Shown: positions 1 through 60,667, counted from the stretch's first letter. The stretch: 60,667 nt of DNA from Trueperaceae bacterium (GCA_036381675.1 DASVCK010000079.1:1-60667), one strand, 5' to 3'. Translations and numbers: made by a program. Notes: generated from the sequence alone by a model not told the origin.

Positions 1-1928
1 GGCAGCCCGCGGTCCGCCGCTTCGGCCATGAGCTCTCGTCGCAGGCCCCGCCAGGCGCCGTGAAGCCTGGCCGCTCTCGCGAAGTCGGCGAGCGTCTGCT
101 CGTTGCTGTACACCTGCAGGTTCAGCCGCGGGCGGTTCCCTTCGTGGGTCCGCAGCACCGCGGTGAACGCCATCAGCTCCCCCCAGCGCGCCAGCAGTTC
201 CCGCGAGCGCACGCGGCGCGGCAGAGGATAGACGGTCGACGTGTAACCTCCGACGTCGCCGTGTTGGAGGCTGTACCCGGCGAAGCCGGAGCTGAGTAGC
301 CCGGTCAGGGCGCTGCGCAGGCCGTCGTGCTCGTCCCAGGTGACGGTCTGGTCGCCGAGCCAGAAGAGCCCGGCGTCCCGCGGGCTGCCCATGTAGCCGG
401 AGCGGAAGAACGTCAGGAAGTCCTCGGGCCGGCGGCCCAACCGCTCGGCCAGCCTCTCCCGCAGGCGCCTGTTGAAGGTCGCCCAGGCCTCCGGGTAGCG
501 GTTGTGCCACTCGTGGGCGACACCATCTGCCAGTAGCGCGTCGAACGGCAGGCCCTCGCCGAAGTCAGCCATCCAGCCGTGCGCCCTGGTCTCGGCCAGC
601 TTGTCGGTCAACGTCTCGAGGTACCACGCGACGGCCTCGCTGTCGCTGAGGTCGACGAGACCCGCCTCGAAGTCGCCCTGGTCCGTCATGTACACGTCGC
701 CGGCCCGCGTCCGCACGAAGCGTCCCTGGGCCTTGCCGACCGTGAACAGGTCCGGCCTGCCTCCCGGTCTGAGTGACATCTCGGCCAGGAACGGGTTGAC
801 GTACACGAGGGCGGACAGGCCCTTCCCTTCCAACCAGTCGACCAGCGCGTCCCAGTCCGGGTACCTGTCCCGGTTGAGCTGCCAGTCCCACCACAGTCGC
901 TGGCCGAAGCCGACGGTCCGGTTCCCGACCCAGTCCTGGAGCCAGACGCCGGCCAGCGGGGCGCCGTGCCGCTCGAGGGCTCCCACCACGCTCCTGACCT
1001 TGTCCGAGCCGCCTTGAAGACCGAGGATCGCGCCGCGGTCGGCCCAGCCGGGCAGCGGCGCCATGCGGCCCGCGTGCCGCGTGTAGGCCTCGATGAGCTC
1101 GGCGGGCGTGCTGCCGACGATCACGCGTGCCGTGGCCTGGGGCGCGTAGACACGGGCGCTCGCCACGCTGGGGTGACGCAGGTCGAGCTGCATGGGGTAG
1201 CTGTCGACCAGGTAGAGGCCGCGTGGCTCGCTGGTGTAGAGGACTGGTGCCGGCGCGTAGGTGCTCCACCACTGTCCGCCGGCGCCGCCGTAGAGCTCCG
1301 CCAGCAGGGTGAGCGGTTGGGCGCCTCTGCCCACGCCCTGCTCCACGGTCAGCATGGGCAGACGGCGGCCCGACATATCGAGGTGGCTGAACTGCACGCC
1401 ACCGCCGAAGACCGCGCTGCCGCGCCTGCGCTCCCAGAGCAGCTCGGCCCACGGGCCCGGCGCCGGCACGTCCGCGCCAGTGGCGCCCTGCTCCACCGCC
1501 AGCGGGGCCGCCCTGGCGCCGGGCCCGACGAGCCGTAGCGCCACCTCGAGCGTCTCGTCGTCCACGCAGCGGAACGCGACGCTGTACGGGGAGTCCCGGC
1601 CCTCCCACGGGCCGGCGAAGTGGCCTCCGAAGCGCAGCACACCACCTTCTTGGACCACGGTCTCCAGCACCTGGTCGGCCAGCCGTTGGCGCACCTGCTC
1701 GTCGATGCCCAGGTGCCCCGCCAGGCCGGTGAACCTGACCTCGCCACGCACCGCGGCCGCGAACGCCCCGGGGGCCGGCGACGCCAGCGCCACCCCGCCC
1801 GGCGCGGCGGGGTGGCGGACCACGAGTCGTGCGTCGCTCAGGACCACCTCGAACGGGCCAAGGCGCCAGGAGCCGGGCCCGACCTCACCGGCCAGCACCA
1901 GGCGCCCCGGTTGTACGGGCGGCGGCAT
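1..1928 (-). CDS. Glycoside hydrolase family 31, YihQ-like (alpha-glucosidase or putative sulfoquinovosidase). About 642 N-terminal codons are present; the C-terminus runs off the left edge.
   Basis: Hand translation of the one minus frame missing from the ORF track (open-ended, so not listed). From ATG at 1928-1926 it reads MPPPVQPGRLVLAG...GVWLQDWVGNRTVGFGQRLWWDWQLNRDRYPDW...VYVNPF...GWMADFGEGLPFD...WLGDQTVTWDEHDGL...HGDVGGYTS...RSRELLARWGELMAFTAVLRTHEGNRP. These are classic GH31/YihQ-family blocks. GC3-rich codons, with no stop down to position 1. Confidence 0.85.
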   Translation of the reverse strand, partial: MPPPVQPGRLVLAGEVGPGSWRLGPFEVVLSDARLVVRHPAAPGGVALASPAPGAFAAAVRGEVRFTGLAGHLGIDEQVRQRLADQVLETVVQEGGVLRFGGHFAGPWEGRDSPYSVAFRCVDDETLEVALRLVGPGARAAPLAVEQGATGADVPAPGPWAELLWERRRGSAVFGGGVQFSHLDMSGRRLPMLTVEQGVGRGAQPLTLLAELYGGAGGQWWSTYAPAPVLYTSEPRGLYLVDSYPMQLDLRHPSVASARVYAPQATARVIVGSTPAELIEAYTRHAGRMAPLPGWADRGAILGLQGGSDKVRSVVGALERHGAPLAGVWLQDWVGNRTVGFGQRLWWDWQLNRDRYPDWDALVDWLEGKGLSALVYVNPFLAEMSLRPGGRPDLFTVGKAQGRFVRTRAGDVYMTDQGDFEAGLVDLSDSEAVAWYLETLTDKLAETRAHGWMADFGEGLPFDALLADGVAHEWHNRYPEAWATFNRRLRERLAERLGRRPEDFLTFFRSGYMGSPRDAGLFWLGDQTVTWDEHDGLRSALTGLLSSGFAGYSLQHGDVGGYTSTVYPLPRRVRSRELLARWGELMAFTAVLRTHEGNRPRLNLQVYSNEQTLADFARAARLHGAWRGLRRELMAEAADRGL

Positions 1929-1990
1929 GAGCGCGCTCCGGTAAGCGAGCGCCGCCAGGCGAGCGACGCCGCTGCCCAGCCTCCGCAAGC

Positions 1991-2158
1991 TCAGCCCCCG
2001 GAGGGCCGGCGGCCGCTCTGCAGCGCAGCGAACGCCATGCCAAGGAAGACCGCGGCGAGGAAGTACATCAGGGGCCCGCCTCCCATGGCGGCCCGGTAGA
2101 GGAGCAGCCCGCCGACCGCGGCGAGCACGACGACGAGGACGATACGTGAGAGAGGCAT
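1991..2158 (-). CDS. Small hydrophobic membrane protein (55 aa), hypothetical
   Basis: Below the ORF-track size cutoff. Hand translation: MPLSRIVLVVVLAAVGGLLLYRAAMGGGPLMYFLAAVFLGMAFAALQSGRRPSGG*. Strong GC3 bias, two predicted TM helices, 62 nt upstream of the GH31 start on the same strand. Confidence 0.4.
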   Translation of the reverse strand: MPLSRIVLVVVLAAVGGLLLYRAAMGGGPLMYFLAAVFLGMAFAALQSGRRPSGG

Positions 2159-2224
2159 GACCTGCTCGCAGTCTAAGTCAGGCGCGGGTATCCCGGCTCA
2201 CACCGCGTCCCAGCGACCGTACGC

Positions 2225-3466
2225 GTGCGCGGTCCCGACCCTGGTACCGTCTGTCCTCAGGTGACGACCACGCCGCTGCGCCGGGCCACGTTGAGCGGCC
2301 TGAGCCTCACGTTCCTCCTGACGCTGTCGCACTCGGCGAACGACGCGTTCGCGAACGTCCTGCCGGTCTTCCTGCCATCGATCCAGGCGCGGCTGGGCCT
2401 GGGCGAGGCCGTGCTCGCAGTCGCCGTAGCCGTGGTCTCCATCTCGTCGAACGTGCTCCAGCCCGTCTTCGGCGGGTTCGTCGACCGCTGGGGCAGACGC
2501 AAGTCGGCAGCGCTGGGCCTGATAGTGGGCTCGACCCTGATGGGGTTCATCTCGGTGGCCCCCAGCGTCTGGTCGCTGTTCTTCGTGCTCGCCTTCGGCG
2601 GGCTCGGCTCGGCGATATTCCATCCCGCCGCGGCAGCCATGGCGCGCGACACCGGCGCGCAGCGCGGCCTCAGCATGAGCCTGTTCGCGGCCGGCGGCTC
2701 CTTCGGCTCGGCGCTCATGCCCGTGATCGTGCTGGCGATCGTGCGCGGCGTGGGAGCGCAGTACGTGCCCCTGCTGTCGGTGGTAGGTGTGCTGTTCGGC
2801 CTGGCGCTGCTGGTCTTGACCCCGCCTCGTGCCGCGCCGGCGCAGGCGGCCGCAGCCAGGCGCCTGTTCGATCTGACGCTCATCGCCGGGCCCGTCGGGC
2901 TGCTGGCCGTGGGCGGCATCCTCCGCGCCATGGCGTTCATCAGCTTCACCAACGGCATGCCGCTGTTCCTGGCCAACGTGCGTGGCTTCGCCCCAGATGC
3001 GCCGGTGATCGGCCTCACCTTGTCCATCTACATGGGCGCCGCCTCGGTCGGCGGCATCCTCGCCGGCGTGCTGGAGCCGCGGGTCGGCCGCCTGCGGCTC
3101 ATGGTCACCTGCATGCTGGCGGCGTTACCCGCACTCCTGCTCGCGCTGCGCCTGGAGGCGCCGTCGCCGCTCTTCTTCGTCGTCGTGGCAGCGGCCGGCA
3201 TGCTCACGAACGCCAGCATCCCCTTGCTGATCATCACGGCGCAGGACCTCGCCCCCAACGACGTCGCGGCCGCCTCCGGCCTCCTGATGGGCTTCACCTG
3301 GGGCACGGCTGGCGTCGTCTACATCGCCTTCGGTGCGCTGCAGGAGATCATCGGCATCGGTCCTGCCCTGACGATCGGCTTCGCTTTCCTCTTGCCCGCC
3401 GCCGCCCTGGTGGCCTACGTGTTCAGGCGCAACAGGGCGGCGCTCCTGGCGGCTCGCGAGGCCTGA
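2225..3466 (+). CDS. MFS transporter (about 12 TM)
   Basis: 413-aa ORF that is hydrophobic throughout, with an MFS-like loop motif GGFVDRWGRRKS after TM2. The start is uncertain: GTG at 2225 or in-frame GTG at 2261. Confidence 0.8.
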   Translation: MRGPDPGTVCPQVTTTPLRRATLSGLSLTFLLTLSHSANDAFANVLPVFLPSIQARLGLGEAVLAVAVAVVSISSNVLQPVFGGFVDRWGRRKSAALGLIVGSTLMGFISVAPSVWSLFFVLAFGGLGSAIFHPAAAAMARDTGAQRGLSMSLFAAGGSFGSALMPVIVLAIVRGVGAQYVPLLSVVGVLFGLALLVLTPPRAAPAQAAAARRLFDLTLIAGPVGLLAVGGILRAMAFISFTNGMPLFLANVRGFAPDAPVIGLTLSIYMGAASVGGILAGVLEPRVGRLRLMVTCMLAALPALLLALRLEAPSPLFFVVVAAAGMLTNASIPLLIITAQDLAPNDVAAASGLLMGFTWGTAGVVYIAFGALQEIIGIGPALTIGFAFLLPAAALVAYVFRRNRAALLAAREA

Positions 3467-3533
3467 GAAGCCCCAACCGACGCCTCAGGAGAAGCGTGCC
3501 GCAGACGGCGAGTAGCTACCCCGCACCGAGGCT

Positions 3534-3953
3534 CTAGTTCCAGAGCGTCACTATCAGCGCCACGATCGAGAAGGCGATCACCGCGTTCAGGCCGTTGATC
3601 AGGAAGTACCCGCTGCCCTTGCCCTCGTAGGACTGGTTGACGAGGGCCGTCACCACGCCGAACCCGACGCCCAAGGTGACGCCGAGCGCGATCGCGTGGC
3701 CGACCGTGCGCGCTCCTATGCTCTCGGAGACGAGCGCGATGACGACCGACGTCACGAAGTAGCCGATCAGGGTCGGGATGAACAGCAGGGCCAACGGTGG
3801 CGCGTCCTCGCGTCCCATCTCCACGCGCGCCTCGCGCTGCCACGCCTTGCTGAGCGGCGGCACCGAGTACCAGAAGGCCGAGAAGGCGAACCACGCGACG
3901 GTCGCTACCAGCACCGCCAGCCAGTTGATGTCCGGGAACGCATCGAAGATCAC
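3534..3953 (-). CDS. DUF1761 family membrane protein
   Basis: ...DINWLAVLVATVAWFAFSAFWYSVPPLSKAW... is the typical DUF1761 N-terminus. I place the start at GTG 3953 because GGGAGG sits 7 nt upstream; the track ORF extends to 3995. Confidence 0.75.
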   Translation of the reverse strand: MIFDAFPDINWLAVLVATVAWFAFSAFWYSVPPLSKAWQREARVEMGREDAPPLALLFIPTLIGYFVTSVVIALVSESIGARTVGHAIALGVTLGVGFGVVTALVNQSYEGKGSGYFLINGLNAVIAFSIVALIVTLWN

Positions 3954-4048
3954 GAGATTGCCTCCCTGGGCCGGGCGACCTGACCGCTCCGCCACGGCTG
4001 CCCCAGCTCATTCATGTGCCTCACAGGAAGTGGGGCAGGTGAAGTCCC

Positions 4049-4840
4049 TTACACCTCGCCCAGGTAGGCGCGCTTCATGCCCTCGTTCTGCAGTAGCTCC
4101 TTGGCAGGGCCGGATAGCACGACCTGGCCCGTCTGCAGCACGTAGCCCCTGTCGGCGATCGACAGCGCGATGTTCGCGTTCTGCTCCACCACGAACACGC
4201 TGATGCCCCTGTCGTTGACCTGCTTGATGATCTCGAAGATGCGCTCGACGAACAGCGGGGCCAGGCCCATGGACGGCTCGTCCATCAGGATCAGCCTGGG
4301 GCGGCTCATGAGGGCGCGTCCCATCGCCAGCATCTGCTGCTCGCCGCCTGACATCGTGCCGCCCAGCTGGTGCAGGCGCTCGCCGAGCCGAGGGAAGAGC
4401 CCGAAGACGTACTCGAGGTCCTCCTCGATCGCGGCCTTGTCGTCCCTCAGGTAGGCGCCCATGTCGAGGTTCTCGAGCACCGTCAGCTTGGGGAAGATGC
4501 GCCGGTTCTCGGGTACCACCGCCATGCCCCTGGCGATCCGCTCCGACGTGGAGGTCTCGTCGATCCGCTCGCCGCGGTACCACAGCTCGCCGGCGCTAAG
4601 GCGCACGATGCCGAGGATCGTCTTGAGCGTCGTGCTCTTGCCGGACGCGTTGCCGCCCAGCAGGCAGACCATCTCGCCCGGGTAGATGACCATGTCCACG
4701 TCGCGCAGGACCTGGATGGGCCCGTAGTGGGTATCGACGCCCCTCAGCTCGAGGAGCTTCTCGCGCTGGTCCCCGGGCGCCACGCTCGCCGGCGCAGCGG
4801 TCGCCGCGGACCTCTGGCCCATCGCCGCGTCGGCGCTCAT
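4049..4840 (-). CDS. livF: Branched-chain amino-acid-type ABC transporter ATP-binding protein (LivF-like)
   Basis: Walker A GGNASGKST, signature MSGGEQQML, Walker B LILMDEPS, C-terminal KRAYLGEV. The start ATG at 4840 forms an ATGA overlap with the livG stop. The 424-aa track ORF is an upstream over-extension. Confidence 0.9.
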   Translation of the reverse strand: MSADAAMGQRSAATAAPASVAPGDQREKLLELRGVDTHYGPIQVLRDVDMVIYPGEMVCLLGGNASGKSTTLKTILGIVRLSAGELWYRGERIDETSTSERIARGMAVVPENRRIFPKLTVLENLDMGAYLRDDKAAIEEDLEYVFGLFPRLGERLHQLGGTMSGGEQQMLAMGRALMSRPRLILMDEPSMGLAPLFVERIFEIIKQVNDRGISVFVVEQNANIALSIADRGYVLQTGQVVLSGPAKELLQNEGMKRAYLGEV

Positions 4841-5646
4841 AGGTCCGCCGCCGTACCGGACAGCTGGGCGCCCTGCTCGGCGGCGCGCTTGCCGAGGTAC
4901 GCCTCGATGACCTCGGGGTCGTTGACGACGTCGGCGTAGGAGCCCTCGGCGATCTTGCGGCCGTAGTCGAGCACGACCACGCGATCGCTGATGTCCTTGA
5001 CGAGGTTCATCTTGTGCTCCACCAGGACGATCGTGTAGCCGCCGTCGTCGCGCATGCGCCGGATGATGTCGGTGATCTCGGCCGTCTCGCTCGGGTTCAT
5101 GCCGGCGCTGGGCTCGTCCAGCAGCAGCAGGCGCGCGCCCGTCGCCATGGCCCGCGCCATCTCGGTGCGGCGACGGTTCGCGTAGGAGAGCACCTCGACG
5201 GGTTGGTCCAGGCGGAAGGACATGAGGCGCGGGCCGAAGAACGCCAGCTTCTCCAGCGCCACCTCGTGCATCTCGCGCTCCTGACGCATGTAGCCGGGCG
5301 TGCGCAGCACGCTGGCGAACCACGTGGTGTTAAGACGGTGGTGCTGGGATATGAGCACGTTCTGCAGCACGCTCAGGTTGTTGAACAGCCTCAGGTTCTG
5401 GAACGTGCGAGCGATCCCGAGGTCGACGATCCGGTTGGGCTTGAGGCCGCTGATCTGCTTGCCCTCGAAGAGGATGCGCCCGGTGTCGGGCCGGTAGACG
5501 CCGGTGATCAGGTTGAACAAGGTGGTCTTGCCGGCTCCGTTGGGGCCGATGACGCTGACGATCTCACCCTTTGACACCTGCAGCGACAACTGCGAGATGG
5601 CCTGGAGCCCACCGAACGCCTTGTTGATCGCCTCGATCCTCAGCAT
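4837..5646 (-). CDS. livG: Branched-chain amino-acid-type ABC transporter ATP-binding protein (LivG-like)
   Basis: MLRIEAINKAFGGLQAISQLSL..., GPNGAGKTTLFN, LLLLDEPSAGMNP, C-terminal VIEAYLG. Confidence 0.92.
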   Translation of the reverse strand: MLRIEAINKAFGGLQAISQLSLQVSKGEIVSVIGPNGAGKTTLFNLITGVYRPDTGRILFEGKQISGLKPNRIVDLGIARTFQNLRLFNNLSVLQNVLISQHHRLNTTWFASVLRTPGYMRQEREMHEVALEKLAFFGPRLMSFRLDQPVEVLSYANRRRTEMARAMATGARLLLLDEPSAGMNPSETAEITDIIRRMRDDGGYTIVLVEHKMNLVKDISDRVVVLDYGRKIAEGSYADVVNDPEVIEAYLGKRAAEQGAQLSGTAADL

Positions 5647-5649
5647 CGG

Positions 5650-7032
5650 CTACTCCTCGGCCCCGCTGCCGGCTGTCGCGTCGCCGCCCCGGTGAAGCCA
5701 GGCGTCCTGGCGCCGCTCCTCCTCGGTAGGCACGTCCTTGCGGTCCTTCAGGAGCCAGGTCCACTGGAACTCGCGTCGGCCCATGATGCCGGCCGGCTTG
5801 AAGATCATGATCACGACGAGCAGCACGGACAGCGCGATCGCGCGCATGCCGAACCCCTGCCACCGCGAGGCGAGCTGCGCGTCGAGCAGCCCCGACAAGG
5901 CCAACAAGGCGGCCAGCACACCCACCACCGCCGCGCCGATCACGAACGGGTTGGCGACCGGGCGCAGCCGGCGGTTGCGGCGGTACAGCCAACCCAGCGC
6001 GGCCGCCACGACGAGCACCGCCCCGGCCGCGATCAGCCACGTGCTGAGCGGATAGGCCTGCTCGAGAGGGTCGCCGTACTGCCTCACCCAGACGACCAGC
6101 ACGGTGCCGATCAGCGCCCCCGTTATCGAACCGGTGCCGCCCACCGAGATCGCCACGAGGAAGTAGAAGGTCAACGTGAACAGGAACAGGTCGAGGCGGG
6201 CAGTGCCCACCCAGCTGACCCACAGGCCGCCTGCGACGCCGGCGAAGAACGCCGAGATGATGAACGCCAGCACCTTGTGATAGGCGATGTTGACGCCCAT
6301 GGCCTCGGCCGCGATCTCGTCCTCCCGTATGCTTTGCAGCGCCCGGCCGTAGGACCCTTTCTTGAGGCGCGCGAACACGAAGACGGTCAGCGCCAGCGCG
6401 CCGAAGGTCCACCACACGCTCTTGCCGAACTGGCTGGGCACGCCCGCGAACCCGAGCGCCCCGTTCGTGTACGAGGCCATGAGCGGCGTGGACGCCAGCA
6501 GCCTTATGACCTCACCGAACGCGAAGGTGACGACGGCGAGGTAGTCACCGCGCAGCCGGAGGCTCGGGAAGCCGACGATGAGCCCGAACACCGCCGCCAG
6601 CAGGCCGCCCAGGAGAGCGGCGATGACGAACCGCACCCCGATGGTCTCGGGCGTGGCCAGGAAGTCCAGCCCCAGCGCGTTCATCCAGCGCTCCACCGAC
6701 AGCCCGATCGCGAGGTCAGACAGCGAGTTACGCGCCGAGAACGACAGGTTCTCGCGCGCGGACTCGGGCAGCATCAACAGTCCCGTCACGTAGCCGCCGA
6801 TGAGCATGAACCCGTGATGCCCCAGCGAAAGGATGCCGGTCACCCCGTTGATGAGGTTGAGGCTCACCGTGGCTATGCCCCAGATCGCGAAGAGCGCGAA
6901 CACCTGACCCAGCTTCACGCTGCCGCTGGACTGCACGAAGAACAGCACCACGACGAGGGCGATCACGGCGGCCACGTTCAGCAGGCGCCGCAGCATCACG
7001 CCCCGAGGACCGTAGTCCGGCGTCCCCGGCAT
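5650..7032 (-). CDS. livM: Liv-type ABC permease (LivM-like) with a C-terminal extension
   Basis: Polytopic membrane protein with an RLRGDYLAVVTFAFGE block. The ATG at 7032 overlaps the livH stop (TGATG). 460 aa. Confidence 0.85.
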   Translation of the reverse strand: MPGTPDYGPRGVMLRRLLNVAAVIALVVVLFFVQSSGSVKLGQVFALFAIWGIATVSLNLINGVTGILSLGHHGFMLIGGYVTGLLMLPESARENLSFSARNSLSDLAIGLSVERWMNALGLDFLATPETIGVRFVIAALLGGLLAAVFGLIVGFPSLRLRGDYLAVVTFAFGEVIRLLASTPLMASYTNGALGFAGVPSQFGKSVWWTFGALALTVFVFARLKKGSYGRALQSIREDEIAAEAMGVNIAYHKVLAFIISAFFAGVAGGLWVSWVGTARLDLFLFTLTFYFLVAISVGGTGSITGALIGTVLVVWVRQYGDPLEQAYPLSTWLIAAGAVLVVAAALGWLYRRNRRLRPVANPFVIGAAVVGVLAALLALSGLLDAQLASRWQGFGMRAIALSVLLVVIMIFKPAGIMGRREFQWTWLLKDRKDVPTEEERRQDAWLHRGGDATAGSGAEE

Positions 7033-8258
7033 CACACCTTCTCCGAGAGGTCCTCGCCCACGATCCCGGAGGGCCGCAGCAGGAGGATGAGGATCATGGC
7101 GAGGAAGGCGAAGGTGTCCTTGTACTCGGTGATGCCGGTGAAGTCGCCGACGCGCGGGAACAGGGCGGTCAGGAAGTTCTCGAGGAAGCCGAGCAGCAGC
7201 CCGCCGATCACGGCTCCCGGCAGGCTGCCGATGCCGCCGATGACGGCGGCGGCGAACGCCTTGATGCCGGGCAGGATCCCGAATATGGCGGGCTGGTTGA
7301 TGCTGCCGAAGCTCATGCCCCACATGACGGCGGCAGCGGCCGCGAGCATGGAGCCGAGCAGGAAGGTAGAGGCTATGACGCGGTCGACGTCGACACCCAT
7401 CATCCGCGCCGTCTCGGCGTCCTGGGAGGTCGCGCGCATGGCGCGCCCGAGCCGGGTGCGGGTCACGAGGGTCGTGAGCACCGCGACCAGGAGGAGCGTC
7501 ACGGCCGGCACCAGCACGATCATCCAGGTCGCGAACACGGTCTCACCGCCCACTTGGAAGGTGAGCCCGCCCGTGAAGAAGCTCGGCGGGCGGAACGGCG
7601 TCTGGCGGTTGGTGAAAGCGAGTATCCCGAAGTTCTGCAGGAAGAACGACACGGCGATGGCTGTGATCAGCATCGAGTTGCGGGGCGCTCCCCTGAGCGG
7701 CTTGTAGGCGACGCGGTCGATGGTCATGCCCAGCACGCCGGTCACGAACATGCTGCCGACCATCGCGCCCAGCCACCCGAAGCGCACGGAGGCCAGCGCC
7801 ACGGCCACGGCCACGAACGCCACGAGCGCGGCTCCCAGCACGATGGGCCGGCCCAACACTCGGAAGAAGCCGAGGAAGTGCATGAACCCGTACGCCACGA
7901 CCGCGGCCACGAGCAGCGCGACGGGCCACGAGTAGGGCGTGCCGCTGAACAGGAAGAACGCCGCGAAGGCGCCCACCATGAACACCTCGCCGTGAGCGAA
8001 GTTGATCAGACGGATGATGCCGTAGACCATCGTGTAGCCCAGCGCGATGAGCGCGTACAGGCTGCCAAGCTGCAGCGACCTGACTGCAGCGCCGGCGAAG
8101 AACGCGGCGTTGAAGTTCTGGTTCACGGAGTGGAGGTAGACCATCCGCCAGGCGATGAGCCCCAGCACCGCGGCGCCGACGAGCCACGGGGCGACCCTGC
8201 GCAGAGCGCTCCGCCCGCCGGCGGATGCACCTCTACCAGAGTCAGCGCGGACTGACAT
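7032..8258 (-). CDS. livH: Liv-type ABC permease (LivH-like) with an N-terminal extension
   Basis: LGSLYALIALGYTMVYGIIRLINFAHGEVFMVGAF is the LivH signature. The start is uncertain: ATG 8258 (chosen), or the internal Met at 8144. Confidence 0.8.
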   Translation of the reverse strand: MSVRADSGRGASAGGRSALRRVAPWLVGAAVLGLIAWRMVYLHSVNQNFNAAFFAGAAVRSLQLGSLYALIALGYTMVYGIIRLINFAHGEVFMVGAFAAFFLFSGTPYSWPVALLVAAVVAYGFMHFLGFFRVLGRPIVLGAALVAFVAVAVALASVRFGWLGAMVGSMFVTGVLGMTIDRVAYKPLRGAPRNSMLITAIAVSFFLQNFGILAFTNRQTPFRPPSFFTGGLTFQVGGETVFATWMIVLVPAVTLLLVAVLTTLVTRTRLGRAMRATSQDAETARMMGVDVDRVIASTFLLGSMLAAAAAVMWGMSFGSINQPAIFGILPGIKAFAAAVIGGIGSLPGAVIGGLLLGFLENFLTALFPRVGDFTGITEYKDTFAFLAMILILLLRPSGIVGEDLSEKV

Positions 8259-8420
8259 CGACAAGCGATTACCCCATCTCTTCCGTATGCAGGTTCCGGC
8301 ACAAGATAACAGGACGCCCAGGCAAGTCAACGGCGAGGGCCGTGCTGCTGGCCCTCGCCGTTCCTGTCGTGGGTTGCCGTTCCCTCGGCCGGGCAAGAGC
8401 CCGGGCCTTGGACCCGGCCC

Positions 8421-9554
8421 TTACTCGAGCTGGATGCCCTGCAGCGTGACCTTCTCCCAGCCGTCCGCCGTCACCTGGTACTCGTAGAGGCCCATGACGC
8501 GGTTGGCAGGGGTGCCGTCCGTGCCGACGAAGGTGATCTCGCCGGACACGCCCGGGAAGCCCTCGAGGTTCGCGAGCGCGTCGCGCACCGCAGCGTTGTC
8601 GTCCGAGCCGGCAGCTTCGATCGCTGCCACGACGACCTTGTAGGCGTCGGCGCCGGCCAGGGTGAACCCGGTGAAGCCGGCGTCAGGGTACTCGGCCTTG
8701 TAGATCTCCCCGAAGGCGTTGGCGCGCTCGGCCGCCTCCCCGGAGAGCACCTCGGGCTCGCCGAAGCTGGTGAACGTGAAGCCGTTGAAGGCCTCGCCGC
8801 CGCCATCCGGGCACTGCGCGTCGTCGGAGGCGTCACCGCCGAGGATCTGCTGCTCGAAGCCCTGCTGCCTGAGCTGCGGGACCAGCGAGGCGGCCTCGGC
8901 GCAGAAGCCCGTGTAGTAGATCATCGTGGGGTCGAAGGACCGCAGGTCGTTGATCTGAGCCGAGAAGTCCACGGTGTTCGCAGTGAAGTCAAGGACGATG
9001 GTCTCGCCGCCCTGTGCCTCGAGCGCCTGCTGATAGAAGCCCGTGAGGCCGACCGAGTAATCGTCGTCCTGCTGCCGGAAGATCGCCACGCGGTCGCCCA
9101 AGCCCTCCGTCATCGTCCACTGCGCGGCGACCTGACCCTGGAACTGGTCGGTGTACGGGATGCGGAAGATGTAGTCGCCGATCTGAGTGGTGGCGGGGTT
9201 GGTCGAGCCCGTGCTGACCATCACGATACCGGCGTCCTGGAACACGTTGGCGGCAGGGATGCTGTGACTGGAGGCGTACGTGCCGAGCACGGCCACGGCG
9301 CCCTCGTCGACGAAGCGGTTCGCGCAGGCCACCGAGCCTTCGGGCGTGCTGGCGTTGTCGCAGATCGAGAGCTGGATGGGCCGGCCGAGGACGGAGTCCT
9401 GCTCCAAGTGCGCTACTTGGATGCCGTTGAGGGTGTCGTTGCCCGTCACGGTCATGCGGCCGGAGAGCTCGAGGTTGACACCGATGATGATCGGGTCTTG
9501 GGCCATGGCCGCACCCAGTACGGCCACCAAAAGCACGAAAGCGAGCCTTCTCAC
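8421..9554 (-). CDS. ABC substrate-binding protein, Leu/Ile/Val-binding family (Peripla_BP_6-like)
   Basis: Signal peptide MRRLAFVLLVAVLGAAMAQ followed by DPIIIGVNLELSG. GTG start at 9554 with GGGAGGA 6 nt upstream. First gene of the operon 9554->4049. Confidence 0.88.
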   Translation of the reverse strand: MRRLAFVLLVAVLGAAMAQDPIIIGVNLELSGRMTVTGNDTLNGIQVAHLEQDSVLGRPIQLSICDNASTPEGSVACANRFVDEGAVAVLGTYASSHSIPAANVFQDAGIVMVSTGSTNPATTQIGDYIFRIPYTDQFQGQVAAQWTMTEGLGDRVAIFRQQDDDYSVGLTGFYQQALEAQGGETIVLDFTANTVDFSAQINDLRSFDPTMIYYTGFCAEAASLVPQLRQQGFEQQILGGDASDDAQCPDGGGEAFNGFTFTSFGEPEVLSGEAAERANAFGEIYKAEYPDAGFTGFTLAGADAYKVVVAAIEAAGSDDNAAVRDALANLEGFPGVSGEITFVGTDGTPANRVMGLYEYQVTADGWEKVTLQGIQLE

Positions 9555-9736
9555 CTAAGTTCCTCCCAACCTGGTCCTTGGCTTGGTAGTCCTCACCCGC
9601 CGCAAGGGAGCGGGTGGGTGCCGATTTGCCGTATCCGACGCGACAATGATAGGCGCGACCAAAGTGGGTGTCAACGAAGGGAACCTCACGACCGCGGCCA
9701 CGGGAGCACGGCTATCCTCGCCTCCGGAGGAACTAC

Positions 9737-10804
9737 ATGCCCAAGCCACGTATCGCGTTCTCCCTCTGCGCCCTGGCCATCGCCGCGGTGCTCGCGGCCT
9801 GTAGCCAGCCGCAGTCGCCGGCCCTGACGGCCGACGACGTGCAGAAGGACCTCGACTCGCTGCAGTCCGGTGCCATGACCGTACTCGGCGACGCCAGCCT
9901 GGCCGATCTGTCGACCCTGCTCGACGGGATCGACGCCTCACCCTTCCTCGCCACCGGACCGGAGCTGCCGAGGGGCGTCTACCAGTACGACCCCGTGGCG
10001 GTCGCATGGGACCTCGTCGAGCCGTCCGACGATCTGGAGCTCCACTGGGAGGTCCAGGGCACCGGTGAGGCCGCGCTGCTCGTCGTCGACTGGGACGCCA
10101 GCGCGGCCACGGTCGTGCGCACCCTCCCTGGCGACGACGACGTCGAGCTGCCGCAGGGCGCCAGCGTCGTGCTGTCCCTCGACTCCGTGGTGGTTGCCTC
10201 GTTCGACCAGACGGCCGACTGGCCGCTCAACGCCTGCGGCTACCTGACCGAGCCGGGCTCCTTCCACGTCAGCGGTTCCGTGGCGTCGAGCGGCACCACG
10301 CTCACGGTCGACGAGACCGGGATCGCGATCTCGGGCACCGGGGCGGACGTGGACGTCGAGTCGCAGGGCGGGCTCGAGGTCGCCTCGGCCTCCGGCAGCG
10401 CCTGGCTGGACTGGACGCTTGGCCTCGCCCTCACCGCCACTCGCGACGACGTGACCTGCGCGATCGTCGACGCCGAGGTGAAGTCCGGCCACGTCGCGGT
10501 GGACCTGGGCGTGCAGACGCCCACCGAGGACGCCAGCGTCGGCTTCGCGACGAACTTCGCCATCAACCTGCCCCAGGCGGCGGGCGACCCCACGACTCTG
10601 AGCCTCTCGGCGGGCCGGCTGACCCTCGACGGCACGCTGGCCGTCACCTGGGCCGGTGTGCTCGACGACTCCAATGCCAACGGCGTGCCGGGCGAGAACC
10701 TGACACTGACGTTCGCCGACGGCACCATGACCCTCGAGGAGTTCCTGACCGAGCACTACGCGCCGCTCATGGTGGCGGCCCGGGTGGCCAAAGCCCTGCG
10801 CTAG
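9737..10804 (+). CDS. Lipoprotein of unknown function
   Basis: MPKPRIAFSLCALAIAAVLAAC|SQ has a lipobox (LAAC). GGAGG lies 6 nt upstream of ATG 9737. The mature protein is acidic and rich in Thr, Ser, Val, Gly and Ala, and I recognise no domain. The track ORF (9668) over-extends. Confidence 0.7.
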   Translation: MPKPRIAFSLCALAIAAVLAACSQPQSPALTADDVQKDLDSLQSGAMTVLGDASLADLSTLLDGIDASPFLATGPELPRGVYQYDPVAVAWDLVEPSDDLELHWEVQGTGEAALLVVDWDASAATVVRTLPGDDDVELPQGASVVLSLDSVVVASFDQTADWPLNACGYLTEPGSFHVSGSVASSGTTLTVDETGIAISGTGADVDVESQGGLEVASASGSAWLDWTLGLALTATRDDVTCAIVDAEVKSGHVAVDLGVQTPTEDASVGFATNFAINLPQAAGDPTTLSLSAGRLTLDGTLAVTWAGVLDDSNANGVPGENLTLTFADGTMTLEEFLTEHYAPLMVAARVAKALR

Positions 10805-10921
10805 ACAGAACTGCTGGGAGCCCGCGCCGAACGCGTCAGGACGCAGGCCGGGCTCCCCGCACTTTGGGCTCCCCGCACTAAGGGTCGTCCGGATCCCCTT
10901 GGATCCGGACTGTCATCCTCT

Positions 10922-11809
10922 TCAATCGTCCCGCGGATCGAGGGCGTCCCTGAGCCCGTCGCCGAAGAGGTTGAACGCCAGCACCGTGAAGAAGATCGAC
11001 AGGCCGGGGTAGATCGCCATCCACGGCGCCTGCACGAGGAAGTTCTTGGCGGTGTTGAGCATGCCGCCCCAACTGGGCGTGGGCGGTTGCACGCCGAGGC
11101 CGAGGAACGACAGCGCCGACTCGGCAATGACGGCCTGGGCGATCGTCAACGTGGCCTGCACGAGCAGCGGGGCGACGCAGTTGGGCAGGACGTGCCGCCA
11201 GATGATGCGGGCGCCCGTCGCGCCCAGCGCCCGCGCGGCCGTGACGAACTCCTCGGCGCCCACGGCCAGCACCTGAGCGCGCGTCAGGCGTATGAACGTG
11301 GGCGTGGTGGCGATGCCGATCGCGATCATGGCGTTCGTCAAGCTGGGCCCCAACGCCGCGGCCATGGCGATGGCCAGTATCAGGAACGGGAACGAGAGCA
11401 CGGCGTCGGTGAGGCGCATGATGAGCTCGTCGAGCGCCCCGCGGTAGAAACCGGAGACAAGGCCCAACGGCACGCCCAGCCCCGTCGCGATGAGCACCGA
11501 GATCACGCCGGCCAGCAGACTGGCCCTCGCTCCGTAGATCGTGCGCGTGAGGACGTCTCTGCCTATCTCGTCGGTGCCGAACCGGTACTCGGCGCTGGGC
11601 GGCTGCCTGACGTTGGCGAAGTCCGGTTTGGCTGGGTCGTACGGCGCCAGCACCGGCGCGAGCGCGGCCACGACCACGAAGAGCAGCACGACCAGCGCGC
11701 CGATGACGGCGGGCGGGCGCTTGAAGAGTCGCGACAGGGGTCGCCCGAACGGCCCGCCCGTCGGGGCCGCCGTCTCGACGGGTCGCTCCACCCTGACGGT
11801 CACGCTCAC
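10922..11809 (-). CDS. Peptide/nickel-type ABC permease (DppC/OppC-like)
   Basis: ...YDPAKPDF...RFGTDEIGRDVLTRTIYGARASL... is the typical DppC N-terminal region plus a BPD_transp_1 core. GTG 11809 overlaps the dppB-like stop (GTGA). Confidence 0.85.
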   Translation of the reverse strand: MSVTVRVERPVETAAPTGGPFGRPLSRLFKRPPAVIGALVVLLFVVVAALAPVLAPYDPAKPDFANVRQPPSAEYRFGTDEIGRDVLTRTIYGARASLLAGVISVLIATGLGVPLGLVSGFYRGALDELIMRLTDAVLSFPFLILAIAMAAALGPSLTNAMIAIGIATTPTFIRLTRAQVLAVGAEEFVTAARALGATGARIIWRHVLPNCVAPLLVQATLTIAQAVIAESALSFLGLGVQPPTPSWGGMLNTAKNFLVQAPWMAIYPGLSIFFTVLAFNLFGDGLRDALDPRDD

Positions 11810-12750
11810 TTCGCGCCGATCCTGGGGTCGAGGACCGCGTAGGTCAGGTCCACCAGCAGGTTGATGAGTATGTACGAGGTGGCCGTGATGAGGACGACGC
11901 CCTGCACGACCGCGTAGTCGCGGTTGAAGACGGCGTCGACGATCAGCTTGCCGAAGCCCGGGATCGTGAAGACCTGCTCGGTGAGGACGGCTCCGGACAA
12001 GAGCGCGCCCAGCTGGAGGCCCAGGATCGTCGTCACCGGGATCAGGGCGTTGCGCGCGGCGTGCCTGATCACCACCGCAGCGCCGCGCTGGCCCTTGGCG
12101 TGGGCCGTCCTCACGAAGTCCTGCTTCAGGACGCCCAGCATCGACGAGCGCATCTGGCGCATGAGCACCGCCGCCAGGCCGGTGCCCAGGACGAAGGCGG
12201 GCATGATCATGCGCTTGACGTTCTCCCACACGCCCTCTGAGAGAGGCACGTAGCCCGAAGCAGGCAGCCAGCCGAGGCGCACGGAGACGAAGAGGATGAG
12301 CATGATGCCGAGCCAGAAGTTGGGCACGGACAGGCCGGTGAGCGCCGCCATGGTGGAGCCGTAGTCGATGGCTGTACCCCGCCTGACCGCGGCGAGCATG
12401 CCCAGGGGCAGGGCGATCGCGACCGCGACGAGGAGCGAGAGCAGGGCGAGCTCGATCGTGACGGGCAGCTTCGCCGCGATCAGGTCGAGCACCCGTTCGT
12501 TCGTCCGCAACGACCGGCCCAGGTCGCCCCGCGCAAGCTGGGCGACCCAGGCCAGGTACTGCACCGGCAGCGGGTCGTTGAGCCGGTACTTCTCCCTGAT
12601 GAAGGCGATGACCTCGGGATCTTGCTGCTCACCCGCCAGGATCAGCGCCGGATCGCCCGGCAGCGAGCGCTGGATGCCGAAGACCATCACCGTCACCAGG
12701 AACAGCGTGGGTATGGCGGTCAGCGCTCGCCGCCCGACGAATGGGAGCAC
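11806..12750 (-). CDS. Peptide/nickel-type ABC permease (DppB/OppB-like)
   Basis: MLPFVGRRALTAIPTLFLVTVMVFGIQRSLPGDPA... and ...DLTYAVLDPRI are typical DppB termini. Confidence 0.9.
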   Translation of the reverse strand: MLPFVGRRALTAIPTLFLVTVMVFGIQRSLPGDPALILAGEQQDPEVIAFIREKYRLNDPLPVQYLAWVAQLARGDLGRSLRTNERVLDLIAAKLPVTIELALLSLLVAVAIALPLGMLAAVRRGTAIDYGSTMAALTGLSVPNFWLGIMLILFVSVRLGWLPASGYVPLSEGVWENVKRMIMPAFVLGTGLAAVLMRQMRSSMLGVLKQDFVRTAHAKGQRGAAVVIRHAARNALIPVTTILGLQLGALLSGAVLTEQVFTIPGFGKLIVDAVFNRDYAVVQGVVLITATSYILINLLVDLTYAVLDPRIGAK

Positions 12751-12771
12751 CGGTCCTCCTCTTAGGTCACC

Positions 12772-14283
12772 CTACTGGAGGCTCACCCCCTGGAGCCTGA
12801 TCAGGCCGTCCGGGTAGGCCTGGAACCCCTGCACGGCCGCAGTATGCGGGAAGAACAACTGCGTGTGATACAGGTAGATGATGTGCCTGTCGGGCAAGTA
12901 GCGTTCCAGCGCCTGCCTGTACAGCTCGAAGCGATCATCGTTGTTGCCCGCCGCCCGCGCTTCGTTGAGAAGCCTGTCGACCTCGGGGTCGCAGAAGCCG
13001 GACTCGTTCAGCGCGCCTTCACAGGTGTGGAACTGGTGGATGTTCCCGTCAGGGTCGATGCGCCCCGACCAGCCCACCGGGAACGCCGCGTACTGCCCCT
13101 GCTCCTGGAGGTCGAGCGCCGTAGCGAACTCGGTCGCCCGCAGGGTGATGTCGAAGCCGACCTCGCCGGCCATGGCCTGGATGACCTCGCCGACCCTGAT
13201 GGCCTCGGGGTTGTTGGCCACCATCATCTCGAACGGCACGCGGTCGACGCCGGCCTCGTCGAGAAGCGCGCGGGCGCGCTCGACGTCACGTTCGGGCACG
13301 GGCATGTCGGCGACGTACCAGGGGCTCGACGGCGGGACGGGCTGGTTCCCGACGATGAACTCGCCGCCGAACACGACGTCGTTGATGGTGTTGCGGTCGA
13401 TGGCGAGCTCCAGGGCCTCGCGGACGCGTACGTCGCTGGACAGCGGGTCGGTCCTCGGCTCGGGGTTGCTCAGGTTGACCGTGATGCCCTGGTAGCCCAG
13501 GCTTGCGACGCTCGGCACGACGAGGTTGGAATCCGCGCGCATGACCGTGAGGTCCGTGGGGGCGGGCCTCTCGATCATCTGGAGGTCGCCGGACTGAAGG
13601 TTCGCCAGGCGCACGCTGCTGTCCGGGATGGGCAGGAACACGACACGGTCGATGGAGATCGCGTCGGCGTCCCAGTAGTCCTCGAAGCGCTCCAGGACGA
13701 TGCGGTCCTGGGCCACGCGCTCAACGAAGCGGAACGGCCCGGCGCACACGGGCGCGTTGCCGAACTCCTCGCCGGCCGCCTCGGCGGCGGTCGGGGAGAC
13801 GATCATGCCCGCTCTGTCCGCGAGCTGCGCGATGAGCGGCGAGAACGGCGTGCTGAGGTGCAGCTCGACCGTGTCCTCGTCGACGACGGTGACGGACTCG
13901 AGCTGCTCGAGCTCGCTCGCCCGGTTCGAGCCTGGCAGGTTCTTCGCCCGGTCGAGGCTGTACTTGACGGCCTCGGCGTCCATGGCCGTGCCGTCGTGGA
14001 ACAGCACGCCCTGCCGTATGTCTATGGTCACGGTCAGGCCGTCATCTGACACCGTGTAGCCCGTCGCGAGTTGCGGCACGACGGTGGCCGACGTGTCGAT
14101 GTCGAAGAGCTTGTCGCACAGGCTGGCGAACACGATGCGCCCCACGTAGGTGCGGGCCAGCGCCGGGTCGAGGATGTCTGGGTCCTCGGCCAGGCCGATG
14201 CGCAACGTCGTCTGGGCGAGCGCGGCGGAGAACAGCGCCGCGGCGGCCAGTATCGCGAACGAACGTCGGACGTACCTACCCAT
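12772..14283 (-). CDS. ABC substrate-binding protein, family 5 (peptide/nickel/glutathione type)
   Basis: Signal peptide MGRYVRRSFAILAAAALFSAALAQ followed by TLRIGLAEDPDILDPA (SBP_bac_5-like). ATG 14283 with GGGAGGGG upstream. Confidence 0.88.
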   Translation of the reverse strand: MGRYVRRSFAILAAAALFSAALAQTTLRIGLAEDPDILDPALARTYVGRIVFASLCDKLFDIDTSATVVPQLATGYTVSDDGLTVTIDIRQGVLFHDGTAMDAEAVKYSLDRAKNLPGSNRASELEQLESVTVVDEDTVELHLSTPFSPLIAQLADRAGMIVSPTAAEAAGEEFGNAPVCAGPFRFVERVAQDRIVLERFEDYWDADAISIDRVVFLPIPDSSVRLANLQSGDLQMIERPAPTDLTVMRADSNLVVPSVASLGYQGITVNLSNPEPRTDPLSSDVRVREALELAIDRNTINDVVFGGEFIVGNQPVPPSSPWYVADMPVPERDVERARALLDEAGVDRVPFEMMVANNPEAIRVGEVIQAMAGEVGFDITLRATEFATALDLQEQGQYAAFPVGWSGRIDPDGNIHQFHTCEGALNESGFCDPEVDRLLNEARAAGNNDDRFELYRQALERYLPDRHIIYLYHTQLFFPHTAAVQGFQAYPDGLIRLQGVSLQ

Positions 14284-14527
14284 ATGCCCCTCCCGGCGCG
14301 GGCCAGCCATGCGAGGCATGCGACGCTCGCTGGTGCCCGTACTTATCCTTCGCGCGAAGAGTAGTACGCATCACGACGCATGGTCAACAAAATCAGGACG
14401 CAGGGCTGCGCGATGCGCACCTGAGCCGCGTGCGAAGTATGCTCACTCGAGATGACACCTGAGAGGCTAGAGGGTCGGCACGGGCCTTGGGAACGGCGAG
14501 CGCCCCCGCCAGGACCGGAGGCGAGAC

Positions 14528-15004
14528 TTGCGCATCGATGACCTGGACAAGAACATCATCGTGGCCCTCGAGGAGGACGGCAGGCGCCCGTATCGGGATA
14601 TCGCCCGCGACCTCGCGGTGGCGGAGGCCACGGTCAGGTCGCGCGTCAACCGGCTGTCCGAGGCCGGGCTCATCCGGATCACCGCCGTAGGAGACCCGCT
14701 GACGCTGGGCGTGAACACGGGTGCGATCACGCTCATCCGGACGCGACCCGGCACCGTTCACGACGTAGCCGGCTCACTGGCGCAGCTGCCCAACGTTCGT
14801 TTCGTAGGCGTGTCGCTCGGTTCTGCCGACATCGTGATCCAGACCTTGCACCGCGACATCAAGGCCCTGCACGACTTCGTCGCCACCGAGCTGCCGCGCG
14901 TGGCGCCGGACATCGTCAGCACGGAGACCCTGCAGCTGGCCGACGTCCTGAAGAGCTCGTGGGAGTGGCGGACCTGGTTCGCGGAGGCCGGCAACGGTGA
15001 GTGA
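14528..15004 (+). CDS. Lrp/AsnC family transcriptional regulator
   Basis: LDKNIIVALEEDGRRPYRDIARDLAVAEATVRSRVNRLSEAGLI (HTH_AsnC) plus a C-terminal AsnC_trans_reg-like half. TTG start with GGAGG upstream. Confidence 0.88.
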   Translation: MRIDDLDKNIIVALEEDGRRPYRDIARDLAVAEATVRSRVNRLSEAGLIRITAVGDPLTLGVNTGAITLIRTRPGTVHDVAGSLAQLPNVRFVGVSLGSADIVIQTLHRDIKALHDFVATELPRVAPDIVSTETLQLADVLKSSWEWRTWFAEAGNGE

Positions 15005-16604
15005 CCCCGCCTACTCCCCCGGCTGGGAGTTGCCGTACCCGTCCGCCAGGCAGCCGGTCATGGCCGAGGACGTCGTGGCCGCCTCCCAGCCGCTGGCCAC
15101 TCAGGCCGGCTTGGAGATGCTGCGCAGCGGCGGCAACGCCGTTGACGCCGCGATCGCCACCGCTGCCGCCCTCGTCGTCGTCGAGCCGACCGGCAACGGT
15201 CTCGGCTCGGACGCGTTCGTGATCGTCTGGGACGGAGCGCGGTTGCACGGTCTCAACGCGTCGGGCCGCTCACCCGGCGCGCTCGTGCCCGAGCGCTACC
15301 TCGGCTCCGATGAGGTGCCGCGGGTGGGCTGGGACGCCGTAACGGTCCCGGCTGCCGTAGCGGGCTGGCGGGCACTGTCTTCCCGCTTCGGTCGCCTGCC
15401 GTTCGCGCGACTGCTGGAGCCGGCCGTGCGCTACGCGGAGCACGGCCATCCGGTCGCGCCCGGCATCGCCGCCCAGTGGGCACGAGCCGCCACCGTTCTC
15501 GGCGCACGAAGAGACTTCGCGGCGGCGTTCACGGTAGGGGGCGAGGCGCCGGCGGCGGGTCGCATGTGGCGCTCGGCAGAGCAGGCGCGCTCGCTGAAGC
15601 TGATCGCCGAGACCGAGGGCGAGGCCCTCTACACCGGGGAGCTGGCGGACGCGTTCCTCGCGCACGCGAGGAGCGAGGGGGCGCGGTTCACCGAGGCCGA
15701 CCTCGCCGACAACAAGCCCGACTGGGTGGACACGGTGTCGACCAGCTTCGGCGGTTTCGAGCTGCATGAGCTGCCGCCCAACGGCCAAGGCATCGCGGCG
15801 CTCCAGGCCCTCGAGCTCGCGCGGCTAGCGGGCATCGAGGACACCGAGATCGACAGCGTCGACTGGGTGCATATCCAGGTGGAGGCGATGAAGGTGGCGT
15901 TCGCCGATGCCCACCGCTACGTCTCCGACCCACGTCACATGGACGTCTCGCCGGACGCTCTCATGGACGAGGGATACCTCCGGGAACGCGCCCGCCTCAT
16001 CGACCCTAAGTCCGCCGGCGACCCGGGCCACGGCGCGCCCCGCCCGGGAGGGACCGTCTACCTGTGCGCCGCCGACTCGAGCGGCATGATGGTCTCGTTC
16101 ATCCAGTCGAACTACCGCGGGTTCGGCTCGGGCGTCGTGGTCCCTGGCACAGGCATCGCGCTCAACAACCGCGGCAACGGGTTCTCGACCAAGGCGGGGC
16201 ACCCCAACGCGGTAGCGCCTGGCAAGAGGCCGTACAACACGATCATCCCCGGCATGCTCACGTCCGGAGGCCGAGCAGTCGCCGCCCTGGGCGTCATGGG
16301 CGGACCCATGCAGCCTCAGGGTCACCTGCAGGTGGTCCTGCGCATGGTCCAGGGGCAGCAGAACCCCCAGGCAGCCAGCGACGCGCCGCGCTGGCAGGTG
16401 ACCGGCGGCAGGGGCCTATGGCTGGAGCCGGGCTTCCGCCCAGACGTCGTCGAGGAGCTCGCGAGGCGCGGCCATGAGGTGCGCGTCGCGGAGAAGAGGG
16501 AGTCGTTGGCGTTCGGGGGCGCGCAGATCATCGCGCGTCTGCCCGATGCGGGCTACGTCGCTGGCAGCGATCACAGGAAGGACGGTCAGGCAGCCGGCTT
16601 CTGA
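14997..16604 (+). CDS. ggt: Gamma-glutamyltransferase family protein
   Basis: QPLATQAGLEMLRSGGNAVDAAIATAAALVVVEPTGNGLGSDAF..., GGTVYLCAAD (Thr nucleophile context), PYNTIIPGM, MGGPMQPQGH. Overlaps the Lrp stop by 8 nt. Confidence 0.9.
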   Translation: MSDPAYSPGWELPYPSARQPVMAEDVVAASQPLATQAGLEMLRSGGNAVDAAIATAAALVVVEPTGNGLGSDAFVIVWDGARLHGLNASGRSPGALVPERYLGSDEVPRVGWDAVTVPAAVAGWRALSSRFGRLPFARLLEPAVRYAEHGHPVAPGIAAQWARAATVLGARRDFAAAFTVGGEAPAAGRMWRSAEQARSLKLIAETEGEALYTGELADAFLAHARSEGARFTEADLADNKPDWVDTVSTSFGGFELHELPPNGQGIAALQALELARLAGIEDTEIDSVDWVHIQVEAMKVAFADAHRYVSDPRHMDVSPDALMDEGYLRERARLIDPKSAGDPGHGAPRPGGTVYLCAADSSGMMVSFIQSNYRGFGSGVVVPGTGIALNNRGNGFSTKAGHPNAVAPGKRPYNTIIPGMLTSGGRAVAALGVMGGPMQPQGHLQVVLRMVQGQQNPQAASDAPRWQVTGGRGLWLEPGFRPDVVEELARRGHEVRVAEKRESLAFGGAQIIARLPDAGYVAGSDHRKDGQAAGF

Positions 16605-16684
16605 CATGTAACGCCGGCGTCACGCCTGCCGAGGTCATCTATGGATCTGAGGGCGCGACCATGCGCCCCGAGGGGAGGCCCAGG

Positions 16685-17593
16685 ATGTACCTGGTCGTCG
16701 GAGCCACGGGATCTTTGGGTGGCCAGATCGCGAAGAAGCTGCTGGCCGCCGGCGAGCGCGTGAGGATCGTCGAGCGCGACAGCAACCCGGTCCGCGAGCA
16801 GAACCCGCACACCGATCCGCGCGAGCTCGTCGCCGCGGGGGCAGAGACCGTGCGAGCGGACCTGCGGGAACCCGGCAGCCTGGCGGAGGCGGTGAGGGGT
16901 GTTGACGTCGTGGTGAGCACGGCCTCGGGCACGAAGCGCGCGCCGCCAGACACCACCGCGGCCGTAGACGGCGAAGGCACCGCGAACCTCGCTCGGGCCG
17001 CGGCGCGAGCAGGCGTGAGGCGGTTCGTGCTCGTCTCGGCGGCCGGCGCCGATCCGAACGCGCCCGAGGGGCTGTTCCGCGACAAGGGCATAGGCGCGCA
17101 GGCGGTGGCCGACAGCGGCGTGCCGTACGTGATCGTCAGGCCAGGCCGCTACATGCGCGACTGGGTCGGCTTCCTGATAGGCACTCAGGCACGGATGGGT
17201 GACGTCGTCGAGCTGGTGGGCGACGGCACCAAGCCCTCCTCGTTCGTACACGAGCCCGACGTCGCCGAGATCGTGTTCCACATCGCGCGCGACGCTGCCA
17301 GGGTGGCCGGCGAAGAGGTCGAGGTCTCCACGGAGACGGCGACCTACCCGGACATCGTCGAGCGCATGGGACGGGCGCTGGGCAGACAGCTGAGGGTCAA
17401 GCACGTGCCCGTGGGCGGCCAGCTCACGACGCTGCCGGAAGCGGTCGGCGGCATCGTCGGGCATCTTCTTACCGTCCACGCCATGGCTCCGGCCCACGTC
17501 AACGTGGACCGGACGGAGGCCGAGCGTTACGGCGTACGGCTCACCGGGCTCGACACCTTCATGTCGCAGATGGCGCAGCCCCAGCCGGCCTGA
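16685..17593 (+). CDS. NmrA-like/atypical SDR NAD(P)-binding protein
   Basis: [29 protein letters not shown] is a Rossmann GxxGxxG motif. ATG 16685 with GGGGAGG upstream. Confidence 0.8.
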
Positions 17594-19925
17594 GCCCCTG
17601 CGTGCGCCGGCGGGGGCGAGCCCCGCCGGCGCCGAACCGCCGCAGCCTGAGGGCGTTGCCCACCACGAACACGCTCGAAACCCCCATGGCGGCAGCCGCG
17701 AGCATGGGGGACATGAGGATGCCGAGGCTCGGGTAGAGCACCCCCGCGGCCACCGGGATCAGCACGACGTTGTACGCGAACGCCCAGAACAGGTTCTGCC
17801 TGATGTTGCGAAGCACGGCCCGCGAGAGCCGGAGGGCCGTGGGTACGGCATGCACGTCGCCCGCCATGAGCACGACGTCGGCCGCCTCGATGGCTACGTC
17901 GGTGCCGGTCCCGAGGGCCACGCCGACGTCCGCCGCCGCCAACGCCGGCGCGTCGTTGATGCCGTCGCCGACGAACGCTACTTTCGTGCCTGCGCTTTGG
18001 AGCGTGACGACGACGTCGGCCTTGTCGCCCGGCAGAACCTCGGCCCTGACGTCGTCGATCCCGAGGCGACGTGCGACGGCAGCTGCTGTCCGCGCGTCGT
18101 CCCCGGTGACCATCACCGTCCTCACCCCGCTGGCGCGCAGCCCCTCCAGCGCCCCGTAGGCCGACTCTTTGACCGGGTCGGAGACGGCCAGCACCGCGAG
18201 CGCCTCCAAGTCGTGCGCCGGCTCGAGCCGTGCCGCGAGGAACATGGGCGTCTTGCCGGCCTCTGCCAGCTCGGTACCCAGCTCGCGCAGCGTGCCCAGC
18301 TCGACGCCACGCTCGGCGAGGTAACGAGCTGATCCCACGAGGACCTCGCTCCCGTCCACGGTGCCGCGCACGCCGCGGCCGGTGACGGCCTCGAAACTGG
18401 AGACCTCATGCCGCGGCGCGCCCTCTTCCTGCGCAGCGCTCACGATGGCCCGGGCCAACGGGTGCTCGCTGGGCCCCTCGACGGCCGCCGCGAGCGCTAG
18501 CGCCTCGGGCCGACCCACACGTGCGTCCCTTGCCAGGACCAGGTCGGTCAGCCGCGGTCTCCCCTCCGTGAGAGTGCCGGTCTTGTCGAAGGCCACCACC
18601 TGCGTGCTCGAGAGCGCCTGCAGCGCCACGCCGTTCCGGAACAGGATCCCGAGCTCGGCCGCCTTGCCCGTGCCCACCATGATGGACACCGGCGTGGCCA
18701 GACCCATCGCGCACGGGCACGCGATGATCAGCACGGCCACCGCGTTGACCACGGCCAGTCCGAGCGCGGGCTGCGGTCCGAACGCCAACCAGGCGACGAA
18801 CGTCAGGGCCGCCACGACCAGGACCACCGGCACGAAGACGGCGACGACCCTGTCGAGCAGCGCCTGGATGGGCAGCTTGGCCCCCTGCGCCGCCTGCACC
18901 ATCGCGATGACCTGGGAGAGGAACGTCTCGCTGCCGACCTTGGTCGCCTCGAACCTGAAGCTCGAGTTCCCGTTGACGGTGCCGCCGACGACCTCGTCGC
19001 CGGCTCTCTTGAGGACAGGCGTGGGCTCGCCCGTGACCATCGACTCGTCGACGTATGACTCGCCTGCGCGCACGACGCCATCGACGGCGAGGCGCTCGCC
19101 CGGCCTCACCACGACGTGGTCGCCGCGTCGCACGTCGCTCACCGGCAGCTCCATGGTCTCGCCGTCCCTGACCACGCGGGCCGTGCCGGGCCTGAGCTCC
19201 ATGAGCGCGCGGATCGCGTCGCCCGTGCGGCCCTTCGCCCTCTGCTCGAGGTACCTGCCGAGCAGCACGAGCGTGACGATGACCGCCGACGCCTCGAAGT
19301 ACACGTGCGCCGCGCCCTCCGGCAGCCAACCTGACAGGAACGTCGCGACCGTCGAGTAGCCGAAGGCGGCGCTGGTACCGAGCAGCACCAGTGAGTTCAT
19401 GTCCGGAGTCCGCTTTACTAGCGCCTGCCAGCCGGTGCGAAGGAAGCGGCGGCCGGGACCGAACTGAACGACCGCCGCCAGCGCGAAGAAGGCGAGGTCC
19501 AGTACCCGAGCCGGCACCAGCGACATGAGCCGGGCGTCGAGCGCCGGGACAAGCATGGCCCCCATCTCGAAGACGACGAGGGGCAGTGTGAGGGCGGCCG
19601 CGAAGACGACGTCGCGTCGCAGGGAAGCCAGCTGCGCGGTCCTGGCAGCTTCCTCGGCGGCCAGCCGGTCCTCGCCGCTCGCCTCTATGACCTCGTACCC
19701 GGCCGCTGACACGGCGTCCCGGAGCGCACGCAGGTCGACGAGGTCCGGGAGGTAGACGACGCCGGCGCGCTCGGTCGCCAAGTTGACGTTGGCCTCGACG
19801 ACGCCTTCCACGCGCCCCAGCGCCCGTTCGACGCGGGCGACGCAGGCGGCGCATGTCATGCCGGAGATCGAGAGTTCGGCCTTGGCGGCGGCGTCGCCGC
19901 CCGCCGACTGAGAGTGCGCGGTCAT
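17559..19925 (-). CDS. copA: Copper-translocating P1B-type ATPase
   Basis: N-terminal HMA motif [17 protein letters not shown] motif ([11 protein letters not shown]), phosphorylation site [18 protein letters not shown]. The start ATG 19925 lies 4 nt after the csoR stop. The 3' end overlaps the convergent NmrA-like gene by 35 nt. Confidence 0.93.
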
Positions 19926-19929
19926 GTGG

Positions 19930-20271
19930 TCAGGCCCGGTACTTGAGGGCTTCCATGAGCTCGTCCACGATGCGGTCGGTGTCGCCACGCGTTGAGGCAG
20001 TGACGACGTGGTCGCGAACATGCGACCTGAGGACGGCCTCGGAGACCTTCTTCATGGCGCCCTGCACCGCGCTGAGTTGCTTGAGCACGTCGACGCAGTA
20101 GACCGACTCGTCCTCGAGCATGCGCAGCACCCCCTCGACGTGCCCGCGCACGCTCTTAAGGCGCAGCGCGGCGTCCTGGCGTGTCTGGGGATCGAGGTGC
20201 AGGCAGTGCGGCGCACCTGGCGCCACGACCGCTGTCGCCCGCTCCATGGCCGGGCTTGCGACGTCGGTCAT
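19930..20271 (-). CDS. csoR: CsoR family metal-sensing transcriptional repressor
   Basis: ...[53 protein letters not shown]... carries the CsoR/DUF156 signature with the C-H-C ligand pattern. ATG 20271 overlaps the copZ stop (TGATG). Confidence 0.9.
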
Positions 20272-20492
20272 CAGCCCACCGTGGCGCGGTAGCCCTCGGC
20301 CTCGACTGCGGCCACCATCCTGGCGGGATCGGCCGTGCCGGTGACAGTGGCCGTGCCGCCGGCGAGGTCGACCACCGCCGCGCTCACGCCCTCCACCTTC
20401 TCCAGCGCGCCCTGTACGGCGGCGGCGCAATGGTTGCAGCTCATGCCCTTGACGTTCAGTCGGGTCTCGTTGGATGCGATGTTTGTGTTCAT
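20271..20492 (-). CDS. copZ: Copper chaperone, HMA domain
   Basis: LNVKGMSCNHCAAAVQGALEKVEGV contains the MxCxxC motif. 73 aa. Confidence 0.9.
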   Translation of the reverse strand: MNTNIASNETRLNVKGMSCNHCAAAVQGALEKVEGVSAAVVDLAGGTATVTGTADPARMVAAVEAEGYRATVG

Positions 20493-20502
20493 GCTGGCAG
20501 CC

Positions 20503-20522
20503 TACCCCACTTGGGGTGGGGG
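20503..20522. promoter_or_regulatory. Putative CsoR operator (G/C-tract palindrome)
   Basis: TACCCCACTTGGGGTGGGGG contains the perfect palindrome ACCCCA-CT-TGGGGT (20504-20517), 12-25 nt upstream of the copZ start. It resembles the known CsoR operator type TACCC-N-GGGGTA. Confidence 0.6.
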
Positions 20523-20587
20523 GAGTGACCATAGCGATGACGGAGCGGGACAACGGCACCGCCCCGCCCGTCTCGCGCGACCGAGCG

Positions 20588-20941
20588 CTACTCCTCGCCG
20601 CGGGGCATCAGTATCGAGGGCGTATCGCTGGCCGGGAACGAGTCGTCGAGCGCGTCGTCGAGGATGGCATTGAGCTCGCGCTCCGTCTGGCCGACGCCGT
20701 CCTGCGCGGCCCGTGTCGGCGACGCGGCGTCCGAGGCTGGGAACGACTCATCGACGGCCTCATCGAGGCCCGCGTCACCCCGGCCCTCCGCGAGGCGGGC
20801 GTCGCGCTCCTCGCGGTGACGTACCTCGTAGGCGAGCTTGTCTGCGTAGGCGAGCGCCTCATCGAGGGCCCGAGTACGTTCCTCGAGCTCCTCGAGGCGT
20901 TGCATCTCGGGGCGCGCTGCTCCCCTGCTCTGGCGCTCCAT
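20588..20941 (-). CDS. Hypothetical acidic protein with a coiled-coil N-terminus and two (D/E)SFPASD motifs
   Basis: 117-aa ORF: N-terminal EMQRLEELEERTRALDEALAYADKLAYE, then ...AVDESFPASDAASP... and ...ALDDSFPASDTPSI... Confidence 0.6.
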   Translation of the reverse strand: MERQSRGAARPEMQRLEELEERTRALDEALAYADKLAYEVRHREERDARLAEGRGDAGLDEAVDESFPASDAASPTRAAQDGVGQTERELNAILDDALDDSFPASDTPSILMPRGEE

Positions 20942-21073
20942 GTCCTGCCTCCTTACCCCCTCGCCGCGTCGCCTTAGGAGCGTTCACGGCGCCAAGACCG
21001 TCGCTTGGACGTCGAGACTAGGGTTAGCACATGAGACGCCGATGCCACCTGCATGGGTGGACCGGCCGATAGC

Positions 21074-22318
21074 CTACTGGCCCACCACCGCGGCAGCCGG
21101 CACGTCCCTGGGCGGCCCGCTCGCCTCCTCCCACTCGCTGCGCAGCAGGCTGTAGACGGCGGTGTCGGGCGTGTAGCCTGCCAGGTTGTTACGCCTGAGC
21201 ACGCCCTCGAACTGGAACCCCAACCGCTCCGGCACGCCGCGGCTCGCGACGTTGCGTACGTCCGCTGCGATCTCGAGCCTCTCGAAGGGCTCCCCGCCCA
21301 GGAGGGGCTCGGCGAAGCAGCGCTCGACCAGTGCCCGCACCGCGCGCGTGACGATCCCCCGACCCTCGTGGTCGCCGTCAAGCCAGTACCCGATAGCCGC
21401 GCTGCGCGTCCTGGGGTCGACGTCGTGTAGGCCGATCGACCCGACGAGTTCCCCGCCGGACCAGATCCCGGCCTCGAGGCCGGAGCCCTCCGCCAGGGCT
21501 GGCATGGCTCGCTGGGTGAGGAAGTTCCGTTCCGAGTCGGGCGAGACGTCGCGAGCCCAGGGCATCCATGGCAGCAGCCGCTCGCGGTTCGCGTCCACGA
21601 GTCGGTGCAGGGCCTCGGCGTCGTCGTGCTCGTAGAGGGCGATATAGAGGTCGTCGGCCGGGTCCACCGCCAGCGCGAAGCGCGGCGGGCGCTTGGCGGG
21701 GCTCGAAGGCTCGGCACTCTCCAGGAACTCCTCCCTCAGGATGCCGAACATGGCGAGATCGGCCGGCTCGCCGTCCACGAGGATCACGCGCCTCAGCACG
21801 GCCTCGGGCTTGAGGCCGAGGCGCTGCACGACCTTGAGCGACCTCTCGTTCCGAGGATCCAGGCCGATAGCCACGCGTCCCACTCCTCGCTCCTCGAAGA
21901 AGTGCCGCATGAGGCCCCGCAGGGCCCTCGTGACCAGCCCCTTGCCCTCGTGCTGCTTCGCCAGCAGGTAGCCGACCTCGGTGGAGCCCCCTGCGCCGCC
22001 CCAGTCATGGAGCCACAGGAGGCCGACCGATCTTCCCTGGTAGCAGAGCTCCGCACGCCAGCCGCCGCCCGAGCCGAACCTGCGGAGCTCCGAGGCCACC
22101 AGGTGCGCGACGCTCTCGCGCGTGGCCTCGGCCGTCCACGGCACCCACCGGCTGAGGTGCGCTCTGTCGCTCTCGACCAGCCGGTAGATGCTCTCGGCGT
22201 GGTGCAGCTCCGCCAGCCTGACGGCCAGCTCGTCGTCCAACCTCAGGCCGAAACTGTGCTCCGGTGCCGGGTAGTTGTGATGGCGCGCGTTCCCCATCTC
22301 GACCTCAGCGTCGATCAT
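21074..22318 (-). CDS. Tandem double GNAT (RimJ/RimL-like) N-acetyltransferase
   Basis: Two Acetyltransf_3-like halves. Each has the pattern ...L(S/L)(R/P)W(V/M)PW(T/A)..., then a core with ...G(L/I)VTRA(L/V)R(G/A)L..., then ...N..S..V.(Q/E)RLGF..EG(V)LRR... Confidence 0.82.
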   Translation of the reverse strand: MIDAEVEMGNARHHNYPAPEHSFGLRLDDELAVRLAELHHAESIYRLVESDRAHLSRWVPWTAEATRESVAHLVASELRRFGSGGGWRAELCYQGRSVGLLWLHDWGGAGGSTEVGYLLAKQHEGKGLVTRALRGLMRHFFEERGVGRVAIGLDPRNERSLKVVQRLGLKPEAVLRRVILVDGEPADLAMFGILREEFLESAEPSSPAKRPPRFALAVDPADDLYIALYEHDDAEALHRLVDANRERLLPWMPWARDVSPDSERNFLTQRAMPALAEGSGLEAGIWSGGELVGSIGLHDVDPRTRSAAIGYWLDGDHEGRGIVTRAVRALVERCFAEPLLGGEPFERLEIAADVRNVASRGVPERLGFQFEGVLRRNNLAGYTPDTAVYSLLRSEWEEASGPPRDVPAAAVVGQ

Positions 22319-22346
22319 GCCACTCCAGACGGGCTCCGCTGCGGTC

Positions 22347-23927
22347 CTATGCGCTCGCGTAGATCTTGAGGATCCAGCCTGCCACCCGCGTAACGCTAGC
22401 GTCGAGCTGCCTTAATAGCGTGAGCACCTCGAGGTGGTGTGAGCTCGACGCCCGCGACTCCGGCAGCCGCTCCTCGAGCCGCGCGAGGTGAGCCACACGC
22501 ATCTTCGCGACATGCTCCTCGAAGGCCGGCCTGCCGTCGATCACCAGGTTCGCCATGTCCTGGTCGCCTGTGGCGAGCGCCGTGAACGAGAGCCGCATGC
22601 GCTCCAGGACCAAGGCGCCCGTCTCCGCCAGCTCGGCCCTGCCGCGCTCACTGAACTCGACGCCCTCCTTGCGCAGCCGCTCCTCGCGCCGGTACAGACG
22701 CCTGATCTGGTCGCCCATGTTCTCGAGCTCGGTGGCGACGAGTAGCAACCGCTCCGAGGCGGCGTCCTGCTCGTCGGTAGAGCGCCTGAGCTCGGCCAGG
22801 TAGTCCACGACCTCGCGCGTCAGGCGATCGGTCTTCGCCTCCCTGCCCTCGATCGGGCCGGGGTCCCACTTGCCGGTGTTCACGTTGGCGACCGCCAGCT
22901 CCGTCATGACGGCCACCTGGTCGCTGATCCTGACCGTCTCGCGCAAAGCCAGCTTGATCGCGAGCGCCGGGTCCGTCAGCGCCTCGCGCCGCAGGTACTT
23001 GGGGGTGGAGTCGTCCTCGCTCGTGGGCACGATGCGCTCCACCAGGCGGGTAACGGGCCCGGCGATGGGCGTGAAGACGAGCGCGACGGCCAGGTTGAAG
23101 AAGGTGTGGGCGTTGGCGACCTGGCGGACCCCGTCACCGCCCAACAGGGCGATCGCGTCCGTCAGCTCGTCGCCGAAGAAGACCACGGCCAGCGCCGAGA
23201 TCCCCTTGACGACCACGTGGCTGATGGCGACGCGCTGCGCCGCGGAGTCGAGCCCGCGCGACACGACGAGGGGCAGGAAGGTGCTGCCCACGTTGCCCCC
23301 CGCGACCAGTGCGAACGCCGTAGCCATGGACACGGAGTCGGCTGCGACGAGCCCGATCGCGACGGCGGCCGCGGAGTTCGCGCTGCCCAGGACCGCGCCG
23401 AGGAGCGCCCCCACGAGCACCATCGTCAGGGGCTGCGTCTCGGCGGCGCGCACGACGAGGGTGAAGACCTCGCCTTGCGAGAGGCCACCTATCGCGTCGA
23501 CGGTGAGGTCGAGGCCCAGGAAGAGCAGGCCCACGCCGAAGAGCATGTCGCCGAGCGGACGGAGCCGGCGCCACAGCGCGACGAAGAAGCCGATGCCGAC
23601 GAGCGGCAGGGCGTACTCGGAGACGTTGAACGCCGCGAGCTGGATCGCCCCGGTGGCACCGAGCTTCGCGCCCAGCGACATGGCAAGGCCGCCGGCGGCA
23701 GGCACCAGCCCGCTGGCGACCAACGAGAGCGCCGTGACGGCGAGCGCCGTCCCGCTCTGGGTGATGGCAGAGACCGCGGTGCTGGTCCCCAGCGCCTTGA
23801 AGGGCGATCCGGTGGCGGCGGCCATCCAGCGGCGAGCGGCGGGCCCGGCTGCGGACTCCAGAGCGTCGGAGATGCGGTTGACGCCCAACAGGAACAGGGC
23901 GAGGCCGCCGAGCATCGTGAACAGCAT
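22347..23927 (-). CDS. Na/Pi cotransporter family protein with a C-terminal PhoU-like domain
   Basis: MLFTMLGGLALFLLGVNRISDALE... is a typical Na_Pi_cotrans N-terminus and is repeated in the second half. The soluble helical C-terminus is PhoU-like. Confidence 0.85.
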   Translation of the reverse strand: MLFTMLGGLALFLLGVNRISDALESAAGPAARRWMAAATGSPFKALGTSTAVSAITQSGTALAVTALSLVASGLVPAAGGLAMSLGAKLGATGAIQLAAFNVSEYALPLVGIGFFVALWRRLRPLGDMLFGVGLLFLGLDLTVDAIGGLSQGEVFTLVVRAAETQPLTMVLVGALLGAVLGSANSAAAVAIGLVAADSVSMATAFALVAGGNVGSTFLPLVVSRGLDSAAQRVAISHVVVKGISALAVVFFGDELTDAIALLGGDGVRQVANAHTFFNLAVALVFTPIAGPVTRLVERIVPTSEDDSTPKYLRREALTDPALAIKLALRETVRISDQVAVMTELAVANVNTGKWDPGPIEGREAKTDRLTREVVDYLAELRRSTDEQDAASERLLLVATELENMGDQIRRLYRREERLRKEGVEFSERGRAELAETGALVLERMRLSFTALATGDQDMANLVIDGRPAFEEHVAKMRVAHLARLEERLPESRASSSHHLEVLTLLRQLDASVTRVAGWILKIYASA

Positions 23928-24120
23928 CCGAGCCTCTCACGCCCCTTCCCGCGCTCAAGCGTCGATACGAAGAGAGAGTCTAATCCGAAGTGACGACGCT
24001 GGCGAAACCGTGACTGAGGCGTCGTACTTATCCGTATCTGCGACCAGAACGAGCTCAGAACGCCGTGGTAGGCTCCAAGCCTAAGCAACGAAAACCCCTA
24101 GTTAAGACCTTGGAGGGACC

Positions 24121-25311
24121 ATGTTCTCGAAAGTCTTCGCTCTTCTCCTCGTTCTGACGACCGGGCTCGCGTTGGCGCAGGAGCCCGTTCAGATCGGTGT
24201 GATCACGAGCATCACAGGGCGCTTCGCCGAGTTCGGCGAGCAGCATCAGGCCGGCGTGCAGATCGCCCTGGAGGACGTGAACGCCGCCGGCGGCATCAAC
24301 GGCGCGCCGGTCGAGGTCGTGTGGGAGGACGACACCTCAGAGGTGAACGCCGCCCTGGCCGCAGCCGAGCGCCTCGTGAACCAGGGCATACCGCTGGTCA
24401 TGGGCGCCTACTCGTCCTCGATCACCAACCCGCTGGCCCAGTACTTCACGCGCCAGCAGCGCCCGTTCCTCGTCTTCACGTCGTCCGACGACGCGATCAC
24501 GCGGCCTGGCTCGGAGTGGATCTTCCGCCTCAACCAGCCCTCGTTCGCCTACGCCGAGGTGCTCTTCAACGTCTTCGACCAACTGAACGCCGACCACGGT
24601 GACGGCTACCTTGAGACCATCGTCACGATCCACGGCAACGGCGCGTTCGAGACCGCCGTGGCGGACGCCGTCGACCTGCTGGCCGAGGAGCGCGGCTACA
24701 CCGTTCTGGACCGACAGGACTACGACCAGTCCGGCGCCGACTTCCGGCCCATTCTCAACCGCTTCAAGGGGCTCGAGCCAGACGTCGTGTTCATGGTCTC
24801 GTACGCCGCCGACTCCGTGGCCCTGGCGCGCCAGATCCAGGAGGTCGGGCTCAACGCCAAGGTCTTCGCGGGCGGCGCCGCAGGCTTCGCCCTGCCTAAC
24901 TTCATCGAGGGCTCCGGCCCGGCGGCCGACTACGTGTACACGGCCACGATGTGGACGCAGGAGGTGCCGTACCCGGGCGCCGAGGAGCTCAACGCCCGCC
25001 TCACCGAAGTGCTCGGCCGCGCGCCCTCGTACCACGCCGCCCAGGCGTACGCCGGCATCATCACGGCGGTCGACGTCCTGAGCCGCGCGGCATCGCTCGA
25101 GCCCGCCGACGTCAGGGCAGCGCTGGAGGCCACCGACATGCCCGACACCGTCTACGGCCACATCGCCTTCACTGACTACCAGGGCTACCAGAACCAGGCC
25201 CGCCTGCCTGCAGTCGCCCAGCAGGTGCAGGACGGCGAGTTCGTGACCGTGTACGTGAACGGCCAGGTCGTCAACCCCATGCTCGATACGCCAGCCTGGG
25301 GCGACCGCTGA
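24121..25311 (+). CDS. ABC substrate-binding protein, Leu/Ile/Val-binding family (second copy)
   Basis: Signal peptide MFSKVFALLLVLTTGLALAQ followed by EPVQIGVITSITGRFAEFGEQHQAGVQIALEDVNAAGGING. GGAGGGA RBS. Confidence 0.88.
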   Translation: MFSKVFALLLVLTTGLALAQEPVQIGVITSITGRFAEFGEQHQAGVQIALEDVNAAGGINGAPVEVVWEDDTSEVNAALAAAERLVNQGIPLVMGAYSSSITNPLAQYFTRQQRPFLVFTSSDDAITRPGSEWIFRLNQPSFAYAEVLFNVFDQLNADHGDGYLETIVTIHGNGAFETAVADAVDLLAEERGYTVLDRQDYDQSGADFRPILNRFKGLEPDVVFMVSYAADSVALARQIQEVGLNAKVFAGGAAGFALPNFIEGSGPAADYVYTATMWTQEVPYPGAEELNARLTEVLGRAPSYHAAQAYAGIITAVDVLSRAASLEPADVRAALEATDMPDTVYGHIAFTDYQGYQNQARLPAVAQQVQDGEFVTVYVNGQVVNPMLDTPAWGDR

Positions 25312-25344
25312 TAACCGGACCGAGGAGCGAGACGAGGTAACCCT

Positions 25345-26226
25345 TTGGAGGGCCTCGTCCCGCTCCTCCAGAACGTCACCGGCGGGCTGCTCATCGGGGG
25401 CATCTACGCCCTGATCGGCGTCGGCCTGTCACTGATCTTCGGGGTCATGCGCGTCATCAACTTCGCGCACGGCGAGTTCGTAGCTATCGGCATGTACCTC
25501 GCGATCGCGCTGTTCGTCGACCTCGGCCTCGACCCCTACGTCTCGCTGCTCATCGCGCTGCCGGCCGGCCTCCTGGCCGGCTGGCTCATCCAGCGCGTGG
25601 TGCTGGCACGGCTGATCGACTCGCCCGGCGACAGCACCCTGCTCGCGACCCTGGGCCTGTCTCTCGTCATCGCGAACGCCCTGTTCCTGCTCTTCGGCGC
25701 CGAGCCCAGGTCCATCTACCTGCCCTACGCCACGGCGACCGTGAACCTCGCGGGAATAAGGCTGCCCGTGGCGCAGCTCATCGCCGGGGGCATCACGCTG
25801 GCCGTGATCACCGCGCTCTGGCTGCTTCTCAACCGCACAGAGATCGGCAGGGCCGTGCGCGCCACCGCCCAGAACCGCCTCGGCGCCGAGCTCGTGGGGG
25901 TCAACACGCGCCGGGTGCACGCTCTCGTCTTCGGGCTGGGCATGGCGCTGGCCATGGCCGCCGGCGTGATACTCGCGCCTCTCCTCTTCGCGATCCCCAC
26001 CGTGGGCTCGAGCTACACGCTGAAAGCGTTCGTCGTCACCGTGTTGGGCGGCCTTGGCAGCGTGCCCGGCGCCATCGGTGGCGGCCTGCTGCTTGGCGTC
26101 GTCGAGTTCCTCGGGGCCTCCTACCTATCTTCCGGCTACCGCGACGCTTACGGGCTGTTCGCCTTCCTCATCGTGCTGCTGTTCAGGCCGCAGGGGCTGT
26201 TCGGCCGCGAGACCAAACGCGTATGA
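25345..26226 (+). CDS. livH: Liv-type ABC permease (LivH-like)
   Basis: GGIYALIGVGLSLIFGVMRVINFAHGEF. TTG start. Confidence 0.88.
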   Translation: MEGLVPLLQNVTGGLLIGGIYALIGVGLSLIFGVMRVINFAHGEFVAIGMYLAIALFVDLGLDPYVSLLIALPAGLLAGWLIQRVVLARLIDSPGDSTLLATLGLSLVIANALFLLFGAEPRSIYLPYATATVNLAGIRLPVAQLIAGGITLAVITALWLLLNRTEIGRAVRATAQNRLGAELVGVNTRRVHALVFGLGMALAMAAGVILAPLLFAIPTVGSSYTLKAFVVTVLGGLGSVPGAIGGGLLLGVVEFLGASYLSSGYRDAYGLFAFLIVLLFRPQGLFGRETKRV

Positions 26227-27170
26227 GCTACCTGCGCCTGGGGCTGGTGGCGCTGGCCGGCCTCGCCTGGTTCCTGCTCCTCCCCGATTACCGCACGCTC
26301 GGCATCAACCTGCTGCTGCTGGCCGGTTGGGCGACGGCATGGGACCTGCTGGGAGGCTGGTCCGGCCAGACGTCGCTCGGGCATGCCGCCTTCGTCGGCC
26401 TGGGCGCCTACACGGTGGCGGTCACAGGCACCAGCTGGGACCTGGCGCCGTGGTGGGGCGCGCTGCTCGCCATGGCGTTGGCCGCGCTCCTCGCGCTGCT
26501 GTGGGGCAAGCTGACGTTCAGGCTGCGCGGCTCCTACTTCGTGCTGGCCAGCATCGCGGTCGCCGAGATCCTCAGGTTGGTGGCGATCAACGAACGCGAG
26601 CTGACGGGCGGCGCCATCGGCCTGTTCATCTTCGATCTCAAGGAGCCGTTCGGGCTCGACCTCTTCGACCGCGGCGTCGAGTTCTGGCTGGCGCTGGGCT
26701 ACCTGATCCTGGTCCTGGCGATAGCCGCGTTCGTGACGCGTGGGCGCCTGGGCTACCAGATGCGCGCCGTCAGGGAGGACGAGCCTTCGGCCGAGGCCGC
26801 CGGCATCAACCCGGAAGCCGTCAAGCTGTGGGCGTTCGCGATCTCCGGCGGTCTGACCGCGCTGGGCGGCTGCCTGTACGGCATCGTCCTCTCGGCCCTG
26901 CAGCCGCAGCCCCTGTTCGAGATCCACCTGTCGGTTCGGATCGCTCTCGTCGCCATCATCGGCGGGCGCGGGACGCTGTTCGGCCCGCTCATCGGGGCGG
27001 CTCTCATCACGGTGGCGGCGGAGCTCTTCCGCAACGTCTTCGCCGAGGCCAACCTGCTCATCTACGGCGCGCTCATCGTCATCGTGGTCCTGTTCGCGCC
27101 GTCCGGGCTCCTCGGGGAGGTCCACCGCTGGACGGTCAGGAGGCGGTATGCCCGCGGCGCTCGAGGCTGA
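26223..27170 (+). CDS. livM: Liv-type ABC permease (LivM-like)
   Basis: GQTSLGHAAFVGLGAYT..., RLRGSYFVLASIAVAEI. 4-nt overlap with the upstream gene. Confidence 0.88.
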   Translation: MSYLRLGLVALAGLAWFLLLPDYRTLGINLLLLAGWATAWDLLGGWSGQTSLGHAAFVGLGAYTVAVTGTSWDLAPWWGALLAMALAALLALLWGKLTFRLRGSYFVLASIAVAEILRLVAINERELTGGAIGLFIFDLKEPFGLDLFDRGVEFWLALGYLILVLAIAAFVTRGRLGYQMRAVREDEPSAEAAGINPEAVKLWAFAISGGLTALGGCLYGIVLSALQPQPLFEIHLSVRIALVAIIGGRGTLFGPLIGAALITVAAELFRNVFAEANLLIYGALIVIVVLFAPSGLLGEVHRWTVRRRYARGARG

Positions 27171-27870
27171 GGCCGTCACCGTCACATTCGGTGGGCTCAC
27201 CGCCGTGAACGGCGTCTCCCTGGTCGTCGAGGAGGGCGCGATCATCGGTCTGATCGGGCCAAACGGCGCCGGGAAGACCACGCTGTTCAACGCGCTCACG
27301 GGTCACGTGCGGTCCGCGGGCGAGGTCACTCTCTTCGGTCAACGCGTGACGAGGCTGCCCGCGTACGCCAGGACGAGGCTGGGCATGGGTCGCACCTTCC
27401 AGGTGGAGCGCCCGTTCGAGGGGCTCACGGTCCTCGAGAACGTGCTCATCCCCGCGTTCCTGCACACACCGGACCGCCGCGAGGCCGAGACCAGGGCCCG
27501 CGCCGCGCTGGAACAGGTGGGGCTGTCCGACCGAGCGCTGCAGCCCTCTTCCGACCTGAACCTGGCCAGGCGCCGCCGGCTCGAGCTCGCGAAGGCGCTG
27601 GCGCTCGAGCCCAGGGTGCTGTTCCTCGACGAGCTGATGGCGGGCCTCAACCCGCCGGCCCTGCGCGACATGATCTCGTTCGTGCGGGGACTGGCCGACT
27701 CCGGCATGGCCATCGTCATGGTGGAGCACATCATGCAGGCCGTCACCGAGCTGTGCGACCGCGTGGTCGTGCTGGCGTTCGGTGAGCGCATCGCCGAGGG
27801 CACGCCGCAGCAGGTCACCGACGACCCGCGGGTGATCGAGGCGTACCTGGGGGTCGCAGAGGATGACTGA
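27148..27870 (+). CDS. livG: Liv-type ABC ATP-binding protein (LivG-like)
   Basis: GPNGAGKTTLFNALTG, LFLDELMAGLNP, VIEAYLG. Confidence 0.9.
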   Translation: MPAALEAEAVTVTFGGLTAVNGVSLVVEEGAIIGLIGPNGAGKTTLFNALTGHVRSAGEVTLFGQRVTRLPAYARTRLGMGRTFQVERPFEGLTVLENVLIPAFLHTPDRREAETRARAALEQVGLSDRALQPSSDLNLARRRRLELAKALALEPRVLFLDELMAGLNPPALRDMISFVRGLADSGMAIVMVEHIMQAVTELCDRVVVLAFGERIAEGTPQQVTDDPRVIEAYLGVAEDD

Positions 27871-28594
27871 GGCACCCGCAGCGCAGCCGGTCCTCCAGGT
27901 GGTGGACGCCGAACTCGGCTACGGCGAGCTGCAGGTCGTGTTCGGTGTGAGCCTGCACGTTGGCCAGCACGAGCTCGTGGGCCTAGTGGGCGGCAACGGC
28001 AGCGGCAAGTCCACGATCCTGCGGGCCATCTCCGGGATGATCAGGCCGTGGCGCGGCCGCATCGTGCTGGGCGGCGAGGACGTCGGCGGCCTCACGCCGC
28101 ACGAGCTGGCGTTGCGCGGCCTCGCGCACGTGCCCATGGGCAGGCAGCTGTTCCCGAACATGAGTGTCGAGGAGAACCTGTCGCTCGGCGCCTACCTGAA
28201 GCCGGCCAGGCAGCGGCGGCAGGAGGGGTTCGACACCGTCTACGGTCTCTTCCCCGACCTGTTAAAGAAGCGCAAGGCGATGGCCGGAGCGTTATCAGGC
28301 GGCCAGCAGCAGATGGTGGCGATCGGACGCGCCCTGATGCTGCACCCCAGGGTCCTGATCATGGACGAGCCCAGCCTGGGCCTGGCTCCCCTCCTCGTCA
28401 AGGAGGTCATGGCGGTGATCCGCCGGGTGTCAGAGACGGGTCTGCCCATCCTGCTCGTGGAGCAGAACGTGAGACAGGTGCTGAAGATAAGCGACCGGGC
28501 TTACGTGCTCGAGAACGGGCACCTGGTGCTCGAAGGGGGGTCGGCGCAGCTTATGAACGATCCCACCATCAAACGGGCCTACCTGGGGGTCTGA
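27863..28594 (+). CDS. livF: Liv-type ABC ATP-binding protein (LivF-like)
   Basis: GGNGSGKSTILRA, LSGGQQQMVAIGRAL, LIMDEPSLGLAP, KRAYLGV. Confidence 0.9.
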   Translation: MTEAPAAQPVLQVVDAELGYGELQVVFGVSLHVGQHELVGLVGGNGSGKSTILRAISGMIRPWRGRIVLGGEDVGGLTPHELALRGLAHVPMGRQLFPNMSVEENLSLGAYLKPARQRRQEGFDTVYGLFPDLLKKRKAMAGALSGGQQQMVAIGRALMLHPRVLIMDEPSLGLAPLLVKEVMAVIRRVSETGLPILLVEQNVRQVLKISDRAYVLENGHLVLEGGSAQLMNDPTIKRAYLGV

Positions 28595-28691
28595 TAGCGT
28601 TGGGCCGCGGAGCCGTATCAATAACGCCGATAGTCTGCAATTGTTCGCGAGAGACGTCCTTGACGCTCGCGGAGGCAACGATATCGCCGAA

Positions 28692-30383
28692 TCACTTCTC
28701 GCCCGGGAAGTTCGGACCTGGGATGTACTTGACTCCTGGGCCCCTGGTTCCTACCTTCACGACGAGCCCCCGAGCTTGCAGGTCCCGCAACATGTCTCGT
28801 GCCGTGAACACGTCGAGATCAAAAAGCCTTCTAAGCGTTTGATTGGATATGTGTCCGTACTCGAGGACGTGTTGGACTACCTTGTCGTCGGAGCCTTCGG
28901 CCATGCGGCGGTGATATGCGACTGCGAGTCCCAAGCCCGTCAGCGCCGAGGCGGTCAGTCCATATCGTGGGAAGGCCCTGCTTGCCGATCTCTTCGTTGG
29001 CTCGACAAGGCCAGCCTGCTGCATCCTCTCCAGTGTTACTTGGGCCTCGGCAGGGGAACGTTGAAACAGAGGGGCCATGGATGTGGCGTCAACGGCCCGT
29101 ACTGAACAGAGCGCGTCAAGAACCATTAGGACTTCTATGTCCGCCTCTAGCCCATCAGGAAGTCCACTATTCACAAATCGCGCAAACGAGTCATTTCCGA
29201 TTCCGCCATGAATCCGTGACTCGAACATTTCTCCCGAGTCTGCGAAGGACGGGGGTTTCTTGCCACCCCTAAGCAGATAGCGATACGCGCGGTCAATTCC
29301 CTGACCAGCGCGCTCAGCTACCTGAAGTGCAGTAACGGTCTCCAGTAGGAGATGGTTCCTGGGAGTAGACGGGTGGCTCAGTAGATTGCCGGTCGTCACT
29401 CCGAACACCAGCCCTCCAGGGCTGGAGATCCTGAGTTGCTCTTGTGATTGCTCCACCTCGATAGTGCCCGAGGTCTCATAATCCCGGTGCACGAAGGCGT
29501 TGACGACCAGTTCTCTGACCGCCTCAGTAGGATAGTCTTGTAGCTGAACCTGAACGCCACCGGCAAGGTTTAGCGGACGTATCGATCGGCGGGCATCTAT
29601 CACGTCAATCAAGTGCTCGACCCCTGCCAAGAGTGGGCGGACGGCTCGGAATCGCGCAGTAGCCTCTACTCCAGGGTGTGGCCGATACTGATAGGCATAA
29701 CCATGTGAAGGAATCAGGTTCTGCAGGTCCTCCTCTTCGCCTACCAGGAGCAGGCCGGCGCGGGTGAGTTCTCCATTATCGCGAAGGAGTCGAAGGTCCC
29801 GAAGAATGACCGTCGAGTCCCGATCGGCGAGTTCATCTCGCCCCGCGGCTCGCAGTAGACGCTTGATTCTCACAATTTCAGACTCAGCGAATCGGGCAGT
29901 TCCCGCCGGCTCAGCAGACCAATCATGGAGGCCGCGAGCTGCTAGGGCTTGGCGCTGCTGTTCGGGCGGAAACGGCTGGCAAGACGTACCGATGCGGCGC
30001 GTCACCGTTCCACGCGCGTTGGCGTACAGTGTTGCGCCCACTGGAACGGTAATTTCGAGCACACGTCTACCAATCACGATGTGCTCTTGAACAGGTACGG
30101 AAAGACCTGGACGGGTTCGCTCAAACACGCCGGAGACCACACTTCTCACAGTCAGATTGGCGGATACGCCAGAGATTGCCGCGGGTCCGGCGATCTTATC
30201 CGAGACTCCCACCACAATGGTGCCGCCGTGTGCGTTGGCAAAGCAGACAACTGCATCCGCGATGAGGTCAAGCGTGCTTTTCAAGTTGTCGCGTTCTGCC
30301 TTGAAGTCCAAGACCTCGGACTCCACGTCGTCCGCGCGCGCGCCAGCGAGTATTGGTCCCATCAGCCCATCGATGCGTTTCAC
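28692..30383 (-). CDS. AlbA_2 (Schlafen-like DNA-binding) + HATPase_c_4-type + C-terminal winged-helix protein (COG2865-like 'putative transcriptional regulator / ATP-binding protein')
   Basis: N-terminus ESEVLDFKAERDNL...LIADAVVCFANAHGGTIVVGVSD (AlbA_2 pattern); middle AVRELVVNAFVHRDYETSGTIEVEQSQEQLRISSPGGL (HATPase_c_4-like); C-terminus HISNQTLRRLFDLDVFTARDMLRDLQARGLV (wHTH). The gene sits in a clearly lower-GC segment. The start could be GTG 30383 or ATG 30362. Confidence 0.75.
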   Translation of the reverse strand: MKRIDGLMGPILAGARADDVESEVLDFKAERDNLKSTLDLIADAVVCFANAHGGTIVVGVSDKIAGPAAISGVSANLTVRSVVSGVFERTRPGLSVPVQEHIVIGRRVLEITVPVGATLYANARGTVTRRIGTSCQPFPPEQQRQALAARGLHDWSAEPAGTARFAESEIVRIKRLLRAAGRDELADRDSTVILRDLRLLRDNGELTRAGLLLVGEEEDLQNLIPSHGYAYQYRPHPGVEATARFRAVRPLLAGVEHLIDVIDARRSIRPLNLAGGVQVQLQDYPTEAVRELVVNAFVHRDYETSGTIEVEQSQEQLRISSPGGLVFGVTTGNLLSHPSTPRNHLLLETVTALQVAERAGQGIDRAYRYLLRGGKKPPSFADSGEMFESRIHGGIGNDSFARFVNSGLPDGLEADIEVLMVLDALCSVRAVDATSMAPLFQRSPAEAQVTLERMQQAGLVEPTKRSASRAFPRYGLTASALTGLGLAVAYHRRMAEGSDDKVVQHVLEYGHISNQTLRRLFDLDVFTARDMLRDLQARGLVVKVGTRGPGVKYIPGPNFPGEK

Positions 30384-30595
30384 AGAAATTGAGGATAGTT
30401 TGACGTGTCGTCATACGTCAACGCTCAATCAAACTAAGTGAGGTCCCATGGATGCGGGACGGCAATCTCGAACCTATCGCACTTCTCGCAAGCTTGGACC
30501 AGCAAGTATCTGATGGTACTTTCACCCCAAAGGTCGTGAACGCGACCGCGCCGGGCCCGATAGCTCAGGCCACGACCTCGGGAGGGACCTTGCAG

Positions 30596-31930
30596 ATGGC
30601 AGACACTACCGCCACGAGCGACGAGGTGCGACAAGCTGGCGCCAGAACCCGCGCCCTGAGGGCACGACAGGACCAGGTCGTGTACCCCGCGGTCGGCCGC
30701 ATACAGCTGTACGGAGACGAGCCCATGGCGGTCGACAGGGCCTCCGGCATGTACGTCTACGACGTCGAGGGTAACCGGTACCTCGACTTCTTCGGCGGCA
30801 TCCTCACCGTCTCGGTTGGCCACTGCAACGAGGAGGTCACCGAGGCCACGATCCGGCAGCTCAAGCGGGCGCAACACACGAGCACGCTGTTCGTGAACGA
30901 GGTCATGGTGGCGTTCGCCGAGAAGATGCGCGACGTCACCCCGGGCGACCTCTCCGTCTCGTTCTTCACCAGCTCGGGCAGCGAGGCCAACGAGACCGCG
31001 ATCATGACGGCCCGCATGTACACCGGCCGCACCGACGTCATCGCGCTCCGCCACGGCTACAGCGGGCGCACTCAGACGGCGATGAGCCTCACGGGCCAGG
31101 CGCCGTGGCGCAGCGGCCTCGTCTACGACGGCTACATCAAGCACGTCCGCAACCCGAACATGTACCGGCGCCCGGCCGGCATGACCGAGGACGCGTACCT
31201 GGACCTGTGCGTCTCGGAGGTCGAGGACGTCATCTCCTCGTCGACCGAGGGTCGCATCGCGGCGTTCATCGCCGAGCCCATCCAGGGCGTCGGCGGCTTC
31301 GTCGTGGCGCCGCAGGACTACTTCAGGCGGGTGAAGCCCATCGTCGAGGAGGCCGGTGGCCTGCTCATCATCGACGAGGTGCAGACGGGCTGGGGCCGCA
31401 CGGGCGCCGGCATGTGCGCGATCGGTCACTGGGGCGTGCAGCCCGACATCATGACGTTCGCCAAGGGCGTGGCCAACGGCTACCCCGTGGGCGTCACGAT
31501 CACGACGCCCGAGATCGCCGCGGCCGTGGACCACCTCACGCTCGCGACCTTCGGTGGGAACCCCGTCGCCATGGCGACGGCGCTGGCCACCGTCGAGTAC
31601 ATCGAGCGCCACGGGCTCGTGCGCAACGCCGCCGAACGCGGCCGGCAGCTCAGAGCACACCTCGAACGCCTGGGCTCGGAGCATAGCTGCGTGGGCGAGG
31701 TCCGCGGCATGGGGCTCATGCAGGCGATCGAGTTCGTCGCTGCGGACGGGCGTCCCGACGCGGCGCGCGCCAGCGCGTTCGTGTCGGCGGCCAGGCGGCA
31801 CGGCCTCATCCTGGGCAAGGGCGGCATGGGCGGCAACGTCATCCGCATCGCGCCGCCGCTCATCGTCACGGCGGAGCAGGTGGACGAGGCCACGCGCCAT
31901 ATGGCCCTGGCCCTGCGAGAGGTCGCCTAG
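30596..31930 (+). CDS. Class-III (omega) aminotransferase, AGXT2 / beta-alanine-pyruvate transaminase-like
   Basis: DVEGNRYLDFFGGILTVSVGHCNEEV, FFTSSGSEANETA, LLIIDEVQTGWGRTG, TFAKGVANGYPVG (PLP-Lys context). ATG 30596 is preceded by GGGAGGGA. The track ORF start at 30452 lies in low-GC flank and is probably not coding. Confidence 0.88.
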   Translation: MADTTATSDEVRQAGARTRALRARQDQVVYPAVGRIQLYGDEPMAVDRASGMYVYDVEGNRYLDFFGGILTVSVGHCNEEVTEATIRQLKRAQHTSTLFVNEVMVAFAEKMRDVTPGDLSVSFFTSSGSEANETAIMTARMYTGRTDVIALRHGYSGRTQTAMSLTGQAPWRSGLVYDGYIKHVRNPNMYRRPAGMTEDAYLDLCVSEVEDVISSSTEGRIAAFIAEPIQGVGGFVVAPQDYFRRVKPIVEEAGGLLIIDEVQTGWGRTGAGMCAIGHWGVQPDIMTFAKGVANGYPVGVTITTPEIAAAVDHLTLATFGGNPVAMATALATVEYIERHGLVRNAAERGRQLRAHLERLGSEHSCVGEVRGMGLMQAIEFVAADGRPDAARASAFVSAARRHGLILGKGGMGGNVIRIAPPLIVTAEQVDEATRHMALALREVA

Positions 31931-32010
31931 GCACCCTGCCCGCACGTCGCCCCTGGCGCCACCCGATCGCGGCGCGCGGCTAGGCTCCTGAGCGGCGCCC
32001 ACTCTCGGCG

Positions 32011-32057
32011 CCACGGACGAGGGAGCCGTACCCGGTCAAGCCAAGACGGCCAGGAGG
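32011..32057 (+). promoter_or_regulatory. Guanidine-III riboswitch (ykkC-III motif) including the SD of the downstream SMR gene
   Basis: CCACGGACGAGGGAGCCGUACCCGGUCAAGCCAAGACGGCCAGGAGG. It matches, block for block, the Thermobifida fusca guanidine-III aptamer as I recall it (CCGGACGAGG-UGC-GCCGUACCCGGUCA-GGA-CAAGACGGCGC). GCCGU/ACGGC can form P2. AGGAGG follows immediately, and the GTG start of an SMR/Gdx gene is 7 nt later. Confidence 0.85.
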
Positions 32058-32063
32058 TCTGTT

Positions 32064-32384
32064 GTGGCGTGGTTCATCTTGGTCATCGCCGGCCTGCTCG
32101 AGACCGGTTGGGCGATAGGCCTCAAGTACACAGAGGGGTTCACGAAGCTGGTGCCGTCGGTCCTGACGATCGCCGCCATGGTCGTCTCGATGGCCCTGCT
32201 GGGTCTGGCGCTGCGCGACCTGCCGGTCGGGACGGGCTACGCGGTCTGGGTCGGCATAGGTGCGTTGGGGACGGCGATACTGGGCATCCTGCTGTTCGGC
32301 GAGTCGGCCAACCCCGGTCGGCTGGCGTTCCTCGGTCTCCTCATCGTCTCCCTGGTCGGGCTCAAGCTCACGACCCCGGAGTGA
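32064..32384 (+). CDS. gdx: SMR family transporter, SugE/Gdx-type guanidinium exporter
   Basis: [26 protein letters not shown]... (SugE subtype with the conserved membrane Glu); 106 aa, 4 TM. Sits behind a guanidine riboswitch. Confidence 0.9.
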
Positions 32385-32502
32385 CCAACGGGCCCGGACG
32401 GTAGCTGCCGCCCACTCGCGCCGCGTCGCGCCGCCGCATACAATCTCGCCTAGACCCAGTCCTTGCGCAGGTCTGTACTCCCCCGCGGGTCCCGGAGCGC
32501 CG

Positions 32503-35500
32503 ATGAGCGAGACGATTGCGGTGATCACCGCGCTTGGCGTCGTCGTGGCGATACTCGCCAACCTCACGAACATCGCCCGGTTCCTCGCCGACAGGCGGGA
32601 GAAGCGCGCGGTAGGCGTGAGCGTGGCGACGGCGACGGCCGGGGCGATGTCGGCTCCCGCGGTCGTGACGGCGCCGCCTCCCATCCTCACGCCGGATAGG
32701 CGTATCCGCGTCTTCGTCTCGTCGACGCTGGGAGAGCTGGCAGACGAGCGCCGGGCCGCCCGCGCGGCGATCGAGGGCCTGCGCCTGACGCCCGTGATGT
32801 TCGAGGAGGGTGCGAGGTCGCACCCGCCGGTGCAGGTCTACCGCTCCTACCTCAGCCAGAGCGACGTGTTCGTCGGCATCTACGGCGAGTCCTACGGACA
32901 GCTCTCCCCGGGGTCGGTCGTCTCGGGCCTCGAGGAGGAGTACGGCCTCTCGCAGGGTATGCCTACGCTCCTCTACGTGCTCGACCCCGCGCCGGGACGG
33001 GAGCCCCGGCTCTCGGAGCTCCTGGGCCGTATCAAGGCGGAGGGGCGGTCCTCGTACAGGAAGTACTCGACGGCGACCGAGCTGGCCGAGATCCTCGCCG
33101 ATGACCTCGCCGTCCTGGTAACGGAACGCTTCCACGGCGGCCCCTCCGTGACGGCGCAGCCTGAGAGCGCGGCGCAGCCGGCCCCGGCCCCCACCCCGCC
33201 CGTCCCGGAGCGGGGCGGAAGGCGGCGTCGCGGCTCGGGCGCCGCCTGGCCGGCTCTGGCCGACTACGACCAGCGCACCGGCAAGCCCACGCCGCCGCGG
33301 GTCCCGCTGCCGCCGACCTCCTTCGTGGGTCGCGACGAGCTGCTCAAGAGCCTGGCGGACGTGATCACGGACGAACGCGTTCGGTTGGTGACCGTGCACG
33401 GCCCCGGCGGCATCGGCAAGAGCCGCCTGGCGATCGAGGTGGCCGGGCTCGTCGACGCGAGCTTCCCTGACGGCGTCGTGTTCGTCTCGCTGGACGCCGT
33501 TCGCGATGCGGACCTCCTCGCCGGCGAGATCCTGGCGGCGCTCGAGGTGCGCGAGAACGAGTCCGGCGGGCCGGAGGAGCGTCTGGAGAGCGCCCTGGCC
33601 GGCCGGAAGATGCTGCTGATCCTCGACAACTTCGAGGGCCTGCTGGCGGGCGTGCCGCTCGTCTCGCGGCTGCTGGCCCGCGCGCCCCAACTCAAGCTGC
33701 TCGTGACGTCGCGTCAGATGCTGCGGGCGCGTAGCGAGATCGCCTTCTCGGTGCCGCCGATGACCCTGCCGACGGGACGGCAACGGCTCAGCGCCGAGGA
33801 AGCGCTGCGCTACGACGCGGTGCGTCTGTTCGTCGACCGCGCCGACGACGTCAGCCCCGGCTTCGTGCTCGACGAGGAGAACGTGGACACGGTCGTGGAG
33901 ATCTGCCGCCGCCTCGACGGGCTCCCGTTGCCTATCGAGCTGGCGGCCGCCCGTGTGCGTACCCTGCCCCCGGCGGCGCTGCTGACGCGCATGACGAAGC
34001 GGCTGCCCGTGCTCACCGGTGGCCCCAGAGACGCGCCGGCTCGTCAGCAGACCCTCAGGGCCACGATCACGTGGAGCTACGACCAACTGGAGGAGGACCA
34101 GCAGCGCCTGTTCGCCCGCCTGGCGGTGTTCGATGGCGTCACGTACCTCGACGCGGTCGAGAGCGTGCTCGAGGAGCCGAACGTGCTCGACGGCATCGGG
34201 GCCCTGGTAGACGCGAGCCTGCTCATGCGGCTCGCGCCCGACGAGGAGGCCTACCACATGCTCGAGACGCTCAGGGAGTTCGCCGCCGAGCGACTCGAGG
34301 AGTTGCCAGGGGCAGAGGAGCTGCGCCTCAAGCACGCGCGCTACTTCGTGGTGTTCGGCGGCATCGCCGGCGACGGCCTCAGGGGCGCGGAGCAGCAGGA
34401 GTGGCTCAGGCGCCTACGCGGCTCCGACGGGAACCTGCGCGCCGCGCTCGCCACCCTGCTGGACAGGGGCATGGCGGAGGAGGCGCTCAAACTGTCCTCG
34501 GACCTGCGCCCCTACTGGCATCGCGTCGGCGCGCTCAGCGAGGGAAGGCGCTGGCTCGGCAGGGCCCTGGAGGCGGGGCCGGACGCGCCGGCGATCCTCC
34601 GGGGCGCCGCCATGCTGGCTGACGGCGTGCTGGCGTGGCGTCAGGGCGACCTGAAGGGCGCGCGGCCGCAGCTGGCCGCAGCGCTGGAGATCGCCAAGGA
34701 GGTCTCCGACGACACCTGCGCGATAGTCGCGCTGCGCAGCCTCGGGGCCATCGCCCAGAACCTGGCCGAGTACGAGGAGGCCGACCGGCTCATGCAGGAG
34801 AGCCTGGACCTCTCGGTCAGGGCCGGCGACCGCGAGGCGCAGTCGAACACCTACCTGAGCCTCGGGAACATCGCCCTCGATCAGGGCCTGCACGACCTGG
34901 CCGAGGAGCGCTACGGCCGCAGCCGCGACCTGGCCGATGAGACCGGCGACACCTTGGGCTACGCCTACGCGCTGGACAACCTGAGCGTCAGCGCCTGGCA
35001 CCGCGGCGACCTCCAGGAGGCGGCGCGCCTGGCCGATGAGGTCATGGAGATCTACGAGGAGCTCGACCTGCAGGGCGGCAAGGCCAACGTGTGGCACCGG
35101 CGCTGCCTCGTGGCGATCGAACGCGGCAACCTGGAGGTCGCGGAGGCAGAGGGCCTCAAGGCGCTCGCCGTGCGCGAGGCGCAGGGCGAGGACCGCGGCA
35201 CCTCGTTCGTCCTCTTCGATCTGGCCCGTGTGGCGCTCTCGAGGAGGGACCTCGAGACCGCGCGTGAGCGCCTCGCCAGGGGCCTGAAGCTGGCCACGCG
35301 CCAGGGGGCCCCGGTGATCGAAGTGCTGTACGTGGAGGGCGCCGCCTGGTACCTGAGCCTGCTGGGCAAGCACGAGGAGGCCTACGGCTTGCTGGCCGGT
35401 GCGGAGGCCTGGCGGCACCGGATGGGGGTGCCCATAGCGCCCGTGAACGTGGAGCGACAAAGCCGGCTGGGTCGGATGCTGGAGGGCCGTCTCGACGCTT

Positions 35501-35595
35501 ACACGCGCACGGCGCTGGAAGCGCGAGCGCGCGAGGCCGAGCCGCGGGCGCTGCTCGAGCGCGCCGGAGGGGCGCTGGCCAAGCCGGCCAACTGA
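32503..35595 (+). CDS. Membrane-anchored DUF4062 - STAND (NB-ARC/COG3903-like) ATPase - TPR protein, 1030 aa
   Basis: TM helix IAVITALGVVVAILANL. DUF4062 pattern RIRVFVSSTLGELADERRAARAAIEGLRLTPVMFE...SDVFVGIYGESYG. Pro-rich linker. Walker A GPGGIGKSRLA, Walker B KMLLILDNFE, LLVTSRQ, GLPLPIELAA, QQTLRATITWSYDQLEEDQQRLFARLAVFDG. About 400 aa of TPR-like repeats. The track ORF start at 32260 overlaps gdx and is rejected; ATG 32503 is chosen. Confidence 0.85.
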   Translation: MSETIAVITALGVVVAILANLTNIARFLADRREKRAVGVSVATATAGAMSAPAVVTAPPPILTPDRRIRVFVSSTLGELADERRAARAAIEGLRLTPVMFEEGARSHPPVQVYRSYLSQSDVFVGIYGESYGQLSPGSVVSGLEEEYGLSQGMPTLLYVLDPAPGREPRLSELLGRIKAEGRSSYRKYSTATELAEILADDLAVLVTERFHGGPSVTAQPESAAQPAPAPTPPVPERGGRRRRGSGAAWPALADYDQRTGKPTPPRVPLPPTSFVGRDELLKSLADVITDERVRLVTVHGPGGIGKSRLAIEVAGLVDASFPDGVVFVSLDAVRDADLLAGEILAALEVRENESGGPEERLESALAGRKMLLILDNFEGLLAGVPLVSRLLARAPQLKLLVTSRQMLRARSEIAFSVPPMTLPTGRQRLSAEEALRYDAVRLFVDRADDVSPGFVLDEENVDTVVEICRRLDGLPLPIELAAARVRTLPPAALLTRMTKRLPVLTGGPRDAPARQQTLRATITWSYDQLEEDQQRLFARLAVFDGVTYLDAVESVLEEPNVLDGIGALVDASLLMRLAPDEEAYHMLETLREFAAERLEELPGAEELRLKHARYFVVFGGIAGDGLRGAEQQEWLRRLRGSDGNLRAALATLLDRGMAEEALKLSSDLRPYWHRVGALSEGRRWLGRALEAGPDAPAILRGAAMLADGVLAWRQGDLKGARPQLAAALEIAKEVSDDTCAIVALRSLGAIAQNLAEYEEADRLMQESLDLSVRAGDREAQSNTYLSLGNIALDQGLHDLAEERYGRSRDLADETGDTLGYAYALDNLSVSAWHRGDLQEAARLADEVMEIYEELDLQGGKANVWHRRCLVAIERGNLEVAEAEGLKALAVREAQGEDRGTSFVLFDLARVALSRRDLETARERLARGLKLATRQGAPVIEVLYVEGAAWYLSLLGKHEEAYGLLAGAEAWRHRMGVPIAPVNVERQSRLGRMLEGRLDAYTRTALEARAREAEPRALLERAGGALAKPAN

Positions 35596-35605
35596 AGTCC
35601 GGGCC

Positions 35606-36271
35606 CTAGTCCCGGTTGCCCATGAAGATCGACAGGTAGTAAAGCAGGTACATGATCGATCCGGCCGCGGCGGCGACGTAGGTGAGCGCGGCGGCGTTGA
35701 GCACCTGTCTGGTGCCGCCGACCTCGTTCTGGGTCGCGATGCCCAGGGTACCCAACTGCTGCGCGGCCCGGCTGCTGGCGTTGAACTCGACGGGGAGGGT
35801 GACGATCTGGAACAGCACCGCCGCCCCGAAGAGCAGCACGCCCAGCTGCACCAACCCGAAGAAGCCGATGACCGCGCCGAGGATGATCAACCACGGCGCG
35901 AAGTTGGCACCCAACGTGGCGACGGGTACGAGGGCCGTGCGCACCTGCAAGGGCGCGTAGCCGGTGGCGTGCTGGATCGCGTGGCCCACCTCGTGGGCGG
36001 CGACGGCGTGCGATGCCACGCTCGTGCCCCGAAAGTTGGCGGTGGACAGCGAGACGACCTTCTTGCGCGGGTCGTAGTGGTCGGTCAGCTGGCCGGGGAC
36101 CTCGACGACCCGTACGTCGGTCAGACCGTTGGCGTCCAGGATCATACGGGCGGTCTCGGCGCCGGTCAGGCCGGACGCCGCCGGTACCCGCTGCCACCTC
36201 CCGTATGTGTTCCTCAGGTAGCCCTGCACGAGCATGGTGCCCACCAGCAGGACGATGAAGATCAGTAGCAT
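35606..36271 (-). CDS. Membrane zinc metallopeptidase (Zn_peptidase_2 / YugP-like)
   Basis: HAVAAHEVGHAIQH (HExxH), TM segments at the N- and C-termini, 221 aa. Convergent with the STAND gene (10-nt gap). Confidence 0.85.
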   Translation of the reverse strand: MLLIFIVLLVGTMLVQGYLRNTYGRWQRVPAASGLTGAETARMILDANGLTDVRVVEVPGQLTDHYDPRKKVVSLSTANFRGTSVASHAVAAHEVGHAIQHATGYAPLQVRTALVPVATLGANFAPWLIILGAVIGFFGLVQLGVLLFGAAVLFQIVTLPVEFNASSRAAQQLGTLGIATQNEVGGTRQVLNAAALTYVAAAAGSIMYLLYYLSIFMGNRD

Positions 36272-36427
36272 GTGCCTCCCTCAGGATCCATGAAGGTCCA
36301 ACGCGTAATCTCGCGCCGCGACCTCAAGCGGCGCGCGTCTCTGACACGAGGTTACACGGAAGGTAGCGGCGCGGGAACCCGGCGCGCGACGAGAGCTACA
36401 GCGCGCGCAGGCGTCGTGCCTGACGCG

Positions 36428-36646
36428 CTATGAGCCCAGGCCGTACACCGTCCACAGCAGCCCGAGCCCGAACACCAGGAGCCCGAACACCATGAGGACC
36501 ATGTTCACGAGCATGCCTTCCATCTGCCGCGAGCCCGTGGTCTCGAGGTGCCCGGACGACACCGTGGCGAACATGACCGTGCGCGCGATACCCAGGAGCA
36601 GAGCTGCTCCGCCGACGACCAACATCATCGTGATCACCTGATGCAC
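36428..36646 (-). CDS. Small two-TM membrane protein, hypothetical
   Basis: 72-aa ORF: ITMMLVVGGAALLLGIARTVMF...LVNMVLMVFGLLVFGLGLLWTVYGL. GGGAG lies just upstream, so the true start may be the internal GTG at 36637. Confidence 0.5.
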   Translation of the reverse strand: MHQVITMMLVVGGAALLLGIARTVMFATVSSGHLETTGSRQMEGMLVNMVLMVFGLLVFGLGLLWTVYGLGS

Positions 36647-36717
36647 CTCCCTGGCGTTCTTGGCGACAGGCTAGAGCAGATGCAGCGCGCAGGTGGTCGG
36701 GTCGGGCACGACGTGGG

Positions 36718-37506
36718 CTAGAGCACGCGCCGCCTGAGGGCTGCCGACACCAGTTCGCCGAGGATCACGATGCCGAGAATCGCTATGAGCACGGTGGCCA
36801 CGGTGCGCCAGTCGAACAGGTCGATGGCGCTCTGCAGGATGAGCCCGATGCCGCCCGCGCCCACCAGACCGAGCACCGTCGACTCGCGGATGTTGATGTC
36901 CCAACGCAGGACGGCGACCGCGAAGAAGGCGGGGAGCACCTGAGGCACGATGCCGTAAAGGACGACCTTGGCAGGGCCGGCGCCGGTGGCCTGGATGGCC
37001 TCCACCTGCCGCCTGTCGATCTCCTCGATCGCCTCGGCCATCAGCTTGCCGACGAAGCCTATGGACCTGAACGCGATGGCCAGGATGCCCGCCACGACGC
37101 CTGGGCCGAAGATCGCCACGAACAGCAGCGCCCAGATGATCGTGTTCACCGAGCGGGTGGAGACGACGATGAAGCGACCCAGCCACAGCAGGACCTGGTT
37201 GGACGTGGTGTTGCGGGCCGCGATGTACGCGGTGGGCACCGCCAGTACCAGCGCGAGGAGCGTGGCGATCGTCGCGATGTGAACGGTCTCGATCAGGGCG
37301 GAACCGATCTGGCGGAGGTCATCGAGCTTGGGCGGGCTCATGCGGCCCAGCAGGTCGGCGATCTGGACCGGAGCGTCCTTGACCCACGGCCAGTAGATGT
37401 CGAGGTCGCTCACTGCCCAGAACATCACGGCCACCGTGGCCAGGTACGCCAGGTAGCGCCACATGCGCTGGGCGAACGTGTAGCGCTGCCAGTGGTAGCC
37501 GGTCAC
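36718..37506 (-). CDS. phnE: Phosphonate ABC transporter permease (PhnE-like)
   Basis: ...RSIGFVGKLMAEAIEEID..QVEAI.ATGAG... is the PhnE signature. 4-nt overlap with the upstream phnE. Confidence 0.88.
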   Translation of the reverse strand: MTGYHWQRYTFAQRMWRYLAYLATVAVMFWAVSDLDIYWPWVKDAPVQIADLLGRMSPPKLDDLRQIGSALIETVHIATIATLLALVLAVPTAYIAARNTTSNQVLLWLGRFIVVSTRSVNTIIWALLFVAIFGPGVVAGILAIAFRSIGFVGKLMAEAIEEIDRRQVEAIQATGAGPAKVVLYGIVPQVLPAFFAVAVLRWDINIRESTVLGLVGAGGIGLILQSAIDLFDWRTVATVLIAILGIVILGELVSAALRRRVL

Positions 37507-38309
37507 GTGAGGGCCCCTCTGATGCGGCCGCTGAGCGCCTCGCTGATGAGGATGATCACGATCATCACGATCAGGATCGCCAGCGAGAAGTCGTAGTCGA
37601 AGCGGCGGAACGAGTTCATGAGCGTGCCGCCGATGCCGCCCGCCCCCACGATCCCGACGATGGCGGAGGCGCGCAGGTTGGAGTCGAGCTGGTAGATCGA
37701 GAGACCCACCTGCCTCGGTAGCACCTGGGGGAAGACGGCGTAGGCCAGGACCTTGAAGAAGCCGGCGCCGCTGGCGCGCACCGCCTCGACCTGGCCCGGG
37801 TCGATCTCCTCGATGGCCTCGGCCATGAGCTTGCCGACGAACCCGATCGAGTAGATGACCAGCGTGAGGATCCCGGCGAACGGCCCGAAACCCACGGCCT
37901 TGACGAAGATGATGGCCACGATCACGGGATGGAAGCTGCGGGCGATCGAGATGATCGCCCTGCCCACCAGGTAGACCGCCCGTGGCACGACGTTGCGCGC
38001 GGCGAGTATGCCCAGCACCAGGCTCAACACGACGCCGAGCAGCGTGGCCACGAGAGCGATCTGGATGCTCTCGACGAACCCGTCGATCATGAGGCCGCGC
38101 CGCGAGAAGTCAGGGGGGAAGGCGCGGCTGAAGATCTGGACAGCCCGCGGGATGCCGGTCATGATCCGGGCCCAACTGAGCTCCAGGGACGCGAGCGCCC
38201 ACACCAGGTACGCGGCCGCAGCGGCGAACAGCGCGTAGCGGACGTACGGGTTGGCGATCGCCGGCGGCTTGCGCCAGCGGCGGCTCTCGCGAGGAAGCGT
38301 GACGCTCAC
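37503..38309 (-). CDS. phnE: Phosphonate ABC transporter permease (PhnE-like, first copy)
   Basis: YSIGFVGKLMAEAIEEIDPGQVEAVRASGAG. GTG 38309 lies one nt after the phnC stop. The track ORF start (38453) overlaps phnC. Confidence 0.85.
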   Translation of the reverse strand: MSVTLPRESRRWRKPPAIANPYVRYALFAAAAAYLVWALASLELSWARIMTGIPRAVQIFSRAFPPDFSRRGLMIDGFVESIQIALVATLLGVVLSLVLGILAARNVVPRAVYLVGRAIISIARSFHPVIVAIIFVKAVGFGPFAGILTLVIYSIGFVGKLMAEAIEEIDPGQVEAVRASGAGFFKVLAYAVFPQVLPRQVGLSIYQLDSNLRASAIVGIVGAGGIGGTLMNSFRRFDYDFSLAILIVMIVIILISEALSGRIRGALT

Positions 38310-38310
38310 G

Positions 38311-39138
38311 TCAGGCCCCGTCCTCCACCAGGTCCCCGCCGGCGGACACCTTCTCGCGGCTCCGGACCGGGGTCCAGTCGTCCTCGTCCCCGGTGCCGGC
38401 CGTGCCCTCGTAGATGCTGTCGAGGGCGGTCTCGTCGAGGTCCTTGGGCGCACCGTCGAAGATGATCGTCCCGAAGCGGAGGCCGACGATGCGCTGCGCG
38501 AACTGCCTCGCCTGCGCCACGTTGTGGATGTTCAGCAGCACCGGCAGCCCCAGCTCGCTGGAGATGTCTCCGATGAGCTCCAGGATCTGGACGGAGGTCT
38601 TGGGGTCGAGCGAGGCCGTGGGCTCGTCCGCCAGCAGCAGCTTCGGCTCCTGCATCAGGGCACGCACTACCCCGACTCTCTGCCTCTGGCCGCCCGAGAG
38701 GGCGTCGGCACGCTTGTTGACGTAGTCCTGGAGGCCGACGCGCTCGAGCAGGCCGAACGCCCTGTCGATGTCCGCCTGAGGGTAGCGGCGCGACGCCGCC
38801 TGGAAGAAGTTGACGAAGCCCAGGCGGCCCGACAGCACGTTCTCCATGACGCTGAGGCGGTCGATGAGGTTGAAGTTCTGGAAGATCATGCCGATCGAGC
38901 GCCGCATGTTGCGCAGGGCGGAGCCCTGCAACGCGGTCAGCTCCACGCCGTCCAGGGTGATCGAGCCCGACGTGGGCTCGACGAGACGGTTGATGCACCG
39001 CAGCAGCGTGCTCTTACCGGCACCGGACGAACCGATGATCGCGGTGATGCCGCTGCCGGCGATATGGAGGTCGAGCTCCTTGAGCACCAGCTCGCCCGAC
39101 CCGTAACGCTTGGAGAGCTTGTCGATATCGAGGATCAT
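38311..39138 (-). CDS. phnC: Phosphonate ABC transporter ATP-binding protein (PhnC-like)
   Basis: [45 protein letters not shown]. Confidence 0.9.
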
Positions 39139-39222
39139 CGTGAGATAGCGAGACTCTAGCGAAGGAGGGCGGGGCGCGCCGCGGTATCCCGCGCTACGCT
39201 CGCCCCGCCCTGCCGCTAGCGC

Positions 39223-40221
39223 TTACTCCAGGTTCGCCGGAGTGTACTCGACGCCGTTGGTCTCCTGGATCTGGCGGATGATCTCCCAGTCCTTCGCGTA
39301 CTCGATGGGCACGAACTGAGTCAGCCCCTCGAACTCGTCACCGAGCGCGGTGCCCGTGAAGTCGAAGCTGAAGAACGCCTCCTTGATCTTCTCGACCAGG
39401 TCGGGATGGAGGTTGTAGACGTAGTTGTACGAGGTCGTGGGGAACGGGTTGGTCTCGTAGATGATGCGCAGCTCGTCAGGGTCGTAGAGGCCGCGCGCCG
39501 CCATGCGCTCGACGACCTCCGAGGCCACCGGAGCGGCGTCGTAGTCGCCCGCCACCACGCCGAGGATCGAGTTGTCGTGGCTGCCCGAGAAGACGATCTC
39601 GTAGTCCTCGCCCGGCACGACACCCAGGCGCGGGAACAGCGCGGAGGGCGCCTGGTGGCCGGAGTTCGAGGTGGGTGCAGTGTGGGCCACGACCTTGCCC
39701 TTCAGGTCCGTGATCTCCTGGATGTCCGACTCGGCCCTGACGTAGACCTGCAGCGTGTAGCCGAAGCGTCCGGACTCGTTGCCCATGATCGCGAACGGAA
39801 CGGCGCCGGCGAGGTTCACGGCGAACGGCGTCGGTCCGGTTGAGAAGCCGGCGATGTGGAGCCTGCCGGAGCGCATGGCTTCGACCTCGGCCGAGTTGGA
39901 CTGCACGGCGAAGAACCGCACGTCCTTGCCGGTGACGTCTCTGAGGTGCTGGATGAAGGGCTCCCAGATGTCCTCGTAGATGGCGGGGTCCTCGACGGGC
40001 GTGTACGCGAAGAAGAGGGTGTCGGGATCGATCCACTGGCTCTCGTCGGTGGGGGCGTCCGCCACCAGGTCGCCGTCGGCATCGCAGTACTGCGTGTCCA
40101 GGTCGCCGCGGTTCGGGCACTCCTGCGCCAGGCCGGCGGGGAGCAACGCCAGGAACAGCGCGGCCAACAGGGCCGCTAACGCGAAGTAGCCGGTGCCCTT
40201 GCGGGCGCGTGAGAAGTACAT
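39223..40221 (-). CDS. phnD: Phosphonate/phosphite ABC substrate-binding protein (PhnD-like)
   Basis: Signal peptide ...LALLPAGLAQ, then FAYTPVEDP, RLHIAGFSTGP, HTAPTSNSGH (PhnD-family blocks). GGAGGGG RBS. Confidence 0.85.
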   Translation of the reverse strand: MYFSRARKGTGYFALAALLAALFLALLPAGLAQECPNRGDLDTQYCDADGDLVADAPTDESQWIDPDTLFFAYTPVEDPAIYEDIWEPFIQHLRDVTGKDVRFFAVQSNSAEVEAMRSGRLHIAGFSTGPTPFAVNLAGAVPFAIMGNESGRFGYTLQVYVRAESDIQEITDLKGKVVAHTAPTSNSGHQAPSALFPRLGVVPGEDYEIVFSGSHDNSILGVVAGDYDAAPVASEVVERMAARGLYDPDELRIIYETNPFPTTSYNYVYNLHPDLVEKIKEAFFSFDFTGTALGDEFEGLTQFVPIEYAKDWEIIRQIQETNGVEYTPANLE

Positions 40222-40437
40222 CGTCCCCTCCTCTTCCTACCCTGAGGTTTGCCTACCCTTAAGGCGCGGTGGTGACCGGCGCCAACCCGGACGTATCAGG
40301 GTCTGTCCCCCTCGCGCCGCGGCCTCAAAGAGCCGCCTTCCGAGGTGGGTGTGGTGGACGTCGGCAACCGTAGCACCGTCGTGCACGCCTGTCAATCCGG
40401 CCGGAACAGATGTAACTAGCCTCCAGGACGGGCTTTC

Positions 40438-40466
40438 TTGACCACATGAGGACCCGGTGCTAACCT
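40438..40466 (+). promoter_or_regulatory. Sigma-70-like promoter candidate for the HAD-SorC-glpD operon
   Basis: TTGACC (40438-40443), a 17-nt spacer, then TAACCT (40461-40466). It overlaps the track's ORF start at 40457, which argues for the later GTG start at 40541. Confidence 0.45.
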
Positions 40467-40540
40467 CGGCACACCTGTGCACAGCCTTCGCACATCCGTA
40501 CCCGCAGCCGCGCCGGTTCACCGCCCCAGGCCGTGACGCC

Positions 40541-41371
40541 GTGACGACGCCAGCGTTCGATGCCCTCGCCTTCGACCTCGACGGCACCGTCTACCTGTCC
40601 CGGGATCCGCTGCCGGGAGCGAAGGCGCTCTTCGAGGACCTAGACCGGGCCGGCGTGCCCTACGTGTTCGCCACGAACAACTCCAGCGTGCCGGCGGCCA
40701 GCTACGTCGAGCGTCTGAGGTCCATGGGCATCCGGGCGGGCGCCGAGCACCTCCTGACCTCCACGCAGGCCGCTGCGCATCATCTGAGGTCCGCTGGCGT
40801 GGCGCGCGCCTATGTGGTGGCCACTGATGACGTGCGGGCCGAGCTGTCGGATGCCGGCGTCGTCCACGACGAAGCCGACCCCCAGGCAGTTCTGCTCACT
40901 TTCGACACGTCGTTCGCCTACGACAAGGTCCGCGCCGTCTCCCACCTGCTCAGGGCGGGGTTGCCGTACTTCGCCACGCATCCCGACCTCGTGTGTCCCA
41001 CGCCGGAGGGGCCCGTCCCCGACTGCGGAGCGTTCATCGCGCTGTTCCGCGCCGCCACCGGGCGCGAACCGGTGATCTTGGGCAAGCCCAGCGCGGGCAT
41101 GGCGGCTGCGATCCGGGAGCGCCTGACCGCACAGGCGACTGCGCGCGGCAAGACGTCCCCGCAGCGCGTGGCCTTCGTCGGAGACAGGCTCTATACCGAC
41201 GTACGCATGGCGAACGACCACGGCTTCAGCGCGGTACTCACGCTGACGGGAGAGTCGACCCGGGCCGAGCTGGCCGCCAGCCCCTACCGGGCCGACCTCG
41301 TCGTCGAGGACCTGCGAGAACTGTCCGCGCACCTCGGTCTGGCCACGGCGGAGGGGAGGCCCGTCCGGTGA
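40541..41371 (+). CDS. HAD-IIA family hydrolase (NagD/sugar-phosphatase-like)
   Basis: FDLDGTVYLS (motif I), ATNNSS (motif II), GKPS, GDRLYTDV (motif IV). The start is uncertain: GTG 40541 is preferred, 40457 is possible. Confidence 0.8.
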   Translation: MTTPAFDALAFDLDGTVYLSRDPLPGAKALFEDLDRAGVPYVFATNNSSVPAASYVERLRSMGIRAGAEHLLTSTQAAAHHLRSAGVARAYVVATDDVRAELSDAGVVHDEADPQAVLLTFDTSFAYDKVRAVSHLLRAGLPYFATHPDLVCPTPEGPVPDCGAFIALFRAATGREPVILGKPSAGMAAAIRERLTAQATARGKTSPQRVAFVGDRLYTDVRMANDHGFSAVLTLTGESTRAELAASPYRADLVVEDLRELSAHLGLATAEGRPVR

Positions 41372-42339
41372 CAACGCTGGGCAGGAACGACGACGACGCC
41401 TTCGACGACGCCCTCAGGGTGGCGCGCATGTACTACCACCTGGGCCACACGACCACCGAGATCGCACGCCTGCTCGGCGTCGCCAGGCCCACCGTGTCCA
41501 GGCTTCTCAGCTGGGCGCGCTCGCACGGCCTCGTCGAGTTCAGGATCGTCGACCACCGCGAGAAGCAGCTCGAGCTGGAGACCCGGATCGAGGACAGGTT
41601 CGGCATCAACGACGTGAAGATCGTGCCCGTGCACCCGGACACCGACACGGCCGAGCGCCAACGGGCCGTCGCCGCGTTCACGGCCCACTACCTGAACAGC
41701 CTCATGGAGCCGGGTACGACCCTGACGCTGGCGTGGGGCGCGACGGTGTCGCTGCTGGCCAGCAAGCTCATTCCCAAGCCCCTCGAGGGCGCCAGGGTCG
41801 TACAGATGAACGGCTCCGGCAACAGCGGTCTGGGCATCACCTACGCGGCCGACATAGTGGCGGCGTTCGCCGAGAACTACGCGGCGCGCGCCTACCTCCT
41901 CCCGATCCCCGCCTACTTCGACGCGCCGGCTACGAAGGCGGCGATGTTCCAGGAGAGAGCGATCGCCAGACCGCTCGCGGTGGCCGCCGCCGCCGATATC
42001 GCGCTCTTCAGCATCGGCGTGCCCGACGCCGACAGCTACGTGTACAAGGCGGGTTACGTGGAGCAGTCGGAGCTCGACGCGCTGCGAGCTCAGGGCGTCG
42101 TGGGCGACATCGCCACGGTCTTCTTCAGAGCCGACGGCACGTACCACGACATCGCCATGAACGGGCGCTCCAGCGGGCCCGACCTGAAGTCGCTGGCGCG
42201 GCACAAGCATGCCGTGTGTGTGGTGGCCGGCGAGAACAAGATCCCAGGCGTCGTCGGGGCGCTCAAGGGCGGGTTCCTCAACACCCTGGTGATCGACAGC
42301 CCCACCGGCGAGGCCTTGCTCGAGCAGGAGGCGCCCTGA
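41368..42339 (+). CDS. SorC/DeoR-type sugar-binding transcriptional regulator
   Basis: LRVARMYYHLGHTTTEIARLLGVARPTVSRLLSWARSHGLVEFRI (HTH) plus a sugar-binding domain (...GDIATVFF..DG...). GTGA overlap with the HAD stop. Confidence 0.85.
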   Translation: MTTLGRNDDDAFDDALRVARMYYHLGHTTTEIARLLGVARPTVSRLLSWARSHGLVEFRIVDHREKQLELETRIEDRFGINDVKIVPVHPDTDTAERQRAVAAFTAHYLNSLMEPGTTLTLAWGATVSLLASKLIPKPLEGARVVQMNGSGNSGLGITYAADIVAAFAENYAARAYLLPIPAYFDAPATKAAMFQERAIARPLAVAAAADIALFSIGVPDADSYVYKAGYVEQSELDALRAQGVVGDIATVFFRADGTYHDIAMNGRSSGPDLKSLARHKHAVCVVAGENKIPGVVGALKGGFLNTLVIDSPTGEALLEQEAP

Positions 42340-43907
42340 TGGCGGTGGCCACAGACAAGAGGGACGCGTCGCTGCGCAGGCTCGGCGCGGAGCGTTTCGA
42401 CCTGCTCGTGATCGGCGGCGGGGCCACGGGCACGGGCACGGCTCTCGACGCCGCCAGCCGGGGCCTCAAGGTGGCGCTGGTCGAGCGCTCCGACCTCTCA
42501 GAGGGGACCAGCAGCCGCAGCACCAAGCTCGTCCACGGCGGCGTGCGCTACCTCGAACAGGCCGTCAAGCACGCGGACCGCTCGCAGTTCAGCCTGGTGA
42601 GGGAGGCGCTCCGCGAGCGCGCGGTGCTGCTGCGCAACGCGCCGCACCTGGCCACGGCGTTGCCGCTGCTCACGCCCATCTATGGCGCCTTCGAGCTGCC
42701 CTACTACTTCACCGGTCTGAAGCTCTACGACATGCTCGCGGGCAGGGCGAACTTGGCGCCCAGCCGCCTGATCGGCAAGGAAGAGGCCAGGGAGCGCTTC
42801 CCGATGCTCAAGCGGGACGGCCTGCGCGGCGCGGTCGAGTACCACGACGGCCAGTTCGACGACGCTCGCATGAACGTGGCCCTGGCGCTGACGGCCGCAG
42901 AGCACGGCGCCGTCGTCGCCAACCACGTGGAGGTCACCTCGCTCCTCAAGCGCTCTGGCCGGTTGGCGGGCGCGGTCGTGGAGGATCGCCTGCGCGCCTC
43001 GCCGCCCATCGAGGTCGAGGCCAGAGCGGTCGTGAACGCCACGGGACCGTTCGCAGACGCCGTGCGGCAGCTGGACGACCCCGACGCTCCCGAGATGCTC
43101 AAGACCAGCTCCGGCGTGCATGTGGTCCTGCCCCAACGCTTCAGCCCTCTCGACACGGGGCTGCTCATCCCCAAGACCGAGGACGGGCGCGTCCTGTTCC
43201 TGCTGCCGTGGCTGGGGCACACGCTGGTCGGCACGACCGACAACCCTGCCCCGGTCGAGGCGCATCCGACGGCCGCAGCAGAGGACGTGGAGTACATCCT
43301 CAGGCACGTTCGCAAGTACTTCGACCTGCCTGTCTCGACCGAGGACGTGAGGTCCGCCTGGAGCGGGCTGCGGCCGCTGGTCGAGCCCGACCACCAGAGC
43401 GGGGCCAAGAGCACCGCGCGGCTGTCGCGTGACCACGTCATCTCGGTGTCGCACTCCGGCCTGGTCACGGCGACGGGCGGGAAGTGGACCACCTACAGGA
43501 GCATGGCCGAGGACGCCGTCGACGCGGCTGTGCAGGTGGGCGACCTGCGGCCTGACAGGGGCAGCGTCACCCACGATCTGGCTCTCGTCGGAGGCGCCAG
43601 GTTCGATCCGCTCGGGGACACGCGGCTCGTGGACGAGTACCGCTTGGCTCCAGACGTCGCGCGCCACCTCAACCGCGCGTACGGCGACAGGGCCGAGGCC
43701 GTGGCCAGGCTCGCCGCGGACGGCCTGGGCGACAGGCTCGTGGCTGGTCATCCTTACATCGAGGCCGAGGTCGTCTACGCGCGGGATGCCGAGCTCGCCT
43801 GCACAGCCGACGACGTGCTGGCCAGGCGCCTGCGGCTCTCGTTCCTCGACAGCGCTGCCGCCGAGACCGCCAAGCCGCGCGTCGAGGCCCTGCTCGCTAC
43901 CCCGTGA
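42339..43907 (+). CDS. glpD: FAD-dependent glycerol-3-phosphate dehydrogenase
   Basis: FDLLVIGGGATGTGTALDAASRGLKVALVERSDLSEGTSSRSTKLVHGGVRYLEQ. The ATG overlaps the regulator's TGA by 1 nt. Confidence 0.9.
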   Translation: MAVATDKRDASLRRLGAERFDLLVIGGGATGTGTALDAASRGLKVALVERSDLSEGTSSRSTKLVHGGVRYLEQAVKHADRSQFSLVREALRERAVLLRNAPHLATALPLLTPIYGAFELPYYFTGLKLYDMLAGRANLAPSRLIGKEEARERFPMLKRDGLRGAVEYHDGQFDDARMNVALALTAAEHGAVVANHVEVTSLLKRSGRLAGAVVEDRLRASPPIEVEARAVVNATGPFADAVRQLDDPDAPEMLKTSSGVHVVLPQRFSPLDTGLLIPKTEDGRVLFLLPWLGHTLVGTTDNPAPVEAHPTAAAEDVEYILRHVRKYFDLPVSTEDVRSAWSGLRPLVEPDHQSGAKSTARLSRDHVISVSHSGLVTATGGKWTTYRSMAEDAVDAAVQVGDLRPDRGSVTHDLALVGGARFDPLGDTRLVDEYRLAPDVARHLNRAYGDRAEAVARLAADGLGDRLVAGHPYIEAEVVYARDAELACTADDVLARRLRLSFLDSAAAETAKPRVEALLATP

Positions 43908-44096
43908 TCACGGGTCCTCGAGGTGCTCTTTGTGGTCGTACGCTACATTCTTCCGGGGGCGCCCACTCGCTGGTCTTCTCGACGCCAAAGCCACTACCAA
44001 GCTAACGCATAGTGGCTGCGGGACCGGTTTCCTTATGCGCGTCCCTGACGACGTTTATAGTGCAACCTTGCGGTTGCGCTATTCACAGGGTTGGTA

Positions 44097-44178
44097 GTGG
44101 CTCCGCGAAGCAAAACAGGTAGTGGGTCCTCAACCAGGTCATGGTTCCTCGAACAGGTCGTGGTTCGTCCGCCGAGCT
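44097..44178. repeat. Four degenerate tandem direct repeats (19-25 nt unit, GTGGnTCCTCGAACAGGTC-like)
   Basis: GTGGCTCCGCGAAGCAAAACAGGTA | GTGGGTCCTCAACCAGGTC | ATGGTTCCTCGAACAGGTC | GTGGTTCGTCCGCCGAGCT. Units 2 and 3 are identical at 15 of 19 positions. A further related copy, ACGGGTCCTCGAGGTGCTC, lies at 43909-43927. Confidence 0.6.
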
Positions 44179-44241
44179 GGGCCCCACGGCGCGCTCCCAG
44201 AGTCCAGCGCACGTCGCCTCCGACCAAGAGGGCATAGAGAA

Positions 44242-44273
44242 GCGCCCGGTGCCATCGAATCAGGCACCGGGCG
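44242..44273. terminator. GC-rich hairpin (11-bp stem), likely terminator downstream of the small minus-strand gene
   Basis: GCGCCCGGTGCC-atcgaatca-GGCACCGGGCG. Lies about 80 nt downstream of the 44354 stop. Confidence 0.5.
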
Positions 44274-44353
44274 TCCTCCTTCGTGATCGTCTCGCCCGAG
44301 CGAGGAGCTCACACCACAGGCGAGGAGATCACGCTTGGGACGAGGGTCGAGAC

Positions 44354-44650
44354 CTAAGCGACGGTCTTCTTCCTGCTGCCGCCCATGAGCGCGCCGACGA
44401 TCGCTGCCAGGATGCCGCCACCGGCGCCACCTCCGACGATCGAGGTCAACAGCGACATGAAGTCGAACGAGCCGCCGCCGGCGCCGAGGCCGAGCAGCTG
44501 CAGCAGCTGTGCCAGGCCCAGGCCGCCGGCCGCCCCGGCGAGCGTGTTGCCGGTGCCTCCCAGCCCCCCTGCCTGTGAGCGCCCACCGACCAAGTTCCCG
44601 CCGATGGCGCCCGCCACTAGTTGGATGACGATCGGAAGCCAAGTGTCCAT
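44354..44650 (-). CDS. Small glycine-zipper membrane protein (98 aa), hypothetical
   Basis: MDTWLPIVIQLVAGAIGGNLVGG...GLGGTGNTLAGAAGGLGLAQLLQLLGLGAGGG...IVGGGAGGGILAAIVGALMGG. GAGAGAGG RBS before ATG 44650. The track ORF over-extends to 44746. Confidence 0.65.
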   Translation of the reverse strand: MDTWLPIVIQLVAGAIGGNLVGGRSQAGGLGGTGNTLAGAAGGLGLAQLLQLLGLGAGGGSFDFMSLLTSIVGGGAGGGILAAIVGALMGGSRKKTVA

Positions 44651-44846
44651 GTCCCAACCTCTCTCGCTCGGCCCGGATGCCGAGCGCCAGGCGGCACTGG
44701 CGCTAACCGCTTCCCTTTCCCACGCGCCAGCCCGCCACCGAGCCACCGACTAGGAGGACCGTGACAGACGAGGACGACGTTGCCTGCGACTCAGCGGGAT
44801 TGTACTCGAAACGTGAGAAAAAGATGTGAGCGACGCCCCAACCCAA

Positions 44847-44874
44847 GCGCCCGGTGCCTGCCGGCACCGGGCGC
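44847..44874. terminator. GC-rich hairpin with the same stem sequence, likely terminator of the 55.7->44.9 kb operon
   Basis: GCGCCCGGTGCC-tgcc-GGCACCGGGCGC. Lies 34 nt downstream of the SBP stop (44908) on the minus strand. Confidence 0.55.
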
Positions 44875-44907
44875 AAGGGACGTAAAGCTGGCCCGCGGCC
44901 CGCAAGG

Positions 44908-45966
44908 CTACTGCCCGGAGACCGCCTCGAAGATGCTGGGATCGACCGCGTCCGCGTAGGCGACCGGCTGCGAGAGCAGCCCCACCTGCACCAGGAGGTC
45001 CACTGAGCGCTCGAACGCCTCCTGGTTGAGGGCGCCGACGACGGTGTCTGGCGTCGGCATGACGAGCTTCGCCACCTCGGCCATCTGCCAGGTCTGGTGG
45101 ATGAGCGGGCTCTGGGTCGAGCCGGAGCCGGCGCAGGTGTCACCGCAGAACTTCAGGACGATCTGAACGGCCTCTTCCTGGTTGGCGACGGCGTACTCCC
45201 AGCCGCGGATCGTGGCCCGCAGGAAGCGCTCGGCCACCTCGCGACCGGAGAGGCCGGAGCCCTTGAAGTTCTCGCTGGCGAGGACCTCCGGGCGGGTGAA
45301 GATGTTGTCCTCGAGGAGATCGGCGCCGATGTCCGCCGGGTCGAGGATCACGAGCTGATCCAACGGATAGCCCAGACCCACGATCTGGTCGAGCTCGTTG
45401 TACGTCATGGCGCTGGCGGCGTCGACCTCGTGAGGGAACACAAGCGACGGGTCGAACGCGTATACGACGGCGTTGACGTCCGGGCTCGTCTCTGTCGGGT
45501 CAAGGTTGGAAGTGAACCCGGCGGCCGCGAAGACGGCCTCCGTGGCGAACTCGTTGCCGAAACCCCACACGCCCACCGTGGTGCCGGCGAGGTCCGCGAT
45601 CTCCTCGATGCCGGAGTCCGCCAGCGATACGAGCCGGTAGCCGGAGTCCTGGAAGACCTGGGCGATCGTGACGACGTCGAGGCCCTGCTCGCGTTGAGCG
45701 AGCATGTTCGCGACCCAGTCGGTGCCGAAGTCGGCGTTACCGGAACCCACCTGCACCGTGGGGTTCACGTTGCCGCCGTCGAGGATCGTTACGTCCAGAC
45801 CTTCCTCGGCGTAGAAGCCTTTGTCCTGAGCCACGAAGTACCCGGCGAACTGCGCCTGAGGGAACCACTTCGACTGGAAGTTGATGGGGATCAGGTCCTG
45901 CGCGAACGCGTTGCCGCCCGCGATGAGGATCACCACCGCCAATGCCGTACCTGCCCGACGCAGCAT
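44908..45966 (-). CDS. ABC substrate-binding protein, NMT1/THI5-like (NitT/TauT family)
   Basis: Signal peptide MLRRAGTALAVVILIAGGNAFAQ followed by INFQSKWFPQAQFAGYFVAQDKGFYAEEGLDVTILDGG. Confidence 0.85.
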   Translation of the reverse strand: MLRRAGTALAVVILIAGGNAFAQDLIPINFQSKWFPQAQFAGYFVAQDKGFYAEEGLDVTILDGGNVNPTVQVGSGNADFGTDWVANMLAQREQGLDVVTIAQVFQDSGYRLVSLADSGIEEIADLAGTTVGVWGFGNEFATEAVFAAAGFTSNLDPTETSPDVNAVVYAFDPSLVFPHEVDAASAMTYNELDQIVGLGYPLDQLVILDPADIGADLLEDNIFTRPEVLASENFKGSGLSGREVAERFLRATIRGWEYAVANQEEAVQIVLKFCGDTCAGSGSTQSPLIHQTWQMAEVAKLVMPTPDTVVGALNQEAFERSVDLLVQVGLLSQPVAYADAVDPSIFEAVSGQ

Positions 45967-46111
45967 CTACCTACCTCCTCGTTGTGAACCTAGGTCGTCA
46001 TCATGGCACGCGCGGCCGCCTGGCCGCTTCATCTCGGCTCGTCAGCGCGCGCAGCCTACCCGCCTCGACGCGGTCAGGCGCCCCCCTTAAGGAGCGGCTG
46101 CGGCGGCGACC

Positions 46112-47152
46112 TCAACGGCCGCGGGCCGAAGGGTGCCACGCCAGCAGCCAGCGCTCCAGCAGCTGCAGCGTCCAGTAGAGCAGCATGGACAGCACGCTCG
46201 AGACGAAGATCGCCGCGAACACGACGTCGAACTGGCCCCGGTGGGCCGACAGGCTGATCCGCTGGCCCAGGCCTGTGGGCGGCCCGGGGATCAGGAACTC
46301 GGCGACGATCACGCTCACCACGGTCAGGACGATGGCCACCTTCAGCGAGGTGAAGACGTAGGGCAACGCGTTCGGGAGCCTGAGGGCCAGGAAGCCCTGC
46401 AGCGGTCTGGCGGCGTAGGAGCGCAGCAGCTCGAGCTTCAGCGGCTCCACCGAGATCAGCCCCTGCACCGTGTTCAGCACCACCGGGAAGAAGGTGACGA
46501 TTACGCCCACCGCGGCCTTGGATTCCCAGTCGACGCCGAGGGCCCTTCCCAACACCGGCGCCAGGCCCACGATGGGCACGGCGCCGAACGCCGTGGCGAG
46601 CGGCAGGAAGCCACGGCGCATGAAGGCGCTGAAGGCGATCGCCGTGCCCGTTACGAAGCCGAGGATCAGTCCGAGGCCGAAGCCGAACAGGACCTCACGC
46701 ACGAACGTGAGGTAGGCGTCGGCCATGAGGACTGGCCACGTGCGCACCAGCGCCTGACCTATGCCCGCGACCGACGGGAAGATGGCGGGCGGGACCCTGA
46801 AGCCGACGACCAGCCCCTCCCACGCCAGCAGCAGCACGAACGGGACTGTCGCGACCGGGGCGTAGCGCTGCAGGGCACCCATCAGGACCGCGCTGCCTCT
46901 GTCCCGTTCCTCGTCGGGCGCGAGCAGGCTCAGGCGGCTCATGCCGAAGACAGCAGCCGCCAGACCCACGCCCAGCGCGAGCCAGTAGAGACTGCCGGCC
47001 GTGCCCGGCACCGGCCGCTGCAGTACCACCGCGGCGAAAGCGATACCCACGCCCAGGACCGTCAGCGCGAGGAGTCCCAGCGCCCCTCTGGCGGCGGGCG
47101 ACAGCCCGCCAGGCCGCGTGACGAGGCCCTCGACGGCGCGACCCGCGGCCAT
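46112..47152 (-). CDS. ABC permease (NitT/TauT family)
   Basis: C-terminal BPD_transp_1 core (...LLRSYAARPLQGFLALRLPNALPYVFTSLKVA...). ATG 47152 overlaps the upstream stop (TGATG). The N-terminal ~90 residues are additional TM helices. Confidence 0.82.
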   Translation of the reverse strand: MAAGRAVEGLVTRPGGLSPAARGALGLLALTVLGVGIAFAAVVLQRPVPGTAGSLYWLALGVGLAAAVFGMSRLSLLAPDEERDRGSAVLMGALQRYAPVATVPFVLLLAWEGLVVGFRVPPAIFPSVAGIGQALVRTWPVLMADAYLTFVREVLFGFGLGLILGFVTGTAIAFSAFMRRGFLPLATAFGAVPIVGLAPVLGRALGVDWESKAAVGVIVTFFPVVLNTVQGLISVEPLKLELLRSYAARPLQGFLALRLPNALPYVFTSLKVAIVLTVVSVIVAEFLIPGPPTGLGQRISLSAHRGQFDVVFAAIFVSSVLSMLLYWTLQLLERWLLAWHPSARGR

Positions 47153-49119
47153 CAGCCGGCACCGTCCGCGCCGCCGAGACCGGTGCGCTCCCAGGGGGCG
47201 ACGAGACGCTGCAACAGCCCGACGAGCGACACCAGCCCGATGCCCAACAGGGCCGAGATCACGAGGAGGATCCACACGTCCGCGACGTCCCCGGCCTGCA
47301 CCTGTCCGATGATCGCGTAGCCCAGGCCCAAGCGGTTGTTGGACTCCACCTCGGCCACGAGCGCACCCACCAGGGCAGCGGCCGCTCCCAGCTTGAGGCT
47401 GGTGAACAGGTACGGCACGGCGGCCGGGAACCTGAGCTTGAGGAACGACTGCAGCGGCGAGGCGGCGTAGGCCTTCATGAGGTCGAGGGCCAGCGGGTCC
47501 ACCGACCGGAGGCCGGTGACGGTACCGACGGTGACCGGGAAGAAGGCGATGTAGGCGCCCACGATCGCGGCCGGCACCAGGCTGGTCTGGACGGTCACGC
47601 CCATGTTCCCGAGGACCGCGACCAGGACGGGCACGAGCGCGATAACGGGGATCGTCTGCGAGGCGATGACCCACGGCAGAAGGGCCCGCTCGAAGGGCCG
47701 GACGCGGACGAACAGGACCGCCAGCAGCACGCCGATGAGAGTGCCGAAGGCGAGCGACACCAGCGTGCCCGCCGCCGTGTAGAGCGTGGCCCTGATGACG
47801 TTGCGGCTATCGGAGAAGGGATAGGCCGTGAAGAACGGCACGATCCTCTCGGCGATCCAGTTCGGGAACGGCACCGGATGCTGCGGCATGCTCAGGAAAC
47901 ACTCGAAGGCCGTGGCCCCGCATCCCGGCCGCGAGTAGTACGTGTACGACAGGGCCCATACCGGTTCGCCTGGGGCGGGTGGGGCGGCCAGCGTGATCGT
48001 GCCAGTGGAGGCGTCGCTGACCAGGTAGTCGGGGTGTTGCCTCAGCGCGGCGTTACGGGTCGGCGGCGTGGCGAAGGTGACCACGTTGCCGTCCCGCTGG
48101 TAATCCAGGTCCTCAACCAGCTGGCGTCCCTCGGCGGTCACGATGCCGTGGTCGGATGCGAACGTGAACGAGCGCTGGACGCCGTCGACCCTCTCGGCGG
48201 GCCGCTCGTCGCCGCCCGCGAGCTCGCGGCCGCCGACGAACAGGCGCCTTCCCGGGTCGCGCTCCAGCAGCGGCACGTGCTGCAACCGGAAGTCTCGGTT
48301 CTCCCCGTCGTAGGCGCCTGTCAGACCCTCCACGACCGCGACGTGCTCCAGAGCGATGCGCGGCGCGTCCTCGGCAGGCTCGGCCAGGACGATCGTGCCG
48401 GCGTCTTCGTCGAGCGACGCGTAGTCCCCGGTGATGAGGCGCACCGGGGCGTTGAAGGCGGGTGCCCGCGCGAACGTCACGACGTCGCCCGCGCGCTCGA
48501 AGCCTGCTCCCTCCACCACCGGAGCGTCACCCACGATGGCGACGGCGGCGTCCGGCGAGCCCGCGACCGCGTCCGCCAGGCCGGGCACCGTGAAGCTCGT
48601 CCGGACGCCGTCGGCGCGCTCGGTGGCGCTCAGCGAGCCCCTCACCAGGAGGGACCCGTCCAGGTAGAGCGGGGCGCCCGGCGGCGTCGCGTCGGGCAGC
48701 GCGTATACGCGGCCGCTCAGGTCAGGGTCCGGTCCCTCGACCGGCCCTGCCGCCGGGCCCAGCCTGACGGCAGGGCCGGGCAGGGGCGCCGGCAGCACGG
48801 CCTCGGTCCCCTCCACGCTCACGCCGGTCGCGAGGACCTCTTCGCCGCGCACGAGCACCGCGCTGCCACGCTGCAGGCCGCTCACGACGGCGTCCACCGT
48901 CGGGCCGGCACCGAGGGGCAGCCGCGACCCGCCGGCGTCAGCCTCCGCCACGGGCAGGGCCGCGACGCTCGCCCGCTCCCAGTTACTGAGGTTCTCCATG
49001 CGTTGCCTGGCCAGCGGCATGCCGAGCAGCAGCGCGACGGGGTACATGAGCGCCAGCAGCACGGCCACGACGCACACGACCGGCCATGCCCGGCGGAACC
49101 ACTGCCGTGCGGGCGCCAC
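47152..49119 (-). CDS. ABC permease (NitT/TauT family) fused to a ~400-aa extracytoplasmic, internally duplicated domain
   Basis: TM1 (WPVVCVVAVLLALMYPVALLL), then about 400 non-hydrophobic residues, then a permease core (...LMKAYAASPLQSFLKLRFPAAVPYLFTSLKLG...). Confidence 0.82.
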   Translation of the reverse strand: MAPARQWFRRAWPVVCVVAVLLALMYPVALLLGMPLARQRMENLSNWERASVAALPVAEADAGGSRLPLGAGPTVDAVVSGLQRGSAVLVRGEEVLATGVSVEGTEAVLPAPLPGPAVRLGPAAGPVEGPDPDLSGRVYALPDATPPGAPLYLDGSLLVRGSLSATERADGVRTSFTVPGLADAVAGSPDAAVAIVGDAPVVEGAGFERAGDVVTFARAPAFNAPVRLITGDYASLDEDAGTIVLAEPAEDAPRIALEHVAVVEGLTGAYDGENRDFRLQHVPLLERDPGRRLFVGGRELAGGDERPAERVDGVQRSFTFASDHGIVTAEGRQLVEDLDYQRDGNVVTFATPPTRNAALRQHPDYLVSDASTGTITLAAPPAPGEPVWALSYTYYSRPGCGATAFECFLSMPQHPVPFPNWIAERIVPFFTAYPFSDSRNVIRATLYTAAGTLVSLAFGTLIGVLLAVLFVRVRPFERALLPWVIASQTIPVIALVPVLVAVLGNMGVTVQTSLVPAAIVGAYIAFFPVTVGTVTGLRSVDPLALDLMKAYAASPLQSFLKLRFPAAVPYLFTSLKLGAAAALVGALVAEVESNNRLGLGYAIIGQVQAGDVADVWILLVISALLGIGLVSLVGLLQRLVAPWERTGLGGADGAG

Positions 49120-49122
49120 GCT

Positions 49123-49989
49123 CTAGTACCCTGCCGTCCGCTGCAGCGGCTGCTCGGCTGCGCTCGGCGCGTCTCCGCCGACGTGCGGCGCCCCCCTCAG
49201 AGCCTCGCGCACCTGTGTGGTCAGCTCGAAGAACCTCTCGCTCTCGCGGGTCTCGGCGGTGCGAGGGTACGGCAGGTCGACCTCGATGACCTCGCGGATC
49301 CGCCCCGGCCGCGGCGTCATGACCACGATGCGCGACGACAGGAAGACGGCCTCGGCGATCGAGTGAGTAACGAACACGACGGTCTTCCTAGTCTCCTGCC
49401 ACAGCCGCAGCAGCTCGAGGTTCATGGTCTCCCGGGTGATCTCGTCTAGCGCCCCGAAGGGCTCGTCCATCAGGAGCAGCTTGGGATCGAACGCCAGAGC
49501 CCTGGCTATAGAGACACGCTGCTGCATGCCGCCGGACAGCTGCCACGGGTAGGAGCGCTCGAAGCGCTCGAGGCCCACCATCTTCAGCAGCTCGCGCGCC
49601 CGCTCGCGGCGGCGCGCCTTCGGGTGGCCCATGATCTCCAGCGGCAGGGTCACGTTCGCGATGACGGTGCGCCATTCGTAGAGGACGGGCGCCTGGAAGA
49701 CGTAGCCGTACTCGCGGTCCTCCCGCGCCTGCCTGGGCGTCTTGCCTGCCACGGTTATCTCGCCCGAGGTGGGCTCAACGAGGTCGGCGACCAGGCGCAT
49801 GAGCGTCGTCTTCCCGCAGCCGGACGGACCGATGAGGCTCACGAAGTCGCCGTCCATCACCTCGAGGTTGGCGTCCTCGAGGGCGACTGCCTCACCCTTG
49901 CCGACCCGGAAGACCATGTCGACGGCCCTGACGCTGATGACCGGCGAGGTCACAGCTGACGTCGCGGTCCCGCCGCTTGGCTCAGCCAC
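49123..49989 (-). CDS. ABC transporter ATP-binding protein (NitT/TauT family)
   Basis: GPSGCGKTTLMRL, LSGGMQQRVSIARAL, LLLMDEPFGALD. Confidence 0.9.
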   Translation of the reverse strand: MAEPSGGTATSAVTSPVISVRAVDMVFRVGKGEAVALEDANLEVMDGDFVSLIGPSGCGKTTLMRLVADLVEPTSGEITVAGKTPRQAREDREYGYVFQAPVLYEWRTVIANVTLPLEIMGHPKARRRERARELLKMVGLERFERSYPWQLSGGMQQRVSIARALAFDPKLLLMDEPFGALDEITRETMNLELLRLWQETRKTVVFVTHSIAEAVFLSSRIVVMTPRPGRIREVIEVDLPYPRTAETRESERFFELTTQVREALRGAPHVGGDAPSAAEQPLQRTAGY

Positions 49990-51361
49990 CGATCGGCCGG
50001 CGCCTGAGCAGGCGACCCCGACCCGGTTCCCCGACGAACTCGCCGTCCCTGACGGCGACCTGCCCCCTGACCGTGACGACGCTCGGCTTGCCGTCGATGT
50101 CGAAGCCCTCGAAAGCGCTGTAGTCGACGTTCATCTTGTGCGTTGCCGCGCTGATCTTGCCGCGGTACTGAGGGTCGTAGACGACCAGGTCGGCGTCGGA
50201 TCCCACCGACACTGTGCCCTTCTGCGGGTAGAGGCCGAAGAGCTTGGCCGCGTTCGTGGACGCGACCTCGACGAAGCGCTCCAGCGAGAGCTCGCCGCGG
50301 CTCACCCCGTACGTGTACAGCAGGTTCACGCGGTCCTCGATCGCCGGCATCCCGTTGGGTATGCCGGTGAACGCGTCCTTGCCCATGGCCTTCTGCCCGA
50401 CGTCGAACGGGGCGTGGTCGGTGCCTACCGTGTCGATGAGGCCACGTGCCAGGGCCCGCCACAGAGCGCGCTGATCTTCCGGCGTGCGCAGCGGTGGGCT
50501 CATGACGTACTTCGCGCCCTCGAAGTTCGGGCGCTCGGCGTACGACCTGTCGAGGACGAGGTGGGGGATCACGGCCTCGATGCTCAGGTCGACGCCCCTC
50601 AGCTTGGCCTCTACGGCCTCCCGCAGCGCCTTGGCGTTCGAGAGGTGCACGACGTAGCCCTTCGCACCCGTGATCTCCAGGAACGTCGCGAACTTCGCGG
50701 TGCCTGCCGCCTCGACCACGTCCGGCCTGCTGGGCTCGTGCCACTCCGGTCCGGACTTGCCCTCGGCCAGGAGCGCCCGCTGCATCGCGGCGATCAGCCC
50801 CGAGTTCTCGCAGTGCGCGGTGACGATCACGCCCAGCTCCTTGGCGAGCTTGAGGGTCGAGTAGAGCTCCTCGTCCGTCACGCCGAAGAAGCCCTCGTAA
50901 GCCAGGAAGACCTTGAACGAGGTCATGCCGTCCGCCACCAGGTCGCGCAGCACGGACTCAGTCTCGTCGTCGAAGCGGGTCACGCCGATGTGGAACGTGT
51001 AATCGGACGCCGAGTTGCCCTCCGCCAGCTCGCGCCAGTGCGCGTAGCCCTTGCGCAGGTCCTCGTTGCGGCTGGGAGCGAGCATCTCTATGTACGTCGT
51101 CGTACCGCCGACGAGCGCCGCCTGCGAGCCGGTCGCGTGCGTGTCCTTGGTGACCGTGCCCATGAAAGGCAGGTGTATGTGCACGTGCGGGTCTATGAAG
51201 CCCGGGAAGACGTACTTGCCCGTCGCGTCGATGACCTCGGCACCGGGCGGAGCGCTGAGGTCCATGCCGAGTGCGGTGATGACCTCGTCCTCGCAGTAGA
51301 TGTCTGCCTTGACCCGGCCGCCTGCGGTGACGACCTCCCCGTTCTTGATCAGTAGACTCAT
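49982..51361 (-). CDS. Dihydropyrimidinase / D-hydantoinase
   Basis: MSLLIKNGEVV..., GFIDPHVHIHLPFMGT, GTDHAPF (cyclic amidohydrolase metal-ligand blocks). 459 aa. Confidence 0.9.
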   Translation of the reverse strand: MSLLIKNGEVVTAGGRVKADIYCEDEVITALGMDLSAPPGAEVIDATGKYVFPGFIDPHVHIHLPFMGTVTKDTHATGSQAALVGGTTTYIEMLAPSRNEDLRKGYAHWRELAEGNSASDYTFHIGVTRFDDETESVLRDLVADGMTSFKVFLAYEGFFGVTDEELYSTLKLAKELGVIVTAHCENSGLIAAMQRALLAEGKSGPEWHEPSRPDVVEAAGTAKFATFLEITGAKGYVVHLSNAKALREAVEAKLRGVDLSIEAVIPHLVLDRSYAERPNFEGAKYVMSPPLRTPEDQRALWRALARGLIDTVGTDHAPFDVGQKAMGKDAFTGIPNGMPAIEDRVNLLYTYGVSRGELSLERFVEVASTNAAKLFGLYPQKGTVSVGSDADLVVYDPQYRGKISAATHKMNVDYSAFEGFDIDGKPSVVTVRGQVAVRDGEFVGEPGRGRLLRRRPIGG

Positions 51362-51389
51362 GCGTTCCCTTGCACCCTCTCCCGTTTCG

Positions 51390-52781
51390 TCAGTGGATGT
51401 CTATGCCGACCTCGGCGCGGTACGCGTTCATGGCGTCCCAGTCGGTCGTGACGTCGGGGCGGGTTCGCACCAGCTCGTTCCACGTCACGCTGCCCCGCAC
51501 CGGCGGCACCTCGACCATCGTGATGCAGTCCTCCACCGGGCATACCAGGCTGCACAGGTCGCAGCCCACGCAGTCCTCCTCGCGCACCTTCGGTTGCGGC
51601 TTCGGCCCCTGCGGTCCCACCCCGGCGTTCAGGCTGGCCCGTACCCCCGCGTAGGCGGCAGGGTCGATCCTCGCCCCGTCTACCGTCAGGTCGATGCACT
51701 GGTGTGCGCCCTCGTCGCAGGCGACGTAGCACAGGTTGCATTGGATGCACTTGTCCTCGTCTATGCGAGCGACGGTCTTGAACGACAGGTCGAAGTCCCC
51801 GAAGTCGGAGACTCGGTGCGTCGATGCCCCGATGACCTCTTTGACGCTGCACGCCCCCTTGGCGTCGAGCCAGTTCGACAGGCCGTCCGTCAGGTCCTCG
51901 ATGAGCCTGAACCCGTAGTGCATGACGGCCGTGCACACCTGTATCGAGGTGGCGCCCAGCAGCAGGAACTCCGCGGCGTCGCGCCATGTCTGGACGCCGC
52001 CCATGCCCGAGATGGGCACGCCGGCTGCTTTGACCTCGTCGTCGATCGCCACCTGCGAGAGCATGTGCAGCGCGATCGGCTTCACGGCTGGTCCGGCGTA
52101 GCCGCCGTGTCCGCCCTTGCCGCCGATGTTGGGGCGCAGCTCGAAGCTGTCGAGGTCCACGCCGACGATCGAGTTGATCGTGTTGATGAGCGAGATCCCG
52201 TTCGCCCGGCCCGCGACGGCAGCGCGAGCCGGCTTGGTGATGTCGGTGACGTTGGGCGTCAGCTTGACGATGACGGGTATCGAGGCGGCCTCGGTCACCC
52301 AGCTGGTGATCAGCGAGCAGTACTCGGGCACCTGCCCGACCGCGGCGCCCATGCCGCGCTCCGACATCCCGTGGGGGCAACCGTAGTTGAGCTCGATGGC
52401 GTCGGCCCCGGTGTCCTCGATCTGCTGGACGATCTTCTGCCACGCCTCGGGGTTCGACGAGACCATCGCGGACACGACGACGGCTCTGTCCGGCCACAGC
52501 TTCTTGACCTCTGCGATCTCCTTGAGGTTCACCTCGAGGGGCCTGTCGGAGATCAGCTCGACGTTGTTGATGGCGACGAGCCTGTTGCCGCCGAACTCGA
52601 ACGCGCCGTAGCGGTTGCTGACGTTGAGGACGGGGTCGCCGATCGTCTTCCACACGGCTCCGCCCCAGCCGTACTCGAAGGCCTTGTTGATCTGGTACGC
52701 GGTGTTCGTGGGCGGCGCGGACGCCAGCCAGAACGGGTTGGGTGAGCGCACCCCCGCGAAGTCGATGCTGAGGTCAGCCAC
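51390..52781 (-). CDS. preA: NAD-dependent dihydropyrimidine dehydrogenase subunit PreA (DHOD-like domain plus 2x[4Fe-4S])
   Basis: FAGVRSPNPFWLASAPPTNT..., ELNYGCPHGMSERGMGAAVGQ, C-terminal CIQCNLCYVAC and CVGCDLCSLVCP. Confidence 0.9.
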   Translation of the reverse strand: MADLSIDFAGVRSPNPFWLASAPPTNTAYQINKAFEYGWGGAVWKTIGDPVLNVSNRYGAFEFGGNRLVAINNVELISDRPLEVNLKEIAEVKKLWPDRAVVVSAMVSSNPEAWQKIVQQIEDTGADAIELNYGCPHGMSERGMGAAVGQVPEYCSLITSWVTEAASIPVIVKLTPNVTDITKPARAAVAGRANGISLINTINSIVGVDLDSFELRPNIGGKGGHGGYAGPAVKPIALHMLSQVAIDDEVKAAGVPISGMGGVQTWRDAAEFLLLGATSIQVCTAVMHYGFRLIEDLTDGLSNWLDAKGACSVKEVIGASTHRVSDFGDFDLSFKTVARIDEDKCIQCNLCYVACDEGAHQCIDLTVDGARIDPAAYAGVRASLNAGVGPQGPKPQPKVREEDCVGCDLCSLVCPVEDCITMVEVPPVRGSVTWNELVRTRPDVTTDWDAMNAYRAEVGIDIH

Positions 52782-54243
52782 TTACCCCTCCGAGAGGTCC
52801 GGGTTCGTTGACGGGAGGCTGCGTGAGGATGGGCCTGCCGTTTGGGACGCCAAGAGGCTGCGGCGGTACCTCGACGCCCAGCTGCCTCGCCACGGCCGCC
52901 GCCGCGATCTTGCCGTCCTGCGCGGCTGTCACGGTCAGCGCGTGTCCCGTGACCCTGGTGCAGTCACCAGCCGCGAAGACCTTGGGATTAGAGGTGCGCA
53001 GCTCGGCGTCCGACCGGACGTAGCCGTGAGTGATCTCGACCCCGAACTGGGCGAGCAGGTCGAGGTGCTTCTCCTGGCCGATCGCCAGGATCACCTGGTC
53101 GGCCGGCAGCACGAACTCGCTGCCTGTCACGGGCTCAGGCCGGCGCCTGCCGCTGTCGTCCGGCTCCCCCAGCGCCATGCGCACGCACCGCAAGCCGGTG
53201 ACGCGGCCGCCCTCTCCCAGCACCTCGACCGGCTGCGTCAGCAGGCGGATGTCCACGCCCTCGTTACGAACGAACGCGACCTCGAAGTCGTAGGCGGGCA
53301 TCTCCTCGCGCCCCCTCCGGTAGACCATCGTCACGCGCTCGGCGCCCAAGCGGCTGGCGATAGTGGCGGCATCTATGGCCGTGTTGCCGGCTCCGACGAC
53401 GATGACCTCCCGGCCCACGGGCACGTCGTAGAGGTGCGCCAAGCCGTCCTTCTCGGCCATCTTCGTGGCGGCGATGAAGTCGAGGGCGTCGGTGACGCCC
53501 CCCAAGTCCTCGCCGGGGATGCCCAGCTTGGGCACCTTCCCGGTCCCGGCAGCGATGACGACGGCATCGTGGTCGGCGATCAGGCGTTGGGGGTCGAGGT
53601 CCTCCCCTACCTGCACGCCCGTGTGGACGTGGACGCCGAGCCGCCTGACGAACTCGACCTCTTCGAGGGAGACGGCCACCGGCTCCCGCATGACGACGAT
53701 GCCGTACGTCGAGAGGCCCCCGGGCAGCTCGTTCTTCTCGTAGACGTGCGCCTCGATCCCCAGCTTCGCCAGCTCGCCGGCGCACGACAGCCCGGCCGGG
53801 CCGCCACCGACGATCGCGACGCGCTTCCCGGTTGGGGGCGCCGGCTCGAAGGGCATGGCGCCGGCCTCGAACAGGTGATCGGTCGCGTAGCGTTGCAGGC
53901 GGCCGATGGCGATGGGCCGGTGCTCGGCGCCGAGCACGCAGGCGCCCACGCACAGCTCGTCAACCGGGCAGACCCGGCCGCAGCTGTGGCCCATGAGGTT
54001 CGACTCGAGGATCGTCGTGGCCGCTCCGAGCACGTTGCCAGTGGCGATCTTGCGGATGAACGTGGGAACGTCGATGTCCGTAGGGCACGCCTTGATGCAG
54101 GGTGCGTCGAAGCAGTACAGGCACCGGCTCGCCTCGACGAACGCCTCGTTCTCCGTGTAGCGAGGGTAGGTCTCGGTGAAGGCGTCCTGGAGCTGCTCCA
54201 ACGAGAGCGGCGAGCTGTCCATCTTCAGAACGTCCGGCTCCAC
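52774..54243 (-). CDS. preT: Dihydropyrimidine dehydrogenase subunit PreT (GltD-like NAD(P)H flavoprotein)
   Basis: EASRCLYCFDAPCIKACPTDIDVPTFI, VAIVGGGPAGLSCAGELAKLG, VIVVGAGNTAIDAA. Confidence 0.9.
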   Translation of the reverse strand: MEPDVLKMDSSPLSLEQLQDAFTETYPRYTENEAFVEASRCLYCFDAPCIKACPTDIDVPTFIRKIATGNVLGAATTILESNLMGHSCGRVCPVDELCVGACVLGAEHRPIAIGRLQRYATDHLFEAGAMPFEPAPPTGKRVAIVGGGPAGLSCAGELAKLGIEAHVYEKNELPGGLSTYGIVVMREPVAVSLEEVEFVRRLGVHVHTGVQVGEDLDPQRLIADHDAVVIAAGTGKVPKLGIPGEDLGGVTDALDFIAATKMAEKDGLAHLYDVPVGREVIVVGAGNTAIDAATIASRLGAERVTMVYRRGREEMPAYDFEVAFVRNEGVDIRLLTQPVEVLGEGGRVTGLRCVRMALGEPDDSGRRRPEPVTGSEFVLPADQVILAIGQEKHLDLLAQFGVEITHGYVRSDAELRTSNPKVFAAGDCTRVTGHALTVTAAQDGKIAAAAVARQLGVEVPPQPLGVPNGRPILTQPPVNEPGPLGGVSG

Positions 54244-55709
54244 TGCTTGGGCCAGCGCTCGATGACGACCTTGGTCTGCGTGTAGAACTCGAATCCGTGG
54301 TGAGCCTGGGCGTGCAGGTCGCCGAAGAAGCTGTCGCTCCAGCCGCTGAAGGGGAAGAACGCCATGGGCGCTGCGACCCCGAGGTTGATACCGATGTTGC
54401 CGGCGATGGCGTTGTGCCTGAAGTGCCTGGCGGCGGCGCCGGAGGACGTGAAGATGCTGGCCTGGTTCCCGAAGCGCCGGTCGTTGACGATGGCGATGGC
54501 CTCGTCGAGGTCACGGGCATGCATAAGGGCCAGCACCGGGCCGAAGACCTCGTTCGTGGCGATCGTGCTGGTGGGGTCCACCTGGTCGAGCACCGTGGGA
54601 TGGACGAAGTAGCCGTCCCTGAAGCCGTCGACCTCCTTCTGGCGGCCGTCGACGAGGGCCCTGGCGCCCTCCTTGAGACCCTGGTCAACCAGGGAGCTGA
54701 TGCGCTGCTTCGACTCCAAGCTGATGACGGGGCCCATCTCGACGCCCTCGTCCAGCCCATAGCCCACCCTGCGCGCTTCCGCGGCGGCGGTGATGCGCTC
54801 GGTGAACTCGTCCCTGGCCGCGCCGACGGTAACGACGGCTGACGTTGCCAGGCACCGCTGACCGGCGCAGCCAAAGGCGGAGTCCGCCAGGATGCGCGTC
54901 GACATCTCCATGTCGGCGTCGGGCAGCACCACGGCGGGGTTCTTCGCCCCGCCCTGGCACTGGGCCCGCTTGCCGCTGGCGGCGGCGCGCGAGTAGATGT
55001 ACTTGGCCACGGGCGTCGAGCCGACGAACGAGACGGCCTTGACGTCAGGGTGGTCGAGGATCGCGTCGACGGTCTCCTTGCCGCCGTTCACCAGGCCGAC
55101 CACGCCAGCCGGGAAGCCGGCCTCCTCGAACAGCCGGAAGAGGAGCTGCGTGGTCATGGGCACCTTCTCGCTCGGCTTGAGCAGGAAGCAGTTGCCTGCG
55201 GCCACCGCGTACGGCATGAACCACAGCGGGATCATGCCGGGGAAGTTGAACGGCGTGATGGCGGCGACCACTCCCAGCGGCTGGCGGATCATGTGCTCGT
55301 CGATGCCGTGGGCGATGTCCTCGTTGTTGGTGCCCTGCATCATGATCGGGGCACCGCAAGCGACCTCGACGTTCTCTATCCCGCGCGCCATCTCGGCGAA
55401 CGACTCGCCGTACGTCTTGCCGGCCTCGTTCGTGATGGTCCGCGCCAGCTCGGCCTGGTGGGCGACGAGGAGGTCACGGAGCTTGAAGAGCGGCTTGATG
55501 CGGTCCACGACCGGGGTCTCACGCCAGCCCGGGAAGGCCTCCTTGGCCGCCTTCACGGCGGCGTCGACCTCTTCGGCCGGGCTGAGGGGAACCATGGCGA
55601 TGGTCTCGGCCGTCGCCGGGTTGCGAACCGGGCTCGTGCTGCCAGCCTGCGACCTCGTCCACTGGCCGCCAACGTAGTTGAGAAGGACTTCTGCCTGTGC
55701 CTCTATCAT
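54225..55709 (-). CDS. mmsA: CoA-acylating methylmalonate/malonate-semialdehyde dehydrogenase
   Basis: ITPFNFPGMIPLWFMPYAVAAGNCFLLKPSEKVP, catalytic Cys context GQRCLA. 494 aa. Confidence 0.9.
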   Translation of the reverse strand: MIEAQAEVLLNYVGGQWTRSQAGSTSPVRNPATAETIAMVPLSPAEEVDAAVKAAKEAFPGWRETPVVDRIKPLFKLRDLLVAHQAELARTITNEAGKTYGESFAEMARGIENVEVACGAPIMMQGTNNEDIAHGIDEHMIRQPLGVVAAITPFNFPGMIPLWFMPYAVAAGNCFLLKPSEKVPMTTQLLFRLFEEAGFPAGVVGLVNGGKETVDAILDHPDVKAVSFVGSTPVAKYIYSRAAASGKRAQCQGGAKNPAVVLPDADMEMSTRILADSAFGCAGQRCLATSAVVTVGAARDEFTERITAAAEARRVGYGLDEGVEMGPVISLESKQRISSLVDQGLKEGARALVDGRQKEVDGFRDGYFVHPTVLDQVDPTSTIATNEVFGPVLALMHARDLDEAIAIVNDRRFGNQASIFTSSGAAARHFRHNAIAGNIGINLGVAAPMAFFPFSGWSDSFFGDLHAQAHHGFEFYTQTKVVIERWPKQWSRTF

Positions 55710-55963
55710 TCCGCTGCTCCGTCTCCGGGTATGGGGTAACTGCGGCCTCGTCCGCTTCGGGCGAGCCGGTACCGGTTTTAGGTTGGCGGCATTGTACGCC
55801 TAGCCCTGCCTGCCGGGACGAAGGGTGGACGTGGAACTCAGTCGAAGTCCACATCCATCGCTCGGCCCGTGACCGCAAGCTGTGAACATCGGTCCCAGGC
55901 TCTGCGCCTCGTTGGTACGCTTTCGCCCGTAGGTCAGCCAGAGCGTGGACCCGGAGGTGAACC

Positions 55964-57733
55964 GTGGAGCAGCCCGTCCAGACCCCCGAGACGACCTCGT
56001 ACTACGACCTGGGCGCTTACAGCAGGCCGGTGCACACGTCCTCGGCGGAGGCGCAGGTCTGGTTCGACCGGGGCCTCAACTGGTGCTACGGCTACAACCA
56101 CGACGAGGCGATCCGCTGCTTCCAGCGCGCGGCGGGGCTCGACCCGGACTGCGCGATGGCCTACTGGGGCGTCGCCTACGCGGCCGGTTGCAACTACAAC
56201 AAGCCATGGGAGGCGTTCCTCGAGGAGGAGCGCAGTGAAGCGCTCGCGCAGGCGCATGACGCAGCCCTGAGCGCGAGCGACGCCATAGCACGTGCGAAAG
56301 CGGACGCCTGGCCCGCTGAGGCAGCTCTGATCGCTGCGGTCGCGCGCCGCTATCCCGCTCCGGCTGCCGGCGCAGGCGCCCCGTTCCAAGCCTGGAACGA
56401 CGACTATGCGGCTGCCATGCGCGCCGTGTACGCGTCGTATCCCGCGGACCACGACATCGCGGCTCTGTTCGCAGAGGCGCTCATCAACCGCACGCCGTGG
56501 CAGCTGTGGGATCTGGCTACGGGCGAGCCGAAGGACGGCGCGGACACGCCGGAGGCTCAGGGCGTCCTGGAAAGGGCGATCGCTGAGCGAGAGGCGAGCG
56601 GCATGGCGCCGCACCCTGGCCTGCTTCACGTCCACATCCACACCATGGAGATGTCGCCTCGGCCGGAGGTCGCCCTGCGCGCCGCCGACGCACTGCGCGA
56701 CCTCGTGCCCGACTCCGGCCACCTGCGGCACATGGCCTCCCACATCGACGTCCTGAACGGGCTGTACCACGACTCGCTCATAGCGAACGAGCGCGCCATC
56801 CGCGCCGACGACGAGTACTTCGCGCGCAACGGCGACGGCTTCTATACGCTCTACCGCTGCCACAACATCCACTTCAAGATCTACTCGGCGATGTTCCTCG
56901 GCCAGCTCGGCCCCGCGCTCGCAGGCGCCAGGCAGCTCGAGGCGGCCGTGCCCGAGTCCCTCCTGAGGGTCGAGGTGCCGCCCATGGCCGACTGGCTGGA
57001 AGGCTTCCTCAGCATGGGCGTCCACGCGCTGATCCGCTTCGGGCGCTGGGACGACGTGCTCGCACTGCCGCTGCCGGGAGACGCGGACCTGTACTGCGTC
57101 ACCACCGCCATGACCCGCTACGCGCGTGGCGTCGCGCTGGCGGCGCTGGGCGACGTCAAGGGCGCCGAGCAGGAGAGGGTGGCCTTTCGGGCAGCCACGG
57201 ACCGGGTACCCGAGAGCCGCACGGTGTTCAACAACACCTGCCGCGACATCCTGACGGTGGCGGCGGCGATGCTCGACGGTGAGCTCGAGTACCGCAAGGG
57301 CGACCACGAGACTGCGTTCGCCAGGCTCCGCGAGGCCGTGCGCCTGTCGGACAGCCTGCCTTACGACGAGCCCTGGGCCTGGATGCAACCGGTAAGGCAC
57401 GCGCTGGGTGCGCTCCTCCTGGAGCAGGGACGAGTGGAGGAGGCTCTGGTGGAGTACCGCGACGACCTCGGCCTCTCCGGGCGGGTGCCTCGCGCCCTGC
57501 AGCACCCGGACAACGTCTGGGCCCTGCACGGCCTGGTGGAGTGCCTCGAGCGGCTGGGGCGCCGGGACGAGGCCGCGATACACAGGCAGCGGCTGCGCCT
57601 CGCCGAGGCGCGGGCGGACGTCGTCATCGACTCTTCCTGCTACTGCCGGCTGGAGCCGCCTCCGCACGTCGGGCTCGGGCACGGGCCTGGGCAGTCCGAG
57701 CACGCGGGACCGGGGCACGAGCGTTGCCACTGA
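55964..57733 (+). CDS. TPR-like helical repeat protein of unknown function
   Basis: 589-aa ORF (GTG start): FDRGLNWCYGYNHDEAIRCFQRAAGLDPDCAMAYWGVAYAAGCNYNKPW..., with TPR-like repeats throughout. I cannot assign a function. Confidence 0.7.
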   Translation: MEQPVQTPETTSYYDLGAYSRPVHTSSAEAQVWFDRGLNWCYGYNHDEAIRCFQRAAGLDPDCAMAYWGVAYAAGCNYNKPWEAFLEEERSEALAQAHDAALSASDAIARAKADAWPAEAALIAAVARRYPAPAAGAGAPFQAWNDDYAAAMRAVYASYPADHDIAALFAEALINRTPWQLWDLATGEPKDGADTPEAQGVLERAIAEREASGMAPHPGLLHVHIHTMEMSPRPEVALRAADALRDLVPDSGHLRHMASHIDVLNGLYHDSLIANERAIRADDEYFARNGDGFYTLYRCHNIHFKIYSAMFLGQLGPALAGARQLEAAVPESLLRVEVPPMADWLEGFLSMGVHALIRFGRWDDVLALPLPGDADLYCVTTAMTRYARGVALAALGDVKGAEQERVAFRAATDRVPESRTVFNNTCRDILTVAAAMLDGELEYRKGDHETAFARLREAVRLSDSLPYDEPWAWMQPVRHALGALLLEQGRVEEALVEYRDDLGLSGRVPRALQHPDNVWALHGLVECLERLGRRDEAAIHRQRLRLAEARADVVIDSSCYCRLEPPPHVGLGHGPGQSEHAGPGHERCH

Positions 57734-57805
57734 TCCGGCACGGCCGTTGTCTGGCCCGGCGGCCCCGCCTCACCGACGCTGGCCCGGCCGATGTCATGGT
57801 GTCTT

Positions 57806-59047
57806 ATGCCGGATAGCTCAGAGCCAGTAGGCACCGACGACGACGTGGAGATGCCTCGGGGCGCCAGGGGGTTCGCGACGCTGGCGGTGCGCGCCGGCAA
57901 CGCCCCGGACCCAGCGAGCGGCGCCCACGCCACCCCCATCTACCAGACGAGCACGTTCCTGCTGGGCAGCGTCGAGCGCGGCGCCCGGCTGTTCAGCGGC
58001 GAGGAGCAGGGCGGCATCTACTCGCGCATCGGCAACCCGACGGTGGCGGCTGCCGAGGCGAAGCTAGCCGCGCTGGAGGGCGCCGAGACCGCCGTCGCCT
58101 TCGCGACCGGCATGGGGGCTATCGCAGCTGCCTTCCTGTCGCACCTGAGGCAGGGAGACGAGGTCGTCACCTTGGGTCCCGTCTACGGCGGTACGGCTGC
58201 GCTTCTGAGAGACCTCTTGGCGCGGTTCGGCGTGAGCACCCGCGAAGCCTCCGTCGCCACGCTGCCGGAGGCCATCACCGCGCGGACCAAGCTGATCTAC
58301 GCCGAAACACCGACCAACCCGACCCTCCGGATACATGACCTGCGCGCGATGGTGGGCATCGCCAGGAGCCGCAGCGTGCTCACCATCGTCGACAACACCT
58401 TCGCGACGCCCTACCTGACGCGTCCGATCGAGCTGGGCGTGGACCTGGTGGTGCACTCGGCCACCAAGTACTTGGCGGGCCACGGGGACGTGCTCGCCGG
58501 CTTCGTCGCCGGGAGCGCCGAACTGCTCGAGCCGGTGAGGCTGGAGGGCCTGAGGCACGTCGGCGCCATGCTCGACCCTCACGCCGCCTTCCTCGTCCTG
58601 CGCGGCATGCGAACGCTTCACCTTCGCATGGAGGCCCATTGCCGCAACGCCAGGGCGGTCGCCGAGACCCTCGTCGGCCTGCCTGCCGTCGAGCACGTTC
58701 ACTACCCGGGCCTGGCGGGGCATCCCGGCCACGAGGTCGCAGCGGCGCAGATGCGCGACTTCGGTGGCATGGTCTCCGTTGAGCTGCGCGGCGGCCCGGA
58801 GGCGGCCGAGGCGTTCCTGGGCGCGCTCGAGGTCATAGATCATGCCGTCTCGCTGGGCGACGTCTCGTCGCTCGCCTGCGTGCCGGCCGCCAGCACGCAC
58901 ATGTTGCTCGGTGAGGAACTGGACGCCGCGTCGATCTCGCGGAGCCTGGTGCGCATAAGCGTCGGCGTGGAGGACGAGCGCGATCTGATCGAGGACGTGA
59001 GAAGGGCGGCCGCGGCGGCCGCCCGTGTGGCAGAACCTGTGCTCTAA
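57806..59047 (+). CDS. PLP-dependent trans-sulfuration family enzyme (methionine gamma-lyase / cystathionine gamma-synthase-like)
   Basis: [39 protein letters not shown] (PLP-Lys). The start is either ATG 57791 or ATG 57806. Confidence 0.88.
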
Positions 59048-59051
59048 GCGT

Positions 59052-59444
59052 CTAGATCTCGTCGTTGCCGGCGGTGGTGCCGGTTGGTGGCAAGCCGGAG
59101 GTGGCCTGCTGACCTGCAGCCATGGCCTCGGAGGTGCCCGGCTCGGCAGCGGCCCTCTCGGTGCCCTCCACGCGGTCGACGGCGATGGTCAGGTTCGCGG
59201 CGAGCGCGGCGATCGCGCCGATCGCTGCCCACACCGGCAGCAGTACCGTGCCGATGACGCCTAGGGTGAGAGGTATCTCGATCAGGACCTTGCCGTCGTC
59301 GTTCTTTATCGTGATGCGGCGCACGTTGCCCTCGTGCACCAGCTCCTTGACCTTGGCGAGCACCCGCTCGCCGGAGACCCGGAACTCCTCGGTGTAGTGC
59401 CTGCGCGGGCCTTCGCCCTGCGGGTTCTGTGGCTGGTCGGTCAT
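59052..59444 (-). CDS. DUF4342 domain protein
   Basis: EEFRVSGERVLAKVKELVHEGNVRRITIKNDDGKVLIEIPLTLGVIGTVLLPVWAAIGAIAALA is the typical DUF4342 core. GGGAGGAG RBS before ATG 59444. Confidence 0.8.
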   Translation of the reverse strand: MTDQPQNPQGEGPRRHYTEEFRVSGERVLAKVKELVHEGNVRRITIKNDDGKVLIEIPLTLGVIGTVLLPVWAAIGAIAALAANLTIAVDRVEGTERAAAEPGTSEAMAAGQQATSGLPPTGTTAGNDEI

Positions 59445-59545
59445 GTGACTCTCCTCCCTGGCGGGCCCGCGTTCGCCGCCCGCACCGTGACCACAGGCTA
59501 GGCCCGCATCCTGAGGCCACGCATCAGCCGTAAGGAGGATGCGAC

Positions 59546-60223
59546 TCACCTACCAGAGGACCAGAGCCCCGACCTACCGTCGGGAAGCGCCACACCCTCC
59601 ACGATCGCGGCGAGCTGGGAGCCCTCCGCAGCGGCCACCTCCCGGCTCCCGGCGACCACGTGCGTGACGAACTCGAAGCATGCACCGCCGAAGTACAGGC
59701 GCCTCAGCTCCGTCGCCGAGCTGCCTTGGGCCACGTCCCCTTCCATCCAACCGAAGGTAGCGATCGCGTGGTCTCCGCCGCCGGCCACCTGCGGCAGGTT
59801 GCCTGTGAACTCCGCGGTCGGTTCGAGGACGCAGTCGGCCTCGCTGGTCAGGTCCGTCCGGCGGGAGACGCCGAGGCCGGCCGAGACCACGCCGGCAGCG
59901 CGGCTCGCAGGGTAGATGCAGTACTCGAAGCCGTCACCGCAGGCGCCGCCGGCCTGCGCCTGAGCCAGCTGAGCGCCGTCGACGGCCAGCTCGAAACCTT
60001 CCGGGTAACGCAGCAGCACGTCGGTGCCGCCCAACGTCACGGTCCTACCCTCGCTCATGGGTGCCGGCTCCACGCTGCGGGTCGGCATGAACGTCAGCTC
60101 GCTGCGTGCCTCGGGCCCTAGAGCGGTACGCGCCTCCGCCGGCTCGTCTTCCCATGGCCGCGTGACGATCACAGCGGCCAGGAGCACGGCACACACGATG
60201 AGCAGAACGACTCCCCGACCCAT
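59546..60223 (-). CDS. Secreted or membrane-anchored hypothetical protein
   Basis: N-terminal signal/anchor MGRGVVLLIVCAVLLAAVIV. 225 aa, no recognisable domain. Confidence 0.6.
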   Translation of the reverse strand: MGRGVVLLIVCAVLLAAVIVTRPWEDEPAEARTALGPEARSELTFMPTRSVEPAPMSEGRTVTLGGTDVLLRYPEGFELAVDGAQLAQAQAGGACGDGFEYCIYPASRAAGVVSAGLGVSRRTDLTSEADCVLEPTAEFTGNLPQVAGGGDHAIATFGWMEGDVAQGSSATELRRLYFGGACFEFVTHVVAGSREVAAAEGSQLAAIVEGVALPDGRSGLWSSGR

Positions 60224-60297
60224 ACCGTGAGTATCGCGCCCGAAGATGCGACCAGGTTGACCGGATGGTTAAGGCCCTGACAGGGGGCGAGGCTCGG

Positions 60298-60657
60298 TCA
60301 GTTGAGGGGACGCATGTAGCGGCGCAGCCTCTGCGCCATCACGGACATCACGTGCAAGCCGAAGGTGGGGGAACGCCTGATCAGGTGCTTGAACCAGTCC
60401 TGGTCTATGGGCTCGACCTTGACCTCGGTGCGGGCCACGGCGTCGGCGCTCCGTGGCGCCTCGTCGACTATGGCCATCTCCCCGAACACGTTGCCGGGCC
60501 TCAGCTCCTCGATGCTCTTGCCGTCCAGAACGATGTCGACGGTCCCCTCGATGAGCACGTACATCTCGTGCGCCGCGTCGCCGGCACTGAAGATGACCTC
60601 ACCCGCCGAGTAGTTGCGGGCGTTCGGCGAGTCCTTGAAGATCTCGAGCACGTCCAT
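60298..60657 (-). CDS. Stand-alone cyclic-nucleotide-binding (cNMP) domain protein
   Basis: GEVIFSAGDAAHEMYVLIEGTVDI...GNVFGEMAIVDEAPRSADAVA is the canonical cNMP-binding cassette (FGE...RSA). The start (ATG 60657 or GTG 60666) is at the window edge, so a longer N-terminus cannot be excluded. Confidence 0.75.
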   Translation of the reverse strand: MDVLEIFKDSPNARNYSAGEVIFSAGDAAHEMYVLIEGTVDIVLDGKSIEELRPGNVFGEMAIVDEAPRSADAVARTEVKVEPIDQDWFKHLIRRSPTFGLHVMSVMAQRLRRYMRPLN

Positions 60658-60667
60658 GCTCACCACC

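Follow-up and report, generated by a model that had tools for sequence, protein, structure and literature searches.

A predicted membrane-anchored NIR (DUF4062)–NB-ARC–TPR protein of a Deinococcota lineage as a candidate NLR-like switch

The window analysed here is a stretch of DNA of 60,667 nucleotides from a Trueperaceae bacterium (GCA_036381675.1 DASVCK010000079.1:1-60667). At 32503..35595 it carries a complete coding sequence of 1030 aa plus stop, whose product consists of a TM helix, a NIR (DUF4062) domain, an NB-ARC STAND module and a TPR region; the gene and all features described below lie on the + strand. In the window translation, the frame opens at 32260 and closes with the stop at 35595. 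Support falls on the ATG at 32503 as the start: a Shine-Dalgarno-like GGAG (32493..32496) occurs 6 nt before it, and essentially the same N-terminus (M-x-x-x-IAVITALGVVV...) begins approximately 50 of the homologs retrieved. A start at the GTG at 32260, which would run into the SugE gene, was rejected. Homologs share 44–92% identity over their full length. An earlier note, made from the sequence alone, had described a single 1030-aa ORF with an N-terminal TM helix, a DUF4062 pattern, a Pro-rich linker, a STAND module and approximately 400 aa of TPR-like repeats, lacking a SARP or LuxR domain. This description of the protein's anatomy was confirmed, and no SARP or LuxR domain was present among the Pfam matches.

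The first 35 residues (32503..32607) comprise the N-terminal signal-anchor helix, with a hydrophobic core (IAVITALGVVVAILANL; Kyte-Doolittle mean of 2.26 across 19 residues) followed by a basic RREKR. With one helix of ~20 residues and a positive flank on the cytoplasmic side, the protein is predicted to be a signal-anchor membrane protein, and the position of RREKR after the helix would, by the positive-inside rule, place the bulk of it in the cytoplasm. AlphaFold2 predicts a single long helix here (aa 2-38/41), which is undocked in the full-length model (pLDDT 52–69). The helix has a clade-specific motif (xxxxIAVxTAxGVVVAILANLTNIARFxxERRExR), which 49 sequences share and in which G12 and N20 hardly vary. 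It was found in just 19 clusters among 1.84e9 representatives, all 19 belonging to the family of the window protein. The helix is conserved to the same degree as the folded domains, and its conserved positions, small or polar, cluster on a single side of it (p = 0.013). TM helices are well known to associate through Asn and GxxxA-type motifs.

Two disordered linkers flank the domain that follows. Linker 1 (32608..32688; aa 36–62, about 30–64 in the model; pLDDT 30–50) shares 11–51% identity with orthologs beyond the closest one (77%). Linker 2 (33139..33318; aa 213–272, about 211–264 in the model; pLDDT 30–42) is the Pro-rich segment of the earlier note and contains a conserved AAWPALADYDQR motif (33241-33276; aa 247–258). 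The WPAL motif lies ~50 aa ahead of Walker A, whether or not an ortholog has a NIR domain.

The NIR/DUF4062 TIR-like domain itself occupies 32689..33138 (aa 63–212), from beta1 at aa 69–74 to alphaE at aa 191–211. The PF13271 (DUF4062) model matches aa 69–147 with 69.1 bits (cut-off 24.7; E = 3.7e-19), and a profile of the family matches the solved structures of KpSwz (10wc_A, E = 6.7e-8) and TEP1 (11gz_A, E = 8e-4). An AlphaFold2 model of the N-terminal domain (pLDDT 88.7) has a five-stranded beta/alpha structure over aa 69–211 with the topology b1-aA-b2-aB-b3-aC-b4-aD-b5-aE, a flavodoxin/TIR-like parallel fold. When this model was searched using Foldseek against a library without the KpSwz structure, the TIRs of RPS4/RRS1, TIR-STING, SARM1, TcpB and RUN1 were returned among flavodoxins, with plant and bacterial TIR domains in the top matches. 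The earlier note had proposed that a TIR-like fold and conserved catalytic residues be sought in this domain; the modelled fold and the Foldseek matches agree with the former, and a glutamate motif described below bears out the latter. Its claim that no function of DUF4062 had been defined by experiment is, however, outdated. Three 2026 preprints show that DUF4062/NIR is a TIR-like NADase and that it serves as the effector of Swarozyc, Evangelion, Vulcan, Vesta and PsAvs2, the last a NIR-STAND-TPR protein, in each case dependent on a catalytic Glu.

The predicted catalytic-glutamate motif of the window protein, S-G-L-E144-E-E146-Y, is encoded at 32923..32943 (aa 141–147). The 102 rows of the family alignment show no variation at S141, E144 and E146, nor at F71 and E101, and the S-x-x-E-x-E-[YF] motif aligns with S-F-T-E95-K-E97-F of KpSwz, in which E97 is the catalytic residue and is mutated in the deposited chain 10wc_A. 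Eva01 has the catalytic pair E87-Y88. The catalytic residue is most likely E146, with E144 as the alternative, a choice that depends on two sequence alignments differing slightly. F71 corresponds to the N-terminal aromatic motif of Eva01, and the "Q/W/E" motif of the Evangelion/Swarozyc cores seems, from an alignment read by eye, to be unconserved in this family. Among orthologs beyond the closest relatives, NIR is the best-conserved domain. The conserved catalytic motif and the KpSwz profile match suggest that the window protein would possess NADase activity.

The full-length AlphaFold2 model (mean pLDDT 87.9, pTM 0.75) places an NBD-HD-WH arrangement over aa 278–600, followed by ~21 TPR-type helices over aa 604–1026. 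The STAND nucleotide-binding domain (33319..33822; aa 273–440) is matched by Pfam NB-ARC and AAA_16, with NB-ARC (PF00931) covering aa 287–481 at 27.7 bits (cut-off 23.5). It contains Walker A (G300-PGGIGK306-S; 33400-33423), Walker B (LLILD375-NFE378; 33610-33636) and a TSR sensor motif (aa 402–404), and 109 sequences share residues G300, G303, G305, K306, D375, E378 and R404 without exception. The helical domain, GLPL motif (GLPLPIELAA) and winged helix follow at 33823..34422 (aa 441–640). The motifs quoted in the earlier note (GPGGIGKSRLA, MLLILDNFE, LLVTSRQ, GLPLPIELAA and QQTLRATITWSYDQLEEDQQRLFARLAVFDG) are all present in the translation, and motifs, winged helix and Pfam model together identify an NB-ARC/AP-ATPase-type STAND NTPase. 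Foldseek with the full model ranked the PH0952 STAND first (6mfv_A, E = 3.4e-14), then RPP1, Apaf-1, CED-4, ZAR1 and MalT. A PF25872 HTH_77 match, listed for the window protein and marked weak on orthologs, is taken to be the STAND winged helix and no sign of DNA binding.

The TPR super-helix is assigned to 34423..35592 (aa 641–1030), with TPR-type helices from about aa 604, and is presumed to be the sensor. It was matched by TPR_12 (E = 1.4e-22) and by TPR_MalT at 32.5 bits, under its cut-off of 45; LGN/Pins TPR matches were also obtained for the C-terminal region. The DUF4062, NB-ARC and TPR assignments lie well outside what chance would give.

Read as an NLR-like sensor with an enzymatic effector, the protein falls within a published kind of system and does not represent a new one. 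PsAvs2-NIR and further NLR-like proteins with a NIR domain (Le Mouellic et al., bioRxiv 10.64898/2026.09.04.749371) have the same NIR-STAND-TPR-type order in one chain and a conserved catalytic Glu, and this likeness would lead one to expect the same logic of sensor, oligomerisation and NADase. The window protein differs in that its STAND is NB-ARC/AfsR-like, without an Avs-type PADLOC v2 model, in having an extra conserved TM helix and long disordered linkers, and in being encoded by a chromosomal gene that passes vertically, in a syntenic position, through Deinococcota. Swarozyc (KpSwz) and Evangelion (Eva01) (bioRxiv 10.64898/2026.05.01.722283; 10.64898/2026.06.25.731849) share the homologous NADase core, the VFVSS aromatic motif and the S-x-x-E-x-E-[YF] region but are single-gene systems of ~300 aa with an "AUX" helical region and no STAND ATPase, TPR or TM helix, found in defence islands or on plasmids. 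The plant TIR-NLR resistosomes RPP1 and Roq1, likewise comprising an N-terminal TIR-like NADase, NB-ARC and a C-terminal repeat sensor, offer a model for oligomerisation-induced NADase activity, and the full-length model of the window protein finds RPP1 chains near the top of its Foldseek matches; these resistosomes differ in their LRR sensor, canonical TIR, lack of a membrane anchor and eukaryotic origin. The NB-ARC and TPR chassis is that of AfsR/SARP-NB-ARC-TPR and PH0952-type STAND-TPR proteins, and BTAD regulators and kinases share 32–36% identity with aa 272–1001 of the window protein. Judged from sequence, this chassis is closest to AfsR/BTAD-type signalling proteins and not to Avs families, but its output is an NADase-type domain and a TM helix in place of the SARP DNA-binding domain. 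The ZAR1-type CC-NLR resistosome and the TM-helix effectors of bacterial defence systems such as CBASS and Pycsar provide an analogy only, for an N-terminal helix that might be clustered at or in the membrane by STAND oligomerisation. The helix of the window protein would, by prediction, sit in the membrane constitutively, and it has no sequence homology to them.

On balance, we lean slightly towards a membrane-tethered NLR-like switch whose output is the NIR (DUF4062) TIR-like NADase. The N-out/C-in signal-anchor helix would tether the protein to the cytoplasmic membrane on its inner side, and at rest it would be held monomeric and autoinhibited by its TPR super-helix together with an ADP-bound NB-ARC module. 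A ligand on the TPR domain would bring about nucleotide exchange and NB-ARC oligomerisation, which would gather the flexibly linked NIR domains, and the anchor helices along with them, with growth arrest or cell death as the end result. This proposal builds on the domain anatomy, on the conservation of the catalytic residues, Walker A/B and anchor helix, on homology to solved NADase-active DUF4062 domains and on purifying selection across the folded domains; the NADase activity of this protein, its activation by oligomerisation and the nature of the trigger are inferred. Less certain than the chemistry is the biological role: like other NIR proteins, this one may act in cell-autonomous immunity by way of abortive infection. 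The earlier note had read the gene as an NLR-like conflict or stress sensor and not a transcription factor. Its sensor-plus-effector part stands on the architecture, on DUF4062 in the effector position and on the conserved catalytic residues, an NLR-like sensor with an enzymatic effector being supported because of the invariant catalytic motif and the KpSwz profile match; by Pfam there is indeed no DNA-binding output domain. The conflict role found no support in the genomic context. Counted against the NADase-switch reading were the lack of a PADLOC defence model other than a generic TPR one, the absence of any recognised defence system from the window and of defence-type Pfam families from eight inspected loci, synteny with housekeeping genes down to 51% identity, the near-absence from viral contigs, the lack of a plasmid record for the NIR part, NIR-less orthologs, some NADase-negative eukaryotic NIRs and the slightly differing alignments behind the choice of catalytic Glu.

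Against PADLOC v2 (a 2023 database that predates NIR; E<=0.1), no Avs/AVAST or bNACHT model matched the protein; this check, suggested by the earlier note, gave nothing beyond an unspecific "TPR" model (E = 2.2e-11) and an oxidoreductase match that was weak. No recognised defence system was found among the 43 ORFs of the 60-kb window, where defence-model matches were limited to ABC-ATPase and cNMP-domain cross-matches and a weak partial one on an inserted AlbA_2 gene. No defence-type Pfam families occurred within 10 kb at eight family loci judged by eye, the family was essentially absent from IMG/VR viral contigs (two weak matches, STAND only), and no plasmid record covered the NIR part of the protein. 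In Deinococcota MAG orthologs from 92% to 51% identity the site is kept: a Liv-type ABC transporter and, in most cases, an aminotransferase come first, followed by the gene itself and then by a convergent Zn-peptidase. A consistent place beside metabolic operons, with action as a transcriptional co-regulator, had been named in the earlier note as an argument against its reading; only the first half was found, orthologs lying consistently downstream of a transport/metabolic cluster. The gene behaves as a resident, vertically inherited chromosomal gene in a Deinococcota lineage and not as a mobile defence-island gene.

These observations bear on a possible, though less than probable, alternative, that of a non-immune STAND protein whose AfsR-type chassis would respond at the membrane to a cue from within the cell or from its surroundings (nutrient, envelope or redox state, for instance) and would tune physiology by way of regulated NAD+ turnover or an NAD-derived signal, as a domesticated housekeeping regulator and not a phage sensor. 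The persistence of the site and the lack of defence neighbours in the window fit it, as does purifying selection on all folded domains (dN/dS about 0.08–0.3), the TPR sensor included (0.09–0.32). The nearest relatives of the STAND-TPR core have regulatory outputs (BTAD/SARP, protein kinase, adenylate cyclase, XRE-HTH), a partial AfsR match exists, the STAND literature reports defence and non-defence clades interspersed, and the NIR authors speculate on signalling or non-catalytic NIR domains. However, all bacterial NIR proteins characterised experimentally so far are abortive-infection NADases. The upstream genes also vary, ortholog P0021 having no aminotransferase and ortholog P0031 another ABC system, so that no operon link is demonstrated; the convergent Zn-peptidase is the sole constant neighbour. 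Furthermore, the gene evolves at ~2x the rate of its neighbours, and remoter clade members occupy unrelated contexts.

The NIR domain has been lost in orthologs at about five to seven positions of an NJ tree without support values, while helix, WPAL motif, STAND with intact Walker A, and TPR are retained at the same chromosomal site. As some orthologs are NIR-less, NAD+ hydrolysis cannot be the sole output of the clade, and its repeated loss makes DUF4062 an optional output and not the core of the protein. It is conceivable, but in our view unlikely, that the helix is the primary output, bundled by STAND oligomerisation into a membrane-perturbing or channel-like assembly, with NIR an accessory, losable second effector. 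The helix kept in NIR-less orthologs would be explained, as would its domain-like conservation, its single conserved face with G12 and N20, its association-type motifs, its exclusiveness to the clade and its undocked position in the model. Yet with a single helix of 20 residues from each protomer a pore would be built from the barest minimum, the conserved face would equally fit a partner membrane protein or resting-state dimerisation, the tree behind the loss count has no support values, and NIR-less proteins might signal via a partner. A related and similarly improbable proposal is a dual-effector, resistosome-like, domesticated and vertically inherited NLR, in which the helix would be an oligomerisation-driven membrane effector or membrane-embedded signalling interface and NIR a second, dispensable output; its resident role in Deinococcota might be, for example, stress- or damage-triggered dormancy, in place of a mobile anti-phage function.

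It is doubtful that DUF4062 is a non-catalytic scaffold for interaction or oligomerisation, as are many animal TIR and some eukaryotic NIR domains. NADase activity was not detected for the NIR domains of human Nwd1, Nwd2 and NPHP3, and the "Q/W/E" motif is apparently not kept, but the invariance of the catalytic Glu motif, F71 and E101 and the standing of NIR as the best-conserved domain argue against a mere scaffold. An AfsR/MalT-type transcriptional regulator, to which a partial NCBIfam AfsR match on the NB-ARC region (E = 1.5e-22), the sub-threshold TPR_MalT and the weak HTH_77 of orthologs might point, is very improbable, being contradicted by the domain content: no BTAD, Trans_reg_C or GerE/LuxR domain occurs among the Pfam matches, the AfsR match reaches 79.5 bits against a cut-off of 1430 and covers aa 263–597 only, and a membrane anchor is present.

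NIR/DUF4062 has been known as an immune NADase only since 2026, and the bacterial cases characterised so far are all Proteobacteria and Firmicutes genes located in defence islands or on plasmids. Neither the clade-exclusive helix nor repeated DUF4062 loss is mentioned in the passages of this literature consulted. The clade described here is distinguished by an AfsR-type NB-ARC-TPR chassis under NIR, by a sequence-specific membrane helix, and by one chromosomal site kept over family-level divergence despite NADase losses. It provides a test case for whether prokaryotic NIR-NLR-like proteins are all immune or whether some have taken on physiological duties, a shift that has been suggested for TEP1, NWD1 and NPHP3 of eukaryotes, and likewise for the output of STAND proteins with a TM helix alone. 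Above all, it offers a starting point for comparative and biochemical studies.

The STAND gene lies within a single open frame (32260–35595, +), in which ATG 32503 is the supported start, with a GGAG sequence 6 nt upstream and approximately 50 proteins in the homologue search list having essentially the same N-terminal residues as its product. These N-termini and the ribosome-binding site rule out both a GTG start at 32260, from which the longer ORF would also overlap the SugE gene (32064–32384), and an internal start at M49, whose product would lack the N-terminal helix. Every motif quoted in the earlier note was found in the resulting 1030-aa translation. Pfam identified DUF4062 at aa 69–147 (E 3.7e-19, 69 bits against a cut-off of 24.7) and NB-ARC at aa 287–481 (above cut-off), together with AAA_16, three TPR_12 stretches and a TPR_MalT match below threshold. 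Kyte-Doolittle values average 2.26 over the N-terminal segment, IAVITALGVVVAILANL, which is followed by RREKR, so that the bulk of the protein is predicted to be cytoplasmic. An AlphaFold2 full-length model built with a 109-sequence alignment (pLDDT 87.9, pTM 0.75) starts with a long helix, followed by a five-stranded beta/alpha domain (aa 69–211), an NBD-HD-WH module (aa 278–600) and approximately 21 TPR-type helices (aa 604–1026), with disordered linkers at aa 30–64 and 211–264. Scanning for sigma-70 promoters and intrinsic terminators revealed none in the 118-nt upstream gap or past the stop. The first 35 codons (32503–32607) have a dS of 0.04 against 0.45 in the rest of the gene when compared with homologue locus L008, and of 0.16–0.25 against ~0.8 for loci L010 and L011; in this small sample, the low dS hints that the start of the coding sequence is under an extra constraint, acting through RNA or translation initiation.

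For DUF4062 the earlier note knew of no experimentally defined function, a view superseded by three preprints of 2026 that show NADase activity (10.64898/2026.05.01.722283; 10.64898/2026.06.25.731849; 10.64898/2026.09.04.749371). DUF4062 is shown there to be a TIR-like NADase that is the effector of Swarozyc (KpSwz), with catalytic residue E97 and the phage portal as activator, the domain of human TEP1 also being a NADase (Osinski et al.). The domain is given the new name NIR and shown to be the effector of a NIR-STAND-TPR Pseudomonas Avs2 protein (E108) and also of Vulcan and Vesta (Le Mouellic et al., 10.64898/2026.09.04.749371), and a catalytic 'E87-Y88' is described in Evangelion (Ibarra-Chavez et al.).

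Twenty-six DUF4062 domains from the family of the STAND protein were built into a profile. Searched against a PDB sequence file containing 10wc (KpSwz) and 11gz (TEP1), this profile matched KpSwz with an E-value of 6.7e-8 and TEP1 with one of 8e-4. The numbering of the deposited KpSwz chain was checked using D16, R18 and D71 of the paper, which places E97A at chain position 84. The KpSwz motif S-F-T-E95-K-E97-F corresponds to S141-G-L-E144-E-E146-Y of the STAND protein. As two KpSwz alignments lie two residues apart, the catalytic equivalent is either E146 or E144, with E146 being the better fit to the motif and to the 'E-Y' of the Evangelion protein Eva01. Residues E144, E146, F71 and E101 are all invariant in a 102-row family alignment. 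Foldseek analysis of an isolated N-terminal AlphaFold2 model (pLDDT 88.7) retrieved the TIR domains of RPS4/RRS1, TIR-STING, SARM1, TcpB and RUN1 among flavodoxin-fold proteins. KpSwz and TEP1 were not retrieved by Foldseek against the PDB, the library of which ends in April 2026, and the newer PDB sequence file was used for these instead.

In the STAND module, Walker A (G300–S307, with K306), Walker B (D375...E378), the TSR sensor and GLPL are present, with key residues invariant across 109 sequences. Foldseek with the full model returned, in order, the archaeal STAND-TPR protein PH0952 (6mfv, E 3.4e-14), the plant TIR-NLR RPP1, Apaf-1, CED-4, ZAR1 and MalT, and was more informative than phmmer of the STAND region against the PDB, which gave only marginal matches to Apaf-1. 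Its sequence places the chassis with the AfsR type. The NCBIfam AfsR model matches partially (aa 263–597), far under its equivalog cut-off, tblastn against plasmids aligned BTAD/SARP regulators and protein kinases, solely to the part beginning at aa 272, and related proteins in the homologue list possess cyclase or XRE-HTH domains. Membership of a known Avs family was rejected, PADLOC v2 giving no Avs/bNACHT match for the STAND protein, which is an NB-ARC-type NLR-like protein outside the Avs families modelled in PADLOC v2. It belongs neither to these families nor to AfsR/SARP or MalT/LuxR, and resembles in its working the NIR-containing NLR-like proteins, the DUF4062/NIR domain and NB-ARC STAND module both being found. 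The central idea of the earlier note, an NLR-like protein with a DUF4062 effector, was thus right, but is no longer new since the DUF4062-STAND-TPR architecture has already been published.

More than 7000 proteins were matched in the homologue search, mostly via STAND-TPR. The broad family (~850–950 aa) has the NIR domain (TPDQRLRVFVSS...) right at its start without a hydrophobic helix and occurs, where the source names the organism, in Cyanobacteria, Chloroflexi and Actinomycetota. The window protein falls in a monophyletic sub-clade, the TM clade, to which an N-terminal helix and linker have been added, and its relatives at 72–92% identity all come from Deinococcota MAGs (Deinococcaceae, Trueperaceae). 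This anchor helix (consensus xxxxIAVxTAxGVVVAILANLTNIARFxxERRExR) is not a generic anchor. It is kept among proteins just ~45% identical overall, G12 and N20 being near-invariant, and its conservation equals that of the folded domains. The conserved residues A6, T9, G12, V13, A16, N20, I24 and F27 share one helical face (conservation moment of 6.6 against a null mean of 2.9, p=0.013), and a search of 1.84 billion representative proteins with a profile of the helix yielded just 19 clusters, every one from the same family or its fragments. The full-length model leaves the helix undocked from the rest of the protein.

A number of clade members have no DUF4062 (including P0019/20/28, P0031/33/34, P0032, P0043, P0051, P0052, P0056 and P0122), while keeping the helix, STAND and TPR parts, with Walker A intact where checked and, in those of the Deinococcota type, the AAWPAL linker motif. 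One of these proteins, P0031, shares its genomic site with the NIR-containing P0016 (Zn_peptidase_2, cytochrome c and nos cluster). NIR-less variants occupy ~5–7 separate positions in a neighbour-joining tree of the STAND-TPR core, which indicates repeated NIR loss, the count being approximate as the tree carries no support values. A short motif, AAWPALADYDQR (33241–33276, +; aa 247–258), lies ~50 residues before Walker A and is conserved in NIR-containing and NIR-less orthologues within an otherwise disordered and poorly conserved linker. A four-residue helix (aa 253–256) is predicted within it, and the motif could serve as a peptide for autoinhibition or docking.

In every examined Deinococcota locus extending far enough upstream, a LivKHMGF-type ABC transporter is found upstream of the STAND gene down to 51% identity, usually with a class-III aminotransferase in between. 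Flanking proteins are consistently more conserved than the STAND protein itself, at 73–85% against 58% identity in locus L004 and 71–81% against 51% in L006. The kept site and these flanks point to an orthologous, vertically inherited gene evolving approximately twice as fast as its neighbours. Comparison with five orthologues gave dN/dS values of 0.08–0.3 for each of NIR, NBD-WH and TPR; for the domains taken whole, nothing pointed to diversifying selection. The STAND gene is followed in all examined Deinococcota loci by a convergent gene for a membrane Zn_peptidase_2 (PF04298; 35606–36271, −, after a 10-nt gap in the window; also in L001, L003, L004, L006 and L015), the sole neighbour kept in all orthologous loci there, including those of NIR-less variants. 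Such an arrangement could be no more than synteny or could mark a membrane partner; the peptidase was rejected as a functional partner, and the adjacency is treated here as synteny only, because the gene is convergent and is missing beside more distant clade members.

Relative to orthologous loci the window has two insertions. One encodes a 563-aa Schlafen AlbA_2 and HATPase_c_4 protein (28692–30383, −; GC 0.61 against ~0.70), of which aa 249–329 weakly match the pAgo-associated 'Aga_SIR2-PNTD' models of PADLOC (E 1.5e-13). It lies between a LivF-like gene and the aminotransferase gene and, being missing from that site in all related loci, was probably acquired horizontally. The other, between the aminotransferase and STAND genes, comprises a guanidine-III (ykkC-III) riboswitch (31991–32054, +; 42.5 bits against a gathering score of 36) and, directly downstream, a SugE/Gdx-type SMR transporter gene (32064–32384, +). 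SugE occurs at the same site in the 92% relative L008, where the gene alone was searched, and was not found there in L001, L003 or L004, so that the pair looks like a small inserted guanidine-export unit. Elsewhere in the window are a 378-aa ORF (9668–10804, +) with a strong GC3 coding signal (0.93) and no Pfam or PADLOC match, and a 589-aa TPR-repeat protein (55964–57733, +) without other recognisable domain.

The suggestion of the earlier note that the STAND protein may be a conflict system found no backing in its context. PADLOC identified no defence system among 43 GC3-supported window ORFs, the sole signals being cross-matches to ABC ATPases (to which the 'mad3/mad8/AriA' matches belong), the weak partial AlbA_2 match and a probable cNMP-binding cross-match. 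The last concerns a truncated gene at the window end (60298–60663, −), whose resemblance to the PycTIR, PycC and TIR-effector models (E 7e-17 to 2e-12) is confined to their N-terminal parts; the match probably reflects a generic cyclic-nucleotide-binding domain and no Pycsar component, and was not counted as a defence system. No defence-type families were found around the more distant clade and family members P0038, P0052 and P0064, which lie in other contexts. Across 2.9 million viral contigs the family is all but missing, and no plasmid record covers the NIR part in the tblastn search.

The best-supported model, which we consider somewhat probable, takes PsAvs2-NIR, Swarozyc and the plant TIR-NLR resistosomes as analogues and views the protein as an NLR-type switch with a NIR NADase output. 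Its domain layout, its conserved residues, its homology to NADases of proven activity and the purifying selection on it are observed; for the activity, its activation through oligomerisation and the trigger, we infer the following course. Ligand binding by the TPR sensor would relieve autoinhibition, upon which the NB-ARC modules would oligomerise and gather the flexibly linked NIR domains into an active NADase, and the resulting drop in NAD+ would arrest the cell. The anchor would limit this switch to the inner membrane face, with the helices necessarily co-clustered.

To our knowledge, the bacterial NIR proteins characterised so far all set a precedent for immunity. A resident, possibly non-immune signalling role is, however, a tentative alternative that agrees about as well with the genomic context, the AfsR-type chassis, the conservation of the sensor and the fact that NIR can be dispensed with. 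It is rather doubtful, though compatible with the NADase switch, that the helix itself is an output, acting by bundling or membrane perturbation as the functional-looking NIR-less orthologues could suggest. A non-catalytic NIR domain is unlikely; the TIR-like fold, the conserved motif and the matches to KpSwz and TEP1 together predict a catalytically competent one. Least probable is a role as transcription factor, as Pfam found neither a SARP nor a LuxR domain nor any other DNA-binding output, in agreement with the earlier note.

Three features of the TM clade are absent from the consulted passages of the published accounts of NIR proteins, namely a clade-specific and sequence-constrained membrane helix, a strictly syntenic vertical inheritance in Deinococcota and the repeated loss of the NADase domain.
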